Virus record (IMG/VR): IMGVR_UViG_3300022666_000086
Span: 1 to 34,444 of that record
Length of the DNA stretch: 34,444 nucleotides
Source of the DNA: a virus
Lineage: Duplodnaviria; Caudoviricetes
Strand: one strand, 5' to 3'
Shown: one piece after another, positions 1-34,444 of the stretch
Layout of the letters: every line of letters begins with the position of its first letter
How positions within the stretch are numbered: position 1 is the first letter of the stretch
The notes under the pieces: generated by a model
Seen by the model: only the letters and a program-made list of their open reading frames with translations
Told to the model about the DNA's origin: nothing
The model's database searches: none
Made by a program: the position numbers and the translations under genes

Positions 1-1
1 C

Positions 2-925
2 AGTGTCAGTCATAATTGCCGATTTGTAGCAATTCGTGGCCCGGATATCGCTGAATACGAGACCGTTAACCGGACCACTGCCGTTGTTTCCACAGTAGAT
101 GCCGTAACCAAACGAATCCTTGAGCCAAAGCCTCTGGAACCTGAAATTGCTGGCCAGGCTTCCGGTGAGGAAGAGTCCAGGGCCGTCATGATACCACTCG
201 TCCTGCTCGTCACGGTTCCCATCAATCGTCATATCTGAGACGACGAACATGGTGGCCCCGTCGCCCCACCAGTGGGCCCGGTTGAGGATCATCACGGCAT
301 GGTGGCCCTCATAATGCTGGTGGGCGGCCATCTTGAGGATCGTTGAGCCCACCCCAGAGCCCTCCAGAACGATGTTCTGGCCGTCCAGGATACCTATGGC
401 ATAGTAGAACGGATTTGAGGCTTCTTCTTCGCTTGAGCCATTCAGGTAGAACAGCTTGTTGGCCTCCAGGGTGAACGTGCCCGGACAGATGAAGATCTTG
501 CCGTTCTGGGGGCAGTTGGCTACTGCAGTATCGAAACAGTCCGTATCATCTACTCCCAGAGTTCCCTCATCAAGGATGTTGCCCTCGTTATCTTGGACCC
601 GGATAATATTGTCTTCGGCGATGATCACTATATCATAATACGACGATCCCGCGCCGCCACTACCGCCCATAATTGTAGCCTCCTCGATCTGGCATAACCC
701 GTACCCTTCTCTGCATCCAAAACCGGTAATAGTCCCAGTATAGTTGACACCGTTCGCGCTTATGGTGACGGTTGACCCCAGGACACAAGCCCTGATCTGG
801 GCTGCAGAGAAAGCCGCCCGAGAGGTCACCGTAACATTGAACTTGCTGCCGCCACCGGGGATAGTCGCCTTGAAGTCCGGCAAGTTGGCCGCCGGGATAA
901 GTTCGCCTGCTAAGTATATGCCCAA
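2..925 (-). CDS. Right-handed beta-helix (pectin-lyase-like) tailspike/depolymerase-like protein, 3'-truncated by window edge; missing from the ORF track
   Basis: Manual translation from TTG at 925 (GGAGTGA upstream): MGIYLAGELIPAANLPDF...EEATIM-GGSGGAGSS-YYDIV...GKIFICPGTFTL...IVLEGSGVGSTILK...MTIDGNR...GYGIYCGNNG...; open for 308 codons to the edge; no signal peptide; lies just downstream of baseplate genes. Confidence 0.8.
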   Translation of the reverse strand, partial: MGIYLAGELIPAANLPDFKATIPGGGSKFNVTVTSRAAFSAAQIRACVLGSTVTISANGVNYTGTITGFGCREGYGLCQIEEATIMGGSGGAGSSYYDIVIIAEDNIIRVQDNEGNILDEGTLGVDDTDCFDTAVANCPQNGKIFICPGTFTLEANKLFYLNGSSEEEASNPFYYAIGILDGQNIVLEGSGVGSTILKMAAHQHYEGHHAVMILNRAHWWGDGATMFVVSDMTIDGNRDEQDEWYHDGPGLFLTGSLASNFRFQRLWLKDSFGYGIYCGNNGSGPVNGLVFSDIRATNCYKSAIMTDT

Positions 926-931
926 GAGAAA

Positions 932-1129
932 TCACTCCAACATTGCATGCAGCCGCCTAGTCAGATCGGTCAATGTCTTGAACTGTTGCACTGCCAATTG
1001 GCCCTCGGAAACCTGGCTGGCTTCCAGAAGCAATTTCTTGCTGACAGGATTGTTTGCGATCGCGGTCAACTGCATTTCGAGAAATGCGAGCAGACATACA
1101 AATTCGTCGTCGGTCAACTCAATTTTCAA
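932..1129 (-). CDS. Small hypothetical protein (65 aa)
   Basis: TTG start at 1129 after GAGGTGA; this avoids the overlap with the spike gene that the longer track ORF (932..1198) would have. Confidence 0.6.
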   Translation of the reverse strand: MKIELTDDEFVCLLAFLEMQLTAIANNPVSKKLLLEASQVSEGQLAVQQFKTLTDLTRRLHAMLE

Positions 1130-1142
1130 AAAAATCACCTCT

Positions 1143-2237
1143 CTATGGACACGAGCATCCGCCGTGAGAGCAAAATCCCGTGACGGTATTATCGCCACTC
1201 ACCAGGTTATCATGAGTCTCTTCGACCAATGGAGCATCGAGCGTGATCTTGGTGGGGGAATGGATGATGATCTCACCGTCTTTCATAATCCGTATGAACG
1301 GATTGCCAGCATCATACCAAATCATCTCGGCTGCTATATCACCCTCGCTTTCGTGGCTGTATACCCGAACTCGGGCACCACATGGGAGATTATCCTTCAT
1401 GCTGGAAGTTTCGCTTTGAACCTCCCAACTGCCATCAGGATAATGAGTAAGATGGCCTTTCGGACAGTCTTCGCATGTGGCCCCCTGAATCTGGATATGC
1501 CCGAGACCCTCCGAATACACCACGCTTTGGCCTGTCTCGCTTTCAAATCGTATGCAAGAGCCGCATGGTACGTGGAGCTCCCGCCGCTTGCTTGGAGCTT
1601 CACAAGATTCTGTCTCGTGAGAGTAGACCTTATCCCAGCTGTTCTTATCCCGGCCTATCGAGTCGATGGTCTTGCAGATGCTGCAGTCTGGAGTGGCATC
1701 CCCCTCCTGACAGTAATCGTACACTCGGGCCCAATCTCGACCTCTGCCGGTAGTCCCTTTAACCGGACCATGGAACCATCGATCGCAGTAGGGTTTCTTG
1801 ATTTGGGGATAGGGTTCTTCCGGAAAGTCGCTCCACTCATCCTGGTAGGGCTTCATCCATTGGCCGCCCTTTTTGGCTATATCATAAGGGGTGGGCCTGC
1901 AGACCGGGTATTCGGCCCATGACCAGGCCGGGCCTAGCACATAACCCTCTCGATCTGCATAGAACAGGACCACCACCACATCCCCAACCCGGGGGCTCCT
2001 GGTGTCGCCCATGCAATGGCCGCCCAGGTAATTGGGCGGGACTATTACGTCTGTACGAAACCGGTACTTGTCGTTCTTCGCAGGCCGGTCCCTCATTATC
2101 ACATCGACCGTATTGAACTTCCTATCGCCCGGAGCTTCGTGATTGTGGATTCCAGTGACACAACAGATCTCTATCCTGAGCCTGCGGTTGATCTGCCTCC
2201 GGGTCTGATCCATGACGCGGTGCTTTAGATTGACCAT
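1143..2237 (-). CDS. Baseplate central spike (P2 gpV / Mu gp45-like), Cys-rich
   Basis: N-terminal OB-fold-like motif (SPRVGDVVVVLFY..REGYVLG); C-terminal beta-strand repeats (IRIMKDGEIIIHSPTKITLDAPLV); directly follows the hub gene. Confidence 0.75.
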   Translation of the reverse strand: MVNLKHRVMDQTRRQINRRLRIEICCVTGIHNHEAPGDRKFNTVDVIMRDRPAKNDKYRFRTDVIVPPNYLGGHCMGDTRSPRVGDVVVVLFYADREGYVLGPAWSWAEYPVCRPTPYDIAKKGGQWMKPYQDEWSDFPEEPYPQIKKPYCDRWFHGPVKGTTGRGRDWARVYDYCQEGDATPDCSICKTIDSIGRDKNSWDKVYSHETESCEAPSKRRELHVPCGSCIRFESETGQSVVYSEGLGHIQIQGATCEDCPKGHLTHYPDGSWEVQSETSSMKDNLPCGARVRVYSHESEGDIAAEMIWYDAGNPFIRIMKDGEIIIHSPTKITLDAPLVEETHDNLVSGDNTVTGFCSHGGCSCP

Positions 2238-3398
2238 TTAGTACTCCTCAGTTCCAAAGTCGCCCGTGTAAGATTCGATATCGGCTTCGCCAACATTAAC
2301 GTCCATATTTTCTACACCGGGGGCCACGGTGAGCTCTGCCTCAAGACCATCGATAGAATAGGATATGTTCCTGGCAACTACGGAGCCTACTATTTTCCCT
2401 CCAATCGAGTCACTTTCTGATATGGGGACGAATACCGTGTATGTCACCGTGGAATGAAGCGGCGGGATAATACCGGCCACCTTCGGCTTGGTGAGAGCAT
2501 CTTTGAACATTTTGTAGAAGTTCAGTAGCATGTCCGCTCTGGCCTGGCATTGGTCGACAGTCTTGCAGTGCGGGGCTCTATCAACTGGAGCTTCTAGGAT
2601 GCCTAGCTCTGCGATAGATTCATCATCCTGGGCCGTAGCCTGGATGGTCTCGGATCGAGGTGTCAGGACACCAGGGCTTTGCATCGAATGGCTGCCTGCT
2701 CCTATGACGGTGACCCTGTTGCGAAGCCCCATGATGCTGCTGGTGTCGTCCGGGTTCGTTATGTACGGGTCCAGATCATACTCTCCCCGGTTGGCTACCG
2801 GGTCTCTGAATTGGAGCACCCCATCTTCTGAGAAGTAATAGAATGCTCCTGTATCGTTCCGCAGGTCTTCGAGGACATCTTGGAACGTGTCATCGCTGTT
2901 GTACTTCTTCCCGCCTTCCAGAACCGGGTTCCTGGCGAAATAGTTCAGCTGGATCTTCTCGCCCTTGTGGAGGTCAAGAACGTCCGTAAGGACCTCTCGA
3001 GCGCGAGGAGCATGGTCTGGATGCGTCACCGAGCTATCATAGTTCTGGGAAATGGCATCTGCTAGGTGGCCTAGATCGCATTCTCCGGTGACAACTACCT
3101 CTTCGTGGTTGCGCTTGATGTCAGTCACATGGCCATAGGCTACGAGGTATTCTGCCTCCGTCCGACCCCCGGCTGCCGCTCGATGGCTTTCGTTGTGATA
3201 TACCCAATTCCTGATTATGATCTTCATCGAGGTGGTTTGGGGTGGCCATGTGGTGGCATAACTCCTCTTGAGGCGGTTGGCCAGCGTGACCGTAAGCTTC
3301 CCAGGATCGCTGTCGGTCTCAATCTGGTCCTGAACCTGGATGGAGATTACTTCTTCCGAGACATCCACATCGCCGATCTCAACCGTGTGGTCGATCAT
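2238..3398 (-). CDS. Baseplate hub protein (P2 gpD / Mu gp44-like)
   Basis: Motifs such as GHVTDI, DTFQDVLEDL..DTGAFYYFSEDGVLQFRD, NRVTVIG, DDESIAELG, ISYSIDG..AELTV; lies between the TMP region and the spike; ATG at 3398 preferred. Confidence 0.75.
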   Translation of the reverse strand: MIDHTVEIGDVDVSEEVISIQVQDQIETDSDPGKLTVTLANRLKRSYATTWPPQTTSMKIIIRNWVYHNESHRAAAGGRTEAEYLVAYGHVTDIKRNHEEVVVTGECDLGHLADAISQNYDSSVTHPDHAPRAREVLTDVLDLHKGEKIQLNYFARNPVLEGGKKYNSDDTFQDVLEDLRNDTGAFYYFSEDGVLQFRDPVANRGEYDLDPYITNPDDTSSIMGLRNRVTVIGAGSHSMQSPGVLTPRSETIQATAQDDESIAELGILEAPVDRAPHCKTVDQCQARADMLLNFYKMFKDALTKPKVAGIIPPLHSTVTYTVFVPISESDSIGGKIVGSVVARNISYSIDGLEAELTVAPGVENMDVNVGEADIESYTGDFGTEEY

Positions 3399-3400
3399 CT

Positions 3401-3814
3401 TCAGTCCCAAGCCTCAAGCAAACTGATAGTCCACGTGGCGACGTTCAGGGTTTCGCCGGTCTGAGTCTCTGTCAGTGGCGGCTCCTTGTCGTTCTCGCTA
3501 TGATCAATGGAGCGATCCAATATGTACATGTTCAGCCCATCCGGAACATGGTTGCATACCACCTTGAAAGGGCCGCACTCATCGCATAGGTGCTTGAGCT
3601 GCTTGTAGCGATCATTTGTGATGCTCCTGACAGTCAGCTCACAATGGTCCAAGACCATATCTGATGTTCTGATAGTGATGGTCTTGTTTCCCTTTCCAGG
3701 GATGGGTTTCTCAACCACGACGTTTGTTTTAGTCCATCTGGCGTGCTGGGGGCCCGGATTAACCTCTTCTTCAGACGGATCTCCGAGCGTGAGCCAACCT
3801 ATTTTGAATATCAT
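3401..3814 (-). CDS. Tail tube initiator / gpU-like baseplate protein (putative)
   Basis: About 137 aa; VVEKPIPG near the N-terminus and a WTISLLE C-terminus; canonical position between TMP and hub. Confidence 0.55.
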   Translation of the reverse strand: MIFKIGWLTLGDPSEEEVNPGPQHARWTKTNVVVEKPIPGKGNKTITIRTSDMVLDHCELTVRSITNDRYKQLKHLCDECGPFKVVCNHVPDGLNMYILDRSIDHSENDKEPPLTETQTGETLNVATWTISLLEAWD

Positions 3815-3861
3815 ATGCAAACACCAAAAAGTTGATTATGCGGGCGGTCTATGGGTACAAC

Positions 3862-4392
3862 ATGCAACGATTGCTATTTATTGGGCTCCTGATCGCGCTC
3901 ATGGGCGGCGCGCAGGCGGAAGAACTGATCAACTACAGCGAGGATATCGGGCCTTACAGGATTTCCTTCAGCCTGCCAGAACTCCAGAGCGGGCCGGTGG
4001 AGTTTGAAAAGAACATATCCCAGACTGAAACTCTGAGCGGTGTGGTTAATGACAGATATGAGCTTACTATGTACTCGGGCGGTTTTACCGCAGGGATCTT
4101 GGTTGTTGACCACTACGGTGAGGCCATAAAGTATGACCTAGCACAACATCAGAAGGGACAGATAGAGTACTTTGAAAGTGCTGGTTTTGTTGTGGCTCCG
4201 GCAGAACGCAAAATTGACGGCGTTGATGGCACGATTTTAAGGGTGAGTGATGTGCCGAAAAATGCAGATCTCTTTGACATTTTCTACCAAAAAGATAGGC
4301 AAACAAGTGTTCATGGCGGGATAATGCTCCCCTGGGAGCAGACAGTGCCCCTCTTGAGGTCTCTGAATGTTACGTCCTTCTCTGCCCCATAG
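3862..4392 (+). CDS. Secreted protein (176 aa), the only convincing plus-strand gene; moron-like insertion
   Basis: ATG at 3862 gives a signal peptide MQRLLFIGLLIALMGGAQA; fills an otherwise empty gap; 3' end overlaps the TMP 3' end by 23 nt. Confidence 0.8.
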   Translation: MQRLLFIGLLIALMGGAQAEELINYSEDIGPYRISFSLPELQSGPVEFEKNISQTETLSGVVNDRYELTMYSGGFTAGILVVDHYGEAIKYDLAQHQKGQIEYFESAGFVVAPAERKIDGVDGTILRVSDVPKNADLFDIFYQKDRQTSVHGGIMLPWEQTVPLLRSLNVTSFSAP

Positions 4393-7300
4393 CCTTATGA
4401 ACAGCGGATATCGATTTTGATTCGATCCGCCGATCAATCTCTTTCATCAATTTTTCTATATCTATATCGCTGCTCAGCCTCATCCCGGAGAAATCATTTG
4501 TGTTGTGGACATGGACCTCCGTCTTCTGGGGGCTGGTGGACGATCTGCTGCCAGCCGTGACACCGTACAGGGTATCCAATGCCCTTGCTATCGGCCCGGC
4601 TCCTCGCTGTGCAGTAGCCTGGGGGATGATCTCCTCTTTCTCGTGGACTAGACCTGCGAAGAGACCGCCCTTCTTGAAAGTTGCTCCCACGGCATACTGC
4701 GGCTGGTTGGAGATATACTCTTTGGCTGCCGCTTCTGATTCGAACCCGCTTTTGACTTTCCCAGATGCATTCCAGACATCGAAAGACCCGTTGTCTCCAT
4801 AGGCAACATACATCCTGCCCTGGTTCTTGAAGGTCTCTGGTGGAGTGGGCGAAAGATACTCGTTCCCCCACCGGTCGGACTCTATTTTGGTTCCTTCTCT
4901 ACCGGATGAAATACGCTCGTATACTTCCTGAGCGTTGGGATAGCTCACATGGGTGGTTTGAAGTAGATCCAGCCACGTATCCTCACTGAAGTTTATCCCC
5001 GGAACCGCGGATGGCTTGCCACCTGATTTTGTCGCCTGGACTATGGTGTTCAGGGCCGTATCACGAGTCATGAAATCCTGGACGGTGCCCAGTTCAGCCC
5101 CACCTGGCCCGTAAACCGTCTTGTTGCCAAATTCCCCGGATGAGTCGAAGAGGTATTGCATAGCCCACTGAGAAGGCGAGATCTTCTGCTCATTTGGCCC
5201 CATGACATAAGCTCCGGGAGCTTTCGCTTCAACCGCCATGCCCGCCTGGATCTCAGCGGGGCTGCGATCAGCATCTTCTGCGCCACCAGCACCAGGGAAC
5301 CAGCTCTTGATGGCCGCTGATATGGTGCCCGGCAAACTCAGAATAGCATCGAGCAATTTTTTCAGCACCCCGATGATGTCTTCTGGTATACCGCCCGGAG
5401 CATTCTGATATTTGTCAAAGGCCTTGAGTAAATAGCTCGGAACTTCAGATTCTGGAACTGGGTTGCCCTGCTTGTCATACCAGCCTACTTTACCTTCTTC
5501 ATTGAGATACTCGATGCCGCCTGCTCTCTCAACAGCTGTTTCGTACTTCTTTTTGGCATCTGACTTGGTTATGCCCAGGCTATCCCGGAGCCAGGATATC
5601 ATGCCTCGTGCCGTATCATAAAGCCACGAGAGAACATTGTAAATGTTTTCCCAGACACGTTTACCCGCAGAGAGCAGGTCGGCAACGATATTTGAGCCAT
5701 CCAATAACCTGCTCACATAGCCGACTATCGCCTCTAGTGGCTTGATGAGCAACGTAATGGGAAACATGCCCATAACGCCAATCTTCAGAGCCTCACCGAG
5801 CTCACCACTTGCATAGGCGGCGTCGATCTTGTCAAACAGCCATCCGAAAGTTGAGGCGATGGTGTCCAATGCACTCAGCAGCCAGCCGAACGCACCTTCA
5901 CTCCCTTTTGCCCATTGCTCATCTAGCCACGAGAACAGCTTTGTGAATTCATCCGTTACCCACGCAATGCCGGTGACCAGCCCGCCTATGAGGTCTTTGC
6001 CGATGGCGGAGTCCTTGAACTTGTCCCATGCTTTCTGTAGATAGCCGGTCTTGTAGAGGAGATAGCCCACGGCGGCGGCAAGAGCAATAACAAGCACGAT
6101 CGGATTCGCTAGAGAGAATGCGAGGGCTTTCACGAGTGTGGTTCCCATCGCCTTGATTGCACCCGTGGTGATGTTTGTGTACATCGTGAAGACTTTCGTG
6201 GCCGTCGTCATAATGCCAAGGTTTGTCGCGGTTTGGAGCAACAATGGGGCAAGCAACCGAACGCCAGTGGCCATAGCCAAAACGCTGACAACTGTGGCCA
6301 CCAGGCCCAGACCAGGGATAGAATCAGCAACCTTGACAAATCCATCAGCTAAAAGGGCCATCGGCCCAAGCAGCTTATTTACCACAGTCAACAACAAATT
6401 GACGGTGGGCAAAAATATCATGCCAATAGCTTTCCCGATAACAAGTATGGATTCTTTGATACTTGATAACTGAGATAGGGTGCCAGCTTTGGCACCCTCG
6501 AATGAAGTGCCGATGCGTGACGCATCTTCGTATGCTTTGCCGCCTTTGCCCTTGCTTGCCATATAAGCATCGAATTTATCACGAGATCCCGCCACTGCAG
6601 CAAACATTTCTGTGCCGTAAGCATCACCGAACAATTTTGCAAATTCGACCGCGTCTTGTCCTTTGAGTGTGGTATATTTTTCGAGAGCAAGGTCGAGGAT
6701 CTTTTGTGCGTCGGTGTCGAGGAGGTTCTGGTAATCCTTCATCGACATTCCCATGGCCTTCGCAATATTTTCGGCGTCTCCTTGCATAGTAATAAAGACT
6801 TTACGCATTACCTCACCGGCATGATCTCCCGACTTGCCCACGCCCATAATGCTTGCCGCGAGTGCCGTATATCCCGAAACCTGCTCATCGGTCGGTTGTA
6901 TTTTCTGCAAACCGGCGGAAGCGACTTGCATTGCCATCATCAGGCCACTCTCGGTGACCTTGCCAGGGGTTTCGTCTGCGAAATAATCAATTGCTGAAGT
7001 CAGACTTTTTGTGAAACCAAGTAAACTTGTCTCGGCGGGTTTGAATGATGTGGCTATTGCACTCATCGACCCGGCGACTTCTTCTGAAGATGTGCCAAAG
7101 GCGACTTTTGCCATTAAAACTTGTTCGGCCCACCCGCTTATCTCTTCTCTAGCAAGTCTGTATTGTTCAGCTGCGCCGGCGGCATCTCCGGCATCTTCAA
7201 GTTCTTTTCCCTTGTTTATCTTATCAAGCCCGATGGCGCTCGATCCTGCCATCTCATACACTGCCGCGACTTCACTTTCCGAAGATCCGGTCTTAATGCG

Positions 7301-7792
7301 AAGTTTGTCAACATCACTACTAACATTTCTTGCTTCTTCGCCAGTTAACCCGATGAGCTTGTTTACACGGATCATCATTTCTTCGGACTGTGCCGCCAAT
7401 CCAACGCCAGCCGCCGCCACTCCACCAACGGCGGCTACCCCCAGCGCGCCCGCTGCCAGGCCCGCAGCAGCCGCACCAGTGGACAGTCCCACGGGGATGA
7501 TGGCCTTGGCTCTCAGGATATCCAGTTGGCGACCTATGGCGGCAAGATTGCCACTGATGAGATCTGTGACGGTAAGAGATAATGGTTGGCTGAAAGCATC
7601 TCGCAGCCCCTCCATATCCCCCATTACTTTCTTTACCGCATCTGAAGAGTTCTTGACAGATGTGTCAGATACCCCAAAATCGACTACATGTTTGTCACGG
7701 GTTACCGATGTTATCCTTTTCTGGATCGCATCGAACTTGGACGTGAAGTTGTCGATCAGATTGAAGTAAGTGTTGAATCCTTGGTCTGTCAT
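4370..7792 (-). CDS. Tape measure protein (1140 aa)
   Basis: Long Ala/Gly-rich helical protein with hydrophobic central segments; C-terminal YAVGA..GG...VHEKEEIIP motif; follows the tail chaperone. Confidence 0.92.
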   Translation of the reverse strand: MTDQGFNTYFNLIDNFTSKFDAIQKRITSVTRDKHVVDFGVSDTSVKNSSDAVKKVMGDMEGLRDAFSQPLSLTVTDLISGNLAAIGRQLDILRAKAIIPVGLSTGAAAAGLAAGALGVAAVGGVAAAGVGLAAQSEEMMIRVNKLIGLTGEEARNVSSDVDKLRIKTGSSESEVAAVYEMAGSSAIGLDKINKGKELEDAGDAAGAAEQYRLAREEISGWAEQVLMAKVAFGTSSEEVAGSMSAIATSFKPAETSLLGFTKSLTSAIDYFADETPGKVTESGLMMAMQVASAGLQKIQPTDEQVSGYTALAASIMGVGKSGDHAGEVMRKVFITMQGDAENIAKAMGMSMKDYQNLLDTDAQKILDLALEKYTTLKGQDAVEFAKLFGDAYGTEMFAAVAGSRDKFDAYMASKGKGGKAYEDASRIGTSFEGAKAGTLSQLSSIKESILVIGKAIGMIFLPTVNLLLTVVNKLLGPMALLADGFVKVADSIPGLGLVATVVSVLAMATGVRLLAPLLLQTATNLGIMTTATKVFTMYTNITTGAIKAMGTTLVKALAFSLANPIVLVIALAAAVGYLLYKTGYLQKAWDKFKDSAIGKDLIGGLVTGIAWVTDEFTKLFSWLDEQWAKGSEGAFGWLLSALDTIASTFGWLFDKIDAAYASGELGEALKIGVMGMFPITLLIKPLEAIVGYVSRLLDGSNIVADLLSAGKRVWENIYNVLSWLYDTARGMISWLRDSLGITKSDAKKKYETAVERAGGIEYLNEEGKVGWYDKQGNPVPESEVPSYLLKAFDKYQNAPGGIPEDIIGVLKKLLDAILSLPGTISAAIKSWFPGAGGAEDADRSPAEIQAGMAVEAKAPGAYVMGPNEQKISPSQWAMQYLFDSSGEFGNKTVYGPGGAELGTVQDFMTRDTALNTIVQATKSGGKPSAVPGINFSEDTWLDLLQTTHVSYPNAQEVYERISSGREGTKIESDRWGNEYLSPTPPETFKNQGRMYVAYGDNGSFDVWNASGKVKSGFESEAAAKEYISNQPQYAVGATFKKGGLFAGLVHEKEEIIPQATAQRGAGPIARALDTLYGVTAGSRSSTSPQKTEVHVHNTNDFSGMRLSSDIDIEKLMKEIDRRIESKSISAVHKAMGQRRT

Positions 7793-7798
7793 AGTTCC

Positions 7799-8436
7799 TC
7801 AGAGCGGTTTAGAATATTTTGCTAAACTTTCGGGATCTGCCTGGATCTGTTTGGCCATATCGGCCATGCGTGCCCTTCGTTCCAGCATCTCGCCGTAGGC
7901 GTCTTTTCCTTTCCGGCCTTTGCGTGGTCTCTCTTTGACCTCGGCACCGGCCATCTTCGCATTCAGCTTGATCTGCTCGATAGCAACCAGAGCAACGAAA
8001 ATCTCCTGGTTAGCCGTGAGGTTAGATACTTCTCCGCCAGCCAGCCGGTAGCCTGCAATATGTTCTAAGAGGAGGAGCTGCCCTTCTGGGCTATCGAAAA
8101 ATCCTCGACCTCTTCCTCCTTGGGCTCGGAGCCGGTCATGATGGCTTGCCCAATCTGGAGAATGATATCGTGATCGAGATCTGCTAGTCGGTCGCTTATG
8201 CCGGGCGTGACGATACCTGACTTGCTGGCTTCCATGGCCATCGCAAAGCTTCCTGCCAGGTCGTTTGATCCGGTGATCCTAAGCGTGTTCATGATCTTAC
8301 GAAACTCCCCGCCCCTCAGTGACCTTATCCTCACCGTCTTGCCATTATACTGGGGGTTTGGTGATCTCAGAGTAATCGTGCGTTCGTTCTGCATGCCGAG
8401 GGTGATATCCTCAGCTGTAATCTCAAGTTCTGCCAT
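7799..8436 (-). CDS. Tail assembly chaperone, long form (lambda gpGT-like, ~212 aa) made by -1 ribosomal frameshift
   Basis: Slippery G-GAT-TTT(T) at 8104..8098; the -1 frame is open for 99 codons (FDSPEGQLLLLEHIAGYRL...KYSKPL) to TGA at 7799..7801, 6 nt before the TMP ATG. Confidence 0.75.
8065..8436 (-). CDS. Tail assembly chaperone, short form (gpG-like, 123 aa)
   Basis: Between tube and TMP; VRIRSLRGGE motif; GAGG RBS. Confidence 0.8.
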   Translation of the reverse strand: MAELEITAEDITLGMQNERTITLRSPNPQYNGKTVRIRSLRGGEFRKIMNTLRITGSNDLAGSFAMAMEASKSGIVTPGISDRLADLDHDIILQIGQAIMTGSEPKEEEVEDFSIAQKGSSSS

Positions 8437-8445
8437 TTTTTGTCC

Positions 8446-8480
8446 TCAAAAAATATAGAAGGCGGCTAATCGGAGCCGCC
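8446..8480 (-). terminator. Hairpin plus T-tract after the tail tube gene
   Basis: 7-bp stem GGCGGCT/AGCCGCC (8461-8467 and 8474-8480) followed on the minus strand by TTCTATATTTTTT. Confidence 0.6.
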
Positions 8481-9028
8481 TAGATCTCGGGGTGGTCTTT
8501 CCCCCACTTGGCCCTTCGTGCCATCCAGTCGTAAGCCCTCTTAGCGACGGACCCCTGGGACGAGTTGAACGTGTGGTGGTTCAGCTTGCAGCCCATGAAC
8601 TGGGCCCAGATCTCGCCGCCCACCACCTGCTCAGCCCCGGTGCTCGGGACTATGTAGCCGGTGTACTCACGCTCATGGAACTCCAGGGTGAAAGGCACTG
8701 AGCTGCCCTGCTCGGACGGGTTGATCAGGTACGTGTAGAGCAGATACTCCCATTTGGTTGCATCTGTCATGGTATACCCCTGCTCCTCCCAGTCGTCTGG
8801 CAGTCCATCGACAATCCAGCCGGTTTCCAGGGTTCCCTTGTAGTCGATGTTACCCTCAGTGATGTTCTTGGGCAGCCTCGATCCTGAGTAGTGTTCGGCT
8901 GTCATCTCTTTGGTTATATCGAACGAAGACCCCACAAAAGGTATCCAGATATTCCCGCCAGCAGGATTCTTGAGCTTAACCTGGATATCTGAAGGATACT
9001 TCGAAAATATGCCGTCTGTTTCAGGCAT
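8480..9028 (-). CDS. Tail tube protein
   Basis: 182 aa directly after the sheath; EGNIDYKGTLE and FMGCKLNHHTF..SQG-type beta motifs; GGAGGT RBS. Confidence 0.8.
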   Translation of the reverse strand: MPETDGIFSKYPSDIQVKLKNPAGGNIWIPFVGSSFDITKEMTAEHYSGSRLPKNITEGNIDYKGTLETGWIVDGLPDDWEEQGYTMTDATKWEYLLYTYLINPSEQGSSVPFTLEFHEREYTGYIVPSTGAEQVVGGEIWAQFMGCKLNHHTFNSSQGSVAKRAYDWMARRAKWGKDHPEI

Positions 9029-9041
9029 TTTTTAGACCTCC

Positions 9042-10967
9042 TCACTCCGCTACCACGGCATTTGAGATGATGCCGTTGTAGTAGTCAACTATGAACCGCT
9101 TGATGTGGCCAACGTTCTCAGCTTCGAGCTTGACCCTCACCAGGCCCTTGTCGCCCTCGGACCGCCCGGATTTGACCGTCAGGGTGTAGGCGTCCATGAC
9201 CTCATCCGCTACCAGCCGGTCAAGCACATTGGCTATATCCTCGCGGAATGTCGCCCTGACACTGGGGGTGTTCTTGGCGAAGTAGAACATGTCCGTGTAG
9301 TACTTGATGACCCAAGTCATGTAATTGATAGTCCGGACATCCACGCACTCCATATACTGCGATACGTTAGAGGTATTGCGGCCATAGAATGAGAATATCC
9401 CGGCATTGGTCTTTACAAGCACATCAAGCCTGCTGTTGTGCAGTGCTCGGACAGTCTCCCTGCGGTAGGTGTTCAGCAGCCCCTGGGCAGAAAGCCCCTG
9501 CAGGCTCATGTTGGACACCCGCCTGGCACAAGACGTTCCCAGAGGCGCGGTAGCCTCCTGAGCAGCCCTGGCAACAGTCGCATCCAGCCTTTCTGGTGCA
9601 GTCCGGTCCCACGGGTTGACAACCAGGGCAAGCTCATAGTTTGAGAAGTTGCTTGCTATGGCGTTTGCGTGCTCCACAGTCTCGTTCGGCACCATCCCGA
9701 TGAACCCCATGTAGGGATAGAAGTTGGCTTTGGCTTCGTTGAGCTTCCCCGCCAGGATCGGGATCAGGTCATAAGTTCCTGCCGCAATCTCGTTGTCACA
9801 GTAGACGCAACTGGTGATGTTGACCAGGTAATCCTCGATGTACTGGTGGAGCACGTCGGAGGCGGCAGCATAATCAGCCGTATCGATGGCATCTCCATCA
9901 TCTCCTCCAGCCAGCACGTAGGTGCCGTTGGCAGGCAGATGGGTGGCATTGGCGTCCGGGGTGAAGTTCACTATATCGTTGTAGACCAGAGCCGCCTGGA
10001 TAGCTGCCAGATCGTTCAGATTGTCAATGGCAGGATAGGCGGTCTCACCATCGTGAATAGTGACCTTCTTGGACGTGTAGAGGACGTTGACAGTTATGGC
10101 ATCGGTCTCTTCGGGCTCTTCACCAGCAAAGAATGTCACAGCGCCATTGGCCTTGTCAACAAAGACTTCGCCCGCGCCCAGCCCCAGAGCGGTATAGACG
10201 ATGGTGCGCTCTGCATTGCCCACGAGCACCTTGTTCTCATCGTCCTCGATCAGGTCATGGAACTTCAGGTAGTACGGCCCGACGGTCCCATCTCCCGGAA
10301 ACTCTTCAACATCTCGGGCGTCAAACGTGCCGTCCGCAACCACCGCAAAGGCAGAATTCCCGCCAATACCAGTGTTCGGGCTCTCCCATGCACCGAGGTT
10401 GCCATAGTGCTCCAGGGAGCATGTGACCAGCTCGTCAGCCTCCGGGCCTTGTGCTGTGAAGAAGGTCAGAGTGCCGTTCTCCTGGTCAAGATAGACTTTG
10501 CCTGTAACCAGACCAGCCTCGGTGTAGACTATTGGTATAGGATCTCCAGAGCCGATTCTCACGCTATTGGCCACGTTCTGAGTATAACATTTGTAGCCCA
10601 GATCGTAAGGTCCCTCAGCGTTACCCCCATAGAATGTCTCGGTCTCGGTATTTGTGAGTCCATCGTGGGCATACTTCTTGGCATTGGCGTACCCTCCACC
10701 AAGCACCCTGATGAGGTAGGCTGCTGGCAGTCCCTGGGCGAAAGCCACTCTACCAGCTCTCTGGAGAGGACCGCTCTTGAAGACGTCACTGACCTCTCCT
10801 TCGCTGGTGAGGGGGACCACAGTCATGGCCGGTCCATGCGTGGCTTCGCCGATAGCGGCCATTATGTTCGATCCGAACGGCACCGGCACTGTTCCCATTA
10901 TGCCAAATCGAATGACAAGCCCGACTGGATATGAGCTATCTCCTATCTGTTCAATGATTTCAGACAC
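9042..10967 (-). CDS. Contractile tail sheath protein (641 aa)
   Basis: AAIGEATHGP, AYLIRV, LAGGDDG, and a C-terminal domain (DVRTINY, KNTPSVRATFREDIANVLDRLV, VRVKLEAENVGHIKRFIV); GTG start. Confidence 0.9.
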   Translation of the reverse strand: MSEIIEQIGDSSYPVGLVIRFGIMGTVPVPFGSNIMAAIGEATHGPAMTVVPLTSEGEVSDVFKSGPLQRAGRVAFAQGLPAAYLIRVLGGGYANAKKYAHDGLTNTETETFYGGNAEGPYDLGYKCYTQNVANSVRIGSGDPIPIVYTEAGLVTGKVYLDQENGTLTFFTAQGPEADELVTCSLEHYGNLGAWESPNTGIGGNSAFAVVADGTFDARDVEEFPGDGTVGPYYLKFHDLIEDDENKVLVGNAERTIVYTALGLGAGEVFVDKANGAVTFFAGEEPEETDAITVNVLYTSKKVTIHDGETAYPAIDNLNDLAAIQAALVYNDIVNFTPDANATHLPANGTYVLAGGDDGDAIDTADYAAASDVLHQYIEDYLVNITSCVYCDNEIAAGTYDLIPILAGKLNEAKANFYPYMGFIGMVPNETVEHANAIASNFSNYELALVVNPWDRTAPERLDATVARAAQEATAPLGTSCARRVSNMSLQGLSAQGLLNTYRRETVRALHNSRLDVLVKTNAGIFSFYGRNTSNVSQYMECVDVRTINYMTWVIKYYTDMFYFAKNTPSVRATFREDIANVLDRLVADEVMDAYTLTVKSGRSEGDKGLVRVKLEAENVGHIKRFIVDYYNGIISNAVVAE

Positions 10968-11226
10968 CGGATATCACGTCTCCTTGCGGTTCGTTCCAGC
11001 TCACTGTCTTGCTCTTGCTTTTGGTTTTCTTGACCTCTTCTTTGGGTGCTGATTCTGGTTCGGGTTCGATCAGAACACCCCATCTCCGGAGCTGGTCTCG
11101 TTCAATGATCTTGACCCGCTCCTTTCCAATTGCAACTTTTCCGGTCCGCAGCAACCACTTCAGCGACGCTGAAGAAATCGCCCCGTCCCCTTGAAAATTT
11201 ATCAAAGTTCCTTTCTGACGCACCAT
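10960..11226 (-). CDS. Small hypothetical protein upstream of the sheath (88 aa)
   Basis: AGGTGA RBS; Lys/Glu-rich tail; overlaps the sheath start. Confidence 0.65.
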   Translation of the reverse strand: MVRQKGTLINFQGDGAISSASLKWLLRTGKVAIGKERVKIIERDQLRRWGVLIEPEPESAPKEEVKKTKSKSKTVSWNEPQGDVISGV

Positions 11227-11250
11227 ATTATCACCTTTTCAAAATAATAA

Positions 11251-11790
11251 TCATGGATCTGATTCAATCAGGTCGATATCGATATCAATCGTCTGGATGG
11301 TATCGAACGGCACCGACCATTTGAATTTGTACTCTACAAAAAAGTCAACTGCTCTACGATGGACAAACTTTTTGAGAAGTTCGTTCCTATACGGCGGAGC
11401 ATATTGGGGGGGATCAGTCCCCCTAAACTGGATGTTATTGCAAACAGGATTGAGCCCCAGCTCTGCCTGGTAGAGGAGCGTATAGAACAGGCTCGTAAGA
11501 GTCTCTACTTGGGTTATATCCAGAGCCTCGATGACACATGATATCCTAGCCCGCTGCAGTTGACCGTACCAATTGGTCCTCAGCTTCTTGTCTACCGAGA
11601 GCTCAGAATAGATGTCTCTCTGGATCTCGCCTACCGGGATACCCTGGGATATGATCGATACCACCATACAGGGATACTCGGGCTGGTTGTGGTATTGGCC
11701 TGCCCGGGTCTTCGGAAGGGTCACATCCTCGGCAAGCTCGTTTGGAATGCCCTCAAAGATGCTGGTCCACTGGGCAGGGCTGAGCGTCAT
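11251..11790 (-). CDS. Tail terminator / tail completion protein (putative)
   Basis: 179 aa; PEYPCMVVSII motif and a C-terminal DTIQTIDIDI; position just upstream of the sheath. Confidence 0.6.
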   Translation of the reverse strand: MTLSPAQWTSIFEGIPNELAEDVTLPKTRAGQYHNQPEYPCMVVSIISQGIPVGEIQRDIYSELSVDKKLRTNWYGQLQRARISCVIEALDITQVETLTSLFYTLLYQAELGLNPVCNNIQFRGTDPPQYAPPYRNELLKKFVHRRAVDFFVEYKFKWSVPFDTIQTIDIDIDLIESDP

Positions 11791-13532
11791 ACCTTCTCCT
11801 TCTTAGAGCTGTATACCCCATAGCCCACATCAGGCACCATGATATCGAATACCTGCGGGAACTTCCGGTCCATCTTGGTCAATCTCTCAGGCAGATCGTT
11901 CTCCAGGATGATGATATCGCAGCGGTGAGAGATTGGAACTATCCGCCTGATGCCCATGTCAACATAGAGCCGATTGCGAACCCGGCTCTCAAAGACTCCA
12001 TCTATATCGAGAACTGGCAGCTTGTCTGCCGATAGGATCTGATCTATGGATTGGTCTTTGGTGACACTTCCCTCAAGATGCCTATCACACTGGAGGATAG
12101 TAGTTGCTTGTCCCTCGAATAACGCATCCGTCGGGAGGATTGCTGGAATGGGTTTGCTCAGCAGGACGTCTGCCTGTTGATCGGCTTGGGAAGTCGTATC
12201 TATAATAACATCCAGGCTCAGCGGTTTTTCTACTGTGCCATCTACCCCCATGTCCGCTTCGAAGCTCAGGTTTTGTTTCCTATATCCTTCGCCGGGTTCC
12301 CAGTAGCCGTGATTATCGCAGACACCGTAAACCCATGTGTTCACTGCATAGTTGTCATCCAGGAACTCGCCTCCATAGGTCGGGACGTCGTCCATGTCTG
12401 CAGAATCGTAGACCTTGATCGTGGCCGGATCAATTGAGATTGCGTTGGTCATCGAGACATCAGTGTACAGGCTCAGGCTTGGGGCACCATCGCCCCCCTG
12501 GGCGGAAAAGATCAGGGTGTCCCGTTCGCTCGATCCGGTCACTGGCAGGTCATAAGAGCTAACCTGGTTGTCGCTCGTTGCAAGCGGCCTCTGGAGGATG
12601 TAGCGGAACCAGAAGTTCCCATAAACCTCTCCATCGATTGTGTACCCTGAAAAGGTCTTGAACAGGCGAGTATAATATTTCCTGCTCACCGGCTTGATAT
12701 CTTTCGTCTTGACCACGAAAGTAGCATCATCCGCCGTTGGCCCGTCCACACTGGCAACGACGATCTCGCTGATCAGGAACCCGTCTCGCCTCTCATCAAT
12801 GACATCTGGTGGTGGAAAACAGTTATGCCAATTTTTCAGGTCGTTGTCGTAGACTATCGCCTCATCGCTATCAATGTACATGTCCCATGAGTGGAACGTA
12901 GTCCAAGACGTGCCCGAATCGACGGTCCTGCACATCCAGGGGCCATGACCGCACAAGGCAGTCCCACAAGCTCCTGCTATGCAGGGGATACTCTGACCGG
13001 TGTAGACTGGCAGAGTATCGGCCGGGTGGATCGTCCTCATGTCACATACTTGGGTCCAACTCCTTGCGATGTTAGTGGACCTCCAGATTACATGACCATC
13101 GGTGCAGAGAAGGATGTCTCCTCCGCCGATATTGCAGAAAGCACAGTTCGTGCCTGCTGGCAGGTCCGAGATCTTGATCCATGTAGCCCCGGCTTTCACG
13201 GTCTCATAGAAGCCTTCAGAGGTGTTCATGATAGCCCAACCAAAGGCGACCATCACGATGTCATAGATGACCTCCCCCGGAGCAGCCAGCCATGCCAGTT
13301 CCCAGTCGATCCCATAGTTCTTGCTGCGGTAGACTGCCCACCGGCCATCAGACCGTTTTGCGATAGCTAGGTGAGTCCGGCCATAGATGTGCATCCCCTT
13401 CTTGATGAACAAGATATTGTCTGGGAATGCCCGAGACCTCCACCACTTTTTGTAATGCGGGATATCAAAAGTGCCCAGCATGTAGGACACATTAGGCAGG
13501 GCCACCAGTACTACAGGAGTTCTAGTAGCCAT
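11787..13532 (-). CDS. Tail/baseplate adhesin with BNR/Asp-box (sialidase-like beta-propeller) N-terminus and 14-aa repeat C-terminus
   Basis: Asp-box-like motifs RSKNYGIDW, ETVKAGATW, RSTNIARSW, RTVDSGTSW. Confidence 0.7.
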   Translation of the reverse strand: MATRTPVVLVALPNVSYMLGTFDIPHYKKWWRSRAFPDNILFIKKGMHIYGRTHLAIAKRSDGRWAVYRSKNYGIDWELAWLAAPGEVIYDIVMVAFGWAIMNTSEGFYETVKAGATWIKISDLPAGTNCAFCNIGGGDILLCTDGHVIWRSTNIARSWTQVCDMRTIHPADTLPVYTGQSIPCIAGACGTALCGHGPWMCRTVDSGTSWTTFHSWDMYIDSDEAIVYDNDLKNWHNCFPPPDVIDERRDGFLISEIVVASVDGPTADDATFVVKTKDIKPVSRKYYTRLFKTFSGYTIDGEVYGNFWFRYILQRPLATSDNQVSSYDLPVTGSSERDTLIFSAQGGDGAPSLSLYTDVSMTNAISIDPATIKVYDSADMDDVPTYGGEFLDDNYAVNTWVYGVCDNHGYWEPGEGYRKQNLSFEADMGVDGTVEKPLSLDVIIDTTSQADQQADVLLSKPIPAILPTDALFEGQATTILQCDRHLEGSVTKDQSIDQILSADKLPVLDIDGVFESRVRNRLYVDMGIRRIVPISHRCDIIILENDLPERLTKMDRKFPQVFDIMVPDVGYGVYSSKKEKV

Positions 13533-14614
13533 TATGTCAGCTCCATCGCAACTACCAGGGTCTTGTATTTCGGCTTCTCCGAGATGTGGTCAACCTGGAA
13601 ATAGCCATGCTGGGCTTTCATGCAGAGCACGTCTATAGACTGCGATTTCGTGGTAAGCTTCTCCTGGATGATATCGGATAGCTGGTCTATGACCTGGCTA
13701 GCCTCGTTGGCTATATCCAGAAGCAGCTGTTTCCTGTTTTTGCTGACCAGATGCATGTCTACCGGTTCAGACTGGTAATGTGAAGTCTCTGAGCATAGAT
13801 CCGCTTCGTTGATTGCCGATCCAGCATCAAACAGATCTACTGTTGTCATGAACTGCCATTGCCTTCGCCCGAGGACGTTGATGTCTGCAGTCATGTCTGC
13901 AATATGATCTCCTGATAGGCATATGTCAGCCCAGGAATCCTTGTACGGGAACCTGGTAGACCAGGTGATCCCGGCGGCCACCATGTTATCCAGAGCTTCG
14001 GAGAGTTCGGGATACTTGGATTCGGCTAGCTTCATGGCGGTTGGGTTTTTCCAGAACACCTCGATCTCGCCGGGCCAGTATGTCTTGATGTCTGCCGCAT
14101 CCTTGTAGCCCAGGATATGGTTTATTACCGATTCACATTCGGGTTTTGTGCCGCTCGATTTCATGATTGACAGGCGAGTGGACAAGCGAGACCGGAAGCT
14201 GCTATCGGATTCGTCGTACCGTCTCTTCAGAGCCAGGATCTTAGCCCAGTGCTGGTCCATGTCTTCAGTCGTGGCATCCGGCAGAGCCAGACGCAAGCCC
14301 ATAGTGGATATGGCATCTACAAGGGCCTCGACCTCCTGACCATACGACCAGACGATAGCATTGATGATTGTTTCAGAAAACTTGGGGTTATTCCTTTCGT
14401 GAGTCAGGATCGTATCGACAGCCAGCGATCGGAGCATGCTGTAGCCGCTCATTCCTACATAGAAGCTGAGCGACTTGGTCTGATCTATCACCAGATCGGC
14501 CTGGTGGACAACCGGGAGGGCGGCAGCCTCGAGGATGATATCGAGCGTGTAGCTGCCGTTGCCCGGAAACCCCTCGATGAAAGATTCATCGAATATGCCC
14601 TCATCGAATATCAT
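13532..14614 (-). CDS. Baseplate wedge protein (P2 gpI / DUF2313-like core) with 14-aa repeats
   Basis: DATTEDMDQHWAKILALKRRYDESDSSFRSRL...SGTK..CESVINHILG...VAAGI resembles the gpI-type wedge core. Confidence 0.65.
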   Translation of the reverse strand: MIFDEGIFDESFIEGFPGNGSYTLDIILEAAALPVVHQADLVIDQTKSLSFYVGMSGYSMLRSLAVDTILTHERNNPKFSETIINAIVWSYGQEVEALVDAISTMGLRLALPDATTEDMDQHWAKILALKRRYDESDSSFRSRLSTRLSIMKSSGTKPECESVINHILGYKDAADIKTYWPGEIEVFWKNPTAMKLAESKYPELSEALDNMVAAGITWSTRFPYKDSWADICLSGDHIADMTADINVLGRRQWQFMTTVDLFDAGSAINEADLCSETSHYQSEPVDMHLVSKNRKQLLLDIANEASQVIDQLSDIIQEKLTTKSQSIDVLCMKAQHGYFQVDHISEKPKYKTLVVAMELT

Positions 14615-15267
14615 GCCGGAGCCTTCCGATTAATTTTGTAGTCGAGAATGAAGTGCCGTTGCGTGTTCTGGGCCTGAGTACAGGTCTTCCAATCGCCTTC
14701 ATCAATATCCATGTACTCAACCTCCCGACACCTATCGGAAATCTCCAGAACGTAGCTCGTGTAGTGGCTTTCCTGGTAGAAGTCGCCTATACACTCGATA
14801 TGCCTGAGGCCTCGGGGCAGCGTTGCTTCGCAGTCCGGGCACCTCACCTGATCGGTTTCCTGGTCTATGATGGGATCGTCTTTCAGAGCATCACAAGATC
14901 CGCAGTACCATTGGTTTTTAGCCAGGCATCGAGGGCACTCTTCCAGATCAGGACTGAACTCCATCTGGCATATTCCGCAGATCTGGCGGAGGTCGTACCG
15001 GAGTTTGCCCACCCGGTATAGCCTGGCACCCCCGCCAATGGGGATATCAAACACCAGAGGCGGTAAATTGGAAGGTTCTGCCCTGTCACCCTGCTTACAG
15101 ACCTTTTCTGCCAGGCCCGGCGATATGGGATAGAAGAGTACCTGGGCTACTGGATCTTTGTCCTCCCCGGACTCGTGGCTCTTTCCCGAGAACGGATCGA
15201 ACTGAGAAAATGCCGATCCGTCCGGGTGGACTTTGATCCAGTACCTCCGAAAAAGAGGTTGAGCCAT
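14611..15267 (-). CDS. Double zinc-ribbon protein (218 aa)
   Basis: Four CxxC motifs: CGIC, CPRC, CGSC, CPDC. Confidence 0.75.
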   Translation of the reverse strand: MAQPLFRRYWIKVHPDGSAFSQFDPFSGKSHESGEDKDPVAQVLFYPISPGLAEKVCKQGDRAEPSNLPPLVFDIPIGGGARLYRVGKLRYDLRQICGICQMEFSPDLEECPRCLAKNQWYCGSCDALKDDPIIDQETDQVRCPDCEATLPRGLRHIECIGDFYQESHYTSYVLEISDRCREVEYMDIDEGDWKTCTQAQNTQRHFILDYKINRKAPA

Positions 15268-15276
15268 CGGGCAGCC

Positions 15277-15885
15277 CTAGAATATGTTGTAGATCCAGGT
15301 GATACTTTTGGCAGTCTTCTTGCCGTAAGATGCCTGTGGCGGGATCTTTGCGGAAGCCACCAGCGCCTTGCTATAGAAGTCGTCTGTGTAGGGCCCGGAG
15401 TCCACCAGATGAGGGGCATCTGCAAGGCACTCATCGAAGTTCTTGACCGGAGTGCTCTGGTCCTTGTAGTAGGGATGCCCGTTCACAACATCCTCGATCG
15501 AATGGCCTGTGGTGCCTATGGTCCCCGTAGCTACTTCGTATTCGTCAGAACCGTGAAGTACTGCATCAATGGGCAGGCCATTGTCGCCAGTATCCCGGTT
15601 TCCAACAAACAGGCCCCCGCCGTTTGCAGGGCTCAGGCCCCAGTCGTCAGCGAACTCACCATCTCCATAGGCATAGATGTCTCTCACCTGATTGAAATCG
15701 CCGGTGATGTACAGGCACCAGGTCTTCCGGAATGAATAGTTGAATCCAGACGCAGGAATCCTGCAGGGGTGGTTCAGTAACGGCTCTACACTATCCTCGG
15801 TACAGAACCGGGCGACCTTGCTAGCGAGCGAAGTTTTGACGCCTCCGGCTCCGTTCAGTTCCATAATTACTGCTGTCTCTGCCAT
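15277..15885 (-). CDS. Virion structural protein, tail/fibre module (202 aa)
   Basis: GAGGT RBS; PCRIPASGFNYSFRK motif reminiscent of phage structural proteins; operon context. Confidence 0.65.
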   Translation of the reverse strand: MAETAVIMELNGAGGVKTSLASKVARFCTEDSVEPLLNHPCRIPASGFNYSFRKTWCLYITGDFNQVRDIYAYGDGEFADDWGLSPANGGGLFVGNRDTGDNGLPIDAVLHGSDEYEVATGTIGTTGHSIEDVVNGHPYYKDQSTPVKNFDECLADAPHLVDSGPYTDDFYSKALVASAKIPPQASYGKKTAKSITWIYNIF

Positions 15886-15911
15886 AAGAATACCTCAAAT
15901 ATCAAAAATTG

Positions 15912-16262
15912 TCAGTTCAAAACAGGATCAGTAGGAACACCGTACTGGATGTTCCAGTTCTTGGGGGGTGCATGATCGAATGCAGAAGGTGATTTGACTA
16001 TGATTATATCGGCCCGAAGTCCCGAGCGTACACATCTCTCTAGGGCGACGTCGCACATGAACAACAGGCCGGTCTGGAGGTCAACGATCTCAACCAGTTC
16101 TAGCTCATCTCGGAATTCTTCGATTTTGTCTTCTTCAGAACCCCCGCCCGCGATTTCGGCCTCAACTGCGGCAAGCAAATCTTCGTACGGGTCTTCCCCA
16201 AGCTCTACCGGAAACTGAGTGACCAACCAGATTAGATAGGTCAACTCAGGAGATAATGCCAT
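15912..16262 (-). CDS. Acidic hypothetical protein (116 aa) with two 14-aa repeat units
   Basis: ORF fits the operon; contains CDVALERCVRSGLR-ADIIIV. Confidence 0.65.
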   Translation of the reverse strand: MALSPELTYLIWLVTQFPVELGEDPYEDLLAAVEAEIAGGGSEEDKIEEFRDELELVEIVDLQTGLLFMCDVALERCVRSGLRADIIIVKSPSAFDHAPPKNWNIQYGVPTDPVLN

Positions 16263-16269
16263 AAAAAAC

Positions 16270-16635
16270 CTACACCGCTTCTATGTAGTAGTCCACGCCA
16301 CCAACCACGCGGTCAGCAGCTTCGGCCTTGAGGACAAGAGCCTCATTAGTGCCCAGGTTGCAGTGCTCAGAAAAATCGAGTGCTACTACTGGGCCTACCA
16401 CAGTCTTGATCGTGGTCGATCCGCTCTTGATTAGAACCTCAGAATTGTTTGCTGTTGACGCGGTGGTCATTATGAGAAGGTGACAGATCCGTATGCGATA
16501 TCCCGCGCCCGGTGCTGCTATGATGGTCTGGGCATCGACAGTCGAGAAATCAATGTTTGCATGGAGCTGAACCTCCTTCCCGAACGTCCGCAGAGTATCT
16601 AGAATAGATTGAATATTCTGCCTGATTGTAACCAT
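16270..16635 (-). CDS. Small beta-sandwich structural protein (121 aa)
   Basis: GAGGTGA RBS; IIAAPGAGYRIRI...LGTNEALVL beta pattern. Confidence 0.65.
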   Translation of the reverse strand: MVTIRQNIQSILDTLRTFGKEVQLHANIDFSTVDAQTIIAAPGAGYRIRICHLLIMTTASTANNSEVLIKSGSTTIKTVVGPVVALDFSEHCNLGTNEALVLKAEAADRVVGGVDYYIEAV

Positions 16636-16639
16636 TTAA

Positions 16640-17017
16640 TCACCTCATCTGCTTTTTTATCTGATCCCAGATCTCGTTAGCCATCTCTTCAGCAGCTTTT
16701 GGCGCTGTTTCGTCGAACGCGGGCCTCAGGAATGGTCTGGCAGGGATGTCTCGGGTCCCATATTCGTTATATCTCGCCCTTTTGGCAATCTCCGGATCGA
16801 AAATGCCGATCTCTCCTATTATCTGGCCGCTCTTGATTGTCTGGCGATGGGTGACATGCCCCACCATCTCGCTCGTATCGACCAGCGTCTTGGACGAGCC
16901 CTTCTGCCGGATCGTTGAAGGGGCATTGGGAGGAGGCACGTTAGAAAGAATCTTCTTAACGATGGCATTCTCGATCTTGATAAGAGCCTTCTCGTGTGGT
17001 CCCTTAAAATCGATCAT
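16640..17017 (-). CDS. Neck/tail completion protein (Mu gpG / P2 gpS / HK97 gp10-like)
   Basis: PPNAPSTIRQKGSSKTLVDT and NEYGTRDIPARPFLRPA motifs. Confidence 0.85.
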   Translation of the reverse strand: MIDFKGPHEKALIKIENAIVKKILSNVPPPNAPSTIRQKGSSKTLVDTSEMVGHVTHRQTIKSGQIIGEIGIFDPEIAKRARYNEYGTRDIPARPFLRPAFDETAPKAAEEMANEIWDQIKKQMR

Positions 17018-17682
17018 AGCAAAAGCCCCATCTCAAACGCATACTGCCTAGCAATATCCTGTTCAGTCCGGTGATAATCGAGGAAAGCAACCTCATCCAT
17101 CATACCTTGAACAGCTTCCGAGTCGTCACCAAAAAGCTCAATGCCTTCGCGGGTATATCCGACAGCAGTGCCCGGAGTCATTTCTATATATTTTGTTCCA
17201 TTGATATACAGATAGGCCTTTGTGCCGTCTGCAGTGACATCGCACTTATACCACCGCCCGAGCACTGCCGTGAAATCTGCCAGAGTGCCGGTTGGATAGG
17301 TGTTCGCCTCTAGCTGAATTTTGTAGCCTTCCCCGGATGGCCTGCAATAAGTCACCCTGACGCTTTTATAGGTGGTCAAAAACGGACCGGACTTGTACAT
17401 CCATAGCACAAACTCGTATCCGAACCCACTGGCTGGTTGGGTGTCGATCTTGAACCAGAAGCTCAGGCCGAAGATCTTAGTTCTCAGGTCTACGCCAACG
17501 CTATCAGAGTAATCCAGATGATCATCATTGTTGGAATCAAGGGCGTTACCAAACTTTCCAGCAGAGAATACCTTGTATGCGCTGGCGCTAAGATTCCGGC
17601 CATTTCCGGAGCTGTCTGACCCATCCGATTCCAGATGGTAAAGAGCCTGGCAGCCTGAGTGAGGTATAACTTCCCCGAGCAT
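17014..17682 (-). CDS. LamG / concanavalin-A-like lectin domain protein
   Basis: ALYHLE..GSDSSGNGRNL, GKFGNAL, LSFWFK, AYLYING, GMMDEVAF motifs. Confidence 0.88.
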   Translation of the reverse strand: MLGEVIPHSGCQALYHLESDGSDSSGNGRNLSASAYKVFSAGKFGNALDSNNDDHLDYSDSVGVDLRTKIFGLSFWFKIDTQPASGFGYEFVLWMYKSGPFLTTYKSVRVTYCRPSGEGYKIQLEANTYPTGTLADFTAVLGRWYKCDVTADGTKAYLYINGTKYIEMTPGTAVGYTREGIELFGDDSEAVQGMMDEVAFLDYHRTEQDIARQYAFEMGLLL

Positions 17683-17685
17683 GAT

Positions 17686-18801
17686 CTAGCTCCTGTATCG
17701 CCACGAGACCGGATAATAGTAGATGTAGAGATAAGCATCTGTTGGCGGAGTGGTTGAAACTGAATCGATATCCGCCGTTATTGCGCTGCCTTCTGCAACG
17801 AGAGTTGAAGGATTGGCGGCCACGTTGTCCAAATCAGACGTTGCTCCACTGGCTATCGAGGGCTTTGTGGTGAACTTGGTTGCGCCATCGTCGTTGATAT
17901 CAAAGACCGTGGCGTTGGTCGTGCCTGCGCTTTTGACTCGGGCATCCGCTGCCAGGATATAGACATCGCAAGGCGCAAACCAGGTCTTGAATGCGTCTGT
18001 GCCCGCTCCGAGCCTTCCTGGCCGGATGAACTGCTCGACCATAGCATGATTGGCACAGTATTTCATGCTCGTGAACCCGGCTGTCAGAGAGTCGCCCACT
18101 ATATCCACTGTCACCACGTTGCTGCTGTACGAAGAGCTGATCACCATGGCCGTCTGGAACGTGCTGCCCTCCAGCCAGATCAGGATCACGCCTCTTTTGA
18201 GGATCTGGTCGTAGAGGTTAGCGTTGCCCACGTCCGCAATGGTGAACTGAGTATCGGCGACCCTTGTCGGTGATCCGGGCACCGTGGTCCAGAATGAACT
18301 TGATTCTCCGGAAGCTGCATAGATCGGCGAGACTATCCTCATATCGGCCACGCCTGCGGTGCAGTAGCTTCCGTGATCCCCGCTCTGTACCCCGTCTTCA
18401 TCAACGCATATGATGGCTATCAGGTAGCATTTCAGGTTGGGGAGTTCTGGAGGTTTGGGCTGCAGGTTCTCAAGAAAGTCGGTCAGGCTGGTTGGGGTGC
18501 CCTCGGTGCCTGCGATCCTCTTGAGGGTGTCGTCGGTGCCGTCCATCACGATCAGGTCATATCTGTGCATCCCAGCTGATGCTGCAGGAATGGCGGTGAG
18601 GCTCCCCCCAGCGTATGACATCGCGGTGCCTGCATTTTTGTAGTAGCCGCTGGATACCGATATCGAAGAAACAGAAGCGCGGGATACTTCCATACCAGAT
18701 ATGCCACAGTAACCAGCGAGCGCGGCCCGTGGTGCCTGGAAGAACACCGAATGCGACCTAAGGCGGTCACCCTGTCGCGGAAAAAGAGCATATTCTGTCA
18801 A
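17686..18801 (-). CDS. Multi-domain fibre/structural protein (371 aa)
   Basis: N-terminal fibre-attachment-like region (ISVSSG...HRYDLIV...PELP...IAII.V) and a C-terminal beta domain (TVFDINDDG...GSAITADIDSV). Confidence 0.65.
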   Translation of the reverse strand: MTEYALFPRQGDRLRSHSVFFQAPRAALAGYCGISGMEVSRASVSSISVSSGYYKNAGTAMSYAGGSLTAIPAASAGMHRYDLIVMDGTDDTLKRIAGTEGTPTSLTDFLENLQPKPPELPNLKCYLIAIICVDEDGVQSGDHGSYCTAGVADMRIVSPIYAASGESSSFWTTVPGSPTRVADTQFTIADVGNANLYDQILKRGVILIWLEGSTFQTAMVISSSYSSNVVTVDIVGDSLTAGFTSMKYCANHAMVEQFIRPGRLGAGTDAFKTWFAPCDVYILAADARVKSAGTTNATVFDINDDGATKFTTKPSIASGATSDLDNVAANPSTLVAEGSAITADIDSVSTTPPTDAYLYIYYYPVSWRYRS

Positions 18802-18807
18802 TTGGTT

Positions 18808-19266
18808 CTACCACCTTGAGATCAGATTTGATAACTTGAGTTCGTCCGGATATTCTTCGGAGTCAGCCGGACCTGGGGTCTCTCCCTGTTCTGCGATTGG
18901 GGGAGAGTTGCAGACGAGGCTGATCGTCTCCTCGGAAGTCACCTTGAGTCCCTTGAGCTTCTCCATGACCTGTTTGGCGATGGGGTTGGCTATAGGCTGG
19001 AAGACGCCAGCCTGGTCGAAGCTGCCTGGTAGCTCCTCGACTATGCGATCTGCGTAGGTCTGGTAGGCTAGATAGGCGGCGTGGTTGGTTTTGGCCAGGG
19101 CTATGATCTCTGCAGAAGCCCCGGATCGGCCCGCCAGATCAGAGACGTAGGTATCGGCGTTATCAATGGCTATCTCGATAGAATCATCCGATAGCTCAAC
19201 CGCATCGCCTTCTGTAGTACCATCTTTTGCGTTGATGATCGCCCGGATGTCTGAGATAGTGGTCAT
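18808..19266 (-). CDS. Head-tail adaptor (connector) protein, putative
   Basis: MTTISDIRAII...LSDDSIEIAIDNADTYV...AAYLAY pattern typical of helical head-completion proteins. Confidence 0.65.
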   Translation of the reverse strand: MTTISDIRAIINAKDGTTEGDAVELSDDSIEIAIDNADTYVSDLAGRSGASAEIIALAKTNHAAYLAYQTYADRIVEELPGSFDQAGVFQPIANPIAKQVMEKLKGLKVTSEETISLVCNSPPIAEQGETPGPADSEEYPDELKLSNLISRW

Positions 19267-19267
19267 C

Positions 19268-19516
19268 TTACTCCATTTCTGCCAGCTTCAGTAGCTCGTC
19301 TTTGTCCTTGAACCCGGCCCGTTTCCACATGGGCGTTGGGTTGTCTATCTCCATTAGTTTTGGCGATTTTTCCGTGCCCTGATCAACAGTGATCTTTGTG
19401 TCATCGATTGCTGCAAGTCTTGCCAGATCTTCCTTCGCCCGTTTCTCATGCTCTGGCATGGCCAACAGGTTCTCGTAATCCCGCTTGGTGAGCGGGCCGT
19501 CTGGATATCCTCTCAT
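19268..19516 (-). CDS. Small protein (82 aa) adjacent to the Mtd-like gene, possible fibre chaperone/adaptor
   Basis: ATG at 19516 after GAGGT (MRGYPDGPLTKRDYENLL...DNPTPMWKRAGF); the track start at 19594 overlaps the upstream gene and is unlikely. Confidence 0.7.
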   Translation of the reverse strand: MRGYPDGPLTKRDYENLLAMPEHEKRAKEDLARLAAIDDTKITVDQGTEKSPKLMEIDNPTPMWKRAGFKDKDELLKLAEME

Positions 19517-19566
19517 TTTTATGACCTCATGATATTGATTTTGCTGCGCATAGGCACGAATAACGA

Positions 19567-19692
19567 CTACTGTGGCTCCGCGACCGCGCGGCAACCGATA
19601 ATCGAAAGCGCATCCGACCGCCGAAAACTCGCATCACGCGCCCGCGAACCGCAAATCGTCGCACCATACCAAGCACCGCCCGCAATAACCGC
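19567..19692 (-). repeat. Putative DGR variable repeat (VR) with 3' G/C-rich element
   Basis: 39 consecutive codons with no A in the third position; 9 A in the first 114 nt; putative variable codons are NNT; near-pure G/C run GCCGCGCGGTCGCGG at 19592..19578. The partner TR is not in the window. Confidence 0.7.
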
Positions 19693-20661
19693 TGCCTGTG
19701 CCTGGTATGTTCCTTGACCGTAATGGGACCCTCTGGTTCCGCTGATATTCTCGTAGCCGAACGCAATTGCTGCGGCATAATCCTCTCCGGCTATGTAGCT
19801 CTGCCGATCCTGAAGCCAAGTCCACCAGACTCCGGACATGTCCTCCAAGCCAATGTTTGAGACGATCCTTCTGGATGCAGTATCCACATGTCCGCCAACG
19901 GTCGTCGGATTCGCGCTCCCGTAGATATTCGTCTCTTCTGGCGTGCCACTGTGGAGCTGCGCAAACTCCCAGTCTGTCATCATCCTAGCGCCTATATTTT
20001 TCAGGTCGTCTGCGAAATCGTAGAAATTCCGAGAGACAGTCGCGGCAGCTCCGAATACTGATGCGATAGATGCTCCTGTGCCGGAGAGGTGGTATATCGA
20101 GGCCCACAGAGGCGCATAATTCAGGCTGTCGAAATCGGTCGGCCCTCCCCAGGCAAAACCAGGAAGGAAGCGTCCATATGGCCGGTGCTTGAGATCTTGG
20201 ATAGACCGAGGGATGATATCTCCTGCCAGGTAGCCTGTGAGGGGGTGGCCGGATATCGTGCCAACATCCGCGCATTCGCAATGGAAGCCCCCTATCTTGC
20301 GGCTGTCTGCTGCGCTGTAGCCAGCCGGGTAGGTGGTTGCAGCACTCAGAACCAGTATAGGAGAGAACCCGCTGCTCGGAAGGAGTGCATAGACGTAGAA
20401 GTCCTTGCCCGCGCGGTTGGCCGCTACTGTATAGTCGTCCGGAGTCTGAGTATCCCAGACCCAAGACTCGTTGAGGTCCATCTCCAGAGCGGAGTCTCGT
20501 TCGTAAGCATGAGCACCAGCTCCACCAATGTTCACGAGCATATGGCTGGGGCTGACAAGAGTCCTGCGGTTGGCAGCGCTATCGCTACCCTTGTTCTTCC
20601 ACATCCGGTTACGAGAATAGTAGCCGTCCTGTCTGGCGGGAAGGCGGTTAAGGAATCCCAT
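19567..20661 (-). CDS. Major tropism determinant (Mtd)-like C-type-lectin-fold adhesin; probable DGR target
   Basis: AGKDFYVYA, SRKIGGFHC, GLEDMSGVWWTW, and C-terminal GGAWYGATICGSR.......DALSIIGCRAV, matching the Bordetella BPP-1 Mtd / FGE-type CLec pattern. Confidence 0.85.
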   Translation of the reverse strand: MGFLNRLPARQDGYYSRNRMWKNKGSDSAANRRTLVSPSHMLVNIGGAGAHAYERDSALEMDLNESWVWDTQTPDDYTVAANRAGKDFYVYALLPSSGFSPILVLSAATTYPAGYSAADSRKIGGFHCECADVGTISGHPLTGYLAGDIIPRSIQDLKHRPYGRFLPGFAWGGPTDFDSLNYAPLWASIYHLSGTGASIASVFGAAATVSRNFYDFADDLKNIGARMMTDWEFAQLHSGTPEETNIYGSANPTTVGGHVDTASRRIVSNIGLEDMSGVWWTWLQDRQSYIAGEDYAAAIAFGYENISGTRGSHYGQGTYQAQAAVIAGGAWYGATICGSRARDASFRRSDALSIIGCRAVAEPQ

Positions 20662-20663
20662 AA

Positions 20664-20891
20664 TCAGCTCTCCAGGATAGCGAGGATAGCAGCGAGATCA
20701 GCTTTCATGAGGGCGATGTCAGCCCGCATAGTGCCAATATCAGTGGATGTGCTCAGATTGAGTGTAGTTAGATCGATCTGCAAGTTTTTGATGGCCTTCA
20801 GCAGAGCTATCACAGAATCGTTAGTCTCATTAGTCGAATCTGCATCTACTGCGGCAGGTGGATCGTTTACGTAGCCTTGTGAGCCGGACAT
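20664..20891 (-). CDS. Small coiled-coil protein (75 aa)
   Basis: GGAGGT RBS; heptads MRADIAL-MKADLAA-ILAILES. Confidence 0.7.
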   Translation of the reverse strand: MSGSQGYVNDPPAAVDADSTNETNDSVIALLKAIKNLQIDLTTLNLSTSTDIGTMRADIALMKADLAAILAILES

Positions 20892-21166
20892 GATTTTTTA
20901 CCTCCCTTCAATTTACCAAAGTTTGATGCTTGTAATACACCGTCCTTGATCATCTGGATCAAAGCGGGGCTCATCGTGGTCTCGTAGGTTGGACCGGCCT
21001 GGATTATCTGGCCATCCGGTAAGACGATCTGTCCGGCCCCATCAACTCTCTTTGCCTGGAAGTCCTCAGCTGCCCGGAGAGCGAATTGCTTGGAGAACTT
21101 CGAACCGCAGACGAAGATGACTTTTCCGGGCGGCTCGGACGCAGGAGACGTAGATTTCTTTGACAT
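20867..21166 (-). CDS. Hypothetical protein (99 aa), head module
   Basis: GAGGT RBS; fits the operon. Confidence 0.65.
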   Translation of the reverse strand: MSKKSTSPASEPPGKVIFVCGSKFSKQFALRAAEDFQAKRVDGAGQIVLPDGQIIQAGPTYETTMSPALIQMIKDGVLQASNFGKLKGGKKSCPAHKAT

Positions 21167-21172
21167 AAAACC

Positions 21173-21214
21173 TCAAAAAATAGTTGGTGTTGGCCCGATC
21201 AGCCAACCACCAAC
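21173..21214 (-). terminator. Hairpin plus T-tract after the capsid gene block
   Basis: GTTGGTGTTGGC (21183-21194) pairs with GCCAACCACCAAC (21202-21214, one bulge); followed on the minus strand by TATTTTTT. Confidence 0.6.
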
Positions 21215-22518
21215 ACGCTAACATATCCTGTATCTGCTCCGGTTTCGCAGGTCACCGTGAACCCGGCCTCCGTGGGAGAAGCCCAGCCCAGATCTTTGGA
21301 TGCTGCGGCTGCGCCCTTGTAGGTCAGGAACACATCGTACAGAGCATCATCCCAATCTGCATCCAGACCCATGCCCTGAGCGCCATAGGCTACCTCGTTG
21401 TTGGGTATGCCACAAAGGGTGTTCAGGGTGCCGTCTCCGGCGGTGACCTTCCCGGCCCTGCCTGCGGTGGTGCCCGAGATTACCAGAGTTCCGCTCGAAG
21501 CATCGGCTTCGACGTTGGACATATCGCCATTGATGAGGGTGGTGATCTCTGCAGGAGTCACGGCATAGATGTTGGCTACGTCGCCCGTTCCTACTGCCGT
21601 TACGCCATTGTCCGGTCCGATATCCAGCTCATCACAGCAGTCCAGGGAGTCCGCTCGGGCGATCTCTACAGTTGAGCCCGTGCCATGATCCAGGGACGTG
21701 AACACCAGATGATCTGTGCTGAATGCTACTGTCATCCTGCTGTAGCCGTGTGTAGCTCCAAGAGCCTGGACCTTTGTCTGGATCTGAGTAGCTATGGCCG
21801 CTCCGGAGTCGCATCCTGACCAGTCACAGGTGATAGTATGCCAGGTTTCGTCACCATTAGCCCTAATTTTGAACTTGGTGTCGGTCTCGGTGGTCATGTC
21901 TTCGCTGCATGATCCGCCTCCCGTGTGGGTTCCCGCAGTACATTCCAGGGTAGCGGTCTCGTCGCCATCCGCGTCGTTCTGAATCTTGATGGTGCCGTTA
22001 TGCCCTACGGTGTGCATGTCGGTAGCTTCCGCTATGCCGGTTATGAAAGGCACTGCATCATCCTGGAACCGGACGGGCGAGGCTCCGCCTGCCAACTGGA
22101 TGGTCTTCCGGGCTATCTTGGTTACGCCTACGCCAACCTGGAGGGCGGTGTCTGCCTTGCCCAGAGAGGTCTGGACGGCTGCAGCCATGTCAGTCTTGGG
22201 GATGCCCAGCTCAGGCTTGACATAAGCGGCATCTGCATGAGCATCTATCTCATTGATAGCCGCTTGGACTGAAGTCTTGGTGGTGGTTGTGAGAGCCGCC
22301 AGAGATCCGACTTTGACATCATCTGCCAGTTTGGCGTTGGTTACTGAGCCGTCTGCAGGTGAGCTGGAGGGCGAGAGTGCATTGATCTCATCGGCGGTTG
22401 CCGTGATCTTATGCCACTCACCGTCGTCCCCGAGCATATAGAGGTTCTTGATATATGCCAGGCCATCCATTTCAGGATGGCCGAATAGCATATGTCCACT
22501 CTTAAGGTTCTGTCCCAT
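21199..22518 (-). CDS. Head fibre / capsid decoration protein, putative (439 aa)
   Basis: Directly after MCP; ITATADEINAL, DGSVTNAKLA and YVKPELGIPKTDMAAAVQTSLGKADTALQ fibre-stem motifs followed by Thr/Gly-rich beta domains. Confidence 0.6.
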   Translation of the reverse strand: MGQNLKSGHMLFGHPEMDGLAYIKNLYMLGDDGEWHKITATADEINALSPSSSPADGSVTNAKLADDVKVGSLAALTTTTKTSVQAAINEIDAHADAAYVKPELGIPKTDMAAAVQTSLGKADTALQVGVGVTKIARKTIQLAGGASPVRFQDDAVPFITGIAEATDMHTVGHNGTIKIQNDADGDETATLECTAGTHTGGGSCSEDMTTETDTKFKIRANGDETWHTITCDWSGCDSGAAIATQIQTKVQALGATHGYSRMTVAFSTDHLVFTSLDHGTGSTVEIARADSLDCCDELDIGPDNGVTAVGTGDVANIYAVTPAEITTLINGDMSNVEADASSGTLVISGTTAGRAGKVTAGDGTLNTLCGIPNNEVAYGAQGMGLDADWDDALYDVFLTYKGAAAASKDLGWASPTEAGFTVTCETGADTGYVSVLVVG

Positions 22519-22530
22519 GTGGCACTCCCC

Positions 22531-23511
22531 CTAAGAGCTCACGCCTGTGATTTCATAAACCAGCTTTGTCTTTCCGTTTGATTTGCCATCCATGGGCACG
22601 GCCAAGTAGTCCGTGCACTGCTTAAACGTGCTGATGTACCCTGTGGCATGCTCGCGGTTGGTCTCGTTGAGCAGGATATCAGACGGCCCATAGTTCCCGC
22701 CTATCATAGTCTGCTCGCCTTTCACGAAGACCAGAGCAGAGGTCCCGAGGACATCGGAGGCAGTGACGCCATTCACATCGATGTACTCGTTCCCGTTGCC
22801 GTCGGTATAGGGCGTGTAGGGATATGGGGTGATGTTCCAAGCAGTCTTGAGGTAGTCCTTGAGCCTGGTGACCACCAGGTTGATGAGGTTCAGAGCAGCG
22901 AACTCATCCAGTACGCTGGAGGGGTACAGCAGACCGAACTCGTACTGGCCCGACTCCAGATCAAGGCCTGTGGTGCTCACGATTTTGGTTATGGCTGCAG
23001 CAATATCCTTCTCGGCGTTACCTGCTCCGGCAGAACCCCAGACAGAAGCCGCGCCTTCACCGATCTCGCCAGCTTCATGTGTGTTGGCATCTGCTCTTTT
23101 GGCCTTGAGTTCTCTGATGAGCTTGTAGACTCGGCAGGCTACCAGGTAGTCCTGAACCATCCTGGCGCCGTCAACAGACATCCGGTTGGCTGCCTGAGCG
23201 GTAGCGGCAGAATCCAGGATCTTGAAGCTCTGCTTGTCCCAGGAGTTGGTGAGGTCCTTTGAGCTATAGATCATCTTCCATTTGGAAGTGTCCCCAGCGC
23301 CATCCAGGGGCTGGTCGATCATGCCGGGCGCCCAGGTCTGACCGAAATGCTCGATCTTCTGAGAACTCAGGTTGTCCACCGGGAACGCTGCCAGCAGGCC
23401 CATAGGCTGCTTGTTGAGGTTAGTGTTGAAAACGCGTGCGGTCGTCTTAGCAAACCCTTTGACATACTTGCCCAGGGCCTCGACGTCCATAGCGCCAGTA
23501 TCGAATGCCAT
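22531..23511 (-). CDS. Major capsid protein (presumed HK97 fold, 326 aa)
   Basis: Size and position after protease/scaffold and cement genes; assignment is mainly by synteny. Confidence 0.75.
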   Translation of the reverse strand: MAFDTGAMDVEALGKYVKGFAKTTARVFNTNLNKQPMGLLAAFPVDNLSSQKIEHFGQTWAPGMIDQPLDGAGDTSKWKMIYSSKDLTNSWDKQSFKILDSAATAQAANRMSVDGARMVQDYLVACRVYKLIRELKAKRADANTHEAGEIGEGAASVWGSAGAGNAEKDIAAAITKIVSTTGLDLESGQYEFGLLYPSSVLDEFAALNLINLVVTRLKDYLKTAWNITPYPYTPYTDGNGNEYIDVNGVTASDVLGTSALVFVKGEQTMIGGNYGPSDILLNETNREHATGYISTFKQCTDYLAVPMDGKSNGKTKLVYEITGVSS

Positions 23512-23955
23512 TTAAGTGCCTCCCACGGGAGTGTCGAGAGCAACGTCAGCCAGCTCTCCATCAGATTCAGTCAGATGATTGTCCGGGCCATAGTAGGTGC
23601 CAATGCAAACGGCGCTGTTAGCGTCGCTGTTCTTAGCACAGCCATCGGCCTCGGCAGTCTGAGAAGTGTAGATCCTGTCTCCTCTTCTCAGAGTGATGCC
23701 GGTTATCATGGCCACTTTGACCTTCTTGCCGCAACCCGGCCTATAGAAGTTCATCACCTGGCCAGCGGTGAGAGTCTTGGCGTCTCCATTGTCGTCAATG
23801 CTTGAGACTGCGGCGACACCAAGAACTACATCCGTTACTGAGGCGGTCTTGGTCATGTTGTAGCTGCCATCTGCCTTGTACAGATATCCGGCCTTGATTG
23901 CTTCAGCCGCGCATGGTAAGGCCTCCATGCCGTCTGGTCCCTGAACGTCGGTCAT
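23512..23955 (-). CDS. Capsid cement/decoration protein (147 aa)
   Basis: AAEAIKAG...VLGVA...ITLRRGDRIY...CIG pattern; lies between scaffold and MCP. Confidence 0.7.
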   Translation of the reverse strand: MTDVQGPDGMEALPCAAEAIKAGYLYKADGSYNMTKTASVTDVVLGVAAVSSIDDNGDAKTLTAGQVMNFYRPGCGKKVKVAMITGITLRRGDRIYTSQTAEADGCAKNSDANSAVCIGTYYGPDNHLTESDGELADVALDTPVGGT

Positions 23956-25100
23956 GCTCGTCTACCTCCGAGCTTGAGAGAAAGGTCTTCAAACGTCGGT
24001 ACACCAAGCGCCCGGTATTCGGCCTCTTCGCTGTTGGAGTCGTGCTGCACAAAAGCCGCACCGACGGGCGAGATTTGCTTTCTGTCGCCTTTCACGTCCC
24101 AGTGCTTAGCGTGCTCCGGGTTAGCCAGGAAGGTGTTTATGCCGTTTGTCTGGATCTCGGGCCAATGCTTATCAAACTCCATCTGGTAGGCCTGATCGAA
24201 GTTGGCTTTTAGAGAGTTCTTGGTCAGTTCGTCCTTCTCCGCCTTAACAGCAGCATCACGAGCCTGCTTGTCTGCCTTCAGAGCCTCGATCTCCTTGTTC
24301 TGAGAATCGATCTTGACCGAGAGGGCATTGATTGAATCAAGGATCTTGTTGTTCATCTCCATCACGAGTTTGCTATCCACAGAAATACCGGGGTTTTCGT
24401 CCTTCACGTTCTCCCCTGGCAACTTTGCTATCGAGTCGCCCTCGGGAGGTTTGGGATCTCCGGCAGTCTCTTTCTCATTCAACACCGGCTGCCCATTGGC
24501 AGCCATTTCAGGTTCAGTAGTCAGTTTTATCTCCTCCGTAATCTTTTTTGGACAGTTGCAATCATTGTGATTCGAATCTACATTGAAACCGCATACACCG
24601 ACCGGACAGGCCGGGGTAGTGGTCAATGCGAAATGGTCACCGAAGAAGGGGGGCCTCTCGATATGGTCATAGGCGATCCCGTCAGTCCACAGCTGGGGTT
24701 CGGCCACGGGCTCCCTTTCGCTCCAGTATCCTATTGATCCGCCCAGCGCCTCGCCTTTCTCGATGGCCTCCATTTCAGCGGGCAGCAGACGATTATTGAA
24801 GAGCACCGCTTCGGCTTTGACCCGCCGGTGCTCGATGTCGGGTTCGACATTCCGTATCCTGCCGATCTTGGGAGTACTATGAGTAACGTGATGAGACGGA
24901 AGCGGGTGCTCACGGACTATCGGCACGCCCTCGAACCAGAGCGCTCCTTCGAGGCCTTCAGGATCATAAAAGTCTTCAAACTGTTTCAGGCCGTTGTTCT
25001 GCACGCCCTCTGCCATGAGGACGCATGGCACCACGGTGATCTTCTCATCCTGATAGATGATCTTGCCGCCGAACTCAGCACTGTCAATATGGATTGGCAA
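23952..25100 (-). CDS. Prohead protease (DUF2213-like) fused to a C-terminal coiled-coil scaffold
   Basis: FEGVPIVREHP, IGRIRNV, GSIGY, GDHFALTTTPAC motifs; charged coiled-coil C-terminal half; TTG start. Confidence 0.8.
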   Translation of the reverse strand: MPIHIDSAEFGGKIIYQDEKITVVPCVLMAEGVQNNGLKQFEDFYDPEGLEGALWFEGVPIVREHPLPSHHVTHSTPKIGRIRNVEPDIEHRRVKAEAVLFNNRLLPAEMEAIEKGEALGGSIGYWSEREPVAEPQLWTDGIAYDHIERPPFFGDHFALTTTPACPVGVCGFNVDSNHNDCNCPKKITEEIKLTTEPEMAANGQPVLNEKETAGDPKPPEGDSIAKLPGENVKDENPGISVDSKLVMEMNNKILDSINALSVKIDSQNKEIEALKADKQARDAAVKAEKDELTKNSLKANFDQAYQMEFDKHWPEIQTNGINTFLANPEHAKHWDVKGDRKQISPVGAAFVQHDSNSEEAEYRALGVPTFEDLSLKLGGRRA

Positions 25101-25102
25101 TT

Positions 25103-25696
25103 TTATCCCTCCGGATCGTAAACAGCCCTACACCGGCAAGACGGGTGGGCATGAGCAGTCATTTCGCCGTTGCTGAATGGTTTGCTGATAGGGATCTTCT
25201 GATTCTCTGATTCCAGTGCCGAACAGATATCGCATGTCCTCTCATCACCCATTGCCAGCCAGGAACGGGTCTTAATCCCAGCATCCAGGGCCTGGCGGAG
25301 GCCTGCATATTCATTCGAATAGTGGATCTCCGTCCGGTAGATGGTCTTCAGCCGGGCAGGACTTGCGAGCTGTGAGGCTTCGGCCTGCCGGGCGAAAGCT
25401 TTCTCTCCCTTCCCCCAGTTCTTCTCCAAGAGGTCCCGGATCTGGCCCAGGTCTGTCTCGGTGAGCTGTTCAATCAGATCCCGGCCATGGGAGATGTAGT
25501 ACTCCTGGCCTCGGAAGGGAATGTCTGCCCAGTCGATCCCCAGCTCTTTAGCAATTCGTTTGGCTCCGAGCTGGTAGGCCGCCAATCCACCGGATGCCCA
25601 TATGACCGACCAGAGTCGTTGGTTATTTTCCATCAACTTTCTTTTCAGATCTTGCCAAAACCCCTCATCTTCCAGGAGTTCGTCGTAGGTCTTCAT
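25103..25696 (-). CDS. Minor head morphogenesis protein (Mu gpF / SPP1 gp7-like)
   Basis: RLKTIYRTE, WLAMGDERTCDICSAL, HAHPSCRC motifs. Confidence 0.9.
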   Translation of the reverse strand: MKTYDELLEDEGFWQDLKRKLMENNQRLWSVIWASGGLAAYQLGAKRIAKELGIDWADIPFRGQEYYISHGRDLIEQLTETDLGQIRDLLEKNWGKGEKAFARQAEASQLASPARLKTIYRTEIHYSNEYAGLRQALDAGIKTRSWLAMGDERTCDICSALESENQKIPISKPFSNGEMTAHAHPSCRCRAVYDPEG

Positions 25697-25773
25697 TTGG
25701 AATTCCGCTGATATTTTTATTCACGACCTCTGTACAATTGATTTAAGGCCCATAAAATCGAAATTAGGTAGTT

Positions 25774-25974
25774 TCATCGCCGGGACAATTCATCCCAGGG
25801 CCGAAAATGTGGATACGATATCTTCCAGAAAGAACGCCGTTCTCTCTTAAAATTAGATTGAACATATTCGGTCTGCGAAACTTCGTCCACTTGTTCTATT
25901 GATTGTACTTTGATCTTCCAGTTGATAGATTCTATCCAGTCAATCAATTCAGGATATCTATCAGAAATATTCAT
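25774..25974 (-). CDS. Hypothetical protein (66 aa) in an AT-rich patch
   Basis: ORF only; no clear RBS. Confidence 0.4.
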   Translation of the reverse strand: MNISDRYPELIDWIESINWKIKVQSIEQVDEVSQTEYVQSNFKRERRSFWKISYPHFRPWDELSRR

Positions 25975-26020
25975 AATAAAACGCCAAATAAGACCCGTGC
26001 GATTGGGGTAAAAATATCAG

Positions 26021-26272
26021 TTATACGATTATTGTCGATTCGTTCAACTTTATCAAATTTTTGTCATAATCTATTGCGTAAGTCATGTTCTTCTCGATAA
26101 ATACCACCCTGGCATGGATGATGATCGGCTGGGAGTCGGATGATGGGGTAGTCAATGATGGGGGCAAAGATACATCCTCGCCTGACAGGTAACTTGCTAT
26201 CGTCACTACACCAGCGAAGACGGATGCGATACTTGCCAGGACGGCTAGGATCTTCTGGAGGCTGGTGGTCAT
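26021..26272 (-). CDS. Single-TM membrane protein (83 aa)
   Basis: MTTSLQKILAVLASIASVFAGVVTIASYL; its ATG overlaps the upstream stop as ATGA. Confidence 0.7.
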   Translation of the reverse strand: MTTSLQKILAVLASIASVFAGVVTIASYLSGEDVSLPPSLTTPSSDSQPIIIHARVVFIEKNMTYAIDYDKNLIKLNESTIIV

Positions 26273-26367
26273 CGTCTCGGCCAAAAAACGTAGAACAAAA
26301 TTAAAAGGCCTAGCCAGAAGCCGATCAGCATGCCAATAGACCATGCGATAGCATCCGGCTCGGCCAT
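26269..26367 (-). CDS. 32-aa single-TM microprotein, not in the ORF track
   Basis: MAEPDAIAWSIGMLIGFWLGLLILFYVFWPRR; starts 2 nt after the upstream stop and is ATGA-coupled to the next gene. Confidence 0.7.
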   Translation of the reverse strand: MAEPDAIAWSIGMLIGFWLGLLILFYVFWPRR

Positions 26368-26369
26368 GC

Positions 26370-27065
26370 CTACTCCTCTATGTCCTCAACGGTCACTACA
26401 TGATTTTTTGTGACTACCATCTTTTCACCGGGGGCCAATGCCGTGGTTGGAAGAACGAGCTCTCCAAGCCTGTCATCGACTGCCTGGACATTGTACAAGG
26501 TCCGGCTGCCAGTGTTGGTAATCTCGAAGGTGTAGACCACTTCCTTGCCTATGTCGGTCACGTTGACATCCGTAAGCTTGGTGATCAGGATCTCGGGTAT
26601 GGCCTCGATCTCAAAGACGGCACTTGCATTAAGGGAAAGTGTTTTGCCCGCGCCTGTCATAGTGGCCTCCGCATAATTGATCACCGGGCCTGGGAGCATC
26701 GATTCTGTGACTTTCATCTGGGCAAAACCTTCTGCAAACTCACCGGGTCCCACTTCAGTTGTGCTCATGGTTATGGGGCCTAGCAGGTCATCTACAACTT
26801 TGATGCCAGTGAGCTTTGCAGTGCCGGTATTGGATAGCCGGAACGTGTAGTTGGCCATCTCACCGGGCTTGTAGGTCTTCTTCTCCACGTCCTTCAGGAG
26901 GATGCCGGAGGCGGTCTCGTTGATCATGATCGCAGCATCCGCCTGGTTGCTGACGGTCACGCCGGCCGAGTCTATGCCGGTAGCGGTTACGGTGTTCTTT
27001 AGCTCCGCAGAGCTGGCTATACCAAAAGCTGCAAGCAGCGCAACGAATAGTATTAGATATCTCAT
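26370..27065 (-). CDS. Secreted protein with two DUF11/DUF7507-like Ig-like domains
   Basis: Signal peptide MRYLILFVALLAAFGIASS; repeated YTF.(L/I)(S/T)NTG...L..(I/V)..VDD.LG....T..(V/L).PGE unit. Confidence 0.85.
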   Translation of the reverse strand: MRYLILFVALLAAFGIASSAELKNTVTATGIDSAGVTVSNQADAAIMINETASGILLKDVEKKTYKPGEMANYTFRLSNTGTAKLTGIKVVDDLLGPITMSTTEVGPGEFAEGFAQMKVTESMLPGPVINYAEATMTGAGKTLSLNASAVFEIEAIPEILITKLTDVNVTDIGKEVVYTFEITNTGSRTLYNVQAVDDRLGELVLPTTALAPGEKMVVTKNHVVTVEDIEE

Positions 27066-27075
27066 AAAATTTACC

Positions 27076-27909
27076 TCAAGAAGATTTGGCTGCTCGTTCT
27101 TTCCGAGCAGCCGGTACTACTTTTTCAGGTTGGGTCTCGTTCTCTGGGACTACCTCAGGAGCCGGTTCTATTGCAGGAGTGTTCAGGCTCCGCACGATCT
27201 TGCCGCCCTCCAGGCTGTAGTTGTATTTGCTGTCGTTCACCGGCAGGATGTAGATGCCCTCTGGCATATTGATGTCCTGGTCCAGGCCGGCGCAGAAGCC
27301 GAGCCAATCTTCGGGGGTGATCGGCTCGTAGCTGACGTTCAGATGGGTGTTCAGCAGGTATTTGCCTACTGCATCCAGCTCTTCGATGGTGGCCGGGCGG
27401 CCTTCAGTGTTGTTGTAGACTCTGCCCTGTATGGTTGCCAGGCCGTCTCTGGTGTCGAACCATATCATAGAATCGACGTTCTCGCCGCCTGATTCAGTAG
27501 CTGACAGGCTGATCTCGGAAGCAAACGAGGCATCACCGGAGATCTTGGTTGCCCGGTAGTCCACCTTATGGCCAGCTCCTGAGCCTTTCACGGCGTACTG
27601 GGTCTTGTAGCCTCCTTTGGCCGAAGTCACCACAAACTGGCTTTTGGCCGTCTCGACGGCAACATCCTGCCCCCATGTCCGGGAATAGTCGTACATGATG
27701 GAAGCATTCTCAGCCATAGCGATGTCTGCACTGTGCTCAGAATCGTGCCGGTAGTCCATCGTGCCCGTGCCCACCATCGAGGTGTCAAGTGTGTTCCCCG
27801 CCCCGCTGACAGCGATCAGGTAAATAGTCGTCAGGAGGCAGACAACGGCGAGAATGCAAGAAGTATAAAAGTATTTTCTGATATCTTCGGGAGAGAATAG
27901 CTTGTCCAT
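27076..27909 (-). CDS. Membrane-anchored beta-rich surface protein (277 aa)
   Basis: ATG at 27909 after GGAGGT; TM segment CILAVVCLLTTIYLIAV; six N-X-S/T sequons; P/E-rich tail. Confidence 0.75.
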   Translation of the reverse strand: MDKLFSPEDIRKYFYTSCILAVVCLLTTIYLIAVSGAGNTLDTSMVGTGTMDYRHDSEHSADIAMAENASIMYDYSRTWGQDVAVETAKSQFVVTSAKGGYKTQYAVKGSGAGHKVDYRATKISGDASFASEISLSATESGGENVDSMIWFDTRDGLATIQGRVYNNTEGRPATIEELDAVGKYLLNTHLNVSYEPITPEDWLGFCAGLDQDINMPEGIYILPVNDSKYNYSLEGGKIVRSLNTPAIEPAPEVVPENETQPEKVVPAARKERAAKSS

Positions 27910-27928
27910 TCTACCTCCGTTGGGCGGG

Positions 27929-28144
27929 TCACTGTTCATTCAGGGCGGTGGTGCAGGAATCTAGAGAGACTCGTGTCTTTTCCAGCTCCGATCTTGTGAG
28001 GCTTAGCTCTTTTTGGAGCCTCTGGTTTTCGGCACGAGAAGCCGCGAGTTCTTGGGTCAGGGGTTCCACATCATGAAATTTCTTAGCCAGCCAACAGAAT
28101 GACAGGAACAGCAGTATGACGGCCAATAAGAGAATATAGTCCAT
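27929..28144 (-). CDS. N-terminal TM plus coiled-coil protein (71 aa)
   Basis: YILLLAVILLFLSFCWL followed by heptads LAASRAENQRLQKELSLTRSELEKTRVSLDSC. Confidence 0.75.
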   Translation of the reverse strand: MDYILLLAVILLFLSFCWLAKKFHDVEPLTQELAASRAENQRLQKELSLTRSELEKTRVSLDSCTTALNEQ

Positions 28145-28564
28145 CTACTTCGCCTCCGCCGTATCTGATATGGCCATTTGAGTGGCCGGGACCAGCTTCT
28201 GGAGGTCGCCTATAAGCTCTTCAACGTCTGGATAGAGGTCTGCGATCTCCTGGGCTGTTGGGGCTTTACCCTGTTCCAGTTTCGCTACTATTACTCGTGC
28301 TTCGGGTTCCATTCCCTGGATATCAGACACCACTTCAGTTAAGATGGGCTGGATGGCTCCCTGAGCAGCCAGTAAAGCCTTTTGCTGATGGGTGGTGATA
28401 TAGCCCACGGCGACAAGCCCGGTGATCACAAATCCTACCAGCTTGTCTGCATCAGACATATCCTGGCCGAATGCTATGGCCAAACCGAAAACGAGAATGA
28501 GGGACACGACGACTATCGGCCCTTTCATGGATTCTATTGTATTGTTTGCAGTCAAATTAACCAC
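28145..28564 (-). CDS. Two-TM membrane protein (139 aa), holin-like topology
   Basis: TM1 IVVVSLILVFGLAIAF, TM2 LVGFVITGLVAVGYI, then a soluble helical C-terminus. Confidence 0.7.
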   Translation of the reverse strand: MVNLTANNTIESMKGPIVVVSLILVFGLAIAFGQDMSDADKLVGFVITGLVAVGYITTHQQKALLAAQGAIQPILTEVVSDIQGMEPEARVIVAKLEQGKAPTAQEIADLYPDVEELIGDLQKLVPATQMAISDTAEAK

Positions 28565-28595
28565 CAGATCCTTGGATCAATCTTTTTGTATTCCA

Positions 28596-28784
28596 TCAAA
28601 AACCACCAGATAATATGCGGTTCCTCTCTTTCAATTGTGTCAGATCCGCCATCATACCCGCAAACGGGGCCTGCTCCCCGGCCTTAATCAGCCTCTTGTA
28701 CTCAGAAAAGTACAGCCTTCGCAGATCCGCTTCCTGGGAGGGTAGAATAGGACGTCTATTTGGATTGGTCAACAAAATCACCAT
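28596..28784 (-). CDS. Small hypothetical protein (~58-62 aa)
   Basis: Overlaps the portal stop; alternative TTG start at 28772 preceded by GGTGA. Confidence 0.5.
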   Translation of the reverse strand: MVILLTNPNRRPILPSQEADLRRLYFSEYKRLIKAGEQAPFAGMMADLTQLKERNRILSGGF

Positions 28785-30288
28785 CCGGATTGAGATATCC
28801 GTAAAACTTTAGCTCCTCGATCGCAATCTCGCTTTTCTGTTTGAGAAGTTCCATGGCAGGCTCTTTGTCTTTGGCGGCGTCAACAGAAGGCAGTGCCGCA
28901 TTTGTCACCAGCTGCATGCCAGGAGTGCTGTGGAAGACCTCTTTCTCCTCAACGAGCTGGGCTCGTTCTTCTTCGGTGAGCGGGTCCCAGCCCATAACGG
29001 TGTAGAGCCGGTCGAGGGTTAGAGCGCCTCGTTCCCAGGCCGCCAGGGCCTGAGTGCGGAGCTGGGCTTTGTCCTCGTACTCCAGCTTCTTCCAGACGAA
29101 CTCGACTGACCAGTCCTTGAACCCGTTAGCCTCCAGGATTTGGGTCAGGAGCTCTTCGAAAGGTTCTGCTAGGTTTGCCCGCCAGCCGTCCACCACGAGC
29201 ATAGCCAGGTCCCAGAGAGGTTGGGAGGACTTGCTGACGGCGGCACCGTTCTGCTCGATCCAGTCGCGCGGGATGAGGTGGTTCAGGATCTCGGCCTTGA
29301 GCTTGTCGTCAGGCAGGAAGATGTCGGGCGGGATGGTCGTGTTGGATTCAATCAGTTCATGCTCTTCCCAGAGCATCAAGAACTTGTTTGAGCTGTAGTC
29401 TCTAAGAGCCTGACCACCCTGTTTCCAGGCCATCTCCCAGCGGTTGCCGGGCTTGCCGGTGGGAGCGAATGGTATCAAGTGGCCATTAGAATCCCTCATC
29501 TCTTTGACCCTGAGCCCTACTGCAGGAGCGGCGGCCCGCCGGATCTGGAGCATGATGTTCTTCCTGACTATCTCCCTCTGTAGGTGTGTAGGAACGATCC
29601 CCTCCAGGTAGCTTTTGCCGTCTACGTACCTAGAGCGCTTGTCCTTGACAACGAGTATCCTGCCGGTTGGGATCTGGAGTACCTGGCCGTTGGGTTGAGT
29701 CTGCCAGTACTCCATGCGACGTTCTTGTGTGTCATAACAGATGCCTTTCAGGAGCCTGCCCTCGACGTATCGGTAGTTCATCATGCCGTGCGGCGATGGT
29801 TGTTCAAAGCTGGTGGCATCGAGATGGACGGCCCACTCAGGACCTTTCCAGTCGTCTAGCCTACCCCAATCGGAGAAGTTGCCTTCGTCGTCCACCTGGA
29901 CCCCTAGCTCGACCAATCCCGGCCCGAATGCCAGGTTATCGATCCAGCATTTGGCCATGAGAGACTTGAGGTCGAGGACCTTATCGAACCGCCAGAGCTG
30001 CTTGAGGATGTCAGGAGAGATCTTTGAGGCTGTCTCGGGGTCCATACCGTCTGGTGGAACCGGGATGAGCCCCCAGCCGTTGAACATGAGGTTGAATATC
30101 CCCAGGAGGATGCTGTCTACCTGGCCTATCTCGGACGTGGCAAGAAGCTGGGATACGTCTATCCTCTTGTCCTCGTAGGACTCCTGGGTAGCAAACTCCC
30201 GGCCCACGAGAGAGAGTATGGGGCTCGATGAGTTGTGCTTCTCTCCCCCGAGGAAGGATATTACTTTGGATCGTAAAGAGTCGAACAT
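28756..30288 (-). CDS. Portal protein (510 aa)
   Basis: Directly after TerL; DNLAFGPGLVEL, DGKSYLEGI, VEFVWKKL and GALTLDRLY..MGWDPL portal-like motifs. Confidence 0.85.
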   Translation of the reverse strand: MFDSLRSKVISFLGGEKHNSSSPILSLVGREFATQESYEDKRIDVSQLLATSEIGQVDSILLGIFNLMFNGWGLIPVPPDGMDPETASKISPDILKQLWRFDKVLDLKSLMAKCWIDNLAFGPGLVELGVQVDDEGNFSDWGRLDDWKGPEWAVHLDATSFEQPSPHGMMNYRYVEGRLLKGICYDTQERRMEYWQTQPNGQVLQIPTGRILVVKDKRSRYVDGKSYLEGIVPTHLQREIVRKNIMLQIRRAAAPAVGLRVKEMRDSNGHLIPFAPTGKPGNRWEMAWKQGGQALRDYSSNKFLMLWEEHELIESNTTIPPDIFLPDDKLKAEILNHLIPRDWIEQNGAAVSKSSQPLWDLAMLVVDGWRANLAEPFEELLTQILEANGFKDWSVEFVWKKLEYEDKAQLRTQALAAWERGALTLDRLYTVMGWDPLTEEERAQLVEEKEVFHSTPGMQLVTNAALPSVDAAKDKEPAMELLKQKSEIAIEELKFYGYLNPDGDFVDQSK

Positions 30289-30289
30289 G

Positions 30290-31798
30290 TCAATATGGTC
30301 CTGAATAGACGCCTTCGTCTTCTATGCCGGATTCGTCTAGCGGTGGTGCCCATTCGGTGCATGAGGTGAAAGCAGGCGCGAACGTGAGCATCACAGCATC
30401 TGCCCTGTCGGGGCTATGGCCGAGACGCTTCTTTGTCTCCTCTTTAGCCTCGATCTGGATCTGGCCTTTTCCCGTGATCTTGTAGATAGGAGCTGCCAGG
30501 TCTCCGAGGAGGTCGTCGTCTGGTGGGAGTGCTAAAGGTTCAGGATTCTTCGGGTCAAGTGACTCCCGAAGAGCCCACCAGAGCTCTGCCCGGAGGTTGA
30601 GGTAAACTTTGTTGCCATCGTCATCCACCACATCCGAAGCGGACCCGACATTAACAGGTATAACAGGAGCGTTTGCAGCTTTCAGAGGATCGACTACCCC
30701 CGCGCCCAGCCCAATCACATCGACTTTGATGTATCTGGCATTGGTTGTGCGGGCCGTTCGCAGAACTTCTCCCGTCACTTCTTGAGTATCTTTGCCGGAT
30801 AGAACTTGTAGAGGATAGACTTTCATCCCCTGGCGAGGCGCTATAACGCTCAGATCGGAGCCGTATCGGGCCACATCAACGCCGAGGTCATAAGAGCCCT
30901 GACCTTCTGTACCTTCCCACCGGGCCATTGATGCTTCTATCCATGCCAATGGGATGATGTTGTTCTCACCCTGTGTCGGGAAGTTGCCTGCTACCCTGGC
31001 TTGATATGCGGGATGGTTCTTGCCCCAACGGGTTACCTTGTCTGCGGCCCAAACCGGAGTGATCAGATATGGCGCGGGCCAATTAAACGATCCGTCTGGG
31101 TTTTTGGCTGCTTTCTCTTTCCAGGCACCAGACTCTAGGTCATCCTCGGTAATCCCGAATGCCGTAAAATTTGGCGTATCCCAAGCAGCGATGTGGAACC
31201 TAGACCATCCCGGCTCCCGGTGAGAGCGATAGAACGTGCCGCCGATCAGCGTTGGATTTCCCAATAGCAATAATCGGCAGTGGCCTGAGGTAACTACACC
31301 CTCAATGGCCTCGAAAATGTCCTCTTTTACGCCCGCTGCTTCGTCTACTATGACCAAAAGATGTGGCGCATGGAACCCTTGGAACCTGTCGGGCTGGTTG
31401 GTGGACAGGCCCAATGCAACCCATTCATCTTGAACTATCTGTAGCTCAGGGCTTTTCTTAGCCAACTCTCCGCCAAGATGGATCTTGGATTTGCGAATGC
31501 TTGATCTAACTTCTTTCCAGATCAGCTTTTCGACCTGGCGAAAAGTGGGTGCGGTTGTAAGAACAATAGAATAAGGAAAGGTATAGAGGAACCAAAGGGT
31601 AACATTCCCGGCCAGGTAGGACTTGCCGACGCCATGACATGATCTGGCGGATGTCCTTTCGTTGTCTCGGACGGATTCGACTATTTCTTTTTGAGCATCC
31701 CAGAATTTCACACCGAGTGCTCGATTGATCCACCACACCGGATCGACCGGGGCACGCGCCTTCAGCTCCTTGCGCTGCTCCTTTGTGAGAGGGATCAA
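30290..31798 (-). CDS. terL: Terminase large subunit
   Basis: Walker A RSCHGVGKS, Walker B LVIVDEAAG, LGNPT coupling motif, nuclease GVDVARYGSD and SPDRADA; TTG start. Confidence 0.96.
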   Translation of the reverse strand: MIPLTKEQRKELKARAPVDPVWWINRALGVKFWDAQKEIVESVRDNERTSARSCHGVGKSYLAGNVTLWFLYTFPYSIVLTTAPTFRQVEKLIWKEVRSSIRKSKIHLGGELAKKSPELQIVQDEWVALGLSTNQPDRFQGFHAPHLLVIVDEAAGVKEDIFEAIEGVVTSGHCRLLLLGNPTLIGGTFYRSHREPGWSRFHIAAWDTPNFTAFGITEDDLESGAWKEKAAKNPDGSFNWPAPYLITPVWAADKVTRWGKNHPAYQARVAGNFPTQGENNIIPLAWIEASMARWEGTEGQGSYDLGVDVARYGSDLSVIAPRQGMKVYPLQVLSGKDTQEVTGEVLRTARTTNARYIKVDVIGLGAGVVDPLKAANAPVIPVNVGSASDVVDDDGNKVYLNLRAELWWALRESLDPKNPEPLALPPDDDLLGDLAAPIYKITGKGQIQIEAKEETKKRLGHSPDRADAVMLTFAPAFTSCTEWAPPLDESGIEDEGVYSGPY

Positions 31799-32335
31799 TC
31801 ATTCATCAGCCTCGTCTTCGAGCATCAGGTCAACCCAGGACTGCATGGCCCCCGCCTTCTTGGTGCCGCTGTCCTCGCCTAATAGCTCCTGTTTGGTCTT
31901 CATGGCCTGCCTGATCTCTGCTGCACACCCCGCGTAGAGAGAGACGTAAGCCATGGGGAGCTTGGGCAGATCCGCGTAGTTCTCGGCTTCTTCCATGCCT
32001 GCAAGCCGATTGGTAATAATCTTCTCCAGCTTTTGGTGGAGGGTATGCTTCCCGGCCACTAGCTGATCCAATACCTCGATCTCTGACAGTCGGGCCTCGG
32101 CATCCACCTGCATGTTTGCCTTGCTTTCGGCATACTGCTCTGAGGCCACGTCTGCAACATTATAATGCTCATCAAAATGATTGTCAAGGGCTCGGTAGCT
32201 AATCTTTACGCCCATCTCCTTCAGTCTTGCGGAGATTATGCGAGAGCTATCGCCGTCCTTGGTGTGCCACTGCTCAATCTGAGTTCTCAGTGGCGAATTG
32301 CAGGCTTTGCAGCGAGATGAGTATCCGGCGAGCAT
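31799..32335 (-). CDS. terS: Terminase small subunit, putative (178 aa)
   Basis: Directly upstream of terL; ATG at 32335 (the longer track start overlaps the upstream gene); N-terminal CKAC, HTH-like segment and HFDEH, then helical oligomerisation region. Confidence 0.7.
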   Translation of the reverse strand: MLAGYSSRCKACNSPLRTQIEQWHTKDGDSSRIISARLKEMGVKISYRALDNHFDEHYNVADVASEQYAESKANMQVDAEARLSEIEVLDQLVAGKHTLHQKLEKIITNRLAGMEEAENYADLPKLPMAYVSLYAGCAAEIRQAMKTKQELLGEDSGTKKAGAMQSWVDLMLEDEADE

Positions 32336-32340
32336 GGTGG

Positions 32341-32400
32341 GAAGGTTGCGAAGGCTATTGCGTAGCTTGTGAAGGTTGCGAAGGTTCCAAGAACGTTGCG
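32341..32400. repeat. 14-bp direct repeat GAAGGTTGCGAAGG x2 (30-bp spacing) plus degenerate copies
   Basis: Exact copies at 32341-32354 and 32371-32384; related GAACGTTGCG at 32391-32400. Confidence 0.85.
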
Positions 32401-33806
32401 CCCTCTTGCATGGCCGTCTTGGTCCCGGACCAAGAGCAGTCTTCTGCAATGATGGTGCTCTGGACCGGCACCAGATCGGTCATGCAATAGCAGCCGCCTG
32501 GCGCATCTATCCTGCAATTGGTGACCTCGACATGAGACCGGCCAATGGCGTGGACACCAAAGTATCCTTCTATCAGGCAGTTGTCAAATAGGACATCAGA
32601 GCCTTCTTGGATGTAAGTCGCCCCGCCGGTCGAGTCCTCCCTAGTCTGGCTGCTCACCAGAACAGAGTTCTCCACCAGGCCGGTCCCATCCCGAATCATC
32701 AGGCCGTAAGAGCCTGTGGTATCGGTGCAGTCCATCTCGATGTCGCTCAGGGTGAAATCGTTAACCTGCCAGACTGTTACCTGGCTATCCGTCCGGAATC
32801 GTGAAGCACTCACATTGTCAGGGCTTCGGGCCTTGTAATCGTCGTTCCCATAGAGGACTAAGCCCTCTCTGCATTTCCAGCCTTCGGAGTCTATCACCGT
32901 GCTGTTGTGGCAGGTATCCAGGATGATGCCCTCCGCACCGCAGTTCTGGGCTACCACCTGGGAGACTATCTCGTTGGTGCCGCTGTCTCCAGCTCCGTTG
33001 TTCCCCAGGTAGATGCCAGATCCCCAAGAGTTCGTCAGGCCTAGCCGGTAGTATAGGCCGTTGGTCCGCTCGGACCCAACCAGGATCAGGCCTTCGCCAT
33101 CATGGGGTTGGCCGTCTGTCTGGGCTGCTCGGTTGCCATCCAGGGTGAGGTCTTGGACTGTGAAATCCTCGTACCCAGGATCATAGCCTCTGGTGCCCCT
33201 GATGAGCATCATGGCAACGTGCCTTGTGGGGCTACGTTGGCCGGGAAGCAGATGGATAACGGTCTCGTCCATCCCATCGCCGCTCATGACCATGTCCTTG
33301 TCTAGGATCTGGATGGCACTGTAGAAGATGTTAGAGCCGTCCGGGTTGAGTGCGAATGAATAAGGAGCTGATAAATTGTAGTGGCCCGCTCCAATGTGCA
33401 GGCTGCCGCCGTCGGGGGTAGCATTTATGGCCGCCTTGAACAGGTCCGCTGCATCCGATGATACGGGCAATGCTGCTATGGGGTCTCCGGCGGCTTCTGT
33501 GATAATGAAATTGTCCTTCTGGTAGATCCGGACATCGTAGGAGCTTTCTGGCTCCGGTGCTGGTTCGGCTTCTGGCTCGGGGTCGATCTCAGCTTCGGGT
33601 TCCAGCTCGATCTCCGCAGGCGATACGCCGATCTCGGGCTCAAATTCGGGAAACGTGATGTTGAGATGGGAGATGTTGACCGTCTGTAGATCTGGCATCA
33701 CGATCTGGGGTGCCTGGATGTCCGAGAAGCTGAATGGAGTGCGATAGACACCCACGGAGCCGCCGATGAGCAAGGCTAAGAGGAGTAATCCGAATATGAG
33801 TCTCAA
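32355..33806 (-). CDS. Secreted right-handed beta-helix (pectin-lyase-like) protein (483 aa)
   Basis: Signal peptide MRLIFGLLLLALLIGGSVG; P/E linker; beta-helix motifs LHIGAGHYNL, GDGMDETVI, LTLDGNR, GSGIYLG; TTG start. Confidence 0.88.
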   Translation of the reverse strand: MRLIFGLLLLALLIGGSVGVYRTPFSFSDIQAPQIVMPDLQTVNISHLNITFPEFEPEIGVSPAEIELEPEAEIDPEPEAEPAPEPESSYDVRIYQKDNFIITEAAGDPIAALPVSSDAADLFKAAINATPDGGSLHIGAGHYNLSAPYSFALNPDGSNIFYSAIQILDKDMVMSGDGMDETVIHLLPGQRSPTRHVAMMLIRGTRGYDPGYEDFTVQDLTLDGNRAAQTDGQPHDGEGLILVGSERTNGLYYRLGLTNSWGSGIYLGNNGAGDSGTNEIVSQVVAQNCGAEGIILDTCHNSTVIDSEGWKCREGLVLYGNDDYKARSPDNVSASRFRTDSQVTVWQVNDFTLSDIEMDCTDTTGSYGLMIRDGTGLVENSVLVSSQTREDSTGGATYIQEGSDVLFDNCLIEGYFGVHAIGRSHVEVTNCRIDAPGGCYCMTDLVPVQSTIIAEDCSWSGTKTAMQEGATFLEPSQPSQATQ

Positions 33807-33814
33807 GAAAATCC

Positions 33815-33955
33815 CTACCTTCTAGCCAAGAATCCTTTTTTCGGCGATGCCGCTCTGAGCGCCTTCTCGACACGAATGGCTTCCTCTACGAAATCCAGGT
33901 CGTAGTTGCTCCACTCCTGGACGCATTTCCAGTCTATATCGCAACGTCGCGGCAT
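33815..33955 (-). CDS. Small hypothetical protein (46 aa), not in the ORF track
   Basis: MPRRCDIDWKCVQEWSNYDLDFVEEAIRVEKALRAASPKKGFLARR; GAGGA upstream; stop lies 8 nt before the next start. Confidence 0.5.
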   Translation of the reverse strand: MPRRCDIDWKCVQEWSNYDLDFVEEAIRVEKALRAASPKKGFLARR

Positions 33956-34300
33956 GGTAAGTTCCTCTCAGAGCTATTGAGGAGCTTCGTGCACTCCCCA
34001 TGAGATGCTACGTGGATCTACTCCCCCGGAAAGACCAAGGAATCCCCTCTCCTCCGATCGCCCGGTTCCGGGTCACTGGGGACCTCACCACGATTTACGC
34101 TGACAGCAAACTGAACGGGAGCTGCCCGATATTGGTTTTGCCGCCTCGGGCCGGGCGGCTGAGTGCAACCCTCTTGTGGCGCTTCTTCCGCAGTCATCGG
34201 GCTAGGAGAAGGAGCCCTCTTTGGCCATTGAAGGCCCGAGGGCTAGCGTAGTCCTTTTTCCGCCAGGCCAAATGAGGCGGTGCATGGGGTGATTAGGATA

Positions 34301-34444
34301 TCACGGGCGGAGCCATCCGCCCAGGATCAACAGCAGCCGGTCAAACTCCGCCGTGCTGCCTTCGAGGTGGAGGCCGGATGGGGTGACTGTGATAGCCGGG
34401 ATCTGGTTGGCGTTGCCGTCTTCCCACAAGTCGAGATCGATTAT
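34301..34444 (-). CDS. C-terminal fragment of a hypothetical protein (starts outside the window)
   Basis: Open frame IIDLDLWEDGNANQIPAITVTPSGLHLEGSTAEFDRLLLILGGWLRP* from the window edge. Confidence 0.5.
   Translation of the reverse strand: MIDLDLWEDGNANQIPAITVTPSGLHLEGSTAEFDRLLLILGGWLRP

What the first reader, a model, noticed from the sequence alone, without database searches (positions are those of the whole stretch)
19567..19692. Orphan DGR variable repeat on an Mtd-like adhesin, with a predictable template repeat
Seen: the last 42 codons read GCG GTT ATT GCG GGC GGT GCT TGG TAT GGT GCG ACG ATT TGC GGT TCG CGG GCG CGT GAT GCG AGT TTT CGG CGG TCG GAT GCG CTT TCG ATT ATC GGT TGC CGC GCG GTC GCG GAG CCA CAG TAG. 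No codon ends in A for 39 codons, whereas the codons just upstream (CAA GGA ACA..GCA..GCA) often do, giving a sharp boundary at 19692. Scaffold codons avoid A (GCG, TCG, CGG, GGT), putative variable codons are NNT, and a G/C run precedes the stop. Established: in the BPP-1 DGR, adenine-specific mutagenic retrohoming turns AAY codons of TR into NNY in the VR of a CLec-fold Mtd. Inference: this gene is being or was diversified, and TR should be close to GGC GGT AAT TGG AAT AAT GCG ACG AAT TGC GGT TCG CGG GCG CGT AAT GCG AAT AAT...AAT GCG AAT TCG AAT ATC GGT TGC CGC. I found no TR, avd or RT in the ~19 kb and ~15 kb flanks, so the cassette is remote, acts in trans, or was lost.
Basis: partly seen in the sequence, partly recalled or inferred. 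Interest (0 to 1): 0.88.

Follow-up and report, generated by a model that had tools for sequence, protein, structure and literature searches.

The report
Orphaned DGR target in methanogen virus
The tip of this virus's predicted receptor-binding protein carries the adenine-specific signature of a diversity-generating retroelement, but the template, reverse transcriptase and half of the target hairpin that follow the gene in close relatives are deleted here, so the tip is likely frozen: a real but known kind of relic.

Summary
The variable repeat (VR) is real. Window 19577-19693 differs from the template repeat (TR) of close relatives at 27 of 38 TR adenines and 0 of 79 other bases. The gene matches Bordetella Mtd by sequence and fold. 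The window is 89% identical over 31 kb to vir525, a Methanosarcinales virus. In intact relatives, hairpin, TR, reverse transcriptase (RT) and a 95-aa gene directly follow the stop codon. Here 1,531 nt are missing and the junction cuts the hairpin; an independent contig has the same junction. So the cassette was lost, and nothing points to a remote copy. Loss is common: only 2 of 28 distinct VRs keep TR and RT, with 12 different breakpoints. One breakpoint class carries VRs from two TR alleles, so cassette-less viruses likely gain new tips by recombination; action in trans is not excluded. Decayed DGRs are published for crAss-like phages, and this scan found similar orphans on other DNA before. 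Interest 0.33.

The parts
19567..20661 (-). Mtd-like DGR target gene, 364 aa
   Evidence: Pfam mtd_2nd E 5.5e-15; PHROG 11262 tail protein E 2.5e-39; phmmer to Mtd structures E 2e-9 over residues 78-360; Foldseek to 1yu0-1yu4 E 5e-11 to 7e-10
19577..19693 (-). Variable repeat: the 117 nt homologous to the TR of relatives, with ten AAT-derived codons
   Evidence: 27 of 38 TR adenines differ, 0 of 79 other bases
19567..19596 (-). G/C-rich 3' end of the VR and the last codons; IMH-like position (inferred)
   Evidence: TR homology ends at 19577 and the two copies diverge beyond it; function not tested
19542..19555 (-). Truncated target hairpin: 8-nt left arm, 3-nt loop, 3 of 8 nt of the right arm
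   Evidence: Intact relatives fold at -9.0 kcal/mol, the window at -1.5; alignment
19541..19542 (-). Deletion junction; with a second junction near 19531 it accounts for 1,531 nt missing (stop to next gene 50 nt here, 1,581 nt in L004 and L008)
   Evidence: same junction in L078; joint in run X1
19532..19541 (-). 10-nt remnant of the spacer that precedes the RT start codon in relatives
   Evidence: matches the RT leader of L028, L030, L105 and the RT-less L005
19268..19516 (-). 82-aa ORF of unknown function that follows the cassette in most of the closest relatives
   Evidence: tblastn hits 57-100% in close loci, none in the distant loci whose RT is 38-63% identical; no Pfam or PHROG hit

Best explanation
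This is the variable repeat of a diversity-generating retroelement (DGR) on an Mtd-like protein of a vir525-like virus that likely infects methanogens; the TR, RT and a 95-aa gene found after the stop in close relatives are deleted here, so this genome likely cannot rewrite its own VR. Shown: the adenine-specific VR/TR match, the intact order in relatives (target, hairpin, TR, RT, 95-aa gene, 82-aa gene), the missing 1,531 nt and the cut hairpin. Inferred: an ancestor wrote the VR by mutagenic retrohoming. The cassette was then probably lost in two steps: first RT plus the 95-aa gene (the state of L005), then hairpin arm through TR. One receptor specificity is now fixed. Over longer times cassette-less viruses likely gain new tips by homologous recombination with cassette-bearing relatives, because the target module is shared between otherwise unlike virus backbones.
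For: VR vs TR: 27 of 38 and 0 of 79. Intact cassette in L004, in the L008 group and in vir525; RT is Pfam RVT_1 E 3e-21 and PHROG 1423 E 2e-122, with a YCDD motif. The junction keeps remnants from both sides and shares its right part with L005. L078 has the same junction with flanks about 90% identical, so it is not a one-off assembly error. Twelve different breakpoints occur among 28 distinct VRs. A complete relative with terminal repeats (G006) has no RT, G001 (82% complete) only a 22-residue scrap, G002 (62%) none; intact controls G005 and G010 match. In BPP-1, breaking the stem cut tropism switching over 1000-fold (PMC3240598, passages). For recombination: L013/L081 are 100% identical over 800 nt downstream but 94% upstream, L073/L085 99.9% and 90%; 0 of 37 same-junction pairs are 99% or more alike on both flanks. 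Junction J2 carries VRs of two TR alleles (5 and 3 haplotypes) and a different VR family in L099. Most relatives match the window only over this module within 10-kb flanks.
Against: The record is 45% complete by CheckV, so a second cassette in the unseen part is not excluded. Orphan VRs show no more decay at non-adenine sites than VRs with a TR in cis (22 of 1,809 vs 3 of 395, P 0.6), which fits recent loss or refreshment, not long freezing. VRs are also identical across 5 records of an intact cassette (L008 group), so consensus contigs cannot tell active from frozen. No raw reads were available. The X1 joint has 30 letters on its short side, one under the tool's bar, and X1 may be the window's source. 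The hairpin requirement is borrowed from BPP-1; this loop is 3 nt, not GRNA. Mosaic contigs could be assembly chimeras. No intact parent with the window's exact next-gene leader was sampled.
Confidence: 0.8

Rival explanations
1. The VR is still rewritten in trans, by the TR RNA and RT of a co-infecting cassette-bearing virus, through a route that does not need the hairpin.
For: Eight distinct VRs share junction J2 and differ at 10-21 of 38 adenine sites. The window VR has 0 of 79 non-adenine mismatches to the TR, and orphan VRs are not more decayed. Intact and deleted forms occur in one run (X5). BPP-1 components work in trans from a plasmid (PMC3240598, PMC5758913). DGR cDNA integrates without IMH when RecT is supplied (10.1101/2025.03.24.644984), and vir525 is annotated with a RecT-like gene.
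Against: The hairpin is cut here and in junction classes J1-J3. No same-junction pair has near-identical flanks with a re-randomised VR (0 of 37). L001 and L013 share two non-adenine changes and differ at only 5 adenine sites, as expected for descent without rewriting. The RecT family profile matched 0 of 5 related records.
Confidence: 0.1
2. A TR-RT cassette lies in the unsequenced part of the same viral genome and targets this gene from a distance.
For: The record is linear and 45% complete. Non-adjacent targets within 50 kb occur in phage DGRs (PMC5758913).
Against: Remnants of hairpin and RT leader show that the local cassette was deleted. No full RT in 5 of 5 other records that lack the local cassette (G001, G002, G003, G004, G008) nor in G006 and G009; only G006 is complete. 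No second TR copy in G001-G003.
Confidence: 0.05
3. The junction is an assembly artefact, or this VR is mis-joined to it from a co-occurring virus.
For: VR and junction are separated by about 60 nt shared by both viruses seen in X1, and short contigs do not link them.
Against: The junction is not a VR/TR collapse. It recurs in L078 with a one-base difference and about 90% identical flanks. X1 holds two VR contigs and two joined forms, and both joined forms lack the TR, so either pairing leaves an orphan VR.
Confidence: 0.05

Closest known systems
Bordetella phage BPP-1 DGR (mtd-VR, hairpin, avd, TR, brt)
   Same: Mtd-like target with the VR at the 3' end (28% identity); adenine-specific TR/VR differences; 8-bp stem after the stop in intact relatives.
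   Different: Archaeal-virus context; AAT rather than AAC codons; no Avd-like gene, and a 95-aa gene after the RT instead; 3-nt loop; in this genome TR, RT and half the stem are gone.
Caudoviricetes sp. vir525 (BK063673.1; host Methanosarcinales as written in the record)
   Same: 89% identity over 31,006 aligned nt, terminase 99%, same gene order around the target; RT 91% identical to that of L008.
   Different: vir525 keeps TR, RT and the 95-aa gene, and carries another VR/TR family on a 63%-identical target.
Incomplete DGR cassettes of crAss-like phages, genus I (Morozova et al. 2020, PMC7290462)
   Same: A minority complete (15 of 91) and most incomplete (66); VR in 80 genomes, TR in 30; no avd.
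   Different: Bacterial host, another target protein and VR class; in the passages and discussion I read, no breakpoint series or exchange of VRs is analysed.
ANMV-1 DGR (Paul et al. 2015, PMC4372165)
   Same: DGR in a virus of archaea, on a CLec-fold target near structural genes.
   Different: Intact, with Avd annotated; marine seep; I did not compare its sequence.

Membership tests
DGR target gene (VR-bearing, Mtd/CLec type) | C-terminal Mtd-like/CLec fold | tested here: met
   model mean pLDDT 66 and under 50 over residues 318-352, so the VR loop itself is not resolved
DGR target gene (VR-bearing, Mtd/CLec type) | VR differs from a cognate TR only at TR adenines | tested here: met
   27 of 38 vs 0 of 79 against the TR of L004; over 28 haplotypes 749 of 1,064 vs 35 of 2,212
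Functional DGR cassette | TR in the same genome | tested here: not met
   none in the 34,444 nt held; record 45% complete
Functional DGR cassette | DGR reverse transcriptase in the same genome | tested here: not met
   present in relatives
Functional DGR cassette | DNA hairpin after the VR | tested here: not met
   3 of 8 right-arm bases left; -1.5 vs -9.0 kcal/mol
Functional DGR cassette | IMH/IMH* pair | tested here: inconclusive
   G/C-rich VR end and divergence from the TR beyond 19577; function untested
Functional DGR cassette | Accessory gene (Avd, HRDC, MSL or CH1; absent in some DGRs) | tested here: not met
   none in the window; the 95-aa gene of relatives has no Pfam hit, pI 7.0 and a mostly beta model, unlike Avd
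Functional DGR cassette | Ongoing variation at TR-adenine sites among molecules | not testable with these tools
   only contigs were served; they drop rare variants
vir525-like viruses of Methanosarcinales | Genome-wide similarity and shared terminase | tested here: met
vir525-like viruses of Methanosarcinales | Host link (CRISPR spacer or provirus) | not tested

The most novel reading that the evidence does not exclude
A shared-library population: a minority of these methanogen viruses keep the DGR and make new receptor tips, while the cassette-less majority, this one included, are freeloaders that keep picking up fresh VRs from them, by recombination across the short constant 3' end or, less likely (about 0.08), by hairpin-independent retrohoming in trans.
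Probability: 0.35. Interest if true: 0.62.

Novelty: new member of a known kind. Interest (0 to 1): 0.33.

Why it matters
Surveys that start from the RT miss such targets, so DGR-shaped receptor proteins in viruses of methanogens are probably undercounted. The series of 12 breakpoints gives a natural test of a modelled idea, that a hypermutator is dropped once a good receptor variant is in hand (10.64898/2026.02.18.706561, passages). If cassette-less viruses still draw new tips from cassette-bearing neighbours, DGR diversity would act as a population-level resource. The single orphan VR is ordinary.

Tried and rejected
The run of codons without third-position A as proof: rejected, longer runs occur in 3 other genes. 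A TR or RT in the window: none. A cognate TR in run X1: no contig depth over the TR in X1, near none in X2 and X3, cover in X5; a hole in contigs proves nothing, so I do not count it as evidence. One X1 contig matches the window VR exactly at depth 17.4 beside flanks at 18.1-20.5; contig depth cannot show that the VR is uniform. Excess decay of orphan VRs: not found. Same-flank pairs with re-randomised VRs: 0 of 37. RecT family in relatives: 0 of 5. Host from genome collection: uninformative; a homologue search with the DUF7507 protein 26370-27065 gave no host name beyond vir525. Fold of the 95-aa gene product: good model (pLDDT 89) but no Foldseek match under E 0.05; the wider fold search gave no result. 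The paper I recall as the source of vir525 (Medvedeva et al. 2023) is not held, so whether it describes this DGR is unchecked. PMC9723712 (one passage) and PMC10743442 (no hits for five terms) added nothing.

Full report
Observation. No codon ends in A over codons 324-362, but 3 of the other 32 ORFs tested have longer runs (41, 43, 45), so that figure alone is not beyond chance. The window holds no second copy of the region and no RT.

The gene and the virus. The protein matches Pfam mtd_2nd (E 5.5e-15), PHROG 11262 (E 2.5e-39) and the solved Bordetella Mtd proteins by sequence (E 2e-9, residues 78-360) and by fold (Foldseek E 5e-11 to 7e-10 for 5 Mtd entries, next hit E 0.06). The model is weak over the VR (pLDDT under 50 at 318-352). 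The window is one contig, 45% complete by CheckV, with terminase, sheath, tape-measure and baseplate genes. Its terminase is 99% identical to that of vir525, and the DNA aligns over 31,006 nt at 89%. The vir525 record gives Methanosarcinales as host. I did not test the host myself. The target gene lies among head and neck genes, so 'tail tip' is not shown.

The TR exists in relatives. Scans returned 55 viral, 7 genome and 79 metagenome loci. In L004, L005, the L008 group, L015 and L077 a 117-nt repeat begins 51-52 nt after the stop. Against the L004 TR the window VR (19577-19693) differs at 27 of 38 adenines and 0 of 79 other bases. An ungapped scan of these loci, the two vir525 stretches and the window (the 10 loci left out as duplicates) found 41 with a VR of this type, 28 distinct; they differ from the TR at 749 of 1,064 adenine cells and 35 of 2,212 others. 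L078 was missed by this scan because of a 3-nt insertion, and L150 was not captured either.

What is missing. In L004 and L008 the order after the stop is: an 8-bp stem with a 3-nt loop, TR, spacer, a 332-aa RT (RVT_1, PHROG 1423, YCDD), a 95-aa ORF, then the 82-aa ORF; 1,581 nt from stop to that ORF. vir525 has the same order with another VR family. In the window the distance is 50 nt: 25 nt identical to the intact form, ending 3 nt into the right arm of the stem; 10 nt that match the RT leader of relatives; 15 nt of the next gene's leader. Predicted DNA folding of the first 45 nt falls from -9.0 to -1.5 kcal/mol. L005 keeps hairpin and TR, lacks RT and the 95-aa ORF, and shares the window's right-hand part, so I infer two deletions in turn. 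L078 has the window's junction with flanks 90-91% identical. Run X1 shows the joint in one contig, with 30 letters on the short side, one under the tool's bar, and X1 may be the source sample.

Loss is frequent. Of the 28 distinct VRs, 2 have TR, RT and the 95-aa ORF (L004; L008 group), 2 have a TR with the RT deleted (L005, L015), 1 has a TR at a contig end (L077) and 23, the window included, have no whole TR in cis. I count 12 different breakpoints: ten classes without a TR, plus L005 and L015. In L151 a TnpB-like insertion (named from the look of the ORF, not from a search) replaces TR and RT; L076 ends 56 nt after the VR and is uncertain. Caveat: active VRs and TR repeats break assemblies, so intact cassettes are probably under-counted. 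Whole-record searches found a full RT in 2 of 10 records (G005, G010), a split one in G007, a 22-residue scrap in G001 and none in 6, among them the complete G006. TR queries hit only the local VR or TR.

Frozen, refreshed or rewritten. In BPP-1, disrupting the stem cut tropism switching over 1000-fold (PMC3240598, passages), so the window's VR is likely not a usable target; this is borrowed from another system. Yet VRs are not fixed across a junction class: J2 has 8 VRs that differ at 10-21 adenine sites, 5 closest to one TR allele and 3 to another, and L099 joins J2 to a different VR family. Orphan VRs are no more decayed than VRs beside a TR (22 of 1,809 vs 3 of 395, P 0.6). Recombination explains this best: none of 37 same-junction pairs is 99% alike on both flanks, two pairs are near-identical downstream but 90-94% upstream, and most of 15 close loci match the window only over this module. 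Repeated deletion at the same spot, assembly chimeras and action in trans remain open, because only contigs were served.

The scaffold G's. The twelve TR adenines that follow a C read G in 327 of 336 cells, including five synonymous third positions, while adenines in AAT codons take all four bases. In cis pairs the same holds for CAG (115 of 118 in close loci, 54 of 55 in distant ones) and CAC (29 of 32; 33 of 34), and less strictly for GAG and TAG (18 of 23 in distant loci) (pairs with under 5 adenine mismatches left out). A bias to G when the template adenine precedes G is published for the BPP-1 RT (10.1101/2025.03.24.644984, passages; context effects also in PMC12875486, passages). Near-fixation is not explained by a 30% error rate alone; I leave it open.

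The 95-aa ORF. It follows the RT in 40 of 45 loci with a near-full RT hit, duplicates included. It has no Pfam hit, pI 7.0, a confident mostly beta model, only weak Foldseek rows to OB-type domains (E 0.05 or more) and one Atlas neighbour cluster in which 44% of members carry Phi29_Phage_SSB. It fits none of the four accessory classes by size and description in PMC5758913 section 21; I could not compare it with PAG1-4, which are in supplements I did not open. A single-strand-binding accessory role is a lead only.

Prior knowledge. Morozova et al. found 15 complete and 66 incomplete cassettes in 91 crAss-like genomes (PMC7290462, passages and discussion). DGRs in archaeal viruses are known (PMC4372165, passages). 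Roux et al. (10.1101/2020.04.01.020958, passages) class DGRs as active or inactive from read variation. Searches gave no paper on DGR loss in Methanosarcinales viruses; the paper I recall as vir525's source is not held. The scan has noted similar orphans in at least 6 other genomes; my reading was set before I looked.

Verdict. A real DGR variable repeat whose cassette was deleted: a new member of a known kind. It is not a member of the functional DGRs, since TR, RT and hairpin were tested and not met. Confidence 0.8, interest 0.33.

Noticed in passing
L008:12746-13033 (absent from the window): A 95-aa ORF follows the RT in 40 of 45 loci, also in distant phages at 28-48% identity; beta-rich model, weak OB-fold and SSB hints; a candidate DGR accessory gene in place of Avd.
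   Followed up: partly
window 19577-19693 against L004:3305-3421: TR adenines after C read G in 327 of 336 VR cells, also at synonymous sites; stronger than the published bias seems to predict.
   Followed up: partly
window 19268-19516(-): An 82-aa ORF of no known family travels with the Mtd module in close relatives but not in distant phage loci; perhaps an attachment or chaperone partner.
   Followed up: partly
L151:192-1500; L077 and L076 contig ends: An insertion-sequence-like element replaces TR and RT in L151; similar-looking ends follow the TR in L077 and interrupt the next gene in L076.
   Followed up: partly
L030:11571-11689 and vir525 TR (L018:11212-11328): Part of the TR looks mutated like a VR (fewer adenines: 23 and 25 against 33-36 in relatives), as if the template had been partly overwritten.
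   Followed up: no
L078:1306-1425: VR with an in-frame 3-nt insertion among the variable codons.
   Followed up: partly
G007 (L019): RT match is split (residues 1-147 and 184-332), a 36-37 residue gap, in a complete genome with terminal repeats.
   Followed up: partly
window 17014-22518(-): The Mtd-like gene sits among head and neck genes, beside a LamG-domain gene and two fibre-like genes, not by the baseplate; it may be a head or collar fibre.
   Followed up: no
window 26370-27939(-) and 32355-33806(-): Predicted secreted or membrane-anchored proteins (DUF7507/DUF11 repeat; beta-helix) inside the head-gene block, conserved in relatives.
   Followed up: partly

Follow-up and report, generated by a model that had tools for sequence, protein, structure and literature searches.

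A mobile block of small membrane genes around a viral sheath-like protein in Methanothrix viruses, a candidate lysis cassette

INTRODUCTION

By what means tailed viruses of archaea breach the cell membrane when they lyse their host is an open question, and it is one on which the locus described here bears. Methanothrix is a major acetate-using methanogen, and lysis by its viruses therefore bears on methane output. The locus lies in a 34,444-nucleotide (34.4-kb) piece of the genome of a contractile-tailed virus, the whole of which we refer to as the window, and consists of six small genes, A to F, set between a presumed portal gene and the gene for a gpF-like minor head protein. The genes encode predicted membrane and secreted proteins. 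Holin genes in archaeal virus genomes were called elusive in a 2024 review (PMC10791045), and further background comes from PMC10593813, PMC6242892, PMC4456609, PMC12596118, and PMC9796341.

RESULTS AND DISCUSSION

Six genes between two head genes

All six ORFs were confirmed on the minus strand at 26021-28564 (Table 1), the strand on which the window also has its terminase, neck, tail sheath, and tape measure genes and that for the gpF-like head protein. The original prediction of six consecutive envelope-targeted ORFs between portal and gpF-like gene agrees with our analysis in coordinates and hydrophobic segments. A recount of sequons gave the same numbers (2, 0, 6, 4, 0, and 2 in A to F), the genes do abut or overlap (gaps of 0, 19, 10, 2, and -4 bp from A to F), and the predicted separation of about 3 kb between the flanking genes measures 3059 bp, with the portal itself named by position only and without a match in Pfam, PHROG, or NCBIfam. 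The two hydrophobic segments claimed for a 139-aa protein A are present, but the protein is likely 136 aa long and starts at a TTG at 28555, where relatives carry ATG, rather than at the ORF start at 28564; its N-terminal sequons are not conserved.

All six genes are under purifying selection. Against relatives, dN/dS is 0.07-0.21 for A, C, D, and F (0.07-0.11 for A); the range is 0.16-0.36 in B and 0.12-0.44 in E, with saturation in two comparisons. The 62-aa soluble ORF upstream of A is a possible further member of the cassette. After F lies a 324-bp AT-rich stretch that was seen in none of the compared loci.

Table 1. Features of the locus, in window coordinates
Feature	Position	Strand	Description
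Presumed portal	28756..30288	-	Upstream flank; named from position after TerL
62-aa soluble ORF	28596..28784	-	Overlaps portal end; conserved; precedes A; co-travels with A in locus L010
A	28145..28555	-	136 aa; hydrophobic segments ~12-30 and 39-55; acidic helical tail; holin candidate
B	27929..28144	-	71 aa; TM and coiled coil; invariant Cys64; predicted N-out/C-in; virus-specific
C	27076..27909	-	277-aa predicted viral sheath-like (SH) glycoprotein; likely signal peptide 1-38; all-beta core 40-194; single invariant Cys206
D	26370..27065	-	231-aa predicted secreted protein; two DUF7507/DUF11 Ig-like repeats; optional
E	26269..26367	-	32-aa single-TM peptide; N-end acidic, C-end basic; optional
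F	26021..26272	-	83 aa; type II membrane protein with a Pro-rich linker and a small beta tip of three strands, in which the Asn77 sequon is invariant; optional
66-aa ORF	25774-25974		Unconserved; within portal-gpF gap
gpF-like minor head protein	25103..25696	-	Downstream flank; PF04233, E 4e-12

The block moves between otherwise unrelated viruses

The closest complete relative is G083 (locus L004, 59,835 bp), whose terminase and head proteins are 94-100% identical to those of the window and which carries the gene matching vir134_00026. The supplement of PMC11576556 lists Methanothrix as the host of vir134 and gives a CRISPR match to Methanothrix for the IMG/VR record of that relative. From this closest relative we infer that the window virus likely infects this sheathed methanogen, whose membrane is described as surrounded by a thin surface layer and a sheath of amyloid type (PMC11576556).

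The block is found at different addresses (portal-gpF, DGR-neck, and neck-tail terminator), and it lies inside virion genes in 4 of 5 complete relatives. The exception is G084, where its neighbours are genes for replication and regulation and a regulator-like gene stands ahead of it. This genome has A, B, C, D, and F at 35-74% identity, and E by HMM, but none of the head or terminase genes of the window. At loci L004 and L005 the block DNA is less conserved than its flank (81-83% versus 93-96%). The block thus moves as a unit between otherwise unrelated Methanothrix viruses, which answers the question of cluster conservation posed with the original prediction. The six-gene unit proposed there is co-conserved and mobile, but its membership is not fixed, since D, E, and F are optional and F also occurs without the cassette (L099 and L100).

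C is a viral sheath-like protein with a single invariant cysteine

On sequence grounds, C is an orthologue of a published viral SH-like protein, with 82% identity over 277 aa to vir134_00026, which is listed as such together with vir525_00064, vir384_00072, and vir389_00038 (Medvedeva, Borrel, and Gribaldo 2024, PMC11576556); its length lies inside the 159-288 aa range of these proteins. According to the same article, SH-like genes occur in 75% of Methanothrix viruses, and disruption of the sheath at egress was proposed for them, beside other roles. The suggested S-layer- or sheath-interacting module is thereby given substance, in that its central gene matches a published candidate for a sheath-disrupting egress factor. 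A profile of C found 134 proteins among 5504 candidates, including vir525_00064 and Methanothrix/Methanosaeta records, and an exhaustive search with C returned 61 representatives. Among the profile matches are one Synergistaceae and two Pacearchaeota MAG labels, which we take as binning errors.

The N-terminus of C has a basic n-region and a hydrophobic segment (18-36) that ends in a G-x-A/G-N motif, with Asn39 present in 115 of 133 proteins. A TM segment with an ectodomain had been claimed; the hydrophobic segment stands, but because it ends in this motif it is likely a signal peptide, and a permanent anchor is not favoured. The published viral SH-like proteins were themselves picked using SignalP (PMC11576556). 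An AF2 model (pLDDT 86.9) places helix 7-35 before an all-beta core (40-194) and a short helix that bears Cys206. The core contains nine DSSP strand elements, three of them long enough for bent pairs (12 strands inferred), where the SH criterion is two six-stranded antiparallel beta-sheets; the PDB holds no SH model for comparison. Foldseek gave no match at E<=0.001 in PDB or BFVD, a PDB sequence search gave none either, and the best VIA match (Z 7.7) was to generic beta-sheets. Kinship with pore-forming proteins was considered and rejected, as the weak rows (TM-score <=0.13) are long-hairpin noise.

Cys206 is invariant in 133 of 133 C proteins and is the sole cysteine after the signal in 125 of them, whereas in the main SH family of the host 24 of 25 proteins have at least five cysteines. 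Across 81 host-family genomes, the C profile matches 19, five of them strongly. Several of the weak matches are chromosomal proteins of a second family, which have a W-L-x-x-C motif and the last strand pair in common with C (92%, 43 columns only). The main multicopy chromosomal family (25 of 26 genomes) aligns at the same place, but weakly (probability 9%, E 0.0035).

Small membrane genes precede C far above background

We collected 132 C ORFs from viral, metagenome, and genome scans, which form 42 clusters at 90% identity; 4 lack a callable upstream gene and 38 were counted. By Kyte-Doolittle windows and heuristic gene calls, 34 of the 38 have a gene for a TM protein of at most 180 aa directly upstream of C, and in 23 of 37 the second gene upstream is of this kind too. 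The pattern is retained at coarser clustering (16/18 at 70% identity and 6/8 at 60%), against a background of 5-6% in controls from five complete genomes (21/345 and 7/132). B lies within two genes of C in 18 of 38 clusters, and other upstream slots are filled by members of families G and H (15 and 11 rows, respectively) and by proteins of several two-TM types, all with no or only weak similarity to A, B, or one another. About 1 in 10 clusters (L047, L048, L153, and L164) have no upstream membrane gene, and some C genes stand alone. The filling of these slots by different families follows the pattern that the 2024 review describes for holins beside endolysins (PMC10791045).

A and H may be distantly related: an H profile scores the 8 A tails at 8-16 bits versus a best of 6.8 in 800 shuffles, but neither the reverse test nor hhalign (5%) was significant.

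A is present in 13 viral loci, and C follows wherever the contig extends that far. It is a small membrane protein with a hydrophilic C-terminus and a segment number within the one to four TM of holins, and it sits two genes upstream of C, which is to say beside the wall-attacking gene, provided that C attacks the sheath. Its tail has 19 charged residues in 78 and a net acidic charge (-7). Of the 215 homologues found, 120 were listed; these have 75-100% identity, and the name holin is given to none of them. The best PHROG holin match of A has E 0.058, Pfam, NCBIfam, and ESM Atlas returned nothing for it, the last with no named cluster for C either, and all slot proteins stay below the thresholds of the holin families in Pfam, PHROGs, and NCBIfam. 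The claimed holin-like module is therefore upheld by gene position, with a small membrane gene before C far above background, but not by significant holin homology of A. Within the cassette, genomic context suggests that A is likely the holin. In the G084 lineage A is preceded by a gene for a 145-aa secreted protein with a Cys-His-Glu pattern, read by eye and without a library match.

A conventional lysis module elsewhere had been named as a possible counterargument. We searched 44 proteins of the window, 41 of G083, and 120 of the 177 further ones of G084-G087 and found no family of endolysins, holins, or secreted peptidases; the matches were limited to a prohead protease and to domains of the tail chaperone and GDSL types. 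Outside the cassette, G083 has few genes for membrane or secreted proteins, namely those for the beta-helix, for a secreted protein of 184 aa, and for a TM protein of 77 aa.

A proposed lysis cassette

We propose, with a probability of about one-half, that the block is a lysis cassette in which the sheath mimic C, with its single cysteine, is likely to weaken the host's amyloid sheath, the two-TM protein A being the likely holin. C would be exported by its own signal during infection and enter growing hoops by beta-strand addition, where its divergent edges and single cysteine could loosen or cap them, because one cysteine accepts one disulfide and cannot pass the cross-link on. In Methanospirillum the sheath hoops are disulfide-linked, and an SH study in that genus reports a working sheath protein with a single cysteine, so one cysteine need not mean chain termination. 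A, or in its place H, G, or the small two-TM proteins that replace A or B, would accumulate in the membrane and time lysis in the manner of a holin; A, probably with B as helper or regulator, would then perforate the cell membrane late in infection. D, E, and F would be accessories, perhaps holding C at the cell surface or shielding it there. If C does cap a functional amyloid, a natural protein with this ability would be interesting in its own right.

The genes are co-oriented with the head genes. In favour of a lysis role count the published egress proposal for C, the excess of small membrane genes before it and their exchange between families, the changing address of the block, its place within virion genes in 4 of 5 complete relatives, the missing tyrosine integrase in 3 of them, the lack of other lysis genes in the proteins searched, and the single cysteine of C. 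Against it count the lack of holin-family matches among the slot proteins, the acidic tail of A, the position outside virion genes in G084, the clusters without an upstream membrane gene, the weak sequence link of C to the main host SH family, and the adhesin-like D, which fits surface display equally well.

An alternative to which we assign a minor share of probability is that the sheath mimic alone drives egress, the small membrane proteins helping C to be exported, to fold, or to stay tethered (B or F, for instance, could keep it at the membrane). This would accord with the lack of holin homology among slot proteins, with the one invariant cysteine in each of B and C, and with the close succession of D, E, and F after C. 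Yet a dedicated aid seems unnecessary, since the SH genes of the host lack conserved partners (PMC11576556, section 9) and C itself occurs in places without neighbours of this kind; the cysteine of B is predicted on the cytoplasmic side (see below); and the membrane would still need breaching, for which we found no other candidate cluster.

Accessory genes, lifestyle, and a possible role at the cell surface

D matches PF24346 (E 1e-19) and has relatives, with up to ~35% identity over its length, in 32 of 41 host-family genomes, where they are large surface proteins. The idea that C and D are a split sheath adhesin was rejected, as the eight best host matches of D carry no SH domain in the parts compared. 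The predicted model of F has a pTM of 0.35. The secreted beta-helix, which had been suggested to work with the cassette, is present in 2 complete genomes with the full cassette but absent from 3 with reduced ones, leaving a weak link between the two.

A tyrosine integrase occurs in 2 of 5 complete relatives and is missing from 3, including G083. Cassette-like contigs were found in four metatranscriptome assemblies, three of which cover only cassette, beta-helix, fibre, and mtd parts; these contigs show neither timing nor transcription, because the parts are those that related viruses have in common and the runs had themselves been retrieved with this sequence. A sigma-70 scan, which is not suited to archaea, gave no excess over shuffles.

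These features touch on a second reading, to which we give a similarly minor share of probability, namely that the block remodels the surface of an infected or carrier cell. By coating or altering the sheath, C, D, and F would hide receptors (superinfection exclusion) or affect adhesion, and A, B, and E would block DNA entry at the membrane. D as an Ig-like repeat of host surface proteins, the regulator-like gene ahead of the G084 block, F among non-structural genes in L099, and the two relatives with an integrase all speak for it. It is countered by the co-oriented, tightly packed arrangement within the virion operons of four complete genomes and by three genomes that have the block but lack the integrase, and it would leave these viruses without recognisable exit genes.

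Predicted topology favours a cytoplasmic coiled coil in B

We used two signals to predict which proteins face outward. K/R bias places the C-terminus outside for C (65/74) and F (23/25) and inside for B (46/47), E (13/13, with K/R on the C side), G (11/14), and H (10/10), counts that come from related, nonindependent sequences. Sequons are in excess over expectation in C (384 versus 144), D (116 versus 50), and F (46 versus 14) but not in B (22 versus 27), G (0 versus 2.6), or twelve soluble controls (13 versus 17.5); as a test of export this is imperfect, because the tail sheath and tape measure also show an approximately twofold excess. C, D, and F are thus predicted to be exported glycoproteins, with B and E facing the cytoplasm.

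B was found in 1 of 81 host-family genomes, there on a viral contig. Its Cys64 is invariant in 17 of 17 sequences, and its indels are mostly of 7 and 14 residues. It combines an N-terminal TM with a coiled coil, as i-spanins do, and had been called spanin-like. This assignment has poor support: the K/R bias and the lack of sequon excess make a membrane-anchored cytoplasmic coiled coil more likely than an i-spanin, and no cognate o-spanin lipoprotein is apparent in the cassette, given that the D, E, and F families have no cysteine past the hydrophobic segment and the cysteine in the C signal is not conserved.

A cytoplasmic helical domain behind an N-terminal TM, as in B, G, and H, is also a common trait of the PVAP proteins (SIRV2 ORF98, STIV C92, and SIFV gp43), which are likewise small and serve archaeal egress. 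The corresponding reading, that B, G, or H self-assembles into a pyramid and pushes through an envelope weakened by C, strikes us as very unlikely. In its favour, PVAP families share no sequence homology with one another according to the 2024 review (PMC10791045). Against it, A, B, F, G, and H have no detectable homology to ORF98 (hhalign probability <1%, against this one sequence), and the pyramids described in that source all come from Thermoproteota hosts. PVAP also differs in that it works alone.

Hardly credible is a true spanin analogue, in which B would span outward, pair with C or F via invariant cysteines, and pull membrane and sheath together: its invariant C-terminal cysteine, heptad-length indels, and the weak Rz-like PHROG matches of two homologues (best E 1e-4) are outweighed by the predicted topology, by generic coiled-coil families that score equally well, by the missing lipoprotein partner, by the lack of archaeal spanin homologues in a 2025 survey, and by a sheath that is protein and offers no membrane to fuse.

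Comparison with known systems

The nearest published counterparts are the viral SH-like proteins of PMC11576556, which resemble C in size range, predicted N-terminal export signal, modelled all-beta core, and proposed role. That article treats the SH-like gene alone: neither its text nor its four supplements contain the words "holin," "spanin," or "transmembrane," and the sections considered here do not take up the flanking membrane genes or the single invariant cysteine. We have not met the cassette in the literature searched on Methanothrix/Methanosaeta viruses, although the 2023 methanogen virus compendium may annotate its genes. C and its proposed egress role are already published; the holin-slot pattern goes beyond them as a proposal that can be tested and demonstrates no function by itself. 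With the SH-like gene as an anchor, it yields a short list of candidates (A, H, G, and B) that can be tested in Escherichia coli without virus culture.

Among host proteins, the chromosomal SH proteins of Methanothrix share with C the last strand pair and a motif of the W-L-x-x-C type, but their main family is cysteine-rich and C is not. Host DUF7507/DUF11 surface proteins have Ig-like repeats as in D but are mostly 400-3500 aa long.

In gene order the block most resembles the holin-endolysin(-spanin) cassettes of phages and the PeiW/PeiP genes of pseudomurein methanogen viruses, where a small exchangeable membrane gene likewise precedes a wall-attacking gene, within late genes and in a block that is mobile. 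It differs from both in that C has no enzyme fold, the membrane proteins have no holin-family homology, no o-spanin is present, and the host has a protein sheath; C is also predicted to carry its own export signal and so would need no hole to reach its target. Tentatively, and at odds short of even, we suggest that the endolysin's place is here taken by a nonenzymatic, single-cysteine amyloid decoy and that the small membrane families beside it (A, H, G, B, and the two-TM types) are the long-missing holins of archaeal viruses.

Additional features of the window and its relatives

The window seems to have lost a diversity-generating retroelement (DGR), because at the place where a small conserved ORF directly follows its mtd-like gene, a reverse transcriptase gene and an accessory gene are found in several relatives, among them the closest complete one (G083) and G085. 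One of the TnpB/IS605-type genes of G083 (L075:3999-5147) is also missing at the corresponding place in the window. At the downstream edge of the membrane/secreted cassette, the window has an AT-rich stretch of 324 bp where its relatives have ∼70 bp, and a blastn search with this stretch against all fetched loci returned no match.

The window encodes other secreted proteins. The 186-aa protein shows 94% conservation in G083 and had no family match, and the beta-helix protein is absent from G085 to G087 and present in G084, near the cassette and on the strand opposite to it. G084, a 69-kb circular virus record, encodes PolB and a primase, with no match to the head and terminase genes of the window.

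Coordinates of features in the window and related loci
Feature	Location	Strand	Details
mtd-like gene region	window 19268-20661		
Low-GC stretch	window 25697-26020		37.7% GC
66-aa ORF	window 25774-25974	minus	inside low-GC stretch
Secreted beta-helix protein	window 32355-33806		before TerS
Secreted 186-aa protein	window 3832-4392	+ (opposite strand)	flanked by the tape measure gene and tail genes
Variant cassette	L156:1994-4422		two-TM gene, B (TM + coiled coil), G (small membrane protein), C (viral sheath-like), F-like gene, second sheath protein (SH) copy
Secreted 145-aa protein gene	L130:2750-3187; L014:8750-9187		G084 lineage; directly before A (holin candidate)
3449-aa ORF	L086:249-10598		G084
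TnpB/IS605-type genes (two)	L075:3999-5147; L076:9969-11072		G083

Library searches with the 145-aa secreted protein of the G084 lineage gave no match; read by eye, it has a Cys-His-Glu pattern resembling that of transglutaminase-type proteases. In the variant cassette, the second SH copy is host-like, with up to 79% to chromosomal SH.
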